This document shows positions 1 through 58,113 of a stretch of 58,113 bases of DNA, one piece after another. The notes under the pieces were generated by a model that saw only the letters and a list, made by a program, of their open reading frames with translations, had not been told where the DNA came from and ran no database searches. This DNA is from Myxococcota bacterium (GTDB lineage Bacteria; Myxococcota; SpSt-1050): positions 1 through 58,113 of the forward strand of contig JBMFOP010000004.1 of assembly GCA_049969675.1 (NCBI GenBank), read 5' to 3'. Position numbers and translations under genes: made by a program. How positions within the stretch are numbered: the first letter of the stretch is position 1; each line of letters begins with the position of its first letter.

Positions 1-276
1 GCAAAGGGATTTAATTGTTGAGGGAAATTAGTAGCAATAGGTTTCAGACGGGTTTTACCAAACAAGAATTTTTTGGAATGAATAAACCCTTTGAGACCTT
101 ACCGATGGTGCCTGATGTAGAGCAACTTTCTTTAAGGGGTATTTAAGTTGGACAGCATTTTAAGGGATTGTGAACAAAAGGGGGTAACCTGATTTTGAAG
201 ATGTGGATTTACCCATCCAGAATCCCTATTGTACAAATAGTCAACTTCTCAAATCAGATTATTCTGGACAGAAGTG
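1..276 (+). repeat. Intergenic repeat family, copy A (cut by the window edge)
   Basis: Aligns by eye along its whole length with 54056-54343 and with the reverse complement of 40478-40780. Shared blocks are GGAATGAATAAACCC, TTAAGTTGGACAGC, TACAAATAGTCAACTTCTCAAATCAGATTATTCTGGACAGAAGTG. Similarity stops right after GTG at 276. Confidence 0.8.
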
Positions 277-290
277 TTTCTAAATAGGGA

Positions 291-1094
291 CTATCTTTCT
301 TCTTTTTTCTTTATTCGCTTTGAGATATAAAATTGGAGGTATATTGCAACTGCTATTACAAATATTGAGATAAACTGGCTTGTTGATAGATAAGGCTCTA
401 TTACAAATCCACGAATCTTATCGCCTCTTAAAATCTCTAAAAATGAGCGCAGAATCGGATAGAGTGTCATATACATAAGGAGTACCTGCCCATCAAATCG
501 CTTCCTTGTCCTGAAGAGGACAAGTATTAGAAAGATAATTGCCTCTCCAAAGGATTCATAGAGTTGAACTGGATGACGGGGAACTCCACGGGGGGCGATA
601 GATTCTGGATGATTAAATACTACAGAAAAAATAAAGTCCTTTGCGCACTCTTTACCATAACAGCATCCAGCCGAGAAACAGCCGAGTCTCCCAAATGCGT
701 GTCCCAGCGAGACTGACGGAATCAGGATATCTGCAATCTTAAAGAATGGCAATCTGTGCTTGTGGGTATAATATAATGTAAATATAGATGCGCCAATAAA
801 TCCACCGTACCAGACCAATCCACCCTTGTATATCTTGATGAACATAGATGGGTCTGCCATATATTCATCCCAGCTCACTATGATATAGACAATTCTTGAA
901 CCAATCAGTCCCCATATAAGAATCCAGAATGTCAGGTCTGAGATAAGTTTTGGGTCAATGCCGAGTTTCTTTGCCTCCCGGGTGGCGAGCCAGAGCCCGA
1001 CGATAAATCCAAGGGCGATAAAAAATCCGTATGTATGAATGGCAAGCGGAAGATCTCCAATCTTAAAGGGTAATTCAATCAGTTTTGGGAACAT
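291..1094 (-). CDS. lgt: Prolipoprotein diacylglyceryl transferase (Lgt), compact paralog
   Basis: 267 aa polytopic membrane protein. Lgt-type motifs present: GGLVWYGGFIG, FGRLGCFSAGCCYG, HPVQLYES. Lies downstream of lspA and ileS. Confidence 0.9.
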   Translation of the reverse strand: MFPKLIELPFKIGDLPLAIHTYGFFIALGFIVGLWLATREAKKLGIDPKLISDLTFWILIWGLIGSRIVYIIVSWDEYMADPSMFIKIYKGGLVWYGGFIGASIFTLYYTHKHRLPFFKIADILIPSVSLGHAFGRLGCFSAGCCYGKECAKDFIFSVVFNHPESIAPRGVPRHPVQLYESFGEAIIFLILVLFRTRKRFDGQVLLMYMTLYPILRSFLEILRGDKIRGFVIEPYLSTSQFISIFVIAVAIYLQFYISKRIKKKEER

Positions 1095-2019
1095 TATTCT
1101 CTCCTTGTTTTCTTATTGATTGCCACAGTAATATTGCACCAGCGAGCAATACCAGACTTATTATCTGTGAGCTTGATAGAAGTCCAAAGAAGATCCCTCT
1201 ATTATCACTTCTAAAATATTCAATCACAAATCTAAAAATTGCATATGCTACTACAAAGTGAATAATTATCTGTCCATCATATCTTTTCCGTTTTCTCAAA
1301 AAGAGATAGAGATATAAAAAGAGGGCGAGTGAGAAGAATGATTCAAAGAGTTGTGTTGGAAGCAGGGCTGGCGTCTCAGTATGTATTGCCCTATCTACTA
1401 TCCCTGCATTTGCAAGTTCAGCAAAGGCAGCACTCCCTTTTGGAAAATGAATACCCATAAAGGAATCTGTCTCAACGCCAAAACAACATCCATTAAAGAA
1501 ACAGCCAAGTCTCCCGAAGAAAAGTCCAATAGCAGTTCCATATCCTATGGTATCCGATGTAAAGAGGATATTCATCTTTCTTCTCTTCATAAATATAAGG
1601 GCGGCAATTGTGCCCAGAATAAATCCTCCATAGTATGCGAGTCCACCTTTGAAGACATTAAATATCCTTGAGGGGTGCGAAATATAAAATTTGATTATCT
1701 TCTCACCTCTATGAAACTCCAGAACCACATCATCTCCCCCCTCTTTCTTTAATCTGGCCGGATCCGGTCCGCATTTATCTATCTTTTTGGAACAATATAC
1801 ATCGTGAGGGATATCTTCCGCCACCACATGCATAAGTCTTGAGCCTATCATCCCGAATATCACTATAACAATGGCAAGGTCAATAAAGTTCTTAACAGAT
1901 AGCCCATTTTTTCTGAATTCAATAACCCCGATAATTGTGGCAACTATAAATCCTATACTCAAAAAGAAAAAATATGAATGGACAGCAAAATCACCGATGT
2001 AAAACAGAATTGGCTTCAT
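1075..2019 (-). CDS. Lgt-family prolipoprotein diacylglyceryl transferase, paralog with an inserted soluble loop
   Basis: 314 aa with the same motif set (GGLAYYGGF, FGRLGCFFNGCCFG, LPTQLFES). A charged insert of about 50 aa (HDVYCSKKIDKCGPDPARLKKEGGDD...) follows the second TM helix. Overlaps the next lgt by 20 nt. Confidence 0.8.
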   Translation of the reverse strand: MKPILFYIGDFAVHSYFFFLSIGFIVATIIGVIEFRKNGLSVKNFIDLAIVIVIFGMIGSRLMHVVAEDIPHDVYCSKKIDKCGPDPARLKKEGGDDVVLEFHRGEKIIKFYISHPSRIFNVFKGGLAYYGGFILGTIAALIFMKRRKMNILFTSDTIGYGTAIGLFFGRLGCFFNGCCFGVETDSFMGIHFPKGSAAFAELANAGIVDRAIHTETPALLPTQLFESFFSLALFLYLYLFLRKRKRYDGQIIIHFVVAYAIFRFVIEYFRSDNRGIFFGLLSSSQIISLVLLAGAILLWQSIRKQGENNVPKTD

Positions 2020-2600
2020 TCAACCTTCTTCTCAACCTCTACATCGGCATTGTTATGAAAATCTGGCTCTGTCTCCTCTTTAAATACAGCATTGGAACCC
2101 TTTATCTTCTCATTTCCAGCCTTTGGCTTCTCCAGGAAGAGCATATGAATTATCATAAGTACTACGCCACAGCTGATAGCAGAGTCGGCGATATTAAAGG
2201 TTGGCCAGTGATAATCTTTGTAAAACCAGTGGATGAAATCTACCACATAACTATTGACAACTCTATCGTAGAAATTTCCGAATGCGCCGCCCAGAATAAG
2301 TGAGATTGCAAGAGATAATGTCCTCTGCTCCTTCTTAACCTTGATAAAGAAGTAGATAATAAATAGTATTGCGACCAGACTTACCATAATAAAAAAAGGC
2401 TTTCTTACAGAATCACTCATTGAGCCGAAAATACCCCACGCCGCCCCCGGATTCTCTACATATCTAAAGTCAAAATATCCTTTTATCACATCAATTGGAG
2501 CCTTCCCCTTTAGTGTATCAATTGCCCATCTCTTTGTCAGCTGGTCAATAATAAAGACAATTGGAATAACTATTACTGCAACGATATACTTAAAATTCAC
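2016..2600 (-). CDS. lspA: Lipoprotein signal peptidase II (LspA) with a charged C-terminal tail
   Basis: 194 aa with motifs NPGAAWG and FNIADSAI. 4-nt overlap with the downstream lgt paralog. Classic ileS-lspA synteny. Confidence 0.92.
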   Translation of the reverse strand: MNFKYIVAVIVIPIVFIIDQLTKRWAIDTLKGKAPIDVIKGYFDFRYVENPGAAWGIFGSMSDSVRKPFFIMVSLVAILFIIYFFIKVKKEQRTLSLAISLILGGAFGNFYDRVVNSYVVDFIHWFYKDYHWPTFNIADSAISCGVVLMIIHMLFLEKPKAGNEKIKGSNAVFKEETEPDFHNNADVEVEKKVE

Positions 2601-2609
2601 AGTGCCTCC

Positions 2610-5399
2610 TTATCTCTTATTCAGTGCACCTGCGCATCTGGGGCAGATATCATCTATAAATTCAGATGAAAATCTCCAGCATCTTGGGCACTTCTTTCCA
2701 TCAGCCTTTTTGAGATGCAGAGTACCACCATTATATATCTCAAGTGGTTTTCTCAAAAGGCTATCCTTAACCCTAACATTTATTCCAACATCTGAACAGA
2801 TAAAAAATTCCTTTAAGTCAATGTCCTTTACCATACGGTTGAATTCCGATAGATACTTCTCAGGGAGCTCAAGATAGACCGCCGCCTCAAGGGATTGTCC
2901 AATTATCTTCTGCCTTCTTATCTCCTCAAGCCCTTTTAAGATCTCATCCCGCAGACGAACTAAAAAGTCCCATCTGGATATCATCTCCACATCATATTTA
3001 TAACTCTCAAAATCAAAATTCTCCAGAAATACAGACGCCTCCTTCCCTTTATAAGGTGGTAAGAATCTATAGGCATCTTCCGAAGTAAATGAGATTATGG
3101 GTGCCAGCAGTTTAATAAGTTCCTTTGCAATTATAAATAATACTGTCTGAGCGGATCGCCTCTCCCTGCCGTCTTTCTTAAATGTATAGAGTCTGTCCTT
3201 GATGATATCAAAATATATTGCTGAGAGGTCAGTTGCACACATCTCTACTGCTGTATGATATACAGTAAAGAATTCAAAGTTTTTATACCCGTTTAGAATC
3301 TTCTCTGCCTTAAAGTAGAATCTGTTGAGTGCGAGTCTGTCAAGTTCCAGCAACTCCTCCTTCTTCAGCATATCTCTATCAGGGTCAAAATCAGAGATAT
3401 TTCCCAGTGCAAATCTGATGGTATTCCTGATCTTCCTGTAATTTTCGGACAAAAGTGTGAGCATATCGGTGGTAAATATGATATCAGATGTATAATCCAC
3501 ACTTGAGAATAAAAGCCTCAAAATATCTGCACCATAAGATGAGATTACCTCCTCCGGGGCAATGACATTACCGAGAGACTTGCTCATCTTCTTTGCATCT
3601 TTGTCAAGAATCAACCCGTGCGTCAGGACTGCCCTGTAAGGTGCCATATTTCTGTTGGCAACAGCCGTAATCAGAGATACCTGAAACCATCCCCTGTGCT
3701 GGTCTGTGGCTTCAAGATATAAGTCGCAGGGATAGGAGAGTTCGTCACTCTTCTCAAGTACTGCCCTCTGACTGACAGAGGAATCAAACCACACATCTAA
3801 AATATTCTCTTCCTTGAGAAAATCCGAGGATTGACACTTTGGACATTTCAAATTGGGAGGCAGAAAATCCTTTATATCCCTCTTGAACCAGCAATCAGAA
3901 CCTTCCCTGTATGTTAGTTCAATCGTCTTTTTAAAGACCTCTTCATTCAAAAAGGTATGAGAACAGGATTTACACTTAAGGGCCGGTATTGGGACACCCC
4001 AATATCTCTGTCGGGATAGGCACCAATCGGGTCTTATCTGCACCATATTGTAGATTCTATCTCTTCCCCACGGTGGTATCCACTTTACACCATCAATCTC
4101 GTTTAAAAGCCTCTCCCTTAGATTGGCGTGGTCAATTGATAAGAACCACTGCTCTGTAGCCCTGAAAATTATCGGATTCTTACATCTCCAGCAGTGGGGA
4201 TATGAATGCTCTACATTCTCACTCTTAATCAATGAACCATTCCTCTTCAATTCCTCAATTATCGGCTCATTCGCCAGATGAACCTTCATCCCTGCATAAT
4301 TTGGGACATCTTTTATAAATCTACCCTCTTCATCAACCGGTGTATAGACATTGAGTTTGTACCTTCTCCCTACCTCATAGTCCTCAGCACCGTGCCCTGG
4401 GGCGATATGCACCATCCCCGTTCCTGTATCGGTGGTGACAAAATCCGCTAAAATCACCACAGAATCCCTGTTATACATCGGATGTTTTAAGACAATACCC
4501 TCAAGATTATGACCCTTCATCTCCTTTATGACTTCTCCATCTATTCCGGTCTTCTCCTTTACCTGCTCAAATAAGACCTTCATAAGTACCAGGATCTCAC
4601 TCTTTGTATCAATAAAAATATAGTCCTCGTCTGGATGAAGTGCAACGGCAAGATTTGCCGGCAATGTCCATGGCGTGGTAGTCCATATCAAGAAGTAGAG
4701 TGGCTTACCAAAGTTGAGACCGAGTGAATCAGCCTTCTTATCTCTCTCCCTTACCGAAAACTTTACATATATTGAAGGAGAGGTGTGGTTGTGATACTCA
4801 ACCTCTGCATCTGCAAGTGCGGTCTTACACTCAGCACACCAGTGAATCGGCCTGAGCCCTCTATATAGATAGCCGTCTTTGAAGAGGTCAAATAATGCCT
4901 CAAGTGTCTTTGCCTCATAATCATAACTCATTGTCACATAGGGTTTTTCCCATTCACCTACACAACCGAGCCTCTTAAACTCCTCTCTCTGTATATTCAA
5001 AAACTCAGAGGCATATCTCCTGCACTCCTCTCTTATAGAAATCCCATCGTATATCTTCCCCTGCAACTTCTTAATGACGTTGTGTTCAATCGGCATCCCA
5101 TGACAGTCCCAGCCGGGTACAAATGGGGCGTCATAATTCATCATAAATCTACTCTTTATAATAAAATCTTTCAGAATCTTATTCAATGCAGTTCCGAGAT
5201 GTACATGCCCATTTGCATAAGGGGGTCCATCGTGTAGGACATACTTCTTTGAACCCTTCCTCCTCTCCCTCATCCTGTGATAGAGATCCATCTGATACCA
5301 CTCTGAGAGAATCTTTGGCTCAAGATTGACAAGATTTGCCTTCATAGAAAAATCTGTCTTCGGAAGCGATAAAGTCTCTTTGTATTCCACTGTAACCAT
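2610..5399 (-). CDS. ileS: Isoleucine--tRNA ligase
   Basis: 929 aa. HIGH-type motif (PPYANGHVHLGTALNK), KMSKS motif (KMSKSLGN) and a C-terminal CPRC...CPRC zinc knuckle. Confidence 0.97.
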   Translation of the reverse strand: MVTVEYKETLSLPKTDFSMKANLVNLEPKILSEWYQMDLYHRMRERRKGSKKYVLHDGPPYANGHVHLGTALNKILKDFIIKSRFMMNYDAPFVPGWDCHGMPIEHNVIKKLQGKIYDGISIREECRRYASEFLNIQREEFKRLGCVGEWEKPYVTMSYDYEAKTLEALFDLFKDGYLYRGLRPIHWCAECKTALADAEVEYHNHTSPSIYVKFSVRERDKKADSLGLNFGKPLYFLIWTTTPWTLPANLAVALHPDEDYIFIDTKSEILVLMKVLFEQVKEKTGIDGEVIKEMKGHNLEGIVLKHPMYNRDSVVILADFVTTDTGTGMVHIAPGHGAEDYEVGRRYKLNVYTPVDEEGRFIKDVPNYAGMKVHLANEPIIEELKRNGSLIKSENVEHSYPHCWRCKNPIIFRATEQWFLSIDHANLRERLLNEIDGVKWIPPWGRDRIYNMVQIRPDWCLSRQRYWGVPIPALKCKSCSHTFLNEEVFKKTIELTYREGSDCWFKRDIKDFLPPNLKCPKCQSSDFLKEENILDVWFDSSVSQRAVLEKSDELSYPCDLYLEATDQHRGWFQVSLITAVANRNMAPYRAVLTHGLILDKDAKKMSKSLGNVIAPEEVISSYGADILRLLFSSVDYTSDIIFTTDMLTLLSENYRKIRNTIRFALGNISDFDPDRDMLKKEELLELDRLALNRFYFKAEKILNGYKNFEFFTVYHTAVEMCATDLSAIYFDIIKDRLYTFKKDGRERRSAQTVLFIIAKELIKLLAPIISFTSEDAYRFLPPYKGKEASVFLENFDFESYKYDVEMISRWDFLVRLRDEILKGLEEIRRQKIIGQSLEAAVYLELPEKYLSEFNRMVKDIDLKEFFICSDVGINVRVKDSLLRKPLEIYNGGTLHLKKADGKKCPRCWRFSSEFIDDICPRCAGALNKR

Positions 5400-5559
5400 A
5401 CCTCCTGAGAATAAAATGGCTATATAAAATAATGTAAATAAAAAAAATTTTCAACTTTTAAAAGCCACAAGACTGAACAATGCGAGCCTTTTCAGTCGTT
5501 TCGGGTGCTCTATATCATTTTACACCCAAGTTTTAATTAAAATGCCTTGAATATCTCCT

Positions 5560-5676
5560 GTAGGTTCACAATAGGTGATAAATAGATATTTAAAAAATCA
5601 GGGAGATGGATTTCTCCCTTTTGAATAGATGTTTTTTGACTCTCAGATTTGCATTTCTTCTTTATGGGCTCACAGT
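5560..5676 (+). repeat. Degenerate fragment of the intergenic repeat family (copy G)
   Basis: GATGGATTTCTCCC ... TTGACTCTCAGATTTGCATTTCTTC resembles the GATGTGGATTTACCC ... TCAACTTCTCAAATCAGATTATTCTGG part of copy A. The match is weak. Confidence 0.3.
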
Positions 5677-5950
5677 TGTATTGATATATATGGATTGTCT
5701 AGTTTATTTTATCAATAAAAATAGCAATAAACCTGTATAAATCCATAGAATTCAAATTAATTGAGTCCTATTTTGCCTCAAAAAAAACCTTAAAAGTTAG
5801 ACTTTCAATTTCAATATTTAGATATATTGTATTTATGCATATAATCGGCAAGATGAATTGGCTTAATATTTAAATCCCAATGGAAAGAAAAGATAATATA
5901 ACAGCATTAGTCAAATAACTCATTTTACCTCCTTTTCTTGAAATAATAAT

Positions 5951-6733
5951 TTAAAGATGAAAGAGGTTCAGTGCATGATTAAAATAGTATCCCGATATAA
6001 TCAGCAGAAGTATTGAATTTGTAATTATCACAACCTTTCTATATCTAACTACTTTGAGCATATATTCACCGAGCAGCATTGCCATCAAAGGATATATTGT
6101 TGAGGATATGGCAAACACACTCCCGATGAGCATTGCACTAAAGAGAGTACCCTTTATTGCAAGGGGGAGGAGGACGACCAACCTCCCGCACATCGCAGAA
6201 CCCCTTACAACACCCAGGAACAGTCCAAAGAATAGTCCGGTCCTCTGTAGACCTTTTGAATCCTTCCCCCACAATCTCCTCGCCTCTCTGGTAAGAGGTT
6301 CTATCTGGACATCTTCACTGCTGCAGCTCTTCTTATCGTCTGTGCAACTTTCACAATATTTATAAATCTCCGGCTTTTTACTTATTATACAATTATCACA
6401 ATTATGTTCGCAACTATTTTTAAATTCTATATGGGATTTGTGGTGCGACACTTCTGCTCTTGAAAGAGTAGAATATTTATAAATAAAATATCCTCCAAAG
6501 AGCAAGACCGATATCCCGGATATGATATCCAGTGTAATATGGCTGGGCCTGAATGTATCTCCTATAATATGAAATATTGCAACGAATGTCACAATTCCAA
6601 GAAATCTTCCTATAATATAAGCGATACCGGTCAGTCTATCAGATGTCTGCAACGAAAATATCACCAGTGCACATATCCAGATATTTGAAAATGAGAGTCC
6701 TAACAGAATTGATGTATAGATATCTGCTAACAT
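5951..6733 (-). CDS. Polytopic membrane protein with a Cys/His-rich cytoplasmic loop (putative metal-ion transporter, DsbD_2/TauE-like)
   Basis: 260 aa with about 6 predicted TM helices. The central loop is HHKSHIEFKNSCEHNCDNCIISKKPEIYKYCESCTDDKKSCSSED. Family assignment is tentative. Confidence 0.35.
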   Translation of the reverse strand: MLADIYTSILLGLSFSNIWICALVIFSLQTSDRLTGIAYIIGRFLGIVTFVAIFHIIGDTFRPSHITLDIISGISVLLFGGYFIYKYSTLSRAEVSHHKSHIEFKNSCEHNCDNCIISKKPEIYKYCESCTDDKKSCSSEDVQIEPLTREARRLWGKDSKGLQRTGLFFGLFLGVVRGSAMCGRLVVLLPLAIKGTLFSAMLIGSVFAISSTIYPLMAMLLGEYMLKVVRYRKVVIITNSILLLIISGYYFNHALNLFHL

Positions 6734-6766
6734 AATATTTTGATGTAAAAAATTATTTAAAAGTTT

Positions 6767-7714
6767 CTATGCCTCTCTAATATACCCTTTGGAGAGCATA
6801 AATGCTATCGCCTTTGCTACCTCAATATCTGTAAGTGGTGATTTATCCATTACCGCCTTTATCTGACCATAATTAATGATGAGTTGCAAAATATCCAGAT
6901 ATTCAGGCTTGAGTTCCTTTAATGGAGGTGAGATTGGGGTATTGAGAGTAAGCGACCTGTTTGGAGGTGGGATCTGACCTGCGAGCTTCTTGAGTTCATC
7001 CCTCTGGCGAAGCGCCTCCATAAGGAGCACATCCAGGTCCTCATCAATCTCTACTACAAATTTGCGATTGTCGGGTGGGTCAAATCTGTAGCTTCCCTTA
7101 TCCCAGGTGATAATCCTATAGATAGCCTTAACTGGATTAAGCTGATGATTTTCATTGATGCAGGCATAATTTATATGACCCGACTTGAAGAATATCTTCC
7201 CCTCATCCAGACTCTTTATGACAAGGACACCGCTCTTCTTTGAGACGCTGATCATCTGTAAAAGGTCTGCCATTGGTATCTCGGTAAGTGTCCCCTGATT
7301 GATTGAAGGGCCGCCGAGCGTCGTCTTTCGCTGTACCTGTTGTGGCTGATGTCTCTCCTCCTCTTTGACAACCGCCTTATTTATCTTGACCTGACCGACT
7401 ACCTTTTTTACCTCACCACGTTCAAGTCTGAAAAGAGATGTCCCCACAAGAATCCTGTCTCCCTCTTTCAGCCTTACTCTCTTTATTCGCTCACCATTTA
7501 CAAATGTACCATTTGTTGAGCCCAGGTCCTGAATATAAATCTGACCGTTATTGAGCGTTATCTTTGCGTGCATTCTGGAGACCATATCCTCCACAATCAC
7601 AATATCTATATCACTCTTTCTCCCGATGATATACTCGCGGTTATCATCAAGGGGCATCTCTCCACCCTGATACTTACCTGAGATAAACTTTAATACATAA
7701 CCACTGGAAGCCAT
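6767..7714 (-). CDS. FHA domain protein with C-terminal DUF4388 (PATAN-like) domain
   Basis: FHA signature (IGRKSDIDIVIVEDMVSRMHAKI...GSTNGTFVNG). DUF4388-like segment (GTLTEIPMADLLQMISVSKKSGVLVI). Start moved to M21 (ATG at 7714) because GGAGGG lies 6-7 nt upstream and this removes the overlap with the TPR gene. Confidence 0.8.
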   Translation of the reverse strand: MASSGYVLKFISGKYQGGEMPLDDNREYIIGRKSDIDIVIVEDMVSRMHAKITLNNGQIYIQDLGSTNGTFVNGERIKRVRLKEGDRILVGTSLFRLERGEVKKVVGQVKINKAVVKEEERHQPQQVQRKTTLGGPSINQGTLTEIPMADLLQMISVSKKSGVLVIKSLDEGKIFFKSGHINYACINENHQLNPVKAIYRIITWDKGSYRFDPPDNRKFVVEIDEDLDVLLMEALRQRDELKKLAGQIPPPNRSLTLNTPISPPLKELKPEYLDILQLIINYGQIKAVMDKSPLTDIEVAKAIAFMLSKGYIREA

Positions 7715-7727
7715 CTTTGACCCTCCG

Positions 7728-8447
7728 TTATTTGTTGTTGTGTTCATTAATAAGTCTAATATACATCTGTGCATTCTTATTTTCAGGGTCTCTCTTTAAT
7801 ATCTCCTCAAAGTGATACTTTGCCTCATCTATCTTCCCTGCAAGATATAAGAGAACCCCGAGGTTTATTCTTGCATTATTAAAATTTGGATTGGAATTGA
7901 TTATCTCAAGTAGAATCTTAATTGCTTCCTCTCTCTCCCCTTTATCTTTTAAGACCTGAGCGAGCTTGAATTTTATATCCAGATATTCGGGAGCAAAGTC
8001 AAGTGCGCGTCTATATTCCCTCTCTGCAAATAAGAGGTGTCCAGCCCCTTTGAAGATATCACCTATTTCAGCATACATATTGGCAACCTTGCTCTTGAGA
8101 TATGGCTCTATATCACTCGTCTTCCTTGCCTCCATTATCTCCTTCATCTTTCTGTGAACCTGATTTGCCTTTTCATATTCGCCGTGTTCATTATATAGAA
8201 GTGCCAGATTTGTCGCCGCCTCCACATACCCCGGATTCATAGCTACTGCCTCCTCCAGATATCTTCTGGCATTCTCATAGTCATTTCTATGCCAGGCAAT
8301 TACTCCGAGCATATAATACACATCCGCAAATGGTTTGCCTATACGAAGTGCCTCCAGAAGATACCCCTCAGCCTCTTCATATCTGGCAGCCTTAAACAGC
8401 TCTGTTCCTTTCTCCACATACTCTCTAAATTCTAAACTTTGAGACAT
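7728..8447 (-). CDS. Tetratricopeptide repeat protein
   Basis: 239 aa of consecutive TPR-like 34-aa units (A..Y..AL...P....A..NLG). Confidence 0.75.
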   Translation of the reverse strand: MSQSLEFREYVEKGTELFKAARYEEAEGYLLEALRIGKPFADVYYMLGVIAWHRNDYENARRYLEEAVAMNPGYVEAATNLALLYNEHGEYEKANQVHRKMKEIMEARKTSDIEPYLKSKVANMYAEIGDIFKGAGHLLFAEREYRRALDFAPEYLDIKFKLAQVLKDKGEREEAIKILLEIINSNPNFNNARINLGVLLYLAGKIDEAKYHFEEILKRDPENKNAQMYIRLINEHNNK

Positions 8448-8449
8448 AA

Positions 8450-9223
8450 CTACCCCTTTCCTCCGGGTCTATTTAGATTTTGAAGTTTATCCCGATATTT
8501 ACTCCTGGGGAATCTACTGCCCATCTCATTATAGTACTTTTTAAATTCCTCTGTCTTATTTTGCAGATAGAGAGAATAACAGAGATAAAACAGCGCCTCA
8601 TCCATCCCTTCCAATATCCCATAGCTTAATATAATTCCCCTGATCCTCTGCTCTGTTGCCTCAAATTTACCTCTCTTGAAATAGAATTTTGCAACATAAA
8701 GGTCATGACTAATCAACTTCTTGTTTACCTTCTCAAGATATCCCTTTGCCTCACTCTCATATTTTGAGCCCTTATATTTTGATAAAAAATCCAGAAATGC
8801 CTTTTGTGCCTTCTGATTGGAACTCTGGTCCTTCTCATAAGAAGGAGGCAGGAAGAACCAGTCTCCGGGTGCATCCTTAAAATATGAAATCGCCACTCTA
8901 AATGCCGCATAATCTACCATTGGATGTGTCGGATGAAGCTTTATAAACTCCTGATATGCATCAGCGGCATCTATATATTTTTCATCCTCAAAATAGGCAT
9001 CACCAATCTTGAGTTCTGACTCTGTTGCATATCTTGAAAACGGATATTTTGCCTTCACCTGATTAAATCTGTCCACTGCCTCCTGATAATAACCGCCTTT
9101 CAAGGACTTTAATCCCTCCTCAAACTCCTCCTTTGCACTCTCCTGTTCGGATTTTACACCGCCTGTCGTGGCACAACCAAAAAATAAAAAAATAAAAATA
9201 ATTAAATACGGAGATTTATACAT
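8450..9223 (-). CDS. bamD: Outer membrane protein assembly factor BamD (YfiO-like lipoprotein)
   Basis: Lipobox LFFGC at the N-terminus. TPR-like helices follow in the typical BamD pattern (YQEAVDRFNQVKAKYPFSRYATESELKIGDAYF...). Confidence 0.75.
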   Translation of the reverse strand: MYKSPYLIIFIFLFFGCATTGGVKSEQESAKEEFEEGLKSLKGGYYQEAVDRFNQVKAKYPFSRYATESELKIGDAYFEDEKYIDAADAYQEFIKLHPTHPMVDYAAFRVAISYFKDAPGDWFFLPPSYEKDQSSNQKAQKAFLDFLSKYKGSKYESEAKGYLEKVNKKLISHDLYVAKFYFKRGKFEATEQRIRGIILSYGILEGMDEALFYLCYSLYLQNKTEEFKKYYNEMGSRFPRSKYRDKLQNLNRPGGKG

Positions 9224-9327
9224 AGCCTCAGTAGTTATATACTTATAATTTTTGGGTCTTTATGTCAATAAATAATTATGCAGGCTTATCTGATCGAAAC
9301 CGATTTTATCAGATACATTCAACTACA

Positions 9328-10440
9328 TTATCTGGTAGAGTCATCTATACCAGATATTATATGGAACTCCACCCTCCTATTCAGCGCCCTGCCCTTCTCT
9401 GTCTTGTTAGATGCAATCGGGACATCAAAGGCATAACCTTTGGCAATCAATCTATCGGGCTCTATCCCTTCAATCTTGATTAGATGTTCTCTCACAGCAT
9501 TTGCCCTTGCCTCTGAAAGCCTTTTATTATATGCCCTACCGCCCACATTGTCTGTATGTCCCTGCACCTCTACCTTAAATTGTGGATTGTCTTTTAAGAC
9601 CTGTGCTACCTGATGGAGGAGTTCGTAAGAGTCTTTTAATATCTTTGACTTACCGGTTGCAAAGTGCACCTGTTCCTTGATCTCAATCTGTTTGGACTCC
9701 TTATTAACTACGACAAGGGTGTATTTTTTTGGACAGCCCTTCTCCTCGGGTATACCAGCCTCCTTCGGGCACTGGTCATCCGGGTCACATATACCATCGC
9801 CATCTGTATCTGGACAACCCTGACAGGCTGGTATTCCGGGGATTGTTGGGCATTTATCCTTATCATCAACAATCCCATCGCCATCTGTATCTGGACAACC
9901 CTCAAATTGCGGAGGTCCAGGGACATCCGGGCATTTATCCTTATCATCAGTTATCCCATCGCCGTCTCTATCAGGTGGTGGACAACCATTGAAATCAACT
10001 GTCCCATAATCATTGGGGCATTTATCTTCACAATCCATTATCCCATCATTGTCTGTATCAATTTTACAGAGATCTATCTCCTTCTTCGCTATTACAACTG
10101 GCTTTGGAGGTTCCTTTACGAGGACCTTAACGGGCATACACAACTCGGGATTTTTATTTACAATATCAAGTGCCTTTGCAGTATAAATCTTTGCCTCGGC
10201 TATATGTTTATCAGCCATCACAGAATTTCCCTCTGAAGATTCATCTGATGCAAATCTGAGCTCCGATTCAGCAATGGCGGTCTCCATAGGGGCACACTTC
10301 TTTGAACCCTTCTCTATAGCTGTATTCAGGTCCTTCTGAAGGGCCGCAACCTGAGCATTTATGACACTGCTGGTTGTACAGCTAAACCATATAAGAGCCG
10401 GCAAAGAAAGAAGAAGAACTATATTCAATCTCTTCATCAT
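9328..10440 (-). CDS. OmpA-family lipoprotein with thrombospondin type-3 (Ca-binding) repeats
   Basis: Lipobox WFSC. Repeated DTDGDGI.D..D.CP units. C-terminal OmpA peptidoglycan-binding domain (GHTDNVG...YNKRLSEARANAV...NRRVEF). Confidence 0.9.
   Translation of the reverse strand: MMKRLNIVLLLSLPALIWFSCTTSSVINAQVAALQKDLNTAIEKGSKKCAPMETAIAESELRFASDESSEGNSVMADKHIAEAKIYTAKALDIVNKNPELCMPVKVLVKEPPKPVVIAKKEIDLCKIDTDNDGIMDCEDKCPNDYGTVDFNGCPPPDRDGDGITDDKDKCPDVPGPPQFEGCPDTDGDGIVDDKDKCPTIPGIPACQGCPDTDGDGICDPDDQCPKEAGIPEEKGCPKKYTLVVVNKESKQIEIKEQVHFATGKSKILKDSYELLHQVAQVLKDNPQFKVEVQGHTDNVGGRAYNKRLSEARANAVREHLIKIEGIEPDRLIAKGYAFDVPIASNKTEKGRALNRRVEFHIISGIDDSTR
9794..9949 (-). repeat. Intragenic DNA repeats encoding TSP3 units
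   Basis: CCATCGCCATCTGTATCTGGACAACCCT occurs at 9794-9821 and 9875-9902. GGGCATTTATCCTTATCATCA occurs at 9848-9868 and 9929-9949. The period is 81 bp. Confidence 0.9.
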
Positions 10441-10452
10441 ATCAACCCCTTC

Positions 10453-10842
10453 TCACTGAGTATTTATCTGATTTACTTTTTCGGTTGAATCGGTTGGAGC
10501 AGGTGGATTTATTACTGACGGTCCAGACTCCTGAGCCTTTGCATCATGAGATTTCTTCTGAGCGGCTATCGCCATCTCCTTTGCAATCTCTGCATAATCC
10601 ACTGCCCTCTCAAACTGCCCATACGCCTCCTTCTGTCTTGCCTTATGCAGGAACTCCTCAGCTTTATAGTATTCATAAGGGGCGTACTTCTCTGCATCAA
10701 CAGTCTTTGCAGCCTTAAAATTACTTGCGGCATCATTTATAAGAACTGCTGACCAGATAGGACCAACACAACCTGATACAAAAAGAAAAAATATCCCTGT
10801 AATAATCAAGATTGGTAAGTGTAATCCATAACTTTTTTTCAT
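10453..10842 (-). CDS. DUF4398-like lipoprotein
   Basis: Lipobox VSGC. Helical A/K/E-rich body with AEKYAPYEYYKAEEFLHKA. Commonly paired with OmpA-family genes. Start set to M11 (ATG at 10842) with GGGAG upstream. Confidence 0.65.
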   Translation of the reverse strand: MKKSYGLHLPILIITGIFFLFVSGCVGPIWSAVLINDAASNFKAAKTVDAEKYAPYEYYKAEEFLHKARQKEAYGQFERAVDYAEIAKEMAIAAQKKSHDAKAQESGPSVINPPAPTDSTEKVNQINTQ

Positions 10843-10874
10843 ATCTTTATACTCCCAAAAAATTCTGAACACAA

Positions 10875-11906
10875 TTAAAAATTTCTGTTATACATCAAAA
10901 CCATTCCACCATTAACAGGCTCCATCATCAGATTTTGTGATACATTCTTTGCATCAGATTTCCCTTCAATGAAGTAAAGTACCGTTGCTGAAATCAGACC
11001 GGCAGCCCCTGCCCCATAAAAGATATTTGCAAGCATAGCATAATTCTGGGCATCATCTACCAGACTCTGAACCTCCTGATGTGTCCTTGTAAGATTCTTA
11101 TCACTCTTCAAATCAGACTCTCTGGAGCTCGCCATAACTCCAAACAGAAGACCGGTTCCAACCAGAGCCAGACCAGTTGCTCCCACGATATATGTCCAGA
11201 ATCTCTTCTGACCCTTCTCAAAAACCTTCTCTGTCTTTGTCGGTTCTAAAATATTTAGCGGTTTAGCCTCTTCCTTTTTAACCACATTCATCAACTCTGG
11301 CTTCTTCTGTTCAACAGGCGCAGGTTTTTGTATCTCCACATTAATTTCATTGAGTGAAAAATCCAGTTCAAGTGACTTGTCCGGAGAGACTACAAACTCC
11401 TTATCTATAGGGAGATAACCCTTCTTGGTGAGCGAGAGTGTATATTTCCCGGGCTTCAGTTCAATCGCAAAGGGGGTCTTGCCGATTACCTTACCATTTA
11501 TAGCCACCTCCGCCTCGGAGGGAGTGGAATAGATGCCTACCTGCTGAATCCCCTTCTCCTGTAACTTCTTCTCAAGATTCTGGATAGAGATTAGAATCGT
11601 AGATTTATCTTCAGCATTAGGTGATGCCCTTAGATACTCCCTGAAGAATCTGAGTGCCATTGGTATATTCCCCTCTTTTTCGTATGCCTGTGCAATATTG
11701 TATAGAATGACACTATGTGGATATAATGAATATGCCTTCTGGAACTCCTCAATGGCTTTGTTGTATTCGGATTGTTTATAATATGCCTTCCCGAGCTCAA
11801 AGTGTTTCTTCGCCTCCTCCTTATTTCTCTCATCCTGTGCAAATGATACATTCAAAATACCTGCTACCAGAAGAATCACAACCACTAATTTTAATAATCT
11901 TGACAT
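10875..11906 (-). CDS. Secreted TPR plus PEGA domain protein with a C-terminal membrane anchor
   Basis: Signal peptide, TPR units, a PEGA-like beta domain (GIYSTPSEAEVAINGKVIGKTPFAIELKPGKYTLSLTKKGY), then TM segments. Confidence 0.7.
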   Translation of the reverse strand: MSRLLKLVVVILLVAGILNVSFAQDERNKEEAKKHFELGKAYYKQSEYNKAIEEFQKAYSLYPHSVILYNIAQAYEKEGNIPMALRFFREYLRASPNAEDKSTILISIQNLEKKLQEKGIQQVGIYSTPSEAEVAINGKVIGKTPFAIELKPGKYTLSLTKKGYLPIDKEFVVSPDKSLELDFSLNEINVEIQKPAPVEQKKPELMNVVKKEEAKPLNILEPTKTEKVFEKGQKRFWTYIVGATGLALVGTGLLFGVMASSRESDLKSDKNLTRTHQEVQSLVDDAQNYAMLANIFYGAGAAGLISATVLYFIEGKSDAKNVSQNLMMEPVNGGMVLMYNRNF

Positions 11907-12134
11907 TTTATATGCTCCTTAAGTAGTGCAATTATCAAATTATATTAGCAAAAGCAACCATAATGTCAAGGATTTATGCAATCCTCATCACAAATTTAGA
12001 ACAACCTCTCCATTCTACTTTATTGGCAGGCAAATCTGGAAAGTCTAAAGGTTTAATTTAGAGAACACAGGAATTTTTCCATAAAGAAAGGTTAACAATC
12101 ACATCTGTCTAAAATAATTTTTGGTGAAAGATCC

Positions 12135-12169
12135 TACGAGGCTACGCTTCGCTATGCCATTTCGCCTAC
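12135..12169 (+). repeat. GC-rich ~35-nt motif, copy 1
   Basis: TACGAGGCTACGCTTCGCTATGCCATTTCGCCTAC. Related copies lie at 12412-12445 and, inverted, at 43794-43823. Confidence 0.7.
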
Positions 12170-12411
12170 ACGGTACGAGCCGAGCCTAAACGGCACGAGC
12201 CCTTACGGGGATGAGCCTAAACGGCACTTGAGGTTTTATGTTATTTTTATTGTGCTGTGCTTACGCAGATGCACAAAAGAATCATCCTGCCTCACGCTGT
12301 TCGGCAGATGATTCGCACTGCATAAATTTTGTGAGTCTTAAACAAAAATTGAAAATGAATCAATATTCGTCAATATTACAGATTTAATCAATTAAAATTT
12401 ATGCATTGCAG

Positions 12412-12445
12412 TACGAGGCTTCGCTCTGCTCCGCTATTTCGCCTA
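12412..12445 (+). repeat. GC-rich ~35-nt motif, copy 2
   Basis: TACGAGGCTTCGCTCTGCTCCGCTATTTCGCCTA. It is followed by the perfect hairpin AACATCAATT-agtgt-AATTGATGTT. Confidence 0.7.
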
Positions 12446-12494
12446 ACATCAATTAGTGTAATTGATGTTTATATTCCATAGTTAGTTTCACCTG

Positions 12495-12662
12495 AACTGG
12501 ATGATTCTTTGTATTGATTGGGATTAGTAATCTCTACAAAATCATTTTTTTTATTTGAAAAACTCTGGATATATTGAAAATCTTCATAATGACCTCTCAC
12601 TTTTTGTGTTATATTGAGTTAAATTCAGACCTTTGTCTTTGTCAAATCTTTTCAGATGTTAA
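12495..12662 (-). repeat. Intergenic repeat family, head fragment (copy F1)
   Basis: 12500-12662 aligns closely with 40735-40900, for example TTTGTCAAATCTTTTCAGATGTTAAC against TTTGTCAAATCTTCTCAGCAGGTTAAC. The tail half is replaced by the GC-rich island. Confidence 0.7.
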
Positions 12663-12724
12663 CTACTTAAAATCTCATAATTTTAATAACTATGTTGCTA
12701 TGGGAATGTTAATGTTAAATTTTT

Positions 12725-12991
12725 GATATGGAACCCTTTGTTTTTTTTGTTATCTCAGTAAATAGGGGTTCCTTACCCATCCCAAATTCACTTAGAGGCG
12801 ATGTGATGGCTTTAGCATTTCTTCTGTTCAATCCCTAAGCTATCCTCAATCCCCATAGGTGTCGGTATAATAAATCTTATCCCATCTCTAATTTGGCATA
12901 GCAGAAAGCAAAATATTTGTAAAATCTTCTGCATATTTTGCGTAGAAGTTACGATTAAAGGATCTACATCAGATTATTTTGGATAGAAGTG
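12725..12991 (+). repeat. Intergenic repeat family, copy F2 (diverged body, clear tail)
   Basis: The tail ATCAGATTATTTTGGATAGAAGTG matches ATCAGATTATTCTGGACAGAAGTG of copy A. It lies head-to-head with F1, about 110 bp upstream of nuoA. Confidence 0.55.
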
Positions 12992-13101
12992 GATTTTAAT
13001 GTTGCTCGGAGCAGTTGATTGAATCAATGGTATTCAGGTAAAAATTATGATTTCTTTTGTTGACACCAAATAAATTATATATTAGTGAAAAATTTTGTGT
13101 T

Positions 13102-13458
13102 ATGAGTGAGATTGCAGGTTTATTAATTTTTACGGCTATAGTTTTTATCTTTGTTGCAGGGATGTGGCTATTTACATTCCTGTTTGGACCAAGGTATCGG
13201 ACAAAAATTAAGTCACAGCCATTTGAATGTGGTCTTGAACCAATCGGTCCAAATAAAACCAGATTTTCTGTTCAGTATTATATTTACGCAATTTTACTCG
13301 TGATATTTGATGTAGAGGTAATCTTTTTGATTCCACTTGCATTTATATTTAGAGAGAATTCAATCTTTATCTATGTGATTATTGCACTATTTTTAATAAC
13401 GGCATTTTTGGGATATGTCTATGCCTATAAGAGGGATGGTTTTAGTTTTGAGGATTAA
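13102..13458 (+). CDS. nuoA: NADH-quinone oxidoreductase subunit A
   Basis: Three TM helices. Conserved PFECGLEP and DVEVIFL motifs. ATG at 13102 is preferred over the TTG-extended ORF starting at 13057. Confidence 0.9.
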   Translation: MSEIAGLLIFTAIVFIFVAGMWLFTFLFGPRYRTKIKSQPFECGLEPIGPNKTRFSVQYYIYAILLVIFDVEVIFLIPLAFIFRENSIFIYVIIALFLITAFLGYVYAYKRDGFSFED

Positions 13459-13463
13459 AAGAG

Positions 13464-13985
13464 ATGGCTGAGGAAGAACTATTAAGAGGTGCAGTAATAA
13501 CATCCAGACTTGATGCATCAATAAATTTCTTTGATAAGGTGCTCAACTGGGCGAGGAAGTACTCCCTGTTTCAATATCCATTTGCGACCGCCTGTTGTGC
13601 AATGGAATATATGACCACAATGGGTCCCAGATATGACCTTGGTAGGTTTGGTGCAGAGGTCCCAAGATTCTCGCCCCGCCAGAGTGACTTACTGTGGGTG
13701 GTGGGGACCATCAGCCACAAGCTCGCCCCGGTGCTCGTTAGAGTCTATGAACAGATGTGCGAACCCAAGTGGGTTATCTCTTATGGTGTATGTGCATCAT
13801 CAGGTGGCTTTTACAACAATTATGCAACTGTTCAGGGGATTGATACTATAATCCCTGTAGATGTCTATATACCTGGTTGCCCTCCAAGGCCAGAGCAGGT
13901 GCTGGACGCGCTGATGCTTCTACAGGAAAAAATAGATAACAGAAAAGCGGATTGGAGATTTTCAAAGAAGAGGGAAGATGAATAA
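13464..13985 (+). CDS. nuoB: NADH-quinone oxidoreductase subunit B
   Basis: N2-cluster cysteines are present (ACCAMEY, CASSGGFY, PGCPPRPE). Confidence 0.96.
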   Translation: MAEEELLRGAVITSRLDASINFFDKVLNWARKYSLFQYPFATACCAMEYMTTMGPRYDLGRFGAEVPRFSPRQSDLLWVVGTISHKLAPVLVRVYEQMCEPKWVISYGVCASSGGFYNNYATVQGIDTIIPVDVYIPGCPPRPEQVLDALMLLQEKIDNRKADWRFSKKREDE

Positions 13986-14484
13986 GGAAATCATAGAGAA
14001 GATAAAGGCGAATTTTGGGCCTGATATAATTTCCTTTGAATTCGGGAGAGATATGCCACTCTTTGTTATAAAGAAGGATTCTATCTTGAGGTTCGTGACT
14101 TTTCTTAAAGAGGATGCAGATATCAGGATGGAGCAGATAACAGATATTACAGCCGTGGACTGGTATCAAAAGAGGGAGCCGAGATTTGAGGTTGTATATC
14201 ACTTCTATTCATATACCCATAATCATAGATTGAGAGTCAAAGTTGGTCTGAGTGAGGATGATGCAAGGATCTCAACTATCACAGGTATTTTTAGTGGGGC
14301 GAATTGGTTTGAGAGGGAGTGCTGGGATATGTATGGGATAGTCTTTTTAAATCATCCTGATTTGAGAAGGATATTATTATATCCCGAATTTGTCGGACAT
14401 CCACTTCGCAAGGATTACCCTGTAGATAAGAGGCAGCCACTTGTTAAGTTGAGAAAGCCGGAGGATAGACGTGAAAGACCCTGA
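13978..14484 (+). CDS. nuoC: NADH-quinone oxidoreductase subunit C
   Basis: 30-kDa subunit motifs (NWFERECWDMYGIVF..HPDLRRIL). Overlaps the end of nuoB. Confidence 0.94.
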   Translation: MNKEIIEKIKANFGPDIISFEFGRDMPLFVIKKDSILRFVTFLKEDADIRMEQITDITAVDWYQKREPRFEVVYHFYSYTHNHRLRVKVGLSEDDARISTITGIFSGANWFERECWDMYGIVFLNHPDLRRILLYPEFVGHPLRKDYPVDKRQPLVKLRKPEDRRERP

Positions 14485-15655
14485 GAGCAGAGTACAGGAA
14501 ATCACAATAAATATGGGACCTTCTCATCCAGCCATGCACGGGACTATTAGATTGCTTGTAACACTTGCCGGGGAGAGGGTTTTGAAGTGCGATACACAGA
14601 TTGGATATCTTCACAGGGCTTTTGAGAAGATGTCTGAGGCAAATGTCTGGCAGGCAATATTTCCATATACAGACAGGCTCAATTATGTAAGCCCACTTAT
14701 GAACAATGTTGGATATGCGCAGGCAGTGGAGAAATTGATAGGTATTGAGATACCTGAGAGGACAAAGTATATTCGCGTGCTCATCTGTGAATTATCTAGA
14801 ATTGCAGATCACCTTACCTGTATCGCCGCCGCATCTATGGAACTCGGGGCTTTTACCGTTTTTCTATATTGTATGGAGGCAAGAGACCTAATATGGGATA
14901 GGATTGAGGAGCTGAGCGGTGCCAGAGTAACACCAGCCTATGTCAGAATAGGAGGTCTTGCAAGAGACCTGCCAGAGGGATTTTGTGAGCGGACGATGGG
15001 GATTTTACCAAAGATAGAGAAGTTGATAAAAGACATTGACGACCTGTTGACAGATAATCCTATTTTTATTGAGCGAAATAGAGATGTAGGTAAGATTTCA
15101 CCCTCTGATGCAATTGAGATTGGATTTACCGGTCCCTGTCTCAGGTCAACGGGTGTGAAACACGATTTGAGAAAGAGATCGCCTTATCTGATTTATGACA
15201 GATTGGAATTTGATATTCCGGTTGGGACAAAGGGGGATAATTATGATAGATATATGGTCAGAATGGAGGAGATGCGACAGTCAATAAGGATTATCAGGCA
15301 GGTAATTAGGGATATGCCAGATGGAAAAATAAATATAGATGATACTATGTATATCCTCCCTCCAAAAGAGGAGGTCTATAATACAATAGAAGGTGTTGTA
15401 AATCACTTCAAACTTATTATAGATGGGATTCAGGTCCCAGCAGGTGAGATATACGATTGTACTGAGGCGGCAAATGGTGAGCTCGGCTTCTATCTCGTCT
15501 CTGATGGGGGAGGTAAACCGATTAAGTGCAGGGTGAGGTCCCCATCCTTTGCCCTGATGCAGGGGCTTGAGAAGATGATAGTTGGTTCATATCTGGCAGA
15601 TATTATTCCAACATTCGGTTCAATAAATATGATAGGGGGGGAGTGTGATAGATAG
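14471..15655 (+). CDS. nuoD: NADH-quinone oxidoreductase subunit D
   Basis: 49-kDa subunit motifs (NMGPSHPAMHGT, GYLHRAFEK, RIADHL, ends GECDR). GTG start overlaps nuoC. Confidence 0.96.
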   Translation: MKDPESRVQEITINMGPSHPAMHGTIRLLVTLAGERVLKCDTQIGYLHRAFEKMSEANVWQAIFPYTDRLNYVSPLMNNVGYAQAVEKLIGIEIPERTKYIRVLICELSRIADHLTCIAAASMELGAFTVFLYCMEARDLIWDRIEELSGARVTPAYVRIGGLARDLPEGFCERTMGILPKIEKLIKDIDDLLTDNPIFIERNRDVGKISPSDAIEIGFTGPCLRSTGVKHDLRKRSPYLIYDRLEFDIPVGTKGDNYDRYMVRMEEMRQSIRIIRQVIRDMPDGKINIDDTMYILPPKEEVYNTIEGVVNHFKLIIDGIQVPAGEIYDCTEAANGELGFYLVSDGGGKPIKCRVRSPSFALMQGLEKMIVGSYLADIIPTFGSINMIGGECDR

Positions 15656-17170
15656 ATGAAGGAAGTTCGGTTTAAGATTGATGGGAAGGAAGTAACTGCC
15701 TTAGAGGGGACCAATCTTATAGAGGCGGCAAAGCAGATTGGTGTGGAGATTCCTCACTTCTGCTATCACAGGCATCTATCAATCGCTGCAAATTGCAGGA
15801 TGTGTCTTGTAGAGGTAAAGAACAGTCCGAAGTTACTTCCAGCCTGTCAGACCCGAGTCGCTGAAGGTATGGAGGTCTTTACAAATACTGAGAGGGTAAA
15901 GAGGAATCAGGCGGCTATAATGGAATTTCTATTTATAAATCATCCGGTAGATTGCCCCATCTGTGATCAGGCGGGTGAGTGCTATCTGCAAGAATATTAT
16001 ATGAAGTATGATAGGACACTCAGCCGATATAGAGAGGAGAAGAATAAGAAGCGAAAGGCATTTCTGATTGGCCCACGGGTAATCTATGATGCTGAGAGAT
16101 GTATTCTATGTACAAGATGTGTTAGATTTATGGAGGAGGAGATAAAGAGGGCCGTACTCGGAGTCAAATATCGCGGCGATAAGGGTTTTATTACTACCTT
16201 TCAGGATAAGCCCTTTGATGATTCATATTCTATCAATACTGCTGATATATGTCCTGTTGGGGCACTCACCAGTGTAGATTTTAGATTTAAAGTAAGGGTC
16301 TGGGAGCTCACAAATACAGATAGTATATGCTGGGGCTGTTCCAGAAACTGCTCAATAAAGGTCTGTCATAAGAATAATCAGGTCTACAGATTTCTCCCTC
16401 GCGAAAATCCCATTATAAATAAATACTATATGTGTGATGAAGGCAGGCTCAGCTACAAATTAATACATACAGATAGACTCAATAATGCCCTCAGGAGAGG
16501 AAATGCTGTGGATATAGAGAGCGCTATCTCACTTGTGAGTGAAATAGTTGAGAGTGACCCCAAGAATATCTCTATAGTCCTCTCCCCGTCAATTGGCAAC
16601 GAGGCAATATATCTGATTGGAAGACTTGTAAAAGATATACTAAAGGTTGAAAATCTCTACTTTGTACAGAGTAATATATGGGAAGAGGATGGTATCCTCA
16701 AGAGCAGGATACGGGATTTCAATTACTATGGATTTCAGAGAATAATTAAGGCTATGGGACTGGAGGTAGTTGAATTAAAGACGGATTTGCAATTAAAGAA
16801 GACGGTCATTCTGTTCGGCGCAAATATGAGAGATGAATACAGGGAGATATTAAAGAGAAAGAAGGTAATTGTCTTTGATACCCATCTGGATGACTTTGTA
16901 AACTCATCTGAGTTGTCTATCCCAATTGCTACGATATTCGAGGAGAGCGGAACAGTGATAAACTCTGATGGAATTTTACAGAAGTATAATAAGGCTATTG
17001 AGGGGCAGTCTCTGCCGTTAATATTCTATCTCAAAAATATCCTCTCTGAATTGGACGACGGATATCTATTTGGGAGTGCTGGATCCATATTTGACAACTT
17101 CGTAGGTGACTTATTGGGTGTTAAAGGTATAAAGTTTGAAGAGATTCCATCTCTGGGGATAAAGGTATGA
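15656..17170 (+). CDS. nuoG: NuoG-like Fe-S subunit, short form (504 aa)
   Basis: N-terminal 2Fe-2S cysteines (C..ANCRMCLVEV...ACQT), His-Cys3 cluster motif (HPVDCPICDQAGEC), CILCTRCVRF and CPVGAL. The C-terminal molybdopterin-like region is truncated compared with ~900-aa NuoG proteins. Confidence 0.85.
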   Translation: MKEVRFKIDGKEVTALEGTNLIEAAKQIGVEIPHFCYHRHLSIAANCRMCLVEVKNSPKLLPACQTRVAEGMEVFTNTERVKRNQAAIMEFLFINHPVDCPICDQAGECYLQEYYMKYDRTLSRYREEKNKKRKAFLIGPRVIYDAERCILCTRCVRFMEEEIKRAVLGVKYRGDKGFITTFQDKPFDDSYSINTADICPVGALTSVDFRFKVRVWELTNTDSICWGCSRNCSIKVCHKNNQVYRFLPRENPIINKYYMCDEGRLSYKLIHTDRLNNALRRGNAVDIESAISLVSEIVESDPKNISIVLSPSIGNEAIYLIGRLVKDILKVENLYFVQSNIWEEDGILKSRIRDFNYYGFQRIIKAMGLEVVELKTDLQLKKTVILFGANMRDEYREILKRKKVIVFDTHLDDFVNSSELSIPIATIFEESGTVINSDGILQKYNKAIEGQSLPLIFYLKNILSELDDGYLFGSAGSIFDNFVGDLLGVKGIKFEEIPSLGIKV

Positions 17171-18393
17171 TTTCAGTATTGATTGAGATTTTGAAGGTAG
17201 CAATTCTACTTGCAGTTGCACTTACAGCAGGTGCTGTGCTCTCCTGGGTAGAGCGAAGGATGTCTGCCATCATTCAGGATAGACTCGGTCCAAATAGGGC
17301 AAATATTATTTTATCTGGTAAAAATATTACATTGGGTGGACTTTTGCATCCAGTTGCTGATGGTCTGAAACTCCTGTTTAAGGAAGACTTTATGCCGGAA
17401 GGGGCAAACAGGATACTATTTGTCCTCGCCCCCTTTATTGGAATGTTCTTTGTCCTGATGGGGTTTGCTTCTATCCCTGTTGCAGGCTCGCTTTCAGTTG
17501 GTGGGCTTGAAATCCGATTTCACTTCTTTGATTTCAATATAGGGATATTGTATCTCTTTGCAGTCACCTCGCTCTCAATCTTTGGCACAATTTTAGGTGG
17601 TTATAGTTCAAATAATAAATGGGCACTTTTAGGTGGAGTAAGGGCGGCTGCCCAGTTAATAAGTTATGAGACGGTGATAGGACTTGTGATATTATCAATG
17701 GCTATATATTTCAATTCACTCTCCACAACAGAGATAATACAGAAGCAGGATTCATTATTGCTTGGATTTTTACCAAACTGGGGTATATTTGCACAACCAA
17801 TCTCCTTTGTTCTCATGTTTATAGCATTACTCGCTGAGGGGAAGAGGGCTCCATTTGATATACCGGAAGGTGAATCCGAGATAATTGGTTACTTTATAGA
17901 GTATTCAGGGCTGAAGTTTGCGATGTTCTTCCTGACAGAATTTATTGAGGTAGCACTCATTGGCTGCATCGTAACACTTCTCTTCTTGGGTGGATATAAT
18001 CTTCCTTATCTTAAGACAGAGGATTACATCCTTGCAGTTCCATCGGTCTTCTTTATTGCTGGTCTATTCCCTCTTCTTTTATCATACTTTGCCCTGAAAT
18101 ATCATAAATCATATTCCTTCTTTATAATTTTATCGTCAGCAGGTATATCTCTTATTCTCCTCTCTATAATCTCTATCTTCTTACCGCATGGTTCAATAGT
18201 CACAGAGATATTCATAAGAATCGCACAGATTACTGTCTTTGTATTTAAGACAGCAATTGTTATATTCCTGATGTTTCTGATCAGGTGGACATTGCCGAGA
18301 TATAGATTTGACCAGCTCTTAAGGATTGGATGGTTAAATCTGGTACCACTTTCAATATTAAATGTCTTATTGACTGGATTACTTATACTATGA
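17167..18393 (+). CDS. nuoH: NADH-quinone oxidoreductase subunit H with an extra hydrophobic insertion
   Basis: Motifs QDRLGPNR, EGKRAPFDIPEGESE, EYSG..FA.FF..E and RWTLPRYRFDQLL. At 408 aa it is longer than typical NuoH. Confidence 0.94.
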   Translation: MISVLIEILKVAILLAVALTAGAVLSWVERRMSAIIQDRLGPNRANIILSGKNITLGGLLHPVADGLKLLFKEDFMPEGANRILFVLAPFIGMFFVLMGFASIPVAGSLSVGGLEIRFHFFDFNIGILYLFAVTSLSIFGTILGGYSSNNKWALLGGVRAAAQLISYETVIGLVILSMAIYFNSLSTTEIIQKQDSLLLGFLPNWGIFAQPISFVLMFIALLAEGKRAPFDIPEGESEIIGYFIEYSGLKFAMFFLTEFIEVALIGCIVTLLFLGGYNLPYLKTEDYILAVPSVFFIAGLFPLLLSYFALKYHKSYSFFIILSSAGISLILLSIISIFLPHGSIVTEIFIRIAQITVFVFKTAIVIFLMFLIRWTLPRYRFDQLLRIGWLNLVPLSILNVLLTGLLIL

Positions 18394-18851
18394 ATGGCTT
18401 TATTGCGATATTAAAAGGTCTGAAAGTCACATTCAGCCACTTTATTTCTAATATCCTTTTTGGCAAGAAAGGTAATATAGTAACCGTTGAATATCCAGAT
18501 GAGAGGCTCAAATACGGGCCCAATTTCAGAGGTGTGCATAGGTTATTATTGAGAGAGGATGGTACCCCAAGATGCGTTGCCTGTTATATGTGTCAGACAA
18601 TCTGTCCGGCGCTCTGTATCAAGATTACTGCCACAGAGAGACCGGGTGGCCATCCAATGGAAAAGATGCCGGCCGAATTTATCATAAATGAACTTAGATG
18701 TGTGGTATGTGGACTATGTGTGGAGGCCTGTCCTGAAGATGCGATTCGTATGGATTCGGGTATTCATATGCCCCCATATACAGAAAGGGAAAAATTTATA
18801 CTCAATTCAAAGATATTGCACTCCATCAAAGGATATCAGGATAGAAGATGA
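18390..18851 (+). CDS. nuoI: NADH-quinone oxidoreductase subunit I
   Basis: Two 4Fe-4S ferredoxin motifs (CVACYMCQTICP and CVVCGLCVEACP). ATG at 18390 overlaps the nuoH stop (ATGA). Confidence 0.93.
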   Translation: MNGFIAILKGLKVTFSHFISNILFGKKGNIVTVEYPDERLKYGPNFRGVHRLLLREDGTPRCVACYMCQTICPALCIKITATERPGGHPMEKMPAEFIINELRCVVCGLCVEACPEDAIRMDSGIHMPPYTEREKFILNSKILHSIKGYQDRR

Positions 18852-19915
18852 AGAGGTATCTCTTTGTTCTGCTCGCTGTGGTGATATCTGTCTTATTGGT
18901 GACATTCCTGATTAAACGAGGGGGAGAGAGAGGGAGTGAGCAGGGAGATTTCAGTGAGAAGTTAGATTACAAAAGGCAGTTAGATCCAGAAGTTTCAATG
19001 GATAAGGAGAGGATTGAGCGGCTCAATCTCGCCCTAAAGAATATTAAGAAACTACCTTTTGATATAACACAGCATAAAAAAGGCAATAAGACAGAAGAGG
19101 AGAGTGGATTGCTCATCGGATTGGTAGTTGATGACGAGAGGAATCCTCTAAAAGGCTGTATAGTAACATTAAAGGGAGATGGGCAGCCTTTTACCTCCGC
19201 CAGAAGGTCTGATATAAGTGGTAAATTTTTCTTTGATAAGATATCGGTCGGGGAGTACAGGGTAGATGTTCAGTGTAGTGAAGGGAGGGCAGAGCGGAGT
19301 GGTATCAGGGTTGAAAAGGATAAGATATCAAATATAGAGATAGTCCTTTCAAAGACTGAAAAAGGGATGGTCTCTACAGTCTATGGCAATGTCATTGATT
19401 TTACAACAAGGAATCCCGTTGAGGGGGCGATGATATATTTCAGTGGAAAGGAAGAGAGGAGCTCTCAGGTTCCCACCGATACTCTCGGGAGATTTACACT
19501 CAGTATCAATGGGTCTCAAAAGGGGAATATCATTATTGAAAAGGAAGGGTATGTAAAAAAGGTAATTGATCTTGATATAAAAGAGAGGGAGATCAATCTG
19601 AATAATATAACTATTGTCAAAGGCAATATAAAAGACGATGGCCGAAAATATCAGGGGATAGGTGCTGCACTTATAGAGAAGAATGGGGAATTCGTGGTGA
19701 CTCAGGTCTTTGAAAATACCCCTGCGGCGAATGCCGGACTCCAGAAAGATGACAGGATATATCAGATAAATGGAAATGATATTAGTTCTCTCAGGCTCGA
19801 TGAGGTAATAGCACTTATTAGAGGGGATGAACGGACTAATGTAATTCTTACAATTAAGCGCGGGGATGAGATAAAAAATATCCAGATTGTAAGAGAGACG
19901 ATTGAGATTAAGTAG
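18848..19915 (+). CDS. Membrane-anchored protein with two CarboxypepD_reg-like beta domains and a C-terminal PDZ domain
   Basis: N-terminal TM helix. Two units of the type GLVVDDERNPLKGCIVTL and YGNVIDFTTRNPVEGAMIYF. PDZ signature GIGAAL...VTQVFENTPAANAGLQKDDRIYQINGNDI. The start overlaps the nuoI stop (ATGA). Confidence 0.7.
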   Translation: MKRYLFVLLAVVISVLLVTFLIKRGGERGSEQGDFSEKLDYKRQLDPEVSMDKERIERLNLALKNIKKLPFDITQHKKGNKTEEESGLLIGLVVDDERNPLKGCIVTLKGDGQPFTSARRSDISGKFFFDKISVGEYRVDVQCSEGRAERSGIRVEKDKISNIEIVLSKTEKGMVSTVYGNVIDFTTRNPVEGAMIYFSGKEERSSQVPTDTLGRFTLSINGSQKGNIIIEKEGYVKKVIDLDIKEREINLNNITIVKGNIKDDGRKYQGIGAALIEKNGEFVVTQVFENTPAANAGLQKDDRIYQINGNDISSLRLDEVIALIRGDERTNVILTIKRGDEIKNIQIVRETIEIK

Positions 19916-19998
19916 TCCATATTCCATAGTTCATATACCACAGACACCAGTCAACTAATAGAAATAGGAAGTATAAGATGGGAATGGTCCAGAAGATT

Positions 19999-21660
19999 TT
20001 ATTCTACAATCGTGCAACCGCAACCAGAGGATTCCTCTTCTTTTATTTTACCTGAGTCTAAAGAAATTATATCCCTAATAATTACACCTGTATCGGCAAT
20101 TGCATCTCTATTCTCCTGAACATCGTAAGAGAGTATGTCCTCGGTTGCATCTGTTGTATCTGCCTCAATTGTATCTATTATGGCATCCTCAGAGATTGTA
20201 TCTAACTCAGTTGTATCGGATGTATTTGCGTCCTCCTCTTCAAGGATGGTGATATTTATACTTGCTGTCCCTATTCTCTTCTGATTCTCGTCGTAACCAT
20301 CGGCAATTATCTTTCTGTTGCCAATTACATTGAATTTATATGTCACTTCATAGTTTGAAGTTTTATCTGAAGAGGTAGCAAATTTATATATGTCGGCTGT
20401 GTAAATTATGGTCTTTACTGACTCAGGTGCCTCTACCCTGAAAGTGACAGGGTTGTGAACAGTTGCATTGTCTGCTGGACTCAAAAATTTTATGTTTACA
20501 CAATCTACATCGCAACTTGTGAAGTTTTCATCTCCATTGCATTCTCCATCTCCACAGGTTGGTGCAGGTTTGACCTTAATTGAAATCGTTTGAGCACCAA
20601 CTCTCTTACCATTGCTATTAATCCCCTCTGCGAGAATCTTCCTTAAGCCGAGTGTATTAAAGGTATATTCAACGGCAAAATTGGTCCCAGGTTTTGTAGA
20701 TGTCCCAAAGAGATATCCATCGGCATAATAATTTATCTTAATTATATTTGCATCAGCCTCAACCTTAAATAATACTGGATTTAACACCTCATCCCCATCC
20801 GATGGGGTAATAAAGTTAATCATCAGACAATCTGATGGGCAGGTTGTATAACTCTCATCCCCTCCACAATATCCATCACCACATACATCTTCATAAAGGT
20901 ATGTAAGTTTTCTCAGGTCATCAAGAGTTCCATCAAATATATCTCTATCTACATTTCCACTGATTCCGGAGACTGTTCCACTACTTGTCCACTGCCAGAA
21001 TGTCCATTTTGTCCATGGGTCGGGTGTGATTGGACAGAAGGATGTATCCTGATAATCGTGGTACCATGGTAGCCAGAGTAGATATTCTCCAAATGCGGTG
21101 CTCTTTACATTGTCCTTCCAGAAGTAGTATCCTGAATAGATTATTGGTTTTACCCCGAGAGCGCTCTCAATATGATTTATCCACTTTCCAACCTGATTTG
21201 CTACTTCTGTAGGGGAGAGATTCCCTGTGTTTTCCACATCTATTACTGGAGGCAGATCACCCTTTTCAAGCGGTCCCATCTTATCCAGTAATAGTTGAGC
21301 CTGCTGAACCGCATCCAGATTCGGTCTGAAGAATTGATATGCACCTCTTATAATTCCGGCATTCTTTGCGCCAGACCAGTTCTGTGCAAACTTGCTATCA
21401 ATGTAATTAAGCCCGTCACTTACTCTAATGAATGCATATTTGTGCCCTTCCGCTGCTACCTTATACCAGTCAATATTCCCCTGATAATAAGAGACATCTA
21501 TCCCGTGGACAATCTTATTCCTGTCTGTAATACAGGATTTGACCTCAAATGGGAGTTGACTATGGAGCCTATCTTCCGGGGGCTCTCCCTCACAGGAATT
21601 AAATATTATCAATATAAAAGCAAATAAAAGGGGAAGAAAATAATATCTCTCTGGTTTCAT
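19999..21660 (-). CDS. GH25 family muramidase (lysozyme) lipoprotein with two tandem ~105-aa C-terminal repeats
   Basis: Lipobox FNSC. GH25 motifs HGIDVSYYQGNIDW, FIRVSDG, GAYQFF, PPVIDVE. Two repeats each start CGDG.C.GDE....C..DC. The C-terminus is acidic. ATG at 21660 has AAGAGG upstream. Confidence 0.85.
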   Translation of the reverse strand: MKPERYYFLPLLFAFILIIFNSCEGEPPEDRLHSQLPFEVKSCITDRNKIVHGIDVSYYQGNIDWYKVAAEGHKYAFIRVSDGLNYIDSKFAQNWSGAKNAGIIRGAYQFFRPNLDAVQQAQLLLDKMGPLEKGDLPPVIDVENTGNLSPTEVANQVGKWINHIESALGVKPIIYSGYYFWKDNVKSTAFGEYLLWLPWYHDYQDTSFCPITPDPWTKWTFWQWTSSGTVSGISGNVDRDIFDGTLDDLRKLTYLYEDVCGDGYCGGDESYTTCPSDCLMINFITPSDGDEVLNPVLFKVEADANIIKINYYADGYLFGTSTKPGTNFAVEYTFNTLGLRKILAEGINSNGKRVGAQTISIKVKPAPTCGDGECNGDENFTSCDVDCVNIKFLSPADNATVHNPVTFRVEAPESVKTIIYTADIYKFATSSDKTSNYEVTYKFNVIGNRKIIADGYDENQKRIGTASINITILEEEDANTSDTTELDTISEDAIIDTIEADTTDATEDILSYDVQENRDAIADTGVIIRDIISLDSGKIKEEESSGCGCTIVE

Positions 21661-21809
21661 AAACACCTCTTAAAAATACAAGATATACTATATCCTTTCT
21701 AATACTGTGATGTCAATCAGAAATCATTTGAAAAAAATTTGAGGCATAACCAGTATTGGGTATCATTTATTAGCCGGGTGTAATTTCAAAACAGAATTGC
21801 AACTATTTT

Positions 21810-21838
21810 TTGACAATGATGTAAATAATGTATAAAAT
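21810..21838 (+). promoter_or_regulatory. Sigma70-type promoter for the Cys-rich protein gene
   Basis: TTGACA (21810-21815), 17-nt spacer, TAAAAT (21833-21838). GGAGG at 21850-21854 lies 6 nt before the ATG at 21861. Confidence 0.6.
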
Positions 21839-21860
21839 GATTTAATTATGGAGGTGTGTG

Positions 21861-24263
21861 ATGAAAAGAAACTGTTTTGGAATTTTAATTTTTAGTATGT
21901 TTCTCTTCTTATATTCCTGTACTGTCTCCATTGATGGGGCGCCCTGTGACCCCAAACTAAATAACTGTCCATCCGGACAATACTGTTCAGCCGAAGGGAT
22001 ATGTAAGCGAGGAAATCCAGAGATAAGGGATATAAATACCTCTGATAATTCAATCTCAGATGCAGAGACCGTTAGGGATATTGTGGATGATGCCATTGAT
22101 ACTTCGGATGTTTTGATTGAGCCAGATGGCGACATTATATCTATTGATGTAGAAGATGCGGCTCCAGATGTTATTCCGGATGCTATTTGTATTGATGAGT
22201 GTCAGGTAGATAAATGTAAAGATAATAATATATTGTTGGTATGCAAAGATTGGGATGGGGATGGATGTAAAGAATACAGAGAAGTAGGATGTGGACAGAA
22301 TTCATTCTGCTCAAATAATATCTGCCTCTGTCAGACTCCATATAAGGATTGCAACAACGATATGAGTGATGGTTGTGAGACCAATTCAGATACAGACAAT
22401 CAACATTGTGGCTTCTGTTCAAATGACTGTGGAGCAAACTCTCTGTGCAATAGTGGGAATTGTGGTTGTATTGATGGATATAAGAATTGTAATGGCAGAT
22501 GGTCTGACGGATGTGAGGTTGATTTAAATAATGATCCTGAAAATTGTGGTGAGTGTGGCAGGGATTGTGGTGTGAATACTATCTGTGATAGTAAGGTCTG
22601 TAAGTGTAGGGCTGGATATGGGGATTGTCAGCCTCAAGAGTTGGGTTGTGAGACAGATTTTAATTCACCAGCCTCCTGTGGAGTGGATTGTTTGAATCTC
22701 ACCAATTGTGGACAGAATTCTATATGTAATAATGGATTCTGTGGATGTAAAGAGGGCTATGCCAACTGTCTGAATGGCTGGACAGATGGTTGTGAGGTGC
22801 ATATCTATTATGATTTAAATAACTGTGGTGAGTGTAATAAAAAGTGTACGCCTCAACATGTATTTAATCCTTTATGCAATAAGGGGAATTGTGAGTATGA
22901 TTTATGCAGACAGTATTACTATGATAAAGATGGGAATAAAGAGAATGGGTGTGAGTACTGGAGCAACTTCCCGAAGAGATATAATCTACCTTCAGAGGGA
23001 TCCACCCCTTCTGTGGTAATCAGACATATAAATGGATATATAATAGCGGCAAATTCTGATTATGGGATATGGGTATTTAATATAGATAATAACGGAGAGA
23101 TCCTGTGGCAAAAATATATTCAACTCTATGGTAATGCGGTGATAAAAAGTGGAGTGAGAGTTGTGGATACTAATGGTGCCCTTACAGGCTATGCATTTGC
23201 TGGAAATATAACAAATGGAAATAGGACAGATATATTTGTATTTGTAATAAAAACAGATGGGAGCAGTGTCTCTGGTAAGGCTTTTTACAGAAGTGCTTCT
23301 CTGGATAGTTTTGATGTAATGAAGATAGGTTATAATAACATTAGTTCAAAATATATTATTGCAGGGGCATTTAATCAACAACCGGCGATTCTTGTGTTGA
23401 ACTCTGATTTGACATTGAACAAAGCGAATTTCTATCAACAGAAGAATCTACCAATATATGGAAGGTTTAATTCATTTGATTTTGATGGTGGCGGATTATC
23501 TCTGACAGGTGAGATGAGATATCAGAATCAGGATATGCAATCGCTATTGGTATTGATGTCCGGGGATGGAGATATTGATAAGCAGAATTATTTTGGAGTA
23601 GCGAACATCTCTTATTATGGGCTTGATATAAACAGGATAAATAATACTCTGGTAATTATTGGAAGGGCAGTTGACCAATCTCAAATGTCTTCCGGCCTTT
23701 TAGAGATATTCGATTTATCTACAGATAAATATCAATCAGTCTCGCTCATTAATCTGGTGGATGGAAGCTCTAATAAATTGTTTACAGAATTTGTAAGGAT
23801 TTACGGGATTCCGAATATTGCAGATACGATAATAATAGGTGGAAGTATAAAATTTGCTGATGGTGATACTGATATGATAATGGCAAAAATGACTTCAACC
23901 GGAGGTGGTTTAAGTCAGGTCGCAATAGGTGGAGATAAGGTTGAATTTATAACAGACTTTACAGTTGAGAATGCCTCTGCATTAATTGTTGGTCCAACAA
24001 AATCTTATTTAAATTATAATGAGGTGATGGCAGTAAAGCTCAATCTGAGCGATCTTACCATCCCTGATGCGGTCTGCAATAAATCATTTATTCGTAGCTA
24101 TTTTAGTAAGACGACTCCTATTGCAATTCCTTCTGATATTCCGGTTCCCAAACTTGAGAAGAATGATATAAACAATGTCTCTCAAGAAGATATTATTTTT
24201 AAGAAATTTGATAATATAAATGGAGGGACGAATAATATCTGCTCTCCTATTGTGGGACCATAG
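21861..24263 (+). CDS. Secreted Cys-rich repeat protein with a C-terminal beta-rich (propeller-like) region
   Basis: Signal peptide with LYSC lipobox. About 5 modules of the type C.NG.SDGCE.....D..NCG.CG..C. The C-terminal ~430 aa lacks Cys and is rich in beta-strand-like G/N/I repeats. Confidence 0.7.
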   Translation: MKRNCFGILIFSMFLFLYSCTVSIDGAPCDPKLNNCPSGQYCSAEGICKRGNPEIRDINTSDNSISDAETVRDIVDDAIDTSDVLIEPDGDIISIDVEDAAPDVIPDAICIDECQVDKCKDNNILLVCKDWDGDGCKEYREVGCGQNSFCSNNICLCQTPYKDCNNDMSDGCETNSDTDNQHCGFCSNDCGANSLCNSGNCGCIDGYKNCNGRWSDGCEVDLNNDPENCGECGRDCGVNTICDSKVCKCRAGYGDCQPQELGCETDFNSPASCGVDCLNLTNCGQNSICNNGFCGCKEGYANCLNGWTDGCEVHIYYDLNNCGECNKKCTPQHVFNPLCNKGNCEYDLCRQYYYDKDGNKENGCEYWSNFPKRYNLPSEGSTPSVVIRHINGYIIAANSDYGIWVFNIDNNGEILWQKYIQLYGNAVIKSGVRVVDTNGALTGYAFAGNITNGNRTDIFVFVIKTDGSSVSGKAFYRSASLDSFDVMKIGYNNISSKYIIAGAFNQQPAILVLNSDLTLNKANFYQQKNLPIYGRFNSFDFDGGGLSLTGEMRYQNQDMQSLLVLMSGDGDIDKQNYFGVANISYYGLDINRINNTLVIIGRAVDQSQMSSGLLEIFDLSTDKYQSVSLINLVDGSSNKLFTEFVRIYGIPNIADTIIIGGSIKFADGDTDMIMAKMTSTGGGLSQVAIGGDKVEFITDFTVENASALIVGPTKSYLNYNEVMAVKLNLSDLTIPDAVCNKSFIRSYFSKTTPIAIPSDIPVPKLEKNDINNVSQEDIIFKKFDNINGGTNNICSPIVGP

Positions 24264-24337
24264 TCAAATCTCGCTTACTCAAATAGTGATTTAATATTTG
24301 CAATTAAGGTATCTTATGCTAAAGATAAATATTTATT

Positions 24338-24865
24338 ATGGGAGATATAAAGATTCCAGATAAAGTCTGTCTTATTGTGAGTATTTTGTATAGTGATGAA
24401 AAGATTCTGTATGAGGCATTAAATGCCTTAAATTCAGAGTTATGCAGTGGGTTTTTGTTAGACTATATTGGCAGGTTTGATTTTACCCATTATTATGATG
24501 AGGAGATTGGCACTCCCATCTTCAGGAGATTCTGGAGGGCTGAAAAACTCTTCCCGAGGGATAGTCTATCAGACATCAAGAATAAGACTAATGATATAGA
24601 GAAGAGATTCATAGTTAATAATAAGCGTCGCTTTAATCTGGACCCGGGTCTTTTATCCGCAGAGAATTTTATACTTGCCACCACAAAGAATTATACTCAC
24701 AGGATCTATCTTAAAGATGGAATCTATGCAGACCTCACATTGATATATAAAGATAAGGAGTTTAAGCCACTTGAATGGACTTATCCAGATTATGCATCCA
24801 TTGAGATAAGGGAATTATTAAGGAATGAACGTAGTAAATATTTACTTAAATTGAGAGGTAGCTAG
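24338..24865 (+). CDS. Conserved hypothetical protein (DUF4416-like)
   Basis: 175 aa with motifs FNLDPGLL, ILATTKNYTHRIYL and WTYPDY, as I recall them for DUF4416. Lies 2 nt upstream of yicC. Confidence 0.5.
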   Translation: MGDIKIPDKVCLIVSILYSDEKILYEALNALNSELCSGFLLDYIGRFDFTHYYDEEIGTPIFRRFWRAEKLFPRDSLSDIKNKTNDIEKRFIVNNKRRFNLDPGLLSAENFILATTKNYTHRIYLKDGIYADLTLIYKDKEFKPLEWTYPDYASIEIRELLRNERSKYLLKLRGS

Positions 24866-24867
24866 AG

Positions 24868-25737
24868 ATGCCGGTTATGAGTATGACAGGATATGGCTCT
24901 GAGATTACAAAAGATGGATATATGGTTGAGATTCGTTCACTAAATAGTAGATATCTGGATATAAATATAAAAATGCCTCAGGAACTCTATCCCTATGAAA
25001 GTGACTTCAGAAAGATTATTAAAGACCATTTTTTGCGAGGGAACATTGAGGTAAATATTTCAAGAAGACAGATAGAGAATCCGGCCATTGTCCCCAAATT
25101 GAATCGTCCTTACGCAATCCATTATATTAACATACTCAAAGAGATATCTTCTCTGAGTGGTGGTGGGAGTATAGATTATTCATCGCTTTTACAGATAAAA
25201 GATATTATTTATACAGATGTAGATGAGTCCGGGATGAAAGGTATAATAGCAAATATTGCTGAGTCAATTGAAAAAGTCTGCATTATGGTGCTGAATATGC
25301 GTAAGGTTGAGGGGGAATCACTTTTACATTCGCTTCTGGACGGTGTAAAAGCCCTGAGAAGGGTTTGTGAGCAGATAAGTGAATATTCTGATAGACAGCT
25401 TGAACTTACAAGGGAGAATCTCAAAAAGAAGATAAATGATTTGATTTCTGATTCCTCATTTGATAGAAACAGATTTGAGGAGGAGATCCTTTATTATGTA
25501 AACAGAATGGATATCTCTGAGGAGATTGAAAGGTTGTTGAGCCATATGAGCCAGTTTGAGGATCTATTAAATGGGAATGGCGAGGTAGGTAGAAGATTAG
25601 ATTTCCTCTGTCAGGAGGTTCTGAGGGAGTTAAATACGATAGGCTCAAAGGCTACAATCATAGGGGTAAAGAGGCTTGTCATATCTGGCAAAGATATTAT
25701 TGAGAAGTTGCGAGAACAGGTACAGAATATCGAATAG
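24868..25737 (+). CDS. yicC: YicC/YloC family stress-induced protein (endoribonuclease family)
   Basis: SMTGYG N-terminus. C-terminal DISEEIERLLSH and GRRLDFLCQEVLRELNTIGSKA. Confidence 0.9.
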   Translation: MPVMSMTGYGSEITKDGYMVEIRSLNSRYLDINIKMPQELYPYESDFRKIIKDHFLRGNIEVNISRRQIENPAIVPKLNRPYAIHYINILKEISSLSGGGSIDYSSLLQIKDIIYTDVDESGMKGIIANIAESIEKVCIMVLNMRKVEGESLLHSLLDGVKALRRVCEQISEYSDRQLELTRENLKKKINDLISDSSFDRNRFEEEILYYVNRMDISEEIERLLSHMSQFEDLLNGNGEVGRRLDFLCQEVLRELNTIGSKATIIGVKRLVISGKDIIEKLREQVQNIE

Positions 25738-25793
25738 GCATTTATGTCGGGATATTGTTTTAGATTTTTGATATATAGGAGAATTGACATATT

Positions 25794-26417
25794 ATGAAAT
25801 CTGATAAAAAGGGCATATTGGTTGTTCTATCTGCGGTATCTGGTGCAGGGAAGACAACTGTTACCAATCTTCTCTTAAAGAGAGATAGTAATTTTGTAAG
25901 GTCTATCTCTTTTACAACTCGAAAGAGACATAACAATGAGAGAGATGGGGTGGATTATTTCTTCGTTGACCAGAAGGAATTTGATGAGATGATCAAGAAT
26001 GAGATGTTCCTTGAATATCAGATTGTGCATTCACACTATTATGGTACACCAAAAAGATATGTCTTTGACAGACTTAAAAATGGAAAGAATGTAATGCTTG
26101 TAATAGATACAAAAGGTGGATTAAATATTAAGAGGATGTTCCCTGATGCTGTCCTTATTTTCCTGTTGCCACCCTCATTAAAGGAGCTAATGAATAGACT
26201 GAAGATCAGGGGGAGGGAATCTGCTGAGGAGAGAGAGAAGAGAATACAGAACGGTAAGGAGGAGCTGAGAGATGCACTCAATTACGACTATATTGTAGTC
26301 AATAATAAAGTGGAGGATGCGGTTGAGGATATCCGTGCTATTGTCAGGGCAAATAGACTGAGTGTAAATAGGAATAAAGAGAAGATTATCAGGATAATGA
26401 AGGAGTATGATTTATGA
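25794..26417 (+). CDS. gmk: Guanylate kinase
   Basis: P-loop SAVSGAGKTT. Motifs SFTTRK.R..E.DGVDYFFV and YYGTP. Confidence 0.94.
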   Translation: MKSDKKGILVVLSAVSGAGKTTVTNLLLKRDSNFVRSISFTTRKRHNNERDGVDYFFVDQKEFDEMIKNEMFLEYQIVHSHYYGTPKRYVFDRLKNGKNVMLVIDTKGGLNIKRMFPDAVLIFLLPPSLKELMNRLKIRGRESAEEREKRIQNGKEELRDALNYDYIVVNNKVEDAVEDIRAIVRANRLSVNRNKEKIIRIMKEYDL

Positions 26418-29266
26418 AAAGGATGGTATTCTTTGTATTTTTCTTGCTTATATTAAATTCAGCCAATGCGAATCTTCTGGGGATACTGGGAGATGAACAG
26501 GAAGCGTATTCTTTGAAGGAGATGAAATATTTCAACTGGACGGTGCTGCATATTGTAGAAAATTATGTGGACCAGAAGAGGATAAATCCGTATGAGATGT
26601 TTAAGGCGGCATTGAGAGGGATTGAAAAGGCAGTCCCTGAGTTGGTTATAAAGTTGAATGAAGAGACATATGAACTTGATATCACTATGGGTGATAAGCA
26701 TATGAATCTAAAATTCAAAAAGCCTTCCCTTATATGGGAGAATACTATCCTTCTTAAGACAGTCTTTGATTTTATAGATGAGAATATCAAAAATAGAAAG
26801 AGATTATACGAAGTTGAATTTAGCGCAATCAATGAGATGCTCTCAGAACTTGACCCTCACAGCAATTTTATGAATGCCTCACAGTGCAATGAGTTAAGGA
26901 TATCCACGGCTGGTAAATTTGGTGGCCTCGGGATTATAATTCAATCTAAAAATGGCTATATTACTGTCGTATCACCACTTAAAGGAACACCTGCTCATAA
27001 GGCTGGGATAAAATCTGGGGATAGAATAATAAGGATTGATGATGAGTCTGCTGTAAATATGACACTTGATGAAGCAGTCAATAGACTTAGAGGTGAGCCA
27101 GGGACAAAGGTTACTATATATGTGATGAGAGAGGGGTGGACAGAACCGAGGAAGATGGTCCTGATAAGGGAGGAGATCAAGACGAGAGAAGTTGACAAAC
27201 TCCTTTTGTATGATGAGAAGAAGAGGCATAAGGTGGCATATATTAAAATCAATGGTTTTAGTGAAGAAACCTATGATGATGTCAGAAATGCATATAGGTC
27301 ATTAAAGGATGAGGCTAAAGGCTCCCTGAGTGGTGTTATAATAGATTTGAGAGATAATCCGGGCGGACTGCTGGATGCCTCTGTCAAGGTCTCAGATATA
27401 TTTTTAAAGAGTGGACTGATTGTTTCCACTCAGGCGAAGGATGGGGAGAAGGTAGAAGAGAAAAAGGCATATGAAGATAAGAATGATGTGGATATACCAC
27501 TGGCAGTACTCATCAATAGGGGCTCTGCCTCCGCATCTGAGATTGTAGCCGGCGCATTAAAAGACAATAACAGGGCAATTATCGTCGGGCAGACCTCGTT
27601 TGGAAAGGGGTCTGTTCAGATATTATATGATAGGGCCGCATCAAGTGATGAACTGGAGGGGCTGAAGAATTACAAACTTTCGCAATCTCCCAGAGATTGC
27701 CTTAAACTTACTATTGCAGAGTATATGACACCGAGAAATATCTCAATACAATCAATTGGTATCGTTCCTGATGTATATCTGGTTCCACAGGTTGTGCAGA
27801 AATATTCAATGAATATGTACTATTTCCCGAGATACTCCTCAGAGGTCAAACTTGAAAAACATCTGGAGAGCTCCCGTCCTCCCGAGGATAAGCCATTTGT
27901 TATCTTACCATATGTCTATAACAAGGATGACAATGAAGAGGAGGATGAAGACGGGCCATATAACAAGGATATAAAAGAAGATTTTGAGATGAAGTTTGCA
28001 AAGGAGATTCTCATAAATGGTAATAGCAACAATAGATTGAAATTAATTGAGACTGCGCAGAAGATGCGGGAGAGTTATTATGATGCTGAAAATAAAAAAT
28101 TTATGGATATACTAAAACAGAGGGGCATTGATTTTACAAATGGTGAGAACAAATCTATTGATGTAGAGATGTCAGTAGCATATAAACAGATAGTGTATAA
28201 GAATCAGGAGAAGAAGGATTCTTCAAAGAAGGAGGATAAGACAATTGAGAAGACCGAAATGATAAACTCTGAGATCTTAAAGGCGGGGAATGATTATTTT
28301 ATCAACTTTAAGTTAAAGAACAGGACAGATAGCCCTATATACAGATTGAGTGGTATTATAGAATCTCAGGACCCTGTCCTCAATGGAAAGGAGATCTTCT
28401 GGGGTTATATTCCTCCACAGGGTGTTCGTGAATATGATGTAATGGTTAAATTCTCCAAATCATTCCCCAGAGTAGCGATTCCGTACAGGGTTAGATTATT
28501 GATTAATGGAAAGTATCTGGATAAGAGCTTTGAGAGGGTTTTAAAGGTAGATAGCATTCCACAACCGCGCTATGTCTTTTCATATCATATCTCTGATAGC
28601 GGTGAGAATGGCAATATGAACGGAAAGATAGAGAAGGGGGAGACAGTCAAAATCCATGTTGAGGTAAAAAATACAGGAGATGGAGATGCCTTAAATGCCA
28701 GGGTCTCTTTACAAAATCAGTCCGGTAAGGCAGTCTTCTTAAAAAATGGGATGTGCACATTTGCGAAGATAAAGAAGGGGGAGAGTGATATCTGTGACCT
28801 CCAATTCTCCTTAAAGGATAAACCAGAATCAGATTTGAAATTTAAGCTTTATGTAACAGATGATGTCTTTTATGAAGAATCTTCTGTTGTATTGAATCTC
28901 CCTTTTGGTGCACCATTACGAAATCTGGCTACATCAAAGTTTGACCCGCCGATCATTAAGGTGATCTCTGCACCCGAGCAGGAGGTAATTGATAGAAAGA
29001 TGGCGAATATTGTATTTTCCGTCTTCAATTTGAAAGGAGAAGAGGATATATATATTAGAGTAAATGACAATAAGGCATTTTATCTAAAAAATTCTAATAA
29101 GAAGGATTCTATTGAAAATATAAAGGCTGAACTCCCGCTTAAGGAAGGATTCAATAATGTCTATATATTTGTGAGGATGAGTGAAGAGCAGTATGTATAT
29201 AAGAGAGTTGTGATTACCACACCCAAAAAGTTTGAACAGAATGATATAATAGCAGGACAGAACTGA
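26414..29266 (+). CDS. S41 family C-terminal processing peptidase with PDZ domain and a ~450-aa C-terminal extension
   Basis: FGGLGIII, PDZ (GTPAHKAGIKSGDRIIRID), DLRDNPGGLL, NRGSASASEIVAGALKD, TSFGKGSVQ. The extension contains CARDB/Ig-like segments (GETVKIHVEVKNTGDGDALN). ATGA overlap with gmk. Confidence 0.88.
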   Translation: MKRMVFFVFFLLILNSANANLLGILGDEQEAYSLKEMKYFNWTVLHIVENYVDQKRINPYEMFKAALRGIEKAVPELVIKLNEETYELDITMGDKHMNLKFKKPSLIWENTILLKTVFDFIDENIKNRKRLYEVEFSAINEMLSELDPHSNFMNASQCNELRISTAGKFGGLGIIIQSKNGYITVVSPLKGTPAHKAGIKSGDRIIRIDDESAVNMTLDEAVNRLRGEPGTKVTIYVMREGWTEPRKMVLIREEIKTREVDKLLLYDEKKRHKVAYIKINGFSEETYDDVRNAYRSLKDEAKGSLSGVIIDLRDNPGGLLDASVKVSDIFLKSGLIVSTQAKDGEKVEEKKAYEDKNDVDIPLAVLINRGSASASEIVAGALKDNNRAIIVGQTSFGKGSVQILYDRAASSDELEGLKNYKLSQSPRDCLKLTIAEYMTPRNISIQSIGIVPDVYLVPQVVQKYSMNMYYFPRYSSEVKLEKHLESSRPPEDKPFVILPYVYNKDDNEEEDEDGPYNKDIKEDFEMKFAKEILINGNSNNRLKLIETAQKMRESYYDAENKKFMDILKQRGIDFTNGENKSIDVEMSVAYKQIVYKNQEKKDSSKKEDKTIEKTEMINSEILKAGNDYFINFKLKNRTDSPIYRLSGIIESQDPVLNGKEIFWGYIPPQGVREYDVMVKFSKSFPRVAIPYRVRLLINGKYLDKSFERVLKVDSIPQPRYVFSYHISDSGENGNMNGKIEKGETVKIHVEVKNTGDGDALNARVSLQNQSGKAVFLKNGMCTFAKIKKGESDICDLQFSLKDKPESDLKFKLYVTDDVFYEESSVVLNLPFGAPLRNLATSKFDPPIIKVISAPEQEVIDRKMANIVFSVFNLKGEEDIYIRVNDNKAFYLKNSNKKDSIENIKAELPLKEGFNNVYIFVRMSEEQYVYKRVVITTPKKFEQNDIIAGQN

Positions 29267-29287
29267 TATCTACTCAGTTTCTTTTCA

Positions 29288-29450
29288 CACATCTGTCCAC
29301 AATAAATTTTAATTTAAGTCTCAGAGATATTGAAATTCATATGAATATATGTCGTAGTAGTTTCTACTAATTCTACAAATATTATTAGACAAGACACTAC
29401 CTGACTTTTCTAACTGGGGTTTATTATACAAAATTTTGTGGGAATGGCCC
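29288..29450 (-). repeat. Degenerate copy of the intergenic repeat family (copy I)
   Basis: The tail in minus orientation, CACATCTGTCCACAATAAATT...TCTCAGAGA, matches CACATCTGTCCAAAATA at 53865 and the reverse complement of the copy A tail. The body is poorly conserved. Confidence 0.35.
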
Positions 29451-29717
29451 TGAAACTTAAAGAGAGAAAAAGATGATTGCTATGATTGGGAGTTCTATTA
29501 TATAGTTTGTCTTTGTGAAAATTGTGAATGGCATTGTTCCTTTACAGATTGCTGGCATCATCTGTGTCCCGATGCTGGTGAGTGAGAATTTTAATTGTTT
29601 TGAAAAAAATAATATTTGCAGACAAAGTCCGCCTTTTGATGTTGAATTTTCTTGAATATATAAATGGGTTTTAATATAAGTATATTCAATATATACCTTT
29701 TCCAAAGGAGAGTTGTT

Positions 29718-30974
29718 ATGCCATTAAAGAAGGAGGTTCTGGAGTTTATTAGAAAGGATTCTCTGGAGAGATTTTTGAGGTATGTGAAGGTCTATACTAC
29801 CAGTAATGAGGAGAGTAATACAAACCCATCTTCAAAGAATCAATTTGACCTTGCAAATCTCATAAGAGATGAGTTCTCCGCGCTTGGTGTTAAAGCGGAG
29901 GTGGATGAATTCTGTTATCTCTACGCCACACTCCCCGCCAGCAATGGTGTAAATGTCCCACCAATCAGCTTTATTGCCCATCTGGATACTTCACCGGCAG
30001 TTTCAGGGGAGAATGTGAAACCAGTAATTCATAAAAATTACAATGGTGGTGAAATAACATTTGCTGATAACCCAAATATGGTATTGGCACCAAAAGACTC
30101 ACCTGAACTTCTGGAATTTGTAGGGAAAGATATTATTACAGCCTCTGGCAACACTTTGCTTGGTGCGGATGATAAGGCTGGGATTGCAGAGATTGTGAGT
30201 ATGATTGCCGCCTTCATTAAATTTCCAGAGCTTAAACACCCAGAGATAAGGGTATGTCTTACGCCGGATGAGGAGATTGGATCTGGTACTGCAAAGATTG
30301 ATATCAATAAACTCGGGAAGGTTGCATATACTTTTGATGGTGGGATGATTGGTGAGATTGAGAATGAATGCTTTGATGCAATGGGTGCAAAGATTAAATT
30401 TTTGGGTCTAAATGTCCATCCGGGATATGCGAAGAATAAAATGATAAATGCGGCGGCTATAGCTGCAAGATATTATGCAATGCTACCCGAATACGAAACA
30501 CCTGAGAGGACTGAGCAGAGAGAGGGCTTCTTCCATCTCTTAAAAATCTCTGGTGATGAGAGTGAGGCGACTCTGCAATTTATAATTCGTGATTTTGAGC
30601 ATTCAAGGAATGAGAAGAGGGTAGAACTCTTAAATTCTCTTAAAGACTTCTTTGAGAAAAAATATCCAGGGCTCAGGATTGACATTGAGATAAAGGAACA
30701 ATATCGAAATTTCAAAGAGGTGCTGGATAAAACCCCGGAGGTAACTGACTTTGCCATAAAGGCAATAGAGATGGCAGGGATAAAACCTATAAGAAGGGCG
30801 ATAAGAGGTGGAACGGATGGGGCAAGGTTGAGCTTTATGGGTATTCCAACTCCAAATATATTCGCTGGCGGACTTCTATTTCATTCAAAAAAGGAATGGA
30901 TACCTGTTGAGGCATTTGAGAAGGCTATTGAAGTGGGTATCTATCTCTGTCAGCTCTGGGCGGAGAGGAGTTAG
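29718..30974 (+). CDS. pepT: Peptidase T (tripeptide aminopeptidase, M20B)
   Basis: Motifs AHLDTSP, GADDKAGIAEI, PDEEIG, GGTDGA. ATG at 29718 is preceded by AAGGAG. Confidence 0.92.
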   Translation: MPLKKEVLEFIRKDSLERFLRYVKVYTTSNEESNTNPSSKNQFDLANLIRDEFSALGVKAEVDEFCYLYATLPASNGVNVPPISFIAHLDTSPAVSGENVKPVIHKNYNGGEITFADNPNMVLAPKDSPELLEFVGKDIITASGNTLLGADDKAGIAEIVSMIAAFIKFPELKHPEIRVCLTPDEEIGSGTAKIDINKLGKVAYTFDGGMIGEIENECFDAMGAKIKFLGLNVHPGYAKNKMINAAAIAARYYAMLPEYETPERTEQREGFFHLLKISGDESEATLQFIIRDFEHSRNEKRVELLNSLKDFFEKKYPGLRIDIEIKEQYRNFKEVLDKTPEVTDFAIKAIEMAGIKPIRRAIRGGTDGARLSFMGIPTPNIFAGGLLFHSKKEWIPVEAFEKAIEVGIYLCQLWAERS

Positions 30975-31132
30975 ACTGATAAAAGGTCAGAGAAAAGAGT
31001 TTTGGGATAGGCGGAGAATCCATTCGTGCTGGATGAAGATGGGGAAAAGGATACTCAGAGCAGATAATGACTCCCTGGCTACTTCCTTACCGGATGGGCA
31101 GATATATTGGTGTTATAAAATAAGGAGATAGT

Positions 31133-31645
31133 ATGGAACTTCTTCCCTGTAGAGTTTGTAAAAAAGAGGTCTCAACAGAGGCAATTACCTGTCCTCATTG
31201 TGGTGTTCCAAGACCAGCAAATCATCTCTATAATGGCACAGGTATGGATTATAGGTCCAGTATTGAATTATTTGGCTATCCTCTTATTCATATTGCATAT
31301 GGCAAAGACAGAAACGGACAGTTAAGGGTAGCAAAAGGGATTATCGCTATCGGGCAGTTTGGGATTGGATTGATTACCTTTGCACAATTTGGAGTTGGGA
31401 TACTATTTGGGTTTGGGCAATTTATTATAGGTATTACAGCCATTGCTCAGGTTGCCATTACACTGCTATTTGGTATGGGACAGGTGGCTACAGGTTATAT
31501 TGCTATAGGGCAGATTGTTATTGGATATTACGGACTTGCTCAGGCTGGACTCGCAAAATACATATGGACAGCGAAATATAAAGACCCTGAGGCAGTCCTC
31601 TTCTTTAATTACTTAAAGGCTATCATTTTAAAATTTCTGGGGTAG
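31133..31645 (+). CDS. Zinc-ribbon protein with tandem GQ-type decapeptide membrane repeats
   Basis: N-terminal CRVC...CPHC zinc ribbon. About 7 consecutive ~10-aa units follow (IAIGQFGIGL, ITFAQFGVGI, LFGFGQFIIG, ITAIAQVAIT, LLFGMGQVATG, YIAIGQIVIG, YYGLAQAGLA). Confidence 0.6.
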   Translation: MELLPCRVCKKEVSTEAITCPHCGVPRPANHLYNGTGMDYRSSIELFGYPLIHIAYGKDRNGQLRVAKGIIAIGQFGIGLITFAQFGVGILFGFGQFIIGITAIAQVAITLLFGMGQVATGYIAIGQIVIGYYGLAQAGLAKYIWTAKYKDPEAVLFFNYLKAIILKFLG

Positions 31646-32183
31646 ATTATATAAATCCTTTGTAAATAGATAAAAAATCTATATTTTATATATTCCAGAA
31701 GATGACCTCTTATTATAATAAACTAAATTTAAACTCCTTCTCAGGTTAAAAATTATGCCTGATGAGACCACTTCTAAAAAACTGTAATTTCTATTGAGGA
31801 TTAAATAAAAAATTTGAGGTATTCCGAGTGTCAATAAATTTTCATTGCTTTTAAAATACTTCTCTTTTTTTTCTAAAGATTATAGAATTTTGAATTATGT
31901 ATAAGTCTTATTTTATCGCAGGTTGGTTGATAACGACTTAAAGTCATTTCCTTAACTCAAATAAGATAATTCCATTCAGCAGATTACAATATCTAAGGCA
32001 TCAGAGAGGGAGTATAAGATTTCAGAGACAATCAAAATTTAAAATTGCTATTAGAAGAAAATCTGTGTAAATATTTTTTGGTGATTAATTTATGGGATTG
32101 AATAAATTTGTTAATTAATTTAATTTAAGTTTGAATAATTTATTCTTTTAGTGTACAAGGTTCTCCAATCAGAGGAGTTAGAT

Positions 32184-33782
32184 ATGTCAGAAGAAAACAA
32201 ACAATTAGAAAATGAAAAGCAGAAAAACCCTTTAATGGAGATTGTACAACCCTTTGTAGACCTTATCCACGCCCCACGAGCATTATGGGGAGTAAATCTT
32301 GCATATACACTTGAAGGCTTTGCATATTTCGGGATACTCACATATCTGGCGATGTATTTTTCAGACTTTGTATTTAAGGTAGTTGAACACGCTGATGTCT
32401 GGTCACATAATATGGTGATGATTCTGACTGCGGGTATAGCGATTTCAATGGTGATATTGGGATTTGTGCCTGATAAGATTGGGGTTAGAAAGGCTCTGAT
32501 CCTCTCATTCTCATTGCTACTGGTCGGCAGGTTCTTTATTTCCGGGGCACATAGCCTTTTTGGATTTAATCCCTCCGGACTCTGGTCGCCTCTACATCTG
32601 ACTGTAATGCTCGGCATTCTTATTGTTTTGATTGGGTATGGGATGTATCAGCCCGCCGCATATGCCGCTGTAAGGCAATTTACAACTCCAAAGACGGCAT
32701 CTATGGGGTATGCGATGCTTTATGCCCTGATGAACGCTGGCTCTTCACTCGTAATGCTCTCATTTTTACTCAGGGATGAAAAGTTTCTCGGGCTCGGGAT
32801 TGAGGGGACTTTCTGGGTCTATACGGGGATTACAGCGATCTCTTTAATATCCACATACCTTATCCTCTCCAGAAAGACTGTTGAGGAGACTATAAAGAAG
32901 GCTAAAGAGGAGACAGAGATAATAAAGGCCGAGGAGAAAAAGAATGGGGAGGCCCCGAGAAATGAGGAGAGAAAGAGAATTGAAGATAAATCCAATGAAA
33001 GACTGTACATCCCGGTGACTGTATGGATAATAATTGTTGCCCTTATTGCAACAGCCCTATTTAGACTTCCAGCCCCCGCAAGTTATATTGTCTCTGTCAT
33101 TATCCTCCTCATTCCGATAATGTTGCTGTTACTGCCAGAGAGTACAAAGAGGCCGGTTCTCAAATGGATAATGGAACATCCACTTTCAAATACAAAATTC
33201 TTTGTATTCATCTTCTCACTAATCCCTGTTCAGACACTCTTTACATACAACTGGCTGATACTCCCACAGTATATTTCCAGGGCTTATGCAGGGTGGGTAG
33301 GTGAATATTTTGAGATAGCCTCAAATCTGAATCCGATTTTAATATTTGTACTTGTCCCAATTATTACTGCTGCAACAGTAAAGGCAAAGGTTTATAATAT
33401 GATGATATTGGGAACTCTGGTGATGAGTCTTTCTGCATTTGTACTTGCAATTGACCACAATGTTATTACGCTTGGATTGTATATCCTGATTATGACTGTT
33501 GGGGAGGCGATGTGGTCTCCAAGATTTTTACAATATGCAACTGAGATTGCACCAGAGGGGAAGGCGGGTCTGTATCAGGGTGTGGCTCAGCTCCCATGGT
33601 TTTTGACAAAATTTCTTGTCCCGCTCCTATATTCGGGCTGGATGATTGAAAAGTACTGTCCGCAAAACGGATGTACATCGCCCGAGAAGATGTGGTTTAT
33701 ATTCGGACTCATAGCCATCGTATCACCTGTCATTCTGATTGTAGGTAAGGGCTGGCTGAGTAAGGATGTAAGTGGAAGATAA
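32184..33782 (+). CDS. MFS transporter, POT/PTR2-like (putative peptide transporter)
   Basis: About 12-14 TM helices. The segment LEGFAYFGILTYL resembles the POT E..ERF.YYG motif. There is a long charged central loop. ATG at 32184 is preceded by AGGAG. Confidence 0.55.
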   Translation: MSEENKQLENEKQKNPLMEIVQPFVDLIHAPRALWGVNLAYTLEGFAYFGILTYLAMYFSDFVFKVVEHADVWSHNMVMILTAGIAISMVILGFVPDKIGVRKALILSFSLLLVGRFFISGAHSLFGFNPSGLWSPLHLTVMLGILIVLIGYGMYQPAAYAAVRQFTTPKTASMGYAMLYALMNAGSSLVMLSFLLRDEKFLGLGIEGTFWVYTGITAISLISTYLILSRKTVEETIKKAKEETEIIKAEEKKNGEAPRNEERKRIEDKSNERLYIPVTVWIIIVALIATALFRLPAPASYIVSVIILLIPIMLLLLPESTKRPVLKWIMEHPLSNTKFFVFIFSLIPVQTLFTYNWLILPQYISRAYAGWVGEYFEIASNLNPILIFVLVPIITAATVKAKVYNMMILGTLVMSLSAFVLAIDHNVITLGLYILIMTVGEAMWSPRFLQYATEIAPEGKAGLYQGVAQLPWFLTKFLVPLLYSGWMIEKYCPQNGCTSPEKMWFIFGLIAIVSPVILIVGKGWLSKDVSGR

Positions 33783-33794
33783 CAGTTAATCTGA

Positions 33795-34925
33795 CTAACT
33801 ATTAATTCCATAAAAGGGGAAGATATTCTTTTCATAGAAATTGAGAATCCTCTCTGCCTCTTTTCTTGCAATATCTTTCTCCGGGCCGGATACAAATAGA
33901 TTCATATCTTTTAGACTACCTAATGTGTGCTCCAGACTACCCATAAATGTTCCACCAAGCATAAGTGAGGAGTAGTCCTCTGTCTCAATCTCATTAATCA
34001 CTGCCCATGCGAGTGTATATCCGCGTACTATGTTGTCGGGGTTGTAGCCTCCTCCTCCAAATGCAACCAACTTCTTAGAATGCTCTGTTATAATCTTTAC
34101 AGCTTCAATATATGAATTGTTTGTAAGTCTTAGATGTGTGAGTGGGTCTGTGCTCATCATATCTACACCTATCTGTGCAATGGTGATGTCGGGGTCAAAC
34201 CTGTTGATTATAGGAGGAAAGATATTCTTAAATAGAAAGAGGAATACCTCATCATCAGAATATCCATTGAGTGGAATATTTAGATTATAGAATCTCCCCT
34301 TATCTTCTCCAAGTTCATCTTCAAATCCAGAGAATGGGAATAAGGTCTTCCCTGATTCATGAAATGACATCTTCAATACATCTGGATTTGAATAGAATCC
34401 ATTCTGTATTCCATCTCCGTGATGGGCATCTATATCAATATAGAATATCCTCTTCTTCTCTCTCAAGAGGAGTTCAATCAATATCCCGATGTCATTTATA
34501 TAACAAAATCCTGATGCGCGCTCTCTCATCGCATGATGTAGTCCACCCACAGGGACAAATATTCTGTCTGCATCATTAAGTCGTAAAAATGACTCATATG
34601 CCATTGCTGAGTGCAAAAGTGCCACATCAAATATCCCCTTAAAGACTGGGTTGTCTGGCAACCCGATTCCGTATTGTAAAAATTCAGCTTCTATCTCGCC
34701 AGTATTTGCGATTTTTAATATGTCTGTGTATTTATTGGTGTGAAAGAGTCTTATATGCTCCTCTCTCCCATTATCCTGTAAAATTATCTGATGCTCTCCA
34801 ATAAGATTTAGCCTGTGAGCGGAGTTAAGAAAGAGTTTGCCCCTATCCAATCTGAATGGATGATTTACTCCATATGAATACCTCTCAAATCTTTCGGAAT
34901 AAATTATCTTACAAACAGGTTGCAT
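33795..34925 (-). CDS. Histone deacetylase-family (AcuC-like) Zn-dependent deacylase
   Basis: Motifs GGLHHAMRERASGFCYINDI and IDIDAHHGDGIQ. 1-nt gap from the upstream gene. Confidence 0.9.
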   Translation of the reverse strand: MQPVCKIIYSERFERYSYGVNHPFRLDRGKLFLNSAHRLNLIGEHQIILQDNGREEHIRLFHTNKYTDILKIANTGEIEAEFLQYGIGLPDNPVFKGIFDVALLHSAMAYESFLRLNDADRIFVPVGGLHHAMRERASGFCYINDIGILIELLLREKKRIFYIDIDAHHGDGIQNGFYSNPDVLKMSFHESGKTLFPFSGFEDELGEDKGRFYNLNIPLNGYSDDEVFLFLFKNIFPPIINRFDPDITIAQIGVDMMSTDPLTHLRLTNNSYIEAVKIITEHSKKLVAFGGGGYNPDNIVRGYTLAWAVINEIETEDYSSLMLGGTFMGSLEHTLGSLKDMNLFVSGPEKDIARKEAERILNFYEKNIFPFYGINS

Positions 34926-34926
34926 A

Positions 34927-36768
34927 TCAGAATTTTACTTTGAGAGAATATGTGTCCTCATCCAGTTTTGTCTCAATCTTCATATCAATCTTGTAGAATA
35001 CTCTTAGCATCTTTTTATTGGTTGCCAGAACCTCAGCCTTGAATCCGCTAATCCCTCGCTCCATGGCTATCTGGGCAATATATTTTAGCATATATGTCCC
35101 GATTCCACGGTTCTGGTAGTCGTCTCTCACCACAATTGCCACCTCGGCAAAATTATCCGATGGGTCTCTATTGTATCTCACTATTCCGATTATCTCTTCA
35201 TTCTCCGGGGGGCCTATTATTGCCACAATTGCCATCTCATCCTGATAATCAATATTTACAAGATGCTGAAGTTTCTCATGTGGGAGTGCCTTGAGGTACG
35301 AGAAGAATCTAAAATAGATAGTCTCATCAGAAAGTCTATAGAAGAACTCCCTCTCAAGTGGTTCATCTGTCGCCTTAATTGGCCTGAAAAATACGGTGAG
35401 ATCTCCAAATTTCTTGTATCTCTCATATTGTTGTGGATAGTACTTCCCCATCGGTGTAAGTGGGAGCTGGTCTTTTGGAACATATCTGAGTTCCTTTGCC
35501 TCTTCAAGCAACTTATCTCTAAAATCTGGATGGGCAATGGCTATTAATTGCATCGCCCTATCTCTGATATTCTTACCGTGCAGGTATGCAACTCCATATT
35601 CGGTGATTACATAATGTACATCGGCTCTTGATGTCACAACTCCAGCACCAGGTGGGAGTTTTGATACAATCCTTGAGACGGTTCCTCCTTTTGCAGTGGA
35701 TGGCATAACTATAATAGGTTTTCCACCTTTACTTCTGGATGCGCCCCTGATAAAATCCACCTGCCCACCAAATCCAGAATAGAAGTAATATCCGATAGAG
35801 TCAGCTACTACCTGTCCGGTGAGGTCAATCTGAATCGCCCCATTTATTGAGACCATCTTATCATTCTGGGCAATGATGAAAGGGTCGTTTGTGTATTCAA
35901 TAGGATGAAATTCAATTAAGGGGTTGTTATCTACAAATTGATATAACTTTTTAGTTCCCATGCAGAAGGAGGCGATCACTTTATCTCTGTGAATTGTCTT
36001 GAGTTTATTTGTGATATTTCCATTCTCTATCAATTCAATAATCCCATCCGAGAACATCTCTGTATGCACACCAAGGTCGTTTTTATTTTTTAATTCGTTT
36101 AGTGTCGCATCAGGAATCGTCCCGATGCCTACCTGAATGGTGGAACCATCCTCAATCAACTTTGAGACATTCTTCCCTATTTTGATGGCGATATCATTTG
36201 GTTTTGGATGTTTGAGTTCAATAAGCGGTGTGTCTGTCTCTACTATATAATCAATCTGCGAGATATGGATGAATGAATCTCCGAGTGTACGAGGCATCTG
36301 ACTATTTATCTCTGCGACTACTATCTTTGCATTCTCAGCCGCAGCCTTTACTATATCTACATTTACCCCATAACTACAGAAGCCATATTTGTCCGGGGGC
36401 GTCACTGAGATGATTGCAATATCAATCTTGATCCTTTTCTTCTTAAAGAGGTCAGGGATTTCAGAGAGGAAGATGGGTATATAATCGCCCCTACCCTGCT
36501 GTATGGCATCCCTGATGGTAGGACCTATAAAAAGTGCACAGTATCTTACATTCTTCTTGAACGGCTCCTCATGATATGGTGTGAGTCCAAGGGTCAGAAT
36601 ATGTAGAATCTCCATATCCTCTGTGTACATAATCTTCTCATTGATCGCCTTAATAATAGTCCTCGGCTCTGCTGCACCGGAGCCCAGAAATAGCCTCATC
36701 CCCGGCTTAATTAATTCAGCAATAGTCTCAGCTGATTTGACTTTATCTCTGTATTTTTCAGGCACCAT
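34927..36768 (-). CDS. Fusion protein: acetyl-CoA hydrolase/transferase (4-hydroxybutyrate CoA-transferase-like) domain plus Pat-type GNAT acyltransferase domain
   Basis: The N-terminal ~430 aa carries the CoA-transferase signature (INGAIQIDLTGQVVADS...SGFGGQVDFIRGA). The C-terminal ~160 aa is GNAT (FRPIKATDEPLEREFFYRLSDETIYFRFF ... VRDDYQNRGIGTYML). Confidence 0.8.
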   Translation of the reverse strand: MVPEKYRDKVKSAETIAELIKPGMRLFLGSGAAEPRTIIKAINEKIMYTEDMEILHILTLGLTPYHEEPFKKNVRYCALFIGPTIRDAIQQGRGDYIPIFLSEIPDLFKKKRIKIDIAIISVTPPDKYGFCSYGVNVDIVKAAAENAKIVVAEINSQMPRTLGDSFIHISQIDYIVETDTPLIELKHPKPNDIAIKIGKNVSKLIEDGSTIQVGIGTIPDATLNELKNKNDLGVHTEMFSDGIIELIENGNITNKLKTIHRDKVIASFCMGTKKLYQFVDNNPLIEFHPIEYTNDPFIIAQNDKMVSINGAIQIDLTGQVVADSIGYYFYSGFGGQVDFIRGASRSKGGKPIIVMPSTAKGGTVSRIVSKLPPGAGVVTSRADVHYVITEYGVAYLHGKNIRDRAMQLIAIAHPDFRDKLLEEAKELRYVPKDQLPLTPMGKYYPQQYERYKKFGDLTVFFRPIKATDEPLEREFFYRLSDETIYFRFFSYLKALPHEKLQHLVNIDYQDEMAIVAIIGPPENEEIIGIVRYNRDPSDNFAEVAIVVRDDYQNRGIGTYMLKYIAQIAMERGISGFKAEVLATNKKMLRVFYKIDMKIETKLDEDTYSLKVKF

Positions 36769-36771
36769 ATA

Positions 36772-39147
36772 CTATTCTCCTTTTGGATTCCCTCTGATAT
36801 TGAATAGGGTATATAACAAAATTCCAAGCGAGATTGATGCCAGCTTGCTTTGCGATGTGTCCCCACGGGATGTTAGAATCAGTGGCACCTTCCCACCTAC
36901 TACCACACCGGCTATTTTGGCGTGGCTTGAGACTGTTAGAGTCTTGTAAATAATGTTGCCTGCCTCAATATCTGGCATAATCAGTATATCTGCATCTCCC
37001 CTGATCTTCCCCTGATATCTCTTCTCCTCAGCAATTCTGGGATTGATGGCTACATCCACGGAGAGTGGGCCCTCAATTATATACTCATTGGTATTGGAGA
37101 GTTCATCTGCTATCTCCTTTGCCTCAACAGAGGAAGCGACAGATGGATTTACCTTCTCAACCGCGGATATTATAGCAATCTTTGGGCATCTAATATTGAG
37201 GGCATTGGCCACAGATATTGAGTTCTGAATTATCTTCTTCTTTGCGTTCTTATTGGGGGCTGGATTGATCGCTGCATCAGATATAAGGAGTAACTTTGGA
37301 TATGCTGGAATCTCAAATACACCTACATGTGAGAGAAAGACCTTCTCATCAGGCTTGAGCATTGATTTGGTAGTCTCAATAAATGCCCTCATAATCTGTT
37401 CTGTCATTATTGAGCCTTTCATAAGCATATTTACAACCCCATTTTTATAAAGCGACATAGCCTTCTGAACAGGGTCATCAGCGTCAATTATTGCAAAGTT
37501 ATCATTATCAATGATGATGTCATAATCCCATGCAATCTGAGATATCTCCGCAAAAGGACCAATCAGCAAAAACTTTGCAATCCTGAATCTTCCCTCTGAG
37601 TTTGCGAGATTTGCTGCCCCAATTGCCTCTTCATTATTCCCACCCACTATTCCTATACGAGGGCACCCATATTTTGTTGCCACTTCCTTAGCCATAAAGA
37701 TTATATCATTGATACATCGGGCTGGCATCTGAGGTTTCACTCGCAATACAGGAGTATCAAAGAGCTTAATATCAAGTGTCTTTTTAAGGTTATTGAGATT
37801 CCTATAAAAGATCAACTTCTCTTTGGAATAGTCCTTCAGCCTTTCAGGATTTAATCTGGAGAGGATATTTTCAGTGATGAGCAATTCAATGTCAAATGTC
37901 TCATTGAAGGAAATCATAGGCGTTTGAAGGTTGATTCTCTCTGAAATGTTCTGAATGATCTCGTTGGACCTGGAGAGCCCGCCTGAGACCGCGATAACAA
38001 TGGGTAATCCCTTCTCGGATGCCGCTGACATAATAGAACGGGCAATGACGCCAGAGAAGAAATCAATTATCAGGTTTATCTTTTTCTTCTGGGCATCATT
38101 TGAACCCATATCTCTAAAGTCTATGAGTGTCTTGAAATCATTGGTACCCGCTAAACTCAATAGCCCACCTTCATTATATGCAAGCCTTTTGAGCTCTTCT
38201 ATGGAGATTCTACCATTTTTGATCTCATCCAGTAATATCTCAACCGGAATATTTCCAGCCCTATTTGAGCCGGGCATATCAGAGAAGGAATTCAGGACCT
38301 CGGTTATCCTCCCCTTGTTATGTCTTGCTGTTGAGATTCCGCCACCAGCGTGAGTGGTAATAAATATCCCATCCTCATAATTTATTCCAATCAATCCGGA
38401 GATCAGACGTGCAATACTTCTGTGGTTTAGATAATGAGCACCAGAGCCCTTTCGGAAATATCCATTTACTCCAAGCAGCCTGTTTGAGTCGCCCATCTCA
38501 TCTGTAGATATTGGGTCTGTGGTGGTGATCAGTATATTCTCCTTTTTTATCCTATCTCTGAGTAATGATGCTATCAGTATCCCGTAATTTGAGGGGTGTT
38601 CAATAGGAGATGCTGCTGCATCTTTTACCATCTCTGCATCTACAATAAATGTCCCTCCCGCTGCAGGATGTAGGTATCCACCTTTTACCGCTATCCCATA
38701 TATCATCTCATTAGAGATTCTATTATTCTGAAGCCAGGTGCGAATCTGATTTGCCCTGAATTCTGCATCAGTATTTTGTTGTACCGGCAGGGGGATATCC
38801 TCCTTGATGTACAGTCTCCTTCCAGAGAATGCTGCAACCTTTGTAGATGTGTTTTGAGGAATGATTGCAATAGTTATCTCATTATCAGATATCTGTAAAA
38901 GGGAATCTCTCTGATGGGCAGCGAATATCTCAAGGACTTTTGAGGAATTTTCTGGTCTTGAAAGCTGCGAAATCTGCCTGTTGAGTAATGATTCTATTTT
39001 TTGCTTTAATTCAAAGTATATAATTTTACTCTCAACCCTCTCAAGGAATTCAAATAATTTTCTTGTAAGATCCGGTGCATATTGAATATCAGTTCTCTCA
39101 AGTCTGTTTATTGTCTCCATTATTTCAGAGGGAAGCACTCTATCCAT
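36772..39147 (-). CDS. Fusion protein: N-terminal helical domain plus butyrate (acyl) kinase plus phosphate butyryl/acetyltransferase
   Basis: Buk-like motifs IAIIPQNTSTKVA, HPSNYG, FITTHAGGGIS, LAGTNDF, IAVSGGLS. Ptb-like motifs MLMKGSIMT, LSHVGVFEIP..PKLLLISDAAINPAP, IEGPLSVDVA, ADILIMPDIEAGNIIYK. AAGGAGG RBS. Confidence 0.82.
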   Translation of the reverse strand: MDRVLPSEIMETINRLERTDIQYAPDLTRKLFEFLERVESKIIYFELKQKIESLLNRQISQLSRPENSSKVLEIFAAHQRDSLLQISDNEITIAIIPQNTSTKVAAFSGRRLYIKEDIPLPVQQNTDAEFRANQIRTWLQNNRISNEMIYGIAVKGGYLHPAAGGTFIVDAEMVKDAAASPIEHPSNYGILIASLLRDRIKKENILITTTDPISTDEMGDSNRLLGVNGYFRKGSGAHYLNHRSIARLISGLIGINYEDGIFITTHAGGGISTARHNKGRITEVLNSFSDMPGSNRAGNIPVEILLDEIKNGRISIEELKRLAYNEGGLLSLAGTNDFKTLIDFRDMGSNDAQKKKINLIIDFFSGVIARSIMSAASEKGLPIVIAVSGGLSRSNEIIQNISERINLQTPMISFNETFDIELLITENILSRLNPERLKDYSKEKLIFYRNLNNLKKTLDIKLFDTPVLRVKPQMPARCINDIIFMAKEVATKYGCPRIGIVGGNNEEAIGAANLANSEGRFRIAKFLLIGPFAEISQIAWDYDIIIDNDNFAIIDADDPVQKAMSLYKNGVVNMLMKGSIMTEQIMRAFIETTKSMLKPDEKVFLSHVGVFEIPAYPKLLLISDAAINPAPNKNAKKKIIQNSISVANALNIRCPKIAIISAVEKVNPSVASSVEAKEIADELSNTNEYIIEGPLSVDVAINPRIAEEKRYQGKIRGDADILIMPDIEAGNIIYKTLTVSSHAKIAGVVVGGKVPLILTSRGDTSQSKLASISLGILLYTLFNIRGNPKGE

Positions 39148-39229
39148 AATAACCTCCTTATAAATACCCTCCCCTGATATATTTTCTGGTTAAGTGATTT
39201 AATGGTGAAATACAAACCATCGGCCTGTC

Positions 39230-39258
39230 TATATAGAGTATAGGTTTCAGGATGTCAA
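39230..39258 (-). promoter_or_regulatory. Sigma70-type promoter for the kinase-PTA / CoA-transferase-GNAT / deacylase operon
   Basis: On the minus strand: TTGACA (39258-39253), 17-nt spacer, TATATA (39235-39230). It lies about 80 nt upstream of the ATG at 39147. Confidence 0.6.
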
Positions 39259-39289
39259 TCAATAAAGGCTTGAGTTGAAATAATTACTA

Positions 39290-39874
39290 TTATCTTGATT
39301 TGAGTTCTAAGAGTACGAGTTTGGCGATGGCTTTTAATGTCTCAAATACACCGATACCCTTTGAAGCCACTGCCTCAAAGTCGGGGACATTCCTGTAATT
39401 GAGTGCCTTTCTGAGCTCGGCAACAGGCATCACATTTGGAAGGTCTCTCTTGTTGTACTGGATAACAAATGGCATTTTGTCAAGGTCAAATCCATGTTCT
39501 TTAAGGTTGGTCTTTAGATTATCAAGTGATTCAAGATTTGCCTCCATCCTCTCAATCTGTGAATCCGCAACAAATACCACCCCATCAGCACCTTTTAATA
39601 TCAGCTTTCTGGAGGCGTCATAAAATACCTGCCCCGGGACCGTGTAGAGATGGAATCTGGTCTTAAAGCCCTTTATATCTCCAAGAGATAGAGGGAGGAA
39701 ATCAAAGAAGAGTGTCCTCTCTGTCTCTGTAGCAAGAGATATCAGCTTCCCCTTCGCGGCTGGATTGGTCTTTGCATAGATATATTGAAGATTGGTCGTC
39801 TTTCCACAAAGTCCTGGCCCATAATAGACAATCTTACAATTTATTTCTCTGGCAGAATAATTTATAAAAGACAT
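39290..39874 (-). CDS. mglA: Ras-like polarity/motility GTPase MglA
   Basis: [16 protein letters not shown]-loop, [31 protein letters not shown]. Confidence 0.92.
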
Positions 39875-39890
39875 ATATTAGTACCCTAAA

Positions 39891-40376
39891 TTAGAAATCC
39901 CCGAAGAGTTTATCAATATCGCCCTCTGTAATGTCAATGGCGCCCTGCGAATCTTTCTCCTTTTCGGTCTTGGAGAAAATTGCGTCAAATATCTTATTGA
40001 GCTCCTCTGTGGACTTCTTAACCTTTAATCTTACAAGACCCTGATTGGTTCTCTTGTCAAAGATTACCACCAGAATCATTCTTGTACCTATCAGTGATAT
40101 ATGAACTGAATCATTATCCCCTTCGTGGAATAACACTGAAAATTCCTTCTCTCCCAGTAGCTTGGCAAGCCCTCCAGTAGCCGCGACATTTCCAGCCGTA
40201 AGAGAGGCTAAGGATGTGGTATCCATTCTTGAGACATCTCCAGAAACTGCAATCAACTGCCCATTCTTATCAACTATGAAGACGATCTTTGAATTGGATT
40301 CTTTGTATAGTCGGTCACATATAAGCTTTATAGCCTCATATTCCTTTTCGTGTAAAACCAACTGGGGATTAAACAT
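39891..40376 (-). CDS. mglB: Roadblock/LC7 family protein MglB (MglA GAP)
   Basis: 161 aa Roadblock-like fold pattern (IVDKNGQLIA..GD...D...LASLTAGNVAA). Lies immediately upstream of mglA, as in the mglBA operon. Confidence 0.8.
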   Translation of the reverse strand: MFNPQLVLHEKEYEAIKLICDRLYKESNSKIVFIVDKNGQLIAVSGDVSRMDTTSLASLTAGNVAATGGLAKLLGEKEFSVLFHEGDNDSVHISLIGTRMILVVIFDKRTNQGLVRLKVKKSTEELNKIFDAIFSKTEKEKDSQGAIDITEGDIDKLFGDF

Positions 40377-40477
40377 ATAAATACCTTATCAATAAGGGTG
40401 AAACTTCATAAACTAATTATCAGATTGCCAGATTGAATTCAAGTAAAAAATTAACTTTTTCAACAATTCTAAAATAT

Positions 40478-40897
40478 CACTGCTGTCCAAAACAATCTTC
40501 TTTGAGAATTTAACTATTTGTAAAATAAGAATTTTAGATGGGTAAACACATATTTTAAAAGTCAGGTTAGCCCAATGTCCTTTATAATCAATTGAAAGGC
40601 TGTCCAACTTAAGTAAGGGCTAATAATCATTAGCCCCTACAATAGCTACATCTGGCACAACAGGTAAGGTTTCATAGGGTTTATTTATCCATTCCCCCAA
40701 CTCCCTGTATGGTTAATCTATAACCTAAATTGAGCGATTTTTTGTATTGCTGAGGATTGGTAACTTCTACAGAATCAATTTTTTGCCTGAAATTCTCTCT
40801 GGATGTGTTAAAGGACTTTATAATAATCTCCCACCTGTTGGGTGATATTGGGCTAAACCCCAGACTGTGTTTTTTGTCAAATCTTCTCAGCAGGTTA
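40478..40897 (-). repeat. Intergenic repeat family, full-length reference copy B
   Basis: Its reverse complement aligns with copy A (1-276) and copy D (53971-54343), and its head aligns with F1. It contains the hairpin GGGCTAAT-aatc-ATTAGCCC at 40617-40637. The tail CACTGCTGTCCAAAAC starts at 40478. Confidence 0.85.
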
Positions 40898-41220
40898 ACT
40901 CAACAGGTGGATTTTTTCATCTAAAAGATCGATTAGATTAGGTATAAGAAAACTCATAGGTGTTTTGTCTAATAATAAATGTTATAATTAACCCGAATAA
41001 GGGTTTTCATTATATGTCCATTTAAGCGGCATTGATTTTTGGTCATTGTAGGACTTAATGATTTCACCAGATCTTCAATGTTCTGAATGTCTCTTCATCT
41101 CTCTATAATTCTATCTATCTCCGAATTATAAAATTTCACTTCTGAATGTATTTGTGTAATTTGCTTTGCCAACCACTGGGTATTTTGTTTCACCAACTAA
41201 AAATGACAATTTATTCTCTT

Positions 41221-41350
41221 ATTGTAGATTGTTGTGAGAAATGACAGGGTGTTTATTCATAGGAAGCCTCCTTACAGGGTTCTCTTTGAAAAATAATCTT
41301 ACCCTATCAAGATTTTCTTATCTAAAAAAAAATTATTCTGGACAGATGTT
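41221..41350 (+). repeat. Internally deleted short copy of the intergenic repeat (copy H)
   Basis: GATTGTTGTGAGAAATGACAG resembles AATTGTTGAGGGAAATTAGTAG of copy A. The tail is AATTATTCTGGACAGATGTT. It ends 30 bp upstream of the ATG at 41380 and is inverted relative to copy B. Confidence 0.5.
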
Positions 41351-41379
41351 GTCCATTAAAAAATGGTTGAACTTAATAT

Positions 41380-41985
41380 ATGGATAGAATATTATCCATA
41401 AATGTGTATTTTGCCAGAGGGATGTTTATAAGGTTTACACTTCTTATATTTTACCTCTCTTCTGTAATATTCCACAGGAGGGTCAATGAATTTATTGATA
41501 TCTTTTATAAAAAATATTCTTTTGAGAGCACGAATAGGTTCTTTATTTTCTCTCTTATAATTCCGCTAATAGTGATAATTATCCTCTTCTTTTATAAAGC
41601 TCTGAGGAGCGATAAGAGATCTCTAATAATAACACTCTCTCTGGTAATCACCCCTCTATTATTGTTCTATTATATCTTATTTGTATCCAATGTTGAGGCA
41701 GTGCACTACTTTCAATATGCAATAATAGCAGTTATGATTTTTAAAATCTCTGATAACCTGTTATATTCCTTTGTCGCCTCTACAATTCTTGGGGTTGTAG
41801 ATGAGGCATATCAATATTATGTACTTTATGCTGGTGTAAAAGGTCTCTATCTGGACTACAACGATATGCTGTTTAATGTGCATGGGGCGATAATAGGGCT
41901 TGTCTTTTATTTAATAGTTACAGAGAATATTTTTAATAGTAGAGTGAGGTCTGGTATTGTGGCAAGATTGGGGGATTCTTTGTAG
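41380..41985 (+). CDS. VanZ-like family membrane protein
   Basis: About 5 TM helices. The pattern VEAVHYFQYA ... GVVDEAYQYY ... YNDMLFNVHGAIIG is consistent with VanZ-like motifs. The start codon is uncertain. Confidence 0.5.
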   Translation: MDRILSINVYFARGMFIRFTLLIFYLSSVIFHRRVNEFIDIFYKKYSFESTNRFFIFSLIIPLIVIIILFFYKALRSDKRSLIITLSLVITPLLLFYYILFVSNVEAVHYFQYAIIAVMIFKISDNLLYSFVASTILGVVDEAYQYYVLYAGVKGLYLDYNDMLFNVHGAIIGLVFYLIVTENIFNSRVRSGIVARLGDSL

Positions 41986-42075
41986 ATTCTGGTATTTTTG
42001 AGCTGGTTTGAAATTACTTGACCAGATATATTTATTTGGCTATGTAAAAAGGGACTTTTTTGAAAGGAGTTTAAA

Positions 42076-42465
42076 ATGAATATCCCGAGAGACCTTCTTT
42101 ACACAAAAGACCACGAATGGGCAAGGGTTGAAGGAAATGTCGCAACTATTGGAATAACAGACCATGCACAGAAGTTGTTAGGAGATATAGTATTCCTTGA
42201 GATATCTGAAGTAGGGACATCTGCAAATAAGGGTGAAAAGATTGGGACCATTGAATCTGTAAAGGCGGCATCAGATATATTTTCTCCATTGTCCGGAAAG
42301 ATTATTGAGGTGAATACTGAACTCTCAGCCGCACCCGATACAGTAAATAAAGACCCTTATGGTGCTGCGTGGATGGCAAAGATAGAGATATCAAATCCCA
42401 AAGAGATGGATGAATTGTTAAAGGCTGATGACTATGCAAGGCTAATTGAGGAGGATAAAAATTAA
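42076..42465 (+). CDS. gcvH: Glycine cleavage system protein H
   Basis: Lipoyl-lysine motif IESVKAASDIFSPLSG and N-terminal YTKDHEW. Confidence 0.95.
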   Translation: MNIPRDLLYTKDHEWARVEGNVATIGITDHAQKLLGDIVFLEISEVGTSANKGEKIGTIESVKAASDIFSPLSGKIIEVNTELSAAPDTVNKDPYGAAWMAKIEISNPKEMDELLKADDYARLIEEDKN

Positions 42466-43793
42466 TGAAATATCTTCCACATTCAGATAGAGATATTAAG
42501 GAGATGCTCGGTGTCCTGAATATCTCTACAATTGATTCACTCTTTGACCCTATACCTGCTGAATATAGGCTCAAGAATCTATTGAATATCCCATCCGGCC
42601 TTGATGAGAGAGCACTTGATGAGTTAATTAAATCTATTGCCGATTCAAATACTGCAACTTCATACACATTATTTGCTGGCGGTGGCATTTATAATCATTA
42701 CATCCCCAAGATTATAGACTCACTGATAATGAGGCAGGAATTTTATACTGCATATACACCTTATCAGCCTGAGATAAGTCAGGGGACATTACAGGCAATA
42801 TTTGAGTTTCAGACGATGGTGGCATCAATTCTTGGAGTGGATGTGGCGAATGCCTCTATGTATGATGGCTCTACTGCATCTGCAGAGGCAGTCCTTATGG
42901 CAAGGAGAAGGGCGTCAAATCCTAAAAAGGTCGTTTTGAGTTCAGCCCTGCACCCTGAATACAGAGCGGTGATTAAGACATATCTCAGACACCTCGGAGA
43001 TGAGATTGTTGAACTCCCTTATGATGTGAAGAGTGGCAGGACAATTTTTGATGAGAAGTTGATTGATGGTGCTTATGGTGTCGTTCTCCAGTATCCAAAT
43101 TTCTTTGGTGTCATTGAAGATTTAGAGTCCTTTTCCAGAATCCTCTCTGAAAAGAAGATTCCATTTATATCGGTTACTACTGAACCACTTTCTCTTAATC
43201 TGATTAAATCGCCCGGTTCACTCGGGGTGAGCATAGCAGTCGCTGAAGGTCAATCATTTGGCATCCCGATGTCTGCTGGTGGTCCGACTGTTGGATGGTT
43301 TGGAGCCAGAAAGGATCTGGTCAGAAGTATGCCGGGTAGACTTGTCGGTGAGACGGTAGATAGGCATGGAGAAAGGGTATTTGTACTCACGCTCTCTACC
43401 CGTGAACAGCATATCCGCAGAGAGAAGGCAACATCAAATATATGTACAAATTCTGGATTGAATGCACTTATAAATGCAATTTATATGGCATATAATGGAG
43501 CCTCTGGCCTTAAAGCCCTTTCTATAGAAAACCATAAGAAGGCAGAGAGTCTGAAGGAGATGCTAAGGCGTGAAGGTGTAAATACTATATTTGTTGGTGA
43601 TACATTCAATGAGTTTGTAATCTCTGTAAAAGATGCCAAAAAGTTTTATAAGAAAGCGCTTGAAAAGAAGATTATTCCCGGAATATTACTCTCCCGATTC
43701 TATCCTGAGCTAAAAGATGGATTGCTGGTGACTGTTACCGAACAGAATAGAGAGGAAGATTTTGCAAAGTTTTTGGATGTTTTGAGGGACTGA
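42465..43793 (+). CDS. gcvPA: Glycine dehydrogenase (decarboxylating) subunit 1
   Basis: 442 aa with motifs YTPYQPEISQGTLQAIFEFQTM, ANASMYDG and REQHIRREKATSNICTN. Confidence 0.93.
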   Translation: MKYLPHSDRDIKEMLGVLNISTIDSLFDPIPAEYRLKNLLNIPSGLDERALDELIKSIADSNTATSYTLFAGGGIYNHYIPKIIDSLIMRQEFYTAYTPYQPEISQGTLQAIFEFQTMVASILGVDVANASMYDGSTASAEAVLMARRRASNPKKVVLSSALHPEYRAVIKTYLRHLGDEIVELPYDVKSGRTIFDEKLIDGAYGVVLQYPNFFGVIEDLESFSRILSEKKIPFISVTTEPLSLNLIKSPGSLGVSIAVAEGQSFGIPMSAGGPTVGWFGARKDLVRSMPGRLVGETVDRHGERVFVLTLSTREQHIRREKATSNICTNSGLNALINAIYMAYNGASGLKALSIENHKKAESLKEMLRREGVNTIFVGDTFNEFVISVKDAKKFYKKALEKKIIPGILLSRFYPELKDGLLVTVTEQNREEDFAKFLDVLRD

Positions 43794-43823
43794 GTAGGCG
43801 AAAAGGCGAATTGAAGCGTAGCC
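43794..43823 (-). repeat. GC-rich ~35-nt motif, copy 3 (inverted)
   Basis: The reverse complement GGCTACGCTTCAATTCGCCTTTTCGCCTAC matches GGCTACGCTTCGCTATGCCATTTCGCCTAC at 12140-12169. It starts 1 nt after the gcvPA stop codon. Confidence 0.6.
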
Positions 43824-43964
43824 GGGTTGATTATTAATGGACTTCAATATGGGTGTCGCCCTTACAGCTCTTTTTTCTCACCTATCTTATCAACGGGTTG
43901 AGGGAAGTAAACACAAATAAAATAGATTCATTGAATTATAAGTGATACTGATGTATATGGTTTT

Positions 43965-44969
43965 GTGATGTTTAAGCGGATGGTAATGAAAATTCTCAAT
44001 TTTTTATTTAGAAGAAGGACCGAAATCATTCCTGATGTGAAAACCATAAAGGAGATAATTGTCGTTCGCACAGATGAGAGACTCGGTGAGATTATTTTGG
44101 TCCTCCCTTTGATAAATCATTTAAGAGGTAGTTTAAAGGATGCAAAAATAACTTTCCTGATGTGCAAAAGGTATAAAGGGCTGGCAAAGTATATCAATTG
44201 CGATAACTTCTTATTCTTTGAAAAGCGAGATATCTTCTTAAATCCAATCAGATTTATAGGCTTTTTAAGAAGGTTAAGATTTTATTACTTTGATGTGGCA
44301 ATTCTTGGGGGGAAGATTGATACGCCATCGCTGACATCATATCTGCTAATGGGTCTTATAAAGAGCAGATTTAAGATAGCAATCTGGCAGAAGGGGTTTA
44401 ATCCTTTTATAAATATGCCCATTGAGATTACTACAAACTCAGAGGCGATCTCCAAATATGAAATTGCACAAAAAATTACCAATGAGAGACTACCTTTTGA
44501 TAATTCGTTGAGAGTGGAGCAGGACAGCGGTAAGGTATATGATGTTATGATATTTACTGATGCCAGAAAGAGAGACCATCTATTACCGCTTGAAGTAATA
44601 AAAGATATTATATCAGGTCTGAATACATATAATTTGAAATTGGTTCTTGTCTCGGGGAAGGAAGGAGGGGAGAGAATATCAGGGATAAGAAATAATCTAC
44701 AATTTGAAGTAGATACAATTATCTCTCCTGAACTGGATGATTTAATAAAAATTATTTGTATGAGTAGAGCTGTTATTGTTGCCAATACTGGTGTTATGCA
44801 CCTTTCGGTCTCTCTGAGAGTTCCGACCTGTGGTATATTTGTAAATGCCGACCCCGCTGTCTGGGGATATAACTTTGAGCCACATCTGATGCTGGATGGA
44901 AGAGATAGAGAGATTGATATAAATGAGGTTGTAAATTTTGTATTATGTAGTATAAAAAAAAACCGTTGA
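43965..44969 (+). CDS. Glycosyltransferase family 9 (heptosyltransferase-like)
   Basis: N-terminal IIVVRTDERLGEIILVLPLINHLR and C-terminal ANTGVMHLSVSLRVPTCGIF resemble GT9 signatures. Confidence 0.7.
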   Translation: MMFKRMVMKILNFLFRRRTEIIPDVKTIKEIIVVRTDERLGEIILVLPLINHLRGSLKDAKITFLMCKRYKGLAKYINCDNFLFFEKRDIFLNPIRFIGFLRRLRFYYFDVAILGGKIDTPSLTSYLLMGLIKSRFKIAIWQKGFNPFINMPIEITTNSEAISKYEIAQKITNERLPFDNSLRVEQDSGKVYDVMIFTDARKRDHLLPLEVIKDIISGLNTYNLKLVLVSGKEGGERISGIRNNLQFEVDTIISPELDDLIKIICMSRAVIVANTGVMHLSVSLRVPTCGIFVNADPAVWGYNFEPHLMLDGRDREIDINEVVNFVLCSIKKNR

Positions 44970-44980
44970 GGAGGAATTGA

Positions 44981-45352
44981 ATGTTTTATCTTAGAGTAAG
45001 AGATGATTTTGCCGCAGCGCATTACCTGAGAGGATATAAAGGAAAGTGTGAGGCGCTTCATGGCCACAACTGGAAGGTTGAGCTGGAGGTAGGGTTTAAT
45101 AGTATTGATGAGACGGGGCTTGCAATGGATTACAAAGATTTAAAGAAGATATTGAAGGGGATTATTGATAGATTTGACCATACAGAACTCAACAGACTTC
45201 AGGAATTCTCCTCTGTTAATCCAACAACAGAGAATATTGCTATGATTGTCTATAAAATGGCTCTTAAGAGTTTAAAAGACTCTGGAGTTAGAAAGCTCGC
45301 TGTAACTATCTGGGAGTCTGATGACTCCTGTTGTAGATATGAGGAGGATTGA
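44981..45352 (+). CDS. queD: 6-carboxy-5,6,7,8-tetrahydropterin synthase
   Basis: 123 aa with FAAAHYL, CEALHGHNWKVE and FDHTELN. Confidence 0.92.
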   Translation: MFYLRVRDDFAAAHYLRGYKGKCEALHGHNWKVELEVGFNSIDETGLAMDYKDLKKILKGIIDRFDHTELNRLQEFSSVNPTTENIAMIVYKMALKSLKDSGVRKLAVTIWESDDSCCRYEED

Positions 45353-45987
45353 TGAGAATATGTGAGATATATCAAAGTATTCAGGGAGAGACATATCTGG
45401 CTGGAAATCCTACGACAATTATAAGGACGGCGGGTTGCAATCTCAACTGCACATATTGTGATACAAAATATGCTCTGGAATATGGAAGAGAGATGACAGT
45501 TGAGGAGATAGTTGAGAAGGTTCAAACATTTGATTGGAAGTATGTAATGCTCACAGGTGGTGAACCGTTGATGCAGAGGGAAGCCCTTACTCTGAGTAAC
45601 AGGTTGACTGATCTGGGTTTTATACTCTCTATTGAGACAAATGGCAGCTATGATATCTCCTCTTATTGTTCAAAGGCGATTATTGTAATGGATATCAAGA
45701 CCCCGGATAGTGGATATTCTAATTTCAATAGATATGAAAACATCTTATGTCTGAAACCAGAAGATTGTGTAAAGTTTGTAATTGCCTCTCAAAAGGATTT
45801 TGTCTGGTCAGCAAATATTATGAAAGAGTATAAATTATTAAATAAGACTGAAAATATCTATTTCTCACCAGCAGATGGATTTGTAAGACCAAATGAACTT
45901 GCTATCTGGATACTTGAGGCACATTTAAATGTAAAATACAATCCTAACCTTCATAGATGGATATGGGGAGATGAGAAGAGAAGATAA
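45349..45987 (+). CDS. queE: 7-carboxy-7-deazaguanine synthase (radical SAM)
   Basis: EIYQSIQGE, CNLNCTYCDT, LTGGEPL. Confidence 0.9.
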   Translation: MMRICEIYQSIQGETYLAGNPTTIIRTAGCNLNCTYCDTKYALEYGREMTVEEIVEKVQTFDWKYVMLTGGEPLMQREALTLSNRLTDLGFILSIETNGSYDISSYCSKAIIVMDIKTPDSGYSNFNRYENILCLKPEDCVKFVIASQKDFVWSANIMKEYKLLNKTENIYFSPADGFVRPNELAIWILEAHLNVKYNPNLHRWIWGDEKRR

Positions 45988-46636
45988 GGCAGTAGTTTTA
46001 CTCTCTGGGGGAATGGATTCTGCAACTACACTTGCAATCGCCAGAGAGAGATATAGAGTTGTTGCAGTTCACTTTAACTATCATCAGAAGACTGAGAGAA
46101 AGGAGCTCTGGTGTTTTAATAAGTTGTGTGATTACTATAAAGTGGAGAGGCGGATTGTAATTGATACTGATTTCTTTTTGAATATTGGTGGTTCAACCCT
46201 GATTAAAGGCTCAAAGAGGGTTCCTCTTCCAAGATTTAAGGAGGGTAAGATCCCTTCTACCTATGTCCCATTTAGAAATGGGATTATGCTCTCACTTGCT
46301 GCTGCGATTGCAGATAGATTTAAGGCAAAATATATTTACATAGGGGCAGTTGAGGCAGATTCATCCGGTTATCCGGATTGTAGAATACAATTTATAAAGG
46401 CATTTGAGGATGCAATCAGAAAAGGGACGAGAATTGAGAATTTAAGTATTGTTGCACCACTTATTGCGATGTCAAAGGCTCAGATTGTGAAGATGGGAGT
46501 AAGATTAAATGTCCCATACAAATATACATGGTCCTGTTATAGGTCAAATATAATGCCCTGTAAGAGATGTGAATCCTGTATCCTGAGGGAGAGGGGATTT
46601 GAGGGGGCTTCAATCAAAGACCCATTATTATACTGA
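45971..46636 (+). CDS. queC: 7-cyano-7-deazaguanine synthase
   Basis: VVLLSGGMDSAT PP-loop. C-terminal Zn cysteines SCY....PCKRCESC. Confidence 0.93.
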   Translation: MRREDKAVVLLSGGMDSATTLAIARERYRVVAVHFNYHQKTERKELWCFNKLCDYYKVERRIVIDTDFFLNIGGSTLIKGSKRVPLPRFKEGKIPSTYVPFRNGIMLSLAAAIADRFKAKYIYIGAVEADSSGYPDCRIQFIKAFEDAIRKGTRIENLSIVAPLIAMSKAQIVKMGVRLNVPYKYTWSCYRSNIMPCKRCESCILRERGFEGASIKDPLLY

Positions 46637-46693
46637 TTTGCCCATCTAAATTTTCTATTCTATATCTTTTAAATCTATTATCTTTAATGTAGC

Positions 46694-46965
46694 CACCGCT
46701 GTCCAGAATAATCTGCTTTGAGAAGTTGACATTGAAATTTTCAAAAAAAATTGAATCTGTTCAGGTAATAAATGAGACACTTAAAGTCAGAGATGGATTT
46801 ACTCTATTTGTAAGGTATCTCAGAGACATTGAAATATGTCCTTATATTGAAAGAGATTCTGGTCAAACAAAAAGAGATTTGTAGTTAAACAACTCTTTAA
46901 CCGGAGTGTTTTTATTTAAAACATTCCACTCAATACAAAGAATCTATCAATTTAGGTAGAATTTA
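46694..46965 (-). repeat. Intergenic repeat family, diverged copy C
   Basis: The tail CACCGCTGTCCAGAATAATCTGCTTTGAGAAGTTGAC is the reverse complement of GTCAACTTCTCAAATCAGATTATTCTGGACAGAAGTG in copy A, with 4 mismatches. The body keeps GGAATG..AAATAAA, and the rest has diverged. Confidence 0.65.
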
Positions 46966-47024
46966 TTTGAAATGTAAGAATAATTGTGGCATAGAAAAAG
47001 TGACCCGGGTAGGTTACATAATTT

Positions 47025-49391
47025 ATGTTAGCAGATTTTTCGGATGCGGTTGAAAATTTATTTAGAGAGGCAGAGGATATAGCCAATCAGACTGGGCAGC
47101 AGCTGACCTCGGCACATATACTCCTTGCAGCATATACATTTGAAAACAATCTGAGAACTATTCTTCTAAATCGGAAGATTAGTGAAGATACCATCCTTGC
47201 TGTAATTCAATCAAGGCCTGAAGAGAAGCCAGAGATTATCCCTCAGATAAAGCAGAAGGCGATTCAGACCTCAAAAGGGTTGAAGAATAATGTGGTGGAT
47301 ACTCTGGCTATACTCTGGGCAATACTGAATATTAAAGAATCCCTTGCATATAAGCTCCTTGAGAAGACTCAATCAGATTTTCACGGACTCAGGATGTATG
47401 TCTCACAGTTTGTCAGTTCGGGGATGAAAAGCCCGGTTGTTGAGACCAGAACTGTGAGGATTGAGATCCCGAAGATACCAAATGTAAATGATACAAATTC
47501 CAATCACAGGTCAGATGGCAATACGGCAACTACTACTGAGAAGGAGGAGGTAGCCTCTATTCAAAAAGATAATTCGGGACGGACCGATCTCTGTAAATTT
47601 GAACTTTCAAAAGAGGAATTTCCTATCTTAAATAGGCTTGGGCGAAATATTACATTGGAGGCGGCTCTCGGGAATATTGACCCGGTGATAGGTAGAGAGA
47701 AGGAGCTCTCCGAGATTATTGATATTCTTGGAAAGAGACGGACCAATAATCCGCTTCTGGTCGGCGAGCCCGGTGTGGGTAAGACGGCTATTGTGGAGGG
47801 GCTTGCTGATATTATAGTTAACCAACCTCATCTTGTCCCGGCGCTTGAGAACAAAGTGATTATTGAGCTGAATATGACATCTATTATGGCGGGTACTCAA
47901 TTGAGAGGTGCACTAACAGAGAAGCTCAATGGAATCAAGGAGGAGGTCAAGAAGGCGAAGGGGAGGGTAATAGTCTTCTTTGATGAGATCCATCAGCTTC
48001 TCGGGAATAGTTCTCAGGATCTTAGTGAGGATACAGCAAATTCACTCAAGACTGAACTCGCAAGGGGTGATTTTCCCTGCATAGGTGCAACTACCAATGA
48101 GGAGTTCACAAAATTCTTTGAGAGTGACCCTGCATTTAAGAGGAGATTTCAGGCAGTTCTCGTTCGTGAACCTTCTGTAGATGAGACAGTAAAGATTCTA
48201 AAGGGTATAGTACCACAATATTCGGCATTTCATAAGGTGAGTTATACAGATTCTGCTATTGATGCCGCCTCAAAACTCTCCTCAAGATATATTACAGATA
48301 AGTATCTACCAGACAAGGCTATCTCTGTAATTGACCTCGCTGGTTCAAAGGCACGACGGGAAGGGAAGGAGACTGTTACAGAGATTGAGATTGCGCAGGT
48401 GCTCTCTAAACTTACAGGTATCCCTGTTGAGAAGTTACTCCTTACCGATACAGAGAGACTGCTAAAGATGGAGGAGATCCTGTCTGAGAAGATAATCTCC
48501 CATAGGGAAGTTATATCTCGCATTGCCAGAGTTTTGAGAAGGAACTATGCGGGTATCTCCTCAAGGAGGCCTATTGGTTCATTCTTATTTATTGGACCAA
48601 CCGGCGTTGGTAAGACTGAGATGGCGAAGGTGCTTGCTGACTTTCTATTTCAGAGCGGAGATGCGCTGATCAGGATAGATATGAGTGAATATGCTGAGGC
48701 ACATTCTATTGCAAGATTAATTGGTTCGCCCCCCGGCTATGTAGGTTTTGAATCGGGTGGTGTCCTGACAGAGGCGGTCAGGAAGAAGCCATATTCGGTA
48801 GTTCTTCTGGATGAGGCGGAGAAGGCACATCAGGATGTACTGGAACTCTTCTTGCAGGTTCTGGATGATGGCATTCTCTCCGATGGGAGAGGGAGAAGAG
48901 TGGACTTTACAAATACTATTATTATTATTACAACCAATGCAGGGGCAAATCTATTTTATAAACGGAATTTCACAAAGACTATCGGATTTGGTGGGTCCAG
49001 CTCTCAAAGAGAGGTAACAGATGACGAGATATTTGATGCACTGCGTGATTATTTCCCTATTGAACTCTTAAATCGCATAGATGAGAAATGTGTATTCTAC
49101 CCGCTTTCAAGAGAGGATATAAAGAATATTGCATTTCTAATCTTAAAGGAGATGGCAGAGAGTCTGAGGAGGGAGAGAAGGATTGGTGTTTCGTTTGATT
49201 CATCTGCTATTGAATATGTCCTCAATAATGATGGTTATAATAGCGAGTTGGGCGCGAGACCTTTAAGACAGGCGATCAACCGTCTGATAATCGCTCCCAT
49301 TGCAGAGTCCATATTGAGGGGGGAGATAAGTAGTGATTCTCATATTGTCGTGAAGGCAAATTCATCGGGTATTGTCTTTGAAAAGGGGTAG
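47025..49391 (+). CDS. clpA: ATP-dependent Clp protease ATP-binding subunit, ClpA/ClpC type
   Basis: Clp_N repeats. Two AAA+ modules (GEPGVGKTAIVEGLA and GPTGVGKTEMAKVLA). No ClpB-type long M-domain. IGF tripeptide (KTIGFGG) sits at the ClpP-docking loop position. Confidence 0.85.
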   Translation: MLADFSDAVENLFREAEDIANQTGQQLTSAHILLAAYTFENNLRTILLNRKISEDTILAVIQSRPEEKPEIIPQIKQKAIQTSKGLKNNVVDTLAILWAILNIKESLAYKLLEKTQSDFHGLRMYVSQFVSSGMKSPVVETRTVRIEIPKIPNVNDTNSNHRSDGNTATTTEKEEVASIQKDNSGRTDLCKFELSKEEFPILNRLGRNITLEAALGNIDPVIGREKELSEIIDILGKRRTNNPLLVGEPGVGKTAIVEGLADIIVNQPHLVPALENKVIIELNMTSIMAGTQLRGALTEKLNGIKEEVKKAKGRVIVFFDEIHQLLGNSSQDLSEDTANSLKTELARGDFPCIGATTNEEFTKFFESDPAFKRRFQAVLVREPSVDETVKILKGIVPQYSAFHKVSYTDSAIDAASKLSSRYITDKYLPDKAISVIDLAGSKARREGKETVTEIEIAQVLSKLTGIPVEKLLLTDTERLLKMEEILSEKIISHREVISRIARVLRRNYAGISSRRPIGSFLFIGPTGVGKTEMAKVLADFLFQSGDALIRIDMSEYAEAHSIARLIGSPPGYVGFESGGVLTEAVRKKPYSVVLLDEAEKAHQDVLELFLQVLDDGILSDGRGRRVDFTNTIIIITTNAGANLFYKRNFTKTIGFGGSSSQREVTDDEIFDALRDYFPIELLNRIDEKCVFYPLSREDIKNIAFLILKEMAESLRRERRIGVSFDSSAIEYVLNNDGYNSELGARPLRQAINRLIIAPIAESILRGEISSDSHIVVKANSSGIVFEKG

Positions 49392-50169
49392 TCCTAAAAT
49401 ATTTATCTTTGGTGCTGGCAGGGTGGGAGGAACTCTCTATCATTCTCTATTGAAAAAAGGGATTGATGTTGCAAGGCTCACAAATGGGAGGGCAGGGGAT
49501 AGGAGGTATTCTTTTGAGAGATTCATAAGAGAGATTAATATATTTGATGTAATAATATTATCAGTCCCAGATGGAGAGATTGAGAAGGTTGCATTAAAAA
49601 TTTCTAAATCTGTAAATAAGGTAAATAAAAAAATTATCCTTCATACCTCCGGGACAGTGAGTTTTAAGGCATTGAGTATCCTTAAAAAGAAGGGTTTTAT
49701 CATAGGTTCATTACACCCATATTTCTCTTTCTATCAGATGAGAGATGATGTGACAATAACCGACATTAAATTTACCCTCTTTTGTGAGCAGAAAGACCTT
49801 GTGCAAATTAAGAAGACTATTGAACCTGCTGGTATAGAGCCCGTTTATTTGGAGGACAGGTTCAAGATACCGTATCATATATCAGCGGTATTCGTGAGTA
49901 ATTTTACCGCTCTATTTGTAAGGATTGCTTACGAACTTTTATGTGGGATAGGATTTAATCAAGCCCAATCTGAGGAATTTATATTATCATTACTGAATTC
50001 TACGATATATAATCTTAAGAGATTTGGTATTGACTGGATGATTACCGGTCCAGCCATAAGACGGGATAAGAGAGTCCTTGATATGCACAGGAGATATCTC
50101 AAAGAATTTGAGAGGGATTTGTATAGATTGTACTCTACTGCTACCAGGATTATTCAAAAGATATATTAA
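49372..50169 (+). CDS. Rossmann-fold plus DUF2520 domain protein (putative oxidoreductase)
   Basis: IFIFGAGRVGGTL dinucleotide-binding motif and C-terminal TGPAIRRD motif. The TTG start overlaps the clp gene by 20 nt, so the start is uncertain. Confidence 0.6.
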   Translation: MSLKRGSPKIFIFGAGRVGGTLYHSLLKKGIDVARLTNGRAGDRRYSFERFIREINIFDVIILSVPDGEIEKVALKISKSVNKVNKKIILHTSGTVSFKALSILKKKGFIIGSLHPYFSFYQMRDDVTITDIKFTLFCEQKDLVQIKKTIEPAGIEPVYLEDRFKIPYHISAVFVSNFTALFVRIAYELLCGIGFNQAQSEEFILSLLNSTIYNLKRFGIDWMITGPAIRRDKRVLDMHRRYLKEFERDLYRLYSTATRIIQKIY

Positions 50170-50569
50170 TTTACATACTCCATTGATTAATAGCAACAGA
50201 TTATAATTTAAGTGCCCTGACCTGTGTTATGTATCAATAATTAGCCCTAATATCCCAATTTTTAAGTAATATGATGGTGTGGTTTTTCTATTCTGGGTAT
50301 TTCAAGGTCTATCCACTTTGTTGAGACCTTTACCCTTCTATATTTGCTTAAGTTTATTAGCACATCCATAGGACTATATTCAGACAAAAGGTCACTTTTA
50401 ATCAGGAAGTAATAAATTTTGCAACAATATACACTGGAAAGATAATTGATAAACATCCAAACTTCCAGCGAATAATCATCTCTCATATAACTTCTATCAG
50501 CCTCTAAGGTGTTTTTTGAATTATTTCATTTCTGTTCTGTGTCATATAGGAGATAATAAGAGTTTTATC

Positions 50570-51985
50570 TTAATAATTAACCTGCTTTTTAATATATAGA
50601 TAGAATTCTCTAACTACCCGCCCTCCACGATAGATCTTCAATTTTTGTTGAATTGCGCCGTCTCTATATTTTCTCGGGATATCGCTATATCTATTGTCCG
50701 TAACAAAGATTATGAGTTTGAATCTATCTTCATCTTTGATGTCATCTATTGTAAATTGGTTACACCTCTTCCCCCGACAGGCGGCTGAATATCTCTTATG
50801 TGTTGCAAATGTAAGCTGCCCAGCCATTGTATAATGATTGGAGAGGAGCAGGACATCATCATCTCTTACATTCTCTATTTTAGCGATCTCTTCAATATTC
50901 AGCCTTACTTCTTCCCAGCCGAATAATTCATTTGTAATATCGTATTCTGGTCTCTGATTCTTCAGAATCCCCTCTGTAAAGATCGGTGTGAATAGATGAA
51001 TTAGAAAGAGTGTAAAGATCAGGATATTTAAAATCAATGAGGAAGACAGGATTTTTCTATATGTATTGAGCTCCTTTGCGAAGAATATGGCTGCGGGTAT
51101 GTACGCTATGGATGACCAGTGTGGCTCTGAGTCCTTTACTATAATCATTACAAATCCAGCGATAGATAAGAGTAATAGGAAGAGTTTTAAGAAGATATTC
51201 TCTTTCTGCTCCTTATATATTGTCATCATTTTTGTTGCTATAAAAATTATAAGAATAGGGTTAAAATATAACAGTTGTCCACCGACAAACTTTAAGATAT
51301 TCACCGGGATATATGTGAGATTCATTCTTTTTATTAAATGATATTCCAAGGAGACGCCGCTATGAAAAATATTCCATATTATTACAGGCAGAGATGATAT
51401 AAAGAGGATTGTAATTATCGTCAAAGTTGTTCTCTTCTTAGGTATCTTATTATTAAATAGTATCAATGCATATCCGATTATATTGAATAGGGCGGAGTAT
51501 TTAAAGTTAAATGCAATCCCAAGAAATATCGCTGATAAGATTATATATCTATCTTTTGCCTTTTCATAGTAGAGGTAGAAGAAGAGGATACTGAGTGAGG
51601 AGAAGAATATCAGTGGCGGCTCAGGTGAGGCTGAGACACCGCCAATCAGAAATGCTGGGGTAAGTGGGAAGAATACCATAGAGATTATTGCTAATCTGGT
51701 ATCTCTGTAGTGGATATATGCTATTGTGTAGATTATTATGAGAGAGAGGTTTATCAGTATTGTTGAAAAGAATCTTAAGCCGAATGGATTGTCGCCAAAA
51801 ATATAGGTTGAGAGTCTCAGGAGGAATGCAATCCCCGCAGGGTGGTCAAAATATGAGAGAGATAGATGTCTGGTCCAACTATAATAATATGCCTCTGAAT
51901 CTCCTGCACCCACCTTCCCTATTAAAAGTAACTGGAGTGTTACAATTACAATGAATATCAGAATTGCAAAGAGATGTCTTATCAT
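50570..51985 (-). CDS. GT39/GT83-like (ArnT/PMT family) membrane glycosyltransferase
   Basis: About 11-12 TM helices. N-terminal loop GDSEAYYYSWTRHLSLSYFDHPAG is typical of the ArnT/PMT_2 family. ATG at 51985 is preferred over the upstream TTG. Confidence 0.7.
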   Translation of the reverse strand: MIRHLFAILIFIVIVTLQLLLIGKVGAGDSEAYYYSWTRHLSLSYFDHPAGIAFLLRLSTYIFGDNPFGLRFFSTILINLSLIIIYTIAYIHYRDTRLAIISMVFFPLTPAFLIGGVSASPEPPLIFFSSLSILFFYLYYEKAKDRYIILSAIFLGIAFNFKYSALFNIIGYALILFNNKIPKKRTTLTIITILFISSLPVIIWNIFHSGVSLEYHLIKRMNLTYIPVNILKFVGGQLLYFNPILIIFIATKMMTIYKEQKENIFLKLFLLLLSIAGFVMIIVKDSEPHWSSIAYIPAAIFFAKELNTYRKILSSSLILNILIFTLFLIHLFTPIFTEGILKNQRPEYDITNELFGWEEVRLNIEEIAKIENVRDDDVLLLSNHYTMAGQLTFATHKRYSAACRGKRCNQFTIDDIKDEDRFKLIIFVTDNRYSDIPRKYRDGAIQQKLKIYRGGRVVREFYLYIKKQVNY

Positions 51986-51992
51986 AAGATAC

Positions 51993-52020
51993 AAAAAAAG
52001 GGAGTATCAACTCCCTTTTA
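51993..52020 (-). terminator. Rho-independent terminator downstream of the SCP2 gene
   Basis: Hairpin AAAGGGAGT-atca-ACTCCCTTT (51997-52018). On the minus strand it is followed by a T-run. T-runs lie on both sides, so it may work in both directions. Confidence 0.65.
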
Positions 52021-52043
52021 ATTTTTTAAGAAATAGACTTTAT

Positions 52044-52373
52044 TTATTTTAACAGGTTTTGTAATTTGAGGGCAAGCCCCATATCGCCCTGAATCTTGAG
52101 TTTACCACTCATAAATGCGACCTGTGAATTCATCTTGCCCTGAACCATTGAGATAAAGTCCGCATCATTCATTGTAATGGTACATTTTGCATTGGGATTG
52201 GTCCCCTTTGCAATCTCTCCACCTGGCTTTGTAAGGTCAACATACCATTCTCCACCAGTTGGCCCATTTATCCTGAACTGATATACTGCATTAAGCCTGG
52301 TGACAAGGTCAGGGTTACCTGCAATCTTTGCCTTCATCTGTTCAAAGAACATCTCGGGAGTTAAATCTGACAT
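52044..52373 (-). CDS. SCP2 sterol-binding domain protein
   Basis: 109 aa with C-terminal MSGKLKIQGDMGLALKLQNLL, typical of SCP-2 domains. Confidence 0.8.
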   Translation of the reverse strand: MSDLTPEMFFEQMKAKIAGNPDLVTRLNAVYQFRINGPTGGEWYVDLTKPGGEIAKGTNPNAKCTITMNDADFISMVQGKMNSQVAFMSGKLKIQGDMGLALKLQNLLK

Positions 52374-52485
52374 AATATCCTCCTTAAAGGGTTAATCTTT
52401 TCAGGAGCTTCAATAACACAATGCGTTATAGATGTCAACAATCAAAAATAAACAAGTTTACTTTTCAAATTGTTTTTTGGTAAAG

Positions 52486-53727
52486 TTATTCTTCAGGATA
52501 TTTTTCGGATATATTTTTAATTATATCAAGGGCATCAAAAAATGCCTCTATCATATCAGGGTCAAATTGCTTACCAGATTCCTCCTTAATTGTCGTAAGT
52601 ACCCGGTCTTCGCTCCACGCCTCTTTATAGACCCGTTTTGAGGAGAGGGCATCGTAAACATCGGCAATGGCTACCACCCTTCCGAATGGATGTATCTCAG
52701 TTCCCTTTTTGCCACGCGGTTTTCCATCTACACCCTCGTAGCCTGGAACCGATTTGAGAGTAATCGGGTTTATATGTCCTGGATATCCCATCCCATCCCA
52801 TCTCTCATGGTGTTCTAATGCCACGATATATGATGCCTCATCAAGTTCTGAGAGTCTCTCTGAGAAGAGCCTTGCACCAGAACTTGTATGCCCTTTCATA
52901 ATGTCATATTCCTCAGGAGTAAATCGAGCAGGTTTTTTGAGGATTGAATCGGGGATTGCTACCTTTCCAACATCGTGCAGCATAGCCGCAAGTCTTAAAA
53001 TATCCTTGTTTTTATATATTTGATTTTCTTCAATCCCCTGTCTTTTTGCCCAGACCTCATAAATCTCTACTGAGTATGAACCAACTCTATTTACATGAGA
53101 ACCCGTCTCTTTGGGGTCCCTCAATCCAGCCATATTTATCATTCGGATAATCATATTTCTCGTGAGTTTTGCCCTTTCAATAGCAAGTGCAGCGGCATTT
53201 GCAAAATATATTATGAGGGGTTCATCTTCCCTTGAGAATGGGATTATCTCCCCTCTTGAGTTTTGTGCATTGATTAATTGAAGAACTCCAACAATCGTCC
53301 CCTGCATATTCTTGAGTGGGATGGTGAGCATTGAATGAGTTCTGTAACCCGATATTTCATCATAGGTGCTATCAAAATGGTACGGGACATTTGTGCTCAG
53401 TCTATATACATCAGGTATATTTAGAATCTCTCCAGAGAGTGCCACATATCCAGAAATAGACCTGTTATCAATCGGGATAGAGAATGATGAGAATATAAGC
53501 CTCTTCCCCTTTGGGAGTTTTGCGCTCAGTGTATCGTTCTGATTGGATTTGAATCTAAGTTTGTCATTTTCTACTATGTATATTGAGCCAGCATCGGCAT
53601 TTGTGAATCTACGTGCCTTTTTTAGAATATGGTCCAGAAGCAGATCAAGGTCTTTGAGTTGAGTCAGTTCCTGATTAATCTCTAACAATTCTTTTAATCG
53701 CGCATTTGAATCAATCATAGAACTCAT
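52486..53727 (-). CDS. GAF domain plus HD-GYP domain protein (putative c-di-GMP phosphodiesterase)
   Basis: N-terminal GAF-like region. HD (MLHDVGKVAIP) and HHERWDGMGYPG motifs. Confidence 0.88.
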   Translation of the reverse strand: MSSMIDSNARLKELLEINQELTQLKDLDLLLDHILKKARRFTNADAGSIYIVENDKLRFKSNQNDTLSAKLPKGKRLIFSSFSIPIDNRSISGYVALSGEILNIPDVYRLSTNVPYHFDSTYDEISGYRTHSMLTIPLKNMQGTIVGVLQLINAQNSRGEIIPFSREDEPLIIYFANAAALAIERAKLTRNMIIRMINMAGLRDPKETGSHVNRVGSYSVEIYEVWAKRQGIEENQIYKNKDILRLAAMLHDVGKVAIPDSILKKPARFTPEEYDIMKGHTSSGARLFSERLSELDEASYIVALEHHERWDGMGYPGHINPITLKSVPGYEGVDGKPRGKKGTEIHPFGRVVAIADVYDALSSKRVYKEAWSEDRVLTTIKEESGKQFDPDMIEAFFDALDIIKNISEKYPEE

Positions 53728-53805
53728 ATTATCTATTATATTCAGTCAAATGCAAATAAAAAAGTATCGGTGTTATTGCCACATTTTTATATTATATCGT
53801 AATAT

Positions 53806-53924
53806 CAAATCTGTCCAATATAATAATTTTCGTATGAAAGCCTCGGTATGGTAAAGATTATTTTCACATCTGTCCAAAATATATTTTTTTGATATGGGAG
53901 CCTCGGTAGGGTGGGTTTATTTTG
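53806..53924 (-). repeat. Two tandem ~59-bp units related to the repeat-family tail
   Basis: CAAATCTGTCCAATATAATAATTTTCGTATGAAAGCCTCGGTATGG is followed by CACATCTGTCCAAAATATATTTTTTTGATATGGGAGCCTCGGTAGGG. Confidence 0.75.
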
Positions 53925-53970
53925 TCTATCAAAAAACGCTGAAATGAGGCTCCCTATGAGCAAGTATAGC

Positions 53971-54343
53971 AGCATCTTTGAAAAGATTTGTAAATGGTGT
54001 AAGCAAATTCTAAAAGATATTACAGGGCAGTATATTAGACAAATGCTGATAAAAAGCAAAGTGATTTTAGTTGTTGAGTGCAATAAGTAGCAATATATTT
54101 CTAATTGGTTTACCATACAAGAATATTTTGGAATGAATAAATCCCAAGAGATACCATCAATTGTGCCAGATGTAGCAATTGTAGGGGCTAATGATTATTA
54201 GCCCTTACTTAAGTTGAACAGCATTTTAATTGATAGTGAAGAGAAAGCGGGAAATCTGATTTTGAAAATGTGAATTTATCAGTTTAGAGTACTTATTTAC
54301 AGATAGTTGATTTCTCAACTTAGGTTATTTTGAGATGCAATGT
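53971..54343 (+). repeat. Intergenic repeat family, full-length copy D
   Basis: Collinear with copy A and with the reverse complement of copy B. Contains the hairpin GGGCTAAT-gatt-ATTAGCCC at 54184-54204. The tail has partly diverged (TTCTCAACTTAGGTTATTTTGAGATGCAATG). Confidence 0.85.
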
Positions 54344-54378
54344 TTACGATTGATGTTGAATCAGGACGGGTGTAAAGT

Positions 54379-55911
54379 CTAAGTATTGCCTTTGTTTTGC
54401 AGATTGTATTTTATTAGAAAGATTCCAGATATAAATAAGAGGAGGTAACCCGCAATTAGGATCCAGTGGAGATTCTCTGTAGCACTTATATCCCACGGCT
54501 GGAACATAGAGCCAGATGGTAGAGGTGAATGTATTAATCCAACCATTGTCAGTAAAATCGTTGTCAGGATGATGATTGAGAACCCTCTAATATTTCTATC
54601 AATAATATAGGTCAGCATCGCTCCCCATAGAAGAGATGTTAAAATAAATCCATGCCCTATCATCATTAAAATCTTATGTTCGGATTTTATATTTTCTGGA
54701 ATACTTATATTATTTCCGGATGAACCGATTATTGTATCATAATTGAGCATACCCAGATATCCAATGATTGGGAGTATTGAAAATATTAAAGCCTCAATAT
54801 GCCTTTTATCCGTCTCAATAAATGCCTGTTTAATAATCTCTATCCCAATAAACAACAATATAGGAGTTACCGCTGCCTCTGGAATAATTTCCACGAGTGC
54901 CCCGGTAATACCAAAGATAGAGCCAATCCCGATTGTAAGGGCTGTCAGAATCGTATATCCACCTGATGCACCCATAGATTTGTATGCAGGATGTCCGATA
55001 TAAGGCGTACTCTGTGCAACTCCACCGAAGATCCCAGCAATTAGTGTGGATATCGCTTCAGTGAGTAATATATCTCTCGTGCGATACTCATCACCGGCAA
55101 GCCTTGCGCTCTCCGTTACATTGATTCCTCCTACGATGGTCAATAATCCAAAAGGGATTGCAATTGATATATATTTGATTGCAAGGGGCATACCTTCAAT
55201 AAAGTCGAGTGTGGGTGATGGGAGGGCTATTTCTATTGAGAAATGTATTGGTTTTATTTGATAGAGATTGAAGATTGCCGAGAGATAATAAGTTGTTGTT
55301 GCCAGTAATACAGCGAGAAATGCGGCCGGGATATTAAATGGGATCCTGTACCTCCCTACAAAGGCAAAAAGAATAATTGCCATTGAAATAAATCCGACCA
55401 TAGGGTATGCAAATATCTTCGTTATAGGGAAGAAGCCGAGTAATGCCAATCCAATTCCTGCAATAGGCCCGAGTAGAGCCGCGGTGGGTAAAATTCGTTT
55501 TATATAATCACCTAAAAATGAAAAAATTACCTTTACCACTCCCATAATTACCATTATTGCCATTGCCGTTTTATAAGTAAGCATTGCATCCTTTATCTCA
55601 AGATATAGTGGGCCTATGACCATAATAGCCATCCCGATTGTAGAAGGTGTGTCCAGCCCAAGCGGCATCGCTGTAATATCTTCTCTATTGGTCTTCTTTG
55701 CCAGTTTGTATGCCAGATATGAATATACGAGGTCTCCAAATAGCACACCTATAGCAGTTCCGGGTATCATCTTCCCTATCACAATCTCTTTGGGCATACC
55801 GAATCCACCTATAAGAATGCCTCCTAAAACAACCAGATTTAAGAGGTTGTCAAGCAATAACCCGAAGAAGGCATTGATGTCCCCTATCTTAAAAATTTTA
55901 TATTTGCTCAT
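54379..55911 (-). CDS. Polytopic permease, possibly of the NCS2/AzgA-like (xanthine/uracil permease) superfamily
   Basis: 510 aa with about 13-14 TM helices. The family call is tentative and rests on overall organisation plus the segment STPYIGHPAYKSMGASGGYTILTA. Confidence 0.4.
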   Translation of the reverse strand: MSKYKIFKIGDINAFFGLLLDNLLNLVVLGGILIGGFGMPKEIVIGKMIPGTAIGVLFGDLVYSYLAYKLAKKTNREDITAMPLGLDTPSTIGMAIMVIGPLYLEIKDAMLTYKTAMAIMVIMGVVKVIFSFLGDYIKRILPTAALLGPIAGIGLALLGFFPITKIFAYPMVGFISMAIILFAFVGRYRIPFNIPAAFLAVLLATTTYYLSAIFNLYQIKPIHFSIEIALPSPTLDFIEGMPLAIKYISIAIPFGLLTIVGGINVTESARLAGDEYRTRDILLTEAISTLIAGIFGGVAQSTPYIGHPAYKSMGASGGYTILTALTIGIGSIFGITGALVEIIPEAAVTPILLFIGIEIIKQAFIETDKRHIEALIFSILPIIGYLGMLNYDTIIGSSGNNISIPENIKSEHKILMMIGHGFILTSLLWGAMLTYIIDRNIRGFSIIILTTILLTMVGLIHSPLPSGSMFQPWDISATENLHWILIAGYLLLFISGIFLIKYNLQNKGNT

Positions 55912-56008
55912 CTTTTACTCCTATGGCTATTCTTATCCTTTTCGCTCATATTTGATATTGCTAATATTTTGCTAAATGATTTTCAATAAAAAAATTCACC
56001 CAAATTAC

Positions 56009-56036
56009 TTGACAAAATGGATAGATTTTATATATT
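56009..56036 (+). promoter_or_regulatory. Sigma70-type promoter for tRNA-Phe
   Basis: TTGACA (56009-56014), 16-nt spacer, TATATT (56031-56036). The tRNA begins 12 nt downstream. Confidence 0.6.
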
Positions 56037-56048
56037 CCATAACCCGTT

Positions 56049-56121
<73 letters not shown>

Positions 56122-56181
56122 CATCTCCTCCCTTGAAATCTTTTTACCCCCAAACCCTTATGCTGGTAAAGATTAGATATT

Positions 56182-56300
56182 CACTGTTATAGAAAACAAT
56201 CTGCTTTGAAAAGAAGTCAATTGTTTATAAAATAAGGACTAAAAATCCTTTGCACTTATAATTTCTATGTCAGGCACCATTTGAAATATCTCAAATTGCC
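56182..56300 (-). repeat. Degenerate copy of the intergenic repeat family (copy E)
   Basis: CACTGTTATAGAAAACAATCTGCTTTGAAAAGAAGTCAATTGTTTATAAAATAAGGA parallels CACTGCTGTCCAAAACAATCTTCTTTGAGAATTTAACTATTTGTAAAATAAGAA of copy B. Confidence 0.45.
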
Positions 56301-56874
56301 CTCAATGAATAAATCCTATATTCCTCTCTATGCCCTCTATCCATTACTGCTTTATTGAACTCATTTTTTGAAAAATTTATCTGTAAAATAACATTTTTAT
56401 CAACCAGAGGTTTTCTCTCACTAAATACAAGTTTGTTTCGCAAACCGAGAGTTAGTTTAGAGATACTATTAAACCTATATCTTAATCAGTGGGTCAACTA
56501 TTTTTTGATTCGCCAGCTTATAGTTTGTTAAGTAATACAGCTCAGGGGTGTTTAGATAGGTGTCTTAGACTAACCTGTTCGCCTCTGTGGCGTCCACCTC
56601 CTCTGTGAAGGGAAATTACCCCGTCAGTCCGAAGGACCTGCCACCCCTTCTATGAAGGGGAATTGAGAGAGGATTTGTAATTTGCAATTTGAACTGAACT
56701 ATAATCTTCCCAATCGCCCGTGCAATAATAAAAACTTATCTTAGCCCCATCATATATCCTTATCTCTCTTGTTTTAATAAACATCAGAAGTTGAATATAT
56801 ACCAAATACCCTTTTATTCTATTCACAGATGATATGATATATCAAATCAGAAATTAATCAATAAATAATTAATC

Positions 56875-57621
56875 CTACCTCTCCTCATCCTCTATTACAT
56901 AATATTCATTCTTTACTCTCTTAACCTTTATTCCAAGTTCAACTAACGCTACTCTCGCACGCTCCCTTATTGGACAGGTAGTATTCATATATTCATATTC
57001 TCCACCCATTATGACATCACTTCTTTTCTTAAGACAGTTATGGTCACTAAGTAATTTCTTATATATAGGTATATACTTTACCTTATATAACTTTTTATGG
57101 TTTATCACCCAAAGGGCAAGAGATCTCGTATATAGATTTGTTGACTTTTCAGCGATATCCATTAATATATCAACATATTCAGCATCATCATTATTTTTTC
57201 CGTAATCTTTATGGGATACTATTGCAATGGCTAATTTATCTCTCAAATCTCCATATTTACTTTTATAATTATTTTTTAGCACTTCCAATGTATTTCCACT
57301 CAAAAGTGACATCTCTTCTATTATTATACTGCATATAAATTCACTTGAAGGTTTATATGTATTAAATGGAGGGTACCCTTCTGTGGGATTTTTTATCTCA
57401 TATTCTAACATCTCTAACAAAGTCTTCAATTTCTCTCCTTCTGGTATATCACGATTCTTAATGTTTTTAATAAATGATATCCTGTCCTTAACCTTTTGTT
57501 TAATTCTTAGTTTTCCCTTAAATTCAGTTATTGAATTATCATCTGCCTTAATTTGACCAGAGGGTAGAAGTAACAAACATAAGAATAATACTAATAATGA
57601 GGTAAATATAAACTTTTTCAT
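56875..57621 (-). CDS. Secreted hypothetical protein (helical, HEAT-like)
   Basis: 248 aa with an N-terminal signal peptide (MKKFIFTSLLVLFLCLLLLPSGQIKA). No family recognised. Lies 4 nt downstream of the HExxH protein gene. Confidence 0.5.
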   Translation of the reverse strand: MKKFIFTSLLVLFLCLLLLPSGQIKADDNSITEFKGKLRIKQKVKDRISFIKNIKNRDIPEGEKLKTLLEMLEYEIKNPTEGYPPFNTYKPSSEFICSIIIEEMSLLSGNTLEVLKNNYKSKYGDLRDKLAIAIVSHKDYGKNNDDAEYVDILMDIAEKSTNLYTRSLALWVINHKKLYKVKYIPIYKKLLSDHNCLKKRSDVIMGGEYEYMNTTCPIRERARVALVELGIKVKRVKNEYYVIEDEER

Positions 57622-57625
57622 AATT

Positions 57626-58113
57626 TCACCTCCATTGATTACCTGGATATGCCCAGTCTTCTTTATTTGCAGAGCCAGAAATCCATTCTTCCTCTGCTAA
57701 ATATGATAAATAATCAAAATCATCAAAATCATCACTAATTGTATTTGGAGAATTTGGATTTAGACCATATGATGGCTCTATATCATTTGGAATCATATCC
57801 CCATCATTATCATTTGATGAATCATATCCATTGGGCCACCATGTTTGCCAATTTATCATATGAGTCCCTTCGTGGATATTTGTCGTTGCAAATGTATCTA
57901 TGTCCTCTCCTGCTGGATCACATATATAAAATTGATTTGGCTCACTCCTTCTAAAACAGCCATAGGTAATTACCCCAGGTTCTGATTGCCCACAAATGTT
58001 ATTACATCCAACTGTTGTGCTATAGAGATGCGGATTATATACATTTGCACTCGTTTGTGTCCAATAATAATACCAGTTTGGTGTATTGGGTTGGGAGCCT
58101 GATGGATATGGAT
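57626..58113 (-). CDS. Partial CDS (5' end outside the window): putative HExxH zinc metallopeptidase-like protein with an Asp-rich C-terminus
   Basis: Translating by hand upstream of the listed 77-aa ORF gives an open frame to the window edge: ...GCNNICGQSEPGVITYGCFRRSEPNQFYICDPAGEDIDTFATTNIHEGTHMINWQ... It contains HEGTH, then DNDGDMIPNDIE. Confidence 0.6.
   Translation of the reverse strand, partial: PYPSGSQPNTPNWYYYWTQTSANVYNPHLYSTTVGCNNICGQSEPGVITYGCFRRSEPNQFYICDPAGEDIDTFATTNIHEGTHMINWQTWWPNGYDSSNDNDGDMIPNDIEPSYGLNPNSPNTISDDFDDFDYLSYLAEEEWISGSANKEDWAYPGNQWR

Follow-up and report, generated by a model that had tools for sequence, protein, structure and literature searches.

The three-gene locus analysed here probably encodes one functional unit (we put the probability at roughly 55%): a node for exchange between short-chain acyl-CoA and acid, under reversible control of its own by lysine acylation. 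The locus lies in a 58,113-nt stretch of Myxococcota DNA (the window, meaning the whole stretch that was analysed) and comprises a fusion of butyrate-kinase-like (Buk) and phosphate butyryltransferase (Ptb) domains (gene 1), a fusion of CoA-transferase (CoAT) and Pat-type GNAT domains (gene 2), and a zinc-dependent deacylase of the HDAC type (gene 3). The CoAT-GNAT fusion was found in 600 or more species of bacteria and archaea, from many phyla including Thermoplasmatota and Asgard archaea. A preliminary description of this DNA had supposed the arrangement to be experimentally uncharacterised, and a literature search found no paper on the fusion. With both active sites conserved, the fusion would be a widespread yet unstudied writer, and an overlooked tie of protein modification to fatty-acid metabolism.

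Locus layout and upstream region

The three minus-strand genes are tightly packed, with intergenic gaps of 3 nt (36769-36771) and 1 nt (34926), exactly as first described (Table 1). The domain calls made at that time for all three proteins were likewise correct in Pfam and NCBIfam profile searches. Gene 1 has a Shine-Dalgarno sequence, and AAGGAGA is found within the 3' end of gene 1, ahead of the gene 2 ATG. The TTGACA-17-TATATA sequence that had been proposed as the operon's own promoter is present (TTGACA 39258-39253, TATATA 39235-39230, 17-nt spacer), but its function as a promoter is unproven. It was not called by a promoter scan, because TATATA does not have T at the final position. Promoter-like matches in this A+T-rich stretch are little more frequent than chance predicts (36 observed, 26.7 +/- 5.1 expected), and the site is therefore treated as a consensus match only. 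Upstream of gene 1, on the same strand, are mglA (39290-39874) and mglB (39891-40376). The reported position of the trio downstream of and co-oriented with mglBA thus holds here, but elsewhere only close relatives (L081-L083) show the adjacency, and the linkage is lineage-specific.

Table 1. Features of the three-gene locus, in order of transcription (window positions).
Feature	Position	Strand	Basis or remark
Promoter-like TTGACA-17-TATATA	39230..39258	-	Consensus match in 142-nt mglA/gene 1 spacer
Shine-Dalgarno AAGGAGG	39153..39159	-	5 nt ahead of gene 1 ATG at 39147
Gene 1: butyrate-kinase-like/phosphate butyryltransferase fusion	36772..39147	-	ORF, 791 aa; Pfam, NCBIfam
N-terminal extension of gene 1, aa 1-88	38884..39147	-	Predicted four-helix segment; no family match
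Butyrate-kinase-like (ASKHA) domain, aa 91-445	37813..38877	-	Profile and PDB matches
Deviant PHOSPHATE1 motif IIPQNTSTK, aa 95-103	38839..38865	-	Canonical form INPGSTSTK
Phosphate butyryltransferase domain, aa 480-784	36796..37710	-	PTA_PTB; TIGR02706
Gene 2: CoA-transferase/Pat-type GNAT fusion	34927..36768	-	ORF, 613 aa; Pfam, NCBIfam, AF2, Foldseek
CoA-transferase domain, aa 4-432	35473..36759	-	4-hydroxybutyrate/butyryl-CoA:acetate CoA-transferase subfamily
E237 codon GAG, predicted catalytic Glu of CoA-transferase (GVHTEMFSDG)	36058..36060	-	Alignment
Pat-type linker and GNAT domain, aa 443-613	34930..35442	-	PDB matches to Pat enzymes
E542 codon GAG, equivalent to PatZ catalytic E809 (slPatA E123)	35143..35145	-	Alignment to PatZ
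Gene 3: HDLP/AcuC-type (class I-like) zinc-dependent deacylase	33795..34925	-	ORF, 376 aa; Hist_deacetyl

Domains and active sites

Matches of gene 2 to AcetylCoA_hydro (2e-33, 116 bits) and AcetylCoA_hyd_C (3e-68, 229 bits), both above the Pfam gathering score, bear out the earlier view that a CoA-transferase takes the place of Pat's domain related to ADP-forming acyl-CoA synthetase (ACD). The AF2 model of the protein (pLDDT 83.7, pTM 0.82) matches family I CoA-transferases in Foldseek with TMt 0.88-0.93 (3eh7, 3gk7, 2oas and RipA; 0.93 for 3eh7). The best solved-structure match to the domain is T. thermophilus TtCoAT (PDB 9VAG), with 54% identity over 428 aa. In alignments E237 corresponds to AbfT residue 238 (C. 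aminobutyricum, 3gk7) and to E249 of RipA, and the position is Glu in 79/80 members of the fusion family. GGQVDF (334-339) is invariant, GGQxDF and the catalytic Glu being retained in 79-80 of 80 members. The domain looks catalytically competent (acid + acyl-CoA -> acyl-CoA + acid). Its score with TIGR03948 (butyryl-CoA:acetate CoA-transferase), 306.8 bits, falls short of the 674.8 cut-off, the equivalog level that would fix the substrate. A degenerate sensor was also considered for this domain and was rejected on the near-universal catalytic Glu.

The C-terminal half of gene 2 matches Acetyltransf_1 (7e-12, Pfam) and, over residues 458-594, mycobacterial Pat (3.6e-22, NCBIfam). Linker and GNAT together match E. 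coli PatZ (9it0 residues 709-876, 1.4e-23), slPatA (4nxy, 3e-19) and MtPat (4ava, 2e-10), and all solved structures that match the GNAT with E under 1e-6 are protein lysine acetyltransferases (PatZ, slPatA, MtPat and Sulfolobus Pat). In Foldseek the model matches the slPatA GNAT 4u5y with TMt 0.91. Homology with PatZ runs from the linker (Y444-P445, equivalent to PatZ Y710-P711) through the C-terminus, and the residues with described roles as catalytic Glu and gate in PatZ (PMC12184503) have counterparts: the E542 position is Glu in 75 of 80 members and Asp in the other five, and R487 (R754) and F489 (F756) are each conserved in 80/80. The acyl-CoA P-loop (general form Q/R-x-x-G-x-G/A) reads QNRGIG (552-557) and aligns with G822-G824 of PatZ, with G555 found in 80 and G557 in 79 of 80 members. 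These features agree with the preliminary call of a Pat-type GNAT and make it a complete Pat-type protein acyltransferase domain by sequence, with lysine acylation as its predicted activity. Its targets and the acyl group transferred cannot be read from sequence, and neither can the butyrylation or propionylation that had been suggested. The hallmark of type I and II Pats, an NDP-forming acyl-CoA synthetase-like domain, was not found in gene 2 (no ATP-grasp_5, Succ_CoA_lig or CoA_binding match in Pfam). Five lysine acetyltransferase architectures are listed in PMC8556138 and PMC12184503, none with a CoA-transferase domain, and on its predicted domain composition gene 2 is outside types I-V as listed there.

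Gene 3 matches Hist_deacetyl (1.4e-70, 238 bits) and no NCBIfam model. Its best PDB matches are Aquifex HDLP (1c3r, 5.7e-61), then HDAC1/2/3/8. Aligned to 1c3r, it has H130-H131, D166/H168/D255 and Y294 (in GGGGY), which we take to be the His-His dyad, the zinc ligands and the catalytic Tyr, respectively. With these zinc and catalytic residues retained, the AcuC/HDAC-family assignment stands. Judged by its residues, gene 3 encodes a complete zinc deacylase of class-I-like type, for which protein acyl-lysine is the predicted substrate.

In gene 1, residues 94-444 match T. maritima Buk2 (1saz, 5.6e-34), and the domain is found by the butyrate kinase models NF002834 (8e-55, 186.3 bits, cut-off 222) and TIGR02707 (1e-46, 159.5 bits, cut-off 289.1), below the curated family score of both. 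PHOSPHATE2 (THAGGGIS, 265-272), the R241 equivalent in SNRAGN (294-299) and ADENOSINE (VSGGLS, 387-392) are retained. However, the PHOSPHATE1 set (N7, S10, S11, S12 and K14 of MtACK, with Arg91) is incomplete: T100, S101 and K103 are kept, but I96 stands at N7, Q98 at G9, N99 at S10 and K155 at the R91 equivalent. N7 and S10 are hallmark residues (PMC4390882). Since the equivalents of N7, G9, S10 and R91 are missing, the gene 1 product may neither form nor consume ATP. The deviant IIPQNTSTK motif is confined to the clade of the window (with L081-L084), where the kinase domain may have a reduced or changed function, and its catalytic competence is uncertain. The other half matches PTA_PTB (5.6e-34, 118 bits) and TIGR02706 (7.8e-67, 225.5 bits, under the 410.5 equivalog cut-off), as well as the Ptb structures 7vg9 (residues 497-777) and 1yco (557-773). 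Its S760-R761-G762-D763 segment is invariant in 22/22 family sequences, and this phosphate acyltransferase domain (acyl-CoA + Pi -> acyl-phosphate + CoA) appears intact. The N-terminal helices (7-18, 25-37, 41-62 and 65-85) have pLDDT 73-92 in the AF2 model, and an extension of ~93-177 aa is present in all Buk-Ptb fusions linked to CoAT-GNAT, plus some unlinked ones.

Distribution and gene neighbourhoods

The Buk-Ptb fusion family is rare, with 31 proteins found. In the window and L081-L084 the order is gene 1, gene 2, gene 3. A second order (gene 2, gene 3, gene 1) is found in L001, L086, L089, L090, L093-L095, L105, L120, L127 and L128, whose proteins carry the NCBI names Krumholzibacteria or Krumholzibacteriota, keep the canonical kinase motifs, and are 36-41% (Buk domain), 37-44% (HDAC) and about 61% (CoAT) identical to those of the window. 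The preliminary description had made its regulatory reading depend on conservation of the neighbourhood, and the trio does recur, in a second, distant lineage and with a different gene order. An HDAC gene is present in 13/17 Buk/Ptb loci linked to CoAT. In contrast, among 63 control Buk/Ptb-anchored loci with no CoAT match (611 kb) it is found in only 3, all of them contigs with the second gene order that are cut at the edge.

Elsewhere the partners differ. An ACD gene lies directly upstream of CoAT-GNAT in 13/65 species loci, and in the Planctomycetota this ADP-forming synthetase occupies the kinase/transferase slot. The order is HDAC, ACD, CoAT-GNAT in L020 and L046, and ACD, fusion, HDAC in L042. 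In four Methanomassiliicoccales loci, AMP-forming acyl-CoA synthetases with a PKTxSGK motif, canonical substrates of Pat, adjoin the fusion. An HDAC gene is immediately downstream of CoAT-GNAT in 6/68 species loci, and a survey of CoAT-GNAT neighbourhoods found Buk-Ptb in 2/35. As most CoAT-GNAT genes have neither HDAC nor Buk-Ptb beside them, the fusion does not need these partners. The existence of trio variants with either Buk-Ptb or ACD points to a common theme of an acyl-CoA/acid node with acylation control, rather than simply a donor supply line. The repeated linkage to zinc deacylase and acyl-CoA/acid enzymes suggests a general circuit, from short-chain fatty-acid metabolism to protein acylation.

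Relation to known systems and competing explanations

The closest characterised relative of the fusion is TtCoAT (TT_C1083), which transfers CoA among short-chain acids, forming propionyl- and butyryl-CoA from acetyl-CoA; the GNAT TT_C1711 acetylates it, and the zinc deacetylase TT_C0104 removes the acetyl group (10.1101/2025.10.31.685773). By this 2025 study, an unfused version of the CoA-transferase/GNAT/deacetylase relationship is real; the likeness to the trio lies in the CoA-transferase identity and, for TT_C1711 and TT_C0104, in described activity. The Thermus proteins are separate, with locus tags far apart, whereas here CoA-transferase and GNAT are fused and gene 3 adjoins them. TtCoAT has no kinase/phosphotransacylase partner like gene 1. 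An NAD+-sensing alanine-dehydrogenase-like protein mediates the effect in Thermus (10.1101/2025.10.31.685773), and no such partner was seen for the trio. K5, the lysine chiefly acetylated in TtCoAT, stands opposite Asp (D8) in gene 2, at a position that is variable in the family.

Type I Pats (E. coli PatZ, S. enterica Pat) share with gene 2 the homologous C-terminal linker and GNAT behind a large acyl-CoA-binding N-terminal domain. In these enzymes, however, that domain is ACD-like and inactive, unlike the family I CoA-transferase with catalytic Glu of gene 2, and the eraser is the CobB sirtuin rather than an adjoining zinc HDAC-type enzyme. B. subtilis acuABC (GNAT AcuA and deacetylase AcuC, controlling the acetyl-CoA synthetase AcsA) resembles the trio in co-encoding a writer with a class-I-like zinc eraser beside an enzyme that works between a short-chain acid and the corresponding CoA ester (PMC8556138). 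AcuA, however, consists of a GNAT domain only, the neighbour is an AMP-forming synthetase in place of the Buk-Ptb fusion, and the trio has no AcuB-like gene. Clostridium and Enterococcus ptb-buk operons contain both enzyme families of gene 1, but canonical loci (L130-L160) have separate genes, usually ptb then buk, whereas gene 1 encodes one polypeptide, Buk then Ptb, with its 88-aa helical extension and, in the clade of the window, the deviant PHOSPHATE1 motif.

In the proposed explanation, the CoA-transferase domain would have a double role. Besides working as a pathway enzyme, it would bind acyl-CoA and make the attached GNAT respond to the acyl-CoA pool, much like the ACD-like domain of PatZ. 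Lysines of node enzymes would be acylated by the GNAT, be it in the gene 1 product, in acyl-CoA synthetases or, as happens in Thermus, in the CoA-transferase domain itself, and the gene 3 deacylase would reverse this. Gene 1 would take the place of an enzyme that turns acyl-CoA into acid + ATP, a place held in other phyla by ADP-forming synthetase.

The preliminary description saw instead a writer, eraser and donor module. Its writer and eraser domains are intact, while donor supply by gene 1 is its weakest step. That gene 1 (acid + ATP + CoA -> acyl-CoA) and the CoA-transferase mainly feed butyryl- or propionyl-CoA to the GNAT, in a self-contained butyrylation/propionylation module for many proteins, is unlikely, although the three genes are co-localised and conserved together, TtCoAT forms the two CoA esters, and the Krumholzibacteria relatives have canonical kinase motifs. 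The kinase of the window clade is without the hallmark PHOSPHATE1 residues and has Lys at Arg91, and such a partner is missing beside most fusions. ACD, which replaces Buk-Ptb in other phyla, usually runs toward acid + ATP, and a shared enzyme of that direction is more readily seen as a pathway partner or target than as a donor supply. The same route underlies a purely metabolic reading, which we consider very unlikely: Buk-Ptb or ACD with the CoA-transferase could complete a fermentative short-chain acid route, forming or consuming the acid and conserving ATP, with the GNAT and HDAC-type enzymes acting on small molecules, as some members of both superfamilies do. The exclusively protein-directed structure matches of the GNAT, the closeness of gene 3 to HDLP and class I HDACs, and the action of the Thermus system on protein lysines argue against it.

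It is quite unlikely that the CoA-transferase domain is mainly an allosteric acyl-CoA sensor and oligomerisation scaffold of a general protein acetyltransferase, directed as in PatZ/SePat at AMP-forming synthetases and loosely coupled to genes 1 and 3. PatZ homology favours this, since the GNAT of PatZ is activated by an acetyl-CoA-binding N-terminal domain (PMC12184503), as do the Methanomassiliicoccales synthetases with their acetylation motif and the fact that most fusions stand alone. The conserved catalytic Glu and GGQxDF nevertheless point to a domain that still works as an enzyme, which a pseudoenzyme sensor would not, and close linkage of the fusion to HDAC, ACD and Buk-Ptb recurs.

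Returning to the exchange node under acylation control, the compact three-gene system bears on how acyl-CoA pool composition affects the type and level of protein acylation, on acylation control of ADP-forming synthetases or kinase/phosphotransacylase enzymes, and on the contribution that a regulatory domain with catalytic activity makes to an acyltransferase. A rather doubtful extension is that CoAT-GNAT is a sixth, overlooked prokaryotic lysine acyltransferase architecture, in which the regulatory domain is a working CoA-transferase, the mark (acetyl, propionyl or butyryl) directly reports the short-chain acids and CoA esters present, the eraser is a butyrate-sensitive zinc deacylase, and the controlled target is the neighbouring Buk-Ptb or ACD. 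The metal-dependent deacetylase of Thermus is inhibited by butyrate (10.1101/2025.10.31.685773). Type I Pat might also have evolved from the ACD/GNAT neighbourhood.

Architecture of the CoA-transferase/GNAT fusion

In the 613-aa product of gene 2 (CoAT-GNAT), a GNAT domain accompanies the two halves of the acetyl-CoA hydrolase/transferase family. Superposition of the protein's AF2 model (pLDDT 83.7, pTM 0.82) gives TMt 0.88-0.93 with 4-hydroxybutyrate CoA-transferases and TMt 0.91 with the S. lividans PatA GNAT domain. Weak Pfam matches to DeoRC and CoA_trans fall under the CoA-transferase domain and are not regarded as a separate domain. In alignments, E237, within the invariant GVHTEMFSDG, falls opposite AbfT residue 238 (C. 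aminobutyricum) and RipA E249 (Y. pestis); PDB entries 4n8k and 4n8l carry a mutation at RipA E249. The E237 position is Glu in 79/80 members, and GGQxDF is invariant, in an independently collected alignment (A3, word search), used in place of the GTDB loci, which were found via the peptide pattern HTEMFSDG. Residues 50-100 (36469-36621), in the N-terminal half of the CoA-transferase domain, have pLDDT of about 46-55 in an otherwise confident model.

Between the linker (YYPQQ versus PYPHQ) and its end, the GNAT half can be aligned with E. coli PatZ. E542, R487 and F489 are equivalent to PatZ E809, R754 and F756, and G555/G557 to the P-loop, with these positions kept in 75-80 of the 80 members. 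Alanine mutants of PatZ R754, F756 and E809 lose activity (PMC12184503). By sequence criteria the GNAT half is a Pat-type enzyme; however, the regulatory domain that defines type I/II Pat, which resembles an ADP-forming acyl-CoA synthetase (ACD), is missing from gene 2. Nor is the N-terminal domain among the small ligand-binding domains of type III. None of the five acetyltransferase types recognised in reviews and in the PatZ structure paper of 2025 has a CoA-transferase, and no description of the fusion was found in the open-access literature searched. The parts of gene 2 and of the operon belong to ordinary families; it is the fusion, the breadth of its distribution and the conservation of its partners that are uncharacterised.

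The three-gene operon

The three minus-strand ORFs of the preliminary description are confirmed, with gaps of 3 nt and 1 nt between them. The gene 2 ATG is preceded by AAGGAGA, inside the 3' end of gene 1, and the gene 2 stop is one base before the gene 3 ATG; the spacing and this motif fit translational coupling of the three genes. The operon had also been assigned its own promoter. The TTGACA-17-TATATA string is present, but an independent transcription unit is unsupported beyond this consensus match. The site was unlisted by the scan because the conserved T at the end of its second hexamer is missing, and the promoter was rejected as proof of a separate transcription unit, promoter-like matches in the A+T-rich stretch being near chance (36 observed versus 26.7 +/- 5.1 expected). 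No terminator-like site was found between mglA and gene 1, and read-through from mglBA is therefore possible.

Features of the operon and of related loci
Feature	Position	Strand	Remarks
Gene 1 (BukPtb)	36772-39147	minus	ORF, 791 aa
Gene 1 N-terminal extension	38884-39147	minus	88 aa (residues 1-88); four confident AF2 helices ahead of the kinase fold
Gene 2 (CoAT-GNAT)	34927-36768	minus	ORF, 613 aa
Gene 3 (zinc deacylase)	33795-34925	minus	ORF, 376 aa
Promoter-like TTGACA / 17-nt spacer / TATATA	39258-39253 / 39235-39230	minus	String match
AAGGAGG	5 nt ahead of gene 1 ATG at 39147	minus	
Zinc deacylase + ACD + CoAT-GNAT module	L020:6695-11824, L046:6647-11818, L042:7371-13431	one strand	Planctomycetota-type MAGs
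AMP-forming acetyl/acyl-CoA synthetase	L067:11877-13823, L073:5883-7565, L077:4514-6196, L080:2703-4655	convergent with CoAT-GNAT	Four Methanomassiliicoccales loci

About 1 kb of A+T-rich sequence upstream of mglB (40377-41379; GC 0.34 for 40001-42000) contains no ORF of >=65 aa and no Rfam match. The sole RNA gene found in the window by Rfam and tRNA scans is tRNA-Phe (GAA), at 56049-56122. At the other end of the operon, the 94%-identical relative L081 has an extra 824-aa gene (L081:13138-15612), with no Pfam match, between the deacylase gene and a convergent MFS transporter gene; the window is without it, and there the two flanking genes are only 12 nt apart.

Catalytic residues are intact across the operon, the kinase excepted. 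Gene 3 encodes a Hist_deacetyl protein closest to Aquifex HDLP (5.7e-61) and next to class I HDACs, and retains H130-H131, D166, H168, D255 and Y294. Gene 1 (BukPtb) has a PTA_PTB domain (Pfam, E 5.6e-34) and a butyrate-kinase region at residues 93-426 (NCBIfam); no score reaches its curated equivalog cut-off. Among solved structures, residues 94-444 match T. maritima Buk2 best, and residues 497-777 match phosphate butyryl- and branched-chain transacylases best. The AF2 model of gene 1 has pLDDT 82.3, and residues 1-88 have no family match. An N-terminal extension of similar length is found in all BukPtb proteins linked to CoAT-GNAT; as the unlinked L111, L114 and L116 carry it too, it was rejected as a marker of linkage.

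The phosphotransacylase domain retains the invariant SRGD. For the kinase, (I/V)NPGSTSTK, (C/G)RGG and PG..E.E are found in every stand-alone butyrate kinase fetched and in the fusions with gene order 2, 3, 1 (order B), whereas the window and L081-L084, which are close relatives, have I(I/V)P(Q/G)NTSTK, VKGGY and NETFDxE (VNSFDxE in L083/L084). Other residues thus stand at the positions of N7, G9, S10 and R91 in M. thermophila acetate kinase, where N7 and S10 are catalytic hallmarks (PMC4390882). The window kinase retains PHOSPHATE2, ADENOSINE and the R241 equivalent. Because of these four replacements, the predicted kinase competence of gene 1 is uncertain.

The loop with the R241 equivalent is two residues shorter in gene 1 than in stand-alone butyrate kinases, and is surrounded by a low-confidence segment, residues 289-334 (38146-38283), with pLDDT <50 in an otherwise confident model. 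Degenerate PHOSPHATE1 motifs also occur in other Buk-Ptb lineages (L043, L085, L102, L111, L113, L116, L117 and L124; examples are NPGFMTTKA, NPTTGSTRV and IDPSVSSTNV), and in L111, L113 and L116 the R241 equivalent is His. SRGD of the Ptb domain is invariant even where PHOSPHATE1 is degenerate. Judging from such motifs, the Buk half of these fusions may be drifting repeatedly to a non-catalytic role.

Distribution and genomic neighbours

CoAT-GNAT is a very large family, in which each of the best 120 of >8000 matches is a fusion about 620 aa long. It is encoded in at least 600 species representatives, including Planctomycetota, Verrucomicrobiota, Desulfobacterota, Anaerolineae, Thermoplasmata, Methanomassiliicoccales and Asgard archaea. 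The Buk-then-Ptb fusion is rare (31 proteins in the protein search, 46 metagenome loci). Among species-representative loci, HDAC is directly downstream of CoAT-GNAT in 6/68 and BukPtb is present in 2/35; CoAT-GNAT is thus independent of these partners.

The trio, first described from the window alone, recurs as a neighbourhood in two lineages and two gene orders. The order 1, 2, 3 is found in the window and L081-L084 (Buk domain 66-83% identical); relatives of this clade carry the name Deltaproteobacteria bacterium. Among the other loci, mglBA adjoins the trio, upstream, only in L081-L083 and is missing from all order-B loci, and it was therefore rejected as a module member. Order B is found in L001, L086, L089, L090, L093-L095, L105, L120, L127 and L128, with L091, L092 and L118 being order-B versions on contigs broken at the edge. 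These proteins carry the NCBI names Krumholzibacteria/Krumholzibacteriota, and are 36-41% (Buk domain), 37-44% (HDAC) and about 61% (CoAT) identical to the window. HDAC is present in 13/17 CoA-transferase-linked Buk/Ptb loci, metagenome loci not being equivalent to independent genomes and many neighbourhoods ending at contig ends. In 63 control loci anchored on Buk/Ptb but without CoA-transferase (611 kb), HDAC is found only in the three contig-edge order-B loci; apart from this internal control, chance expectations for gene adjacency are rough.

Immediate neighbours of CoAT-GNAT were scanned by Pfam in 60-64 species loci. The commonest upstream neighbour is an ACD (CoA_binding_2 + Succ_CoA_lig + ATP-grasp_5), which is directly upstream on the same strand with a gap <300 nt in 13/65 loci (tblastn); four checked ACDs carry the SHTGSLAG phosphohistidine motif. 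The order is HDAC, ACD, CoAT-GNAT in L020 (Brocadiaceae) and L046 (Planctomycetales), and ACD, CoAT-GNAT, HDAC in L042. For L020, L046 and L101, which are of high GC with spurious antisense ORFs from simple ORF calling, tblastn coordinates were used. The ACD/CoAT-GNAT neighbourhood could hint at the origin of type I Pat, in which an ACD-like domain is joined to a GNAT. The neighbour in four Methanomassiliicoccales loci belongs to the classical Pat substrate class: it is an AMP-forming acetyl/acyl-CoA synthetase, and it carries PKT(R/L)SGKI, the motif whose lysine is acetylated by Pat enzymes. From these HDAC, ACD, AMP-forming synthetase and BukPtb neighbours, the recurrent partners of CoAT-GNAT are therefore a zinc deacylase and an ATP-linked enzyme interconverting acyl-CoA and free acid. 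BukPtb in the window fills the position of ACD elsewhere, with an equal net reaction by different chemistry.

Proposed reversible acylation at an acyl-CoA/acid node

Among solved structures, the CoA-transferase domain is matched best by T. thermophilus TtCoAT (PDB 9VAG, E 7e-151, 54% identity). According to a 2025 preprint (10.1101/2025.10.31.685773), TtCoAT uses acetyl-CoA as CoA donor for several short-chain acids, and growth on butyrate depends on it. Among the proteins that the GNAT TT_C1711 acetylates, TtCoAT is the major one; the metal-dependent TT_C0104, an enzyme inhibited by butyrate, deacetylates it, and acetylation lifts inhibition by an NAD+-sensing partner. In Thermus this relationship was demonstrated experimentally for separate CoA-transferase, GNAT and deacetylase proteins. 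By analogy, genes 2 and 3 may be a fused, clustered counterpart.

On computational evidence (domain content, intact catalytic residues and conserved linkage), the operon is most likely a short-chain acyl-CoA/acid node into which reversible control by acylation is built. The GNAT would act on proteins, its targets would be members of the same node, and the CoA-transferase domain would both catalyse and couple the GNAT to the acyl-CoA pool. The preliminary description instead had BukPtb supplying the acyl donor for modification. Donor supply is considered less likely than control of the node because the kinase deviates in the window clade and because ACD stands in place of BukPtb elsewhere.

The main acetylated lysine of TtCoAT, K5, is D8 in gene 2 and variable across the family, and was rejected as a conserved target. 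The neighbouring K9 is conserved in the CoAT-GNAT family, and a basic residue is found there in stand-alone CoA-transferases too.

Follow-up and report, generated by a model that had tools for sequence, protein, structure and literature searches.

Intergenic repeats in a Myxococcota contig are probably MITE-like deletion derivatives of an IS4-family insertion sequence

Introduction

A 58,113-nucleotide stretch of DNA from a Myxococcota bacterium (contig JBMFOP010000004.1 of assembly GCA_049969675.1), hereafter the window, contains at 40478-40897 a noncoding sequence that recurs in several other intergenic regions and ends in a sharply bounded tail. What is this repeat? An earlier note, made from the letters alone, had proposed either a MITE-like non-autonomous element or a multicopy structured RNA whose conservation stops at a transposon boundary. 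MITEs arise by internal deletion of a parent element and copying by a transposase supplied in trans. Here we trace the ends of the repeats to an intact insertion sequence, map each window copy onto it, and weigh the resulting account against its alternatives.

The window is otherwise ordinary chromosome, with lgt, lspA, ileS, the nuo operon, queCDE, gcvHP, a clpC-like gene and tRNA-Phe. Near its start lie two tandem paralogs of lgt, the prolipoprotein diacylglyceryl transferase gene (291-1094 and 1075-2019, minus strand, overlapping by 20 nt), followed by lspA and ileS (2016-2600 and 2610-5399). Duplicated lgt is uncommon. An Arf-like small GTPase gene adjoins a Roadblock/LC7 protein gene (39290-39874 and 39891-40376, minus strand); together they form an MglA/MglB-like pair immediately downstream of the repeat at 40478. 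A set of 81-87-nt tandem repeats at 9762-10060 falls inside an OmpA-family gene (9328-10440) and corresponds to thrombospondin type 3 repeats; these are therefore coding repeats, separate from the family described here.

Results

Pairwise BLAST with the minus strand of 40400-40960, which contains the repeat at 40478-40897 (copy B), matched copy D (54161-54332; 80% over 174 nt, E = 5e-37), copy A (78-276; 72% over 211 nt, E = 1e-25) and copy E (12490-12664; 73% over 179 nt, E about 3e-20 to 8e-21), along with short stretches confined to the tail at 46694-46730 (copy C) and 56181-56236 (copy F). An all-against-all comparison of intergenic regions agreed with these results and joined copy A to copy C (46694-46730; 97% over 32 nt, E = 1.5e-10), and nhmmer matched copy F (56181-56293) to the family with E-values of 2e-4 and 5.5e-4, weaker than the other members, as for copy C. 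The repeat family proposed earlier is thus real, with B firmly tied to D, A and E and less firmly to C and F. At least seven copies or fragments lie within the 58-kb window, and none of the copies contains a conserved ORF. The all-against-all comparison also related 41257-41349 to 53866-53959 (74% over 96 nt, E = 2e-9). Since these two segments adjoin the tails opposite B and D, B and D each form one arm of a longer unit. This relationship partly bears out the degenerate copy that had been suggested at 41221-41350. Other suggested copies fared less evenly: 5560-5676 did not belong (nhmmer E = 1.2), 12725-12991 and 29288-29450 were each reduced to a 24-nt terminal repeat (12968-12991 and 29288-29311), and 46694-46965 proved to be a related, more decayed copy with an extent of 46694-46970.

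About 10 copies of the 20-24-nt tail, ATTATTYTGGACAGNNGTG, are spread over the window, and all of them lie between genes. Matches to AGATTRTTYTGGACAG with up to 3 mismatches numbered 16, compared with 2.6 ± 1.6 in shuffled sequence. With a 24-nt position weight matrix, 8 window sites scored at least 30 bits, these being the same sites from which the matrix was built, and 2 more were weaker; no other window site exceeded 17 bits, and shuffles, for which only scores above 8 bits were counted, gave 1-7 sites each. Every tail in the window points outward, toward the nearest gene, and in three intergenic regions two tails face outward as a pair (12100/12991, 40478/41350 and 53865/54343). The partner ends at 41350, 53865 and 12100 indicate that the copy boundaries drawn earlier were too short: B is part of 40478-41350 and D is part of 53865-54343. 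The abrupt loss of similarity that had been remarked on is genuine, falling right after GTG, and is explained by the end of the tail being a transposon terminus.

That the tail is a terminus is apparent from its occurrences elsewhere. The longer family-1 tail, TTCTCAAANNAGATTRTTYTGGACAG, had no exact-pattern match in the genome or metagenome contig collections; a scan of metagenome contigs with ARATTRTTYTGGACAGNNGTG yielded at least 120 loci. Among the matches listed, 118 of 120 carry T at the Y position (TTTT) and 83 of 120 carry CA at NN, a bias that speaks against chance matches. In each listed match similarity stops immediately 3' of GTG, and the flanking sequences come from both GC-rich and AT-rich organisms. 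In 37 of the listed matches a contig or locus starts no more than 150 nt away, a pattern to be expected if the many copies of an element break up assemblies. The 22-nt end motif, kept across many environments, offers a simple search key for this group of insertion sequences and its short derivatives.

Whole elements of 1356-1420 bp with matching inverted ends were present at no fewer than 16 loci among the matches listed. Their left end reads CACnnnTGTCCAAAATA... and their right end ...TATTTTGGACAG(C/T)AGTG (the ends can also be given as CACnnnTGTCCAAAATA ... TATTTTGGACAGCAGTG). Perfect 9-bp target-site duplications flank elements at loci L116, L142, L156 and L208, and 8 of 9 positions match at L130. 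In 10 of the 16 full-element loci an ORF of about 400 codons runs in the orientation of the tail and stops 87-158 nt before the right end. Both of the ORFs tested contain the Pfam domains DUF4372 and DDE_Tnp_1 and score 262 and 253 bits against the NCBIfam model NF033592, "IS4 family transposase" (cutoff 115); relatives on plasmids, about 40% identical, carry annotations as IS4 family or ISAbe18-like transposases. An autonomous element with the same ends, which the earlier note had advised looking for in the genome, exists in metagenomes, as a DDE-transposase element of about 1.36-1.42 kb. The IS4Sa subgroup is described as 1150-1750 bp long, with ends CA------T and direct repeats of 8-10 bp (Table 1 of De Palmenaer, Siguier and Mahillon 2008, PMC2266710), and the full-length relatives fall within these ranges in size, ends and 9-bp duplication. 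Judged by this table of end signatures, and not by transposase phylogeny or ISfinder, the parent element appears most like the IS4Sa subgroup. The ends of the window copies read CACATCTGTCC... and CACTGCTGTCC..., as do those of the full-length relatives, and show the 5'-CA......T signature.

Shorter derivatives of the same insertion sequence, 174-376 bp long, occur at L208, L130, L108, L177 and L146; the one at L208 is 174 bp and has a perfect 9-bp duplication. At four further loci (L185, around 210-249, and L104, L154 and L161) the left and right terminal repeats abut (CACTGCTGTCCAAAATC|AGATTGTTTTGGACAGCAGTG) in a perfect palindrome of about 38 bp, which could be either a minimal element made of terminal repeats only or a remnant resembling a circle junction. 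Directly 3' of the right end, 65 of 118 copies among the listed loci L093-L212 have an A, which hints at a target-site preference of this group. A relationship to Tc1/IS630 elements was also considered. The end of the element resembles the Tc1 terminal inverted repeat; the relationship was rejected on the lack of a TA duplication and on the transposase itself, which is of the IS4 type.

Set against the plan of the intact element, the window contains the following features (IRL-type ends, CACATCTGTCC... as in the full-length element at L103, can be told from IRR-type ends, ...CAGATTRTTYTGGACAG).

1-276, plus strand: copy A, cut by the window start; N-terminal remnant about 1-62, C-terminal remnant and 3' untranslated region 63-252, IRR-type repeat 253-276
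12100-12991, plus strand: X2, a composite copy of 892 bp; IRL-type repeat 12100-12123, IRR-type repeat 12968-12991
29288-29311, minus strand when read as tail: solo IRL-type repeat (30.6 bits)
40478-41350, minus strand: X1, 873 bp, containing copy B; IRR 40478-40501, 3' untranslated region and C-terminal remnant to about 40709, N-terminal remnant (the "head half") about 40720-40897, 5' region and IRL 41233-41350
46694-46970, minus strand: copy C; IRR 46694-46717 (33.9 bits), C-terminal transposase remnant 46805-46963
53806-53864, plus strand: partial tandem IRL and start of 5' region directly left of X3 (16.7 bits at 53806-53829)
53865-54343, plus strand: X3, a complete 479-bp deletion derivative containing copy D; IRL 53865-53888, 5' untranslated region, transposase start codon 53956, N-terminal remnant to about 54100, then deletion junction, C-terminal remnant, 3' untranslated region and a decayed IRR ending at 54343
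56181-56293, minus strand: copy F, a decayed fragment of the right end, located 59 nt downstream of tRNA-Phe and of uncertain extent to the right (13.4 bits)

Both ends are kept by three copies (53865-54343, 40478-41350 and 12100-12991), and in all three an IRL-type end is correctly paired with an IRR-type end. The ends of X2 score 30.6 and 31.6 bits on the weight matrix, and its interior holds copy E (12488-12664), an N-terminal coding fragment in inverted orientation. X1 has the design of X3 interrupted by about 335 nt of DNA of no assigned origin (40898-41232). The partial tandem end left of X3 reads CAAATCTGTCCAATATAAT...GCCTCGGTATGG beside CACATCTGTCCAAAATATA...GCCTCGGTAGGG. When partner ends were sought, none was significant for 29288-29311 (shuffle p = 0.19), copy C or copy F, including candidates picked out by eye. 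The positions flanking X1, X2 and X3 match at 4, 5 and 3 of 9 sites, respectively, which is the chance level for a target-site duplication.

Several smaller repeats lie in or near these copies. GC-rich short repeats inside X2 (12135-12168, 12412-12445 and also 12170-12230) include TACGAGGCT.CGCT...CGCTATTTCGCCTA and two copies of CGAGCCTAAACGGCAC. Sequence of the TACGAGGCT.CGCT...CGCTATTTCGCCTA kind resembles GAGCCTCGGTAGGG from the insertion-sequence 5' region of X3, and these may be duplicated fragments of that region. A second small repeat relates 40947-40990 to 29368-29411 in inverted orientation (80% over 46 nt) and thereby links the insert of about 335 nt in X1 with the intergenic region of the solo terminal repeat at 29288. 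To the right of copy F, the AT-rich intergenic region contains a GC-rich patch at 56540-56680 (cctcctctgtgaagggaaattaccccgtcagtccgaaggacctgccaccccttctatgaagggg) with imperfect direct repeats; no Rfam family matched this patch at the gathering threshold.

An nhmmer profile built from the 16 full-length elements (1403 positions) located the window copies on the parent. Positions 1203-1403 aligned with window 63-276 in copy A (E = 2e-16) and positions 1201-1403 with 40709-40478 in copy B (E = 1e-14), and the last 50 positions (1354-1403) aligned with 46743-46694 in copy C (E = 1.6e-3). At the opposite end of the element, positions 1-145 aligned with 53865-53980 in X3 (E = 7e-4, or 3e-5 in a targeted search) and positions 3-149 with 41348-41233 in X1 (E = 0.05 in a targeted search). 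For X2 the profile gave two marginal matches, of positions 1-39 with 12100-12139 and of positions 1377-1403 with 12965-12991. Direct comparison with individual elements agreed with this placement: copy A is 74% identical to the right end at L192 over 206 nt (E = 3.5e-31), and the full-length element at L103, over its positions 1-125, shares 71% identity with the left part of X3 (E = 4e-8). X1 had no blastn match among plasmids and phages.

The interior of the copies carries traces of the transposase gene. A blastx search of the whole window at E = 1e-2 returned nothing, and the coding remnants appeared only in targeted, lenient searches, in which the individual matches were weak (E from 1e-4 to 0.4, small database). 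In X3, MSKYSSIFEKICK corresponds to the transposase start MNKYNNIFGQILK (residues 1-13) and KKQSDFSC*VQ*VAIYF to residues 27-47. The "head" of copy D (CATCTTTGAAAAGATTTGTAAATGG) translates as SIFEKICKW, which lies inside MSKYSSIFEKICK. In copy B, GGAATGGATAAATAAACCC encodes EWINKP, near the transposase C-terminus, and YRELGEWINKPYETLPVVP, which includes EWINKP, matches residues 360-378 (YRDLWQWIDDPFETLPQIP; 58%, E = 1e-4). Copy A contributes MNKPFETLPMVP (residues 367-395) and GKLVAIGFR (residues 66-78). The block TTAAGTTGGACAGC covers the ..GQH.. residues immediately before the stop codon. Copy C matched residues 318-374 with an E-value of 0.005 in one search and 0.15 in another, and copy F has a possible VMDRGH remnant further in (residues 175-203, E = 0.14). 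Between the two ends, the N-terminal and C-terminal matches follow one another as in the intact transposase gene, in order and in orientation. The segment common to A and D upstream of the junction corresponds to residues of about 27-78, and X3 as a whole holds residues 1 to about 78, a deletion, and residues from about 355 to the end.

Judging from these translated matches, the conserved blocks of the repeat are decayed transposase codons. The "head", which had been taken for an imperfect inverted copy of the tail, is instead decayed N-terminal coding region by the same matches. Its TTGACA box, earlier paired with a weak -10-like hexamer, sits inside this coding remnant, and promoter-like sites numbered 7 against 5.7 ± 2.8 expected.

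The absence of transposase, TnpB, IscB and integrase genes that had been noted by eye was confirmed, with none found among 40 ORFs scanned against Pfam. The 58-kb window contains no full-length element or transposase gene, only decayed remnants, and the window copies are therefore derivatives and not autonomous members of the IS4 family. Three of them combine short length, noncoding sequence and both ends of the parent insertion sequence: X3 (479 bp), X1 (873 bp) and X2 (892 bp). A, B and D are collinear across one and the same junction between N-terminal and C-terminal remnants, which suggests descent from a single deletion derivative of about 480 bp that multiplied. The MITE-like reading of the earlier note thus stands in its essentials (noncoding, internally deleted derivatives of an insertion sequence, with the tail as terminal inverted repeat), while its account of the head, the extents and the conserved blocks has been replaced.

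The nearest relatives of this genome are uncultured "Deltaproteobacteria bacterium" MAGs, in which the permease gene is 72-78% and the VanZ-like gene 50-58% identical at the protein level. About 96 kb of sequence from these relatives (L081-L090) contains neither the repeat nor the tail, which fits a lineage-specific burst. One of them, L086, shares queD-queE-queC with the window but not the next gene, and synteny was too poor for a clean empty-site comparison. The same species is also represented by a second, highly fragmented MAG, GCA_049699215.1 (99.8-99.9% identity), which provided two contigs of about 1 kb (L091 and L092) that are collinear with window 41436-42625 and 54300-55350. These contigs end 86 nt outside the 41350 end of X1 and 43 nt inside D, and the repeats may contribute to the fragmentation of this short-read assembly. 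The VanZ-like ORF listed at 41380-41985 (plus strand) starts at 41380 in the window; the database copy (P0121, 182 aa) runs to its contig start. Because that contig aligns only from window 41436, P0121 is truncated at the N-terminus and cannot serve to place the start codon.

We considered whether the family could be a multicopy structured RNA, with omega-RNA, reRNA or HEARO-like scaffolds ending at a transposon boundary. The sharp 3' boundary and the many copies would suit such a family, as would a short helix between the tail (ATTCTGGA) and TCCAGAAT about 40 nt upstream, for which A, B and D show some compensatory changes. However, consensus folding was weak: RNAalifold on A, B and D gave -14.6 kcal/mol over 260 columns with a positive covariation term, that is, a penalty; the opposite strand of this alignment folded no better, and 42 homologous right ends from many organisms yielded no consensus structure (-0.78 kcal/mol). 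Single-sequence folding was unremarkable (z-scores of -1.3 and -2.1). Rfam recognized only tRNA-Phe at the gathering threshold across the window and nothing relevant at E-values up to 10 in 40380-41380. The conserved blocks are accounted for as decayed codons, and the intact elements encode a DDE transposase and not TnpB or IscB. We therefore regard the RNA reading as highly implausible. A closer competitor holds that each copy was once a full-length insertion sequence that lost its own middle, so that no derivative was ever amplified. The copies are indeed old, heterogeneous and 20-30% divergent, X1 and X2 are interrupted or rearranged, and F, with its VMDRGH match, may keep a different internal piece. 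Against this, one N-terminal/C-terminal junction is shared by the collinear copies A, B and D, and the profile match begins at about 1201-1203 in both A and B; three separate deletions at one point are unlikely, and so, in our estimate, is this account of the family.

Two further readings assign the repeats a function. In one, the paired ends are invertons, intergenic segments flanked by inverted repeats that a site-specific recombinase flips to switch promoters. Three intergenic regions do carry the motif of about 20 nt in outward inverted pairs (12100/12991, 40478/41350 and 53865/54343), and two of the three lie between divergent genes. Identity within a pair, at 16-17 of 22-23 positions, is no better than between loci, however, and the repeat of D is badly decayed. 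Elsewhere the motif forms the end of a DDE transposon flanked by 9-bp duplications, the window has no recombinase gene, and the second, conspecific assembly (99.9% identity) runs collinear with the window across the end of D over the 43 nt that can be compared. Inversion is highly unlikely on this evidence. In the other, the copies are domesticated and kept as promoters, untranslated regions or terminators of neighboring genes. They occupy the greater part of several intergenic regions and lie close to gene starts (30-194 nt) and to gene ends (15-59 nt), and in two copies a TGGACA in the terminal repeat is followed 17 nt downstream by a -10-like hexamer. Yet promoter-like and terminator-like sites show no excess over shuffled sequence, the outward -35/-10 arrangement differs from copy to copy, the elements are missing from relatives that share the gene order (for example at queC and its neighbors in L086), and the sequence decay looks neutral. 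Domestication is accordingly very unlikely. Outward hybrid promoters formed from the TGGACA of the terminal repeat were dropped as inconsistent among copies. Tn7-like multiple binding sites, REP/REPIN elements and integron attC sites were likewise set aside on sequence grounds.

Discussion

The repeats are probably dead or dying non-autonomous copies of an IS4-family element, one deletion derivative of which was amplified. Intact, such an element measures about 1.4 kb, has a left end CAC..CTGTCCAAAATA and a right end TATTTTGGACAG..GTG, encodes one DDE transposase of about 400 aa, and makes 9-bp target duplications. In this lineage one copy would have lost the middle of the transposase gene, roughly codons 80-355, leaving an element of about 480 bp with both ends intact. 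The shortened element could then have been copied to many intergenic sites, presumably with transposase supplied in trans by a full-length copy; mobilization of this sort is suggested by the behavior of MITEs and of IS4-family cassettes such as MIC231. The copies would subsequently have decayed to 70-80% mutual identity, some of them becoming interrupted or rearranged, and those in the window are presumably inactive today. The insert of about 335 nt in X1 and the inverted fragment in X2 make the picture of one deletion and many copies an idealization.

With about one copy per 8 kb, the density of these elements in the window invites a bolder idea, that this low-GC uncultured "deltaproteobacterial" lineage experienced an unusually large burst of IS4-derived MITEs and that some copies now serve as promoter, leader or terminator modules (of nuoA, the MglB-like gene and an HD-GYP gene); we rate it as quite improbable. 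The repeats instead look like a new MITE-like member of a well-known kind, ordinary bacterial junk DNA rather than a new family of RNAs, and they change nothing known about how such elements work. Their value is for annotation: these stretches should be labeled IS4-family remnants or MITEs and not candidate noncoding RNAs or guide-RNA scaffolds.

The likeness to known systems is closest for the full-length relatives, which resemble the IS4 family in their size of about 1.4 kb, their single DDE transposase and its YREK-type motif (YKDRWQIELFFKALKQ). The window copies differ from that family in being internally deleted, decayed and only 0.3-0.9 kb long, with no transposase gene and no recognizable target duplication. 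Their likeness to omega-RNA, reRNA and HEARO elements is superficial and amounts to conservation that stops exactly at a transposon end; the parent belongs to the DDE IS4 class and not to IS200/IS605, and TnpB and IscB are absent, as are any Rfam match and any conserved structure. Bacterial MITEs too are short, noncoding, multi-copy and intergenic, keep both ends of a parent insertion sequence around an internal deletion, and presumably move with the help of the parent's transposase acting in trans. The window derivative of about 480 bp departs from other MITEs in retaining recognizable N-terminal and C-terminal coding remnants. Within the IS4 family itself, the MIC231 cassettes are non-autonomous elements derived from IS231 (PMC6199540; PMC3852290); they carry passenger genes, whereas the window copies do not.
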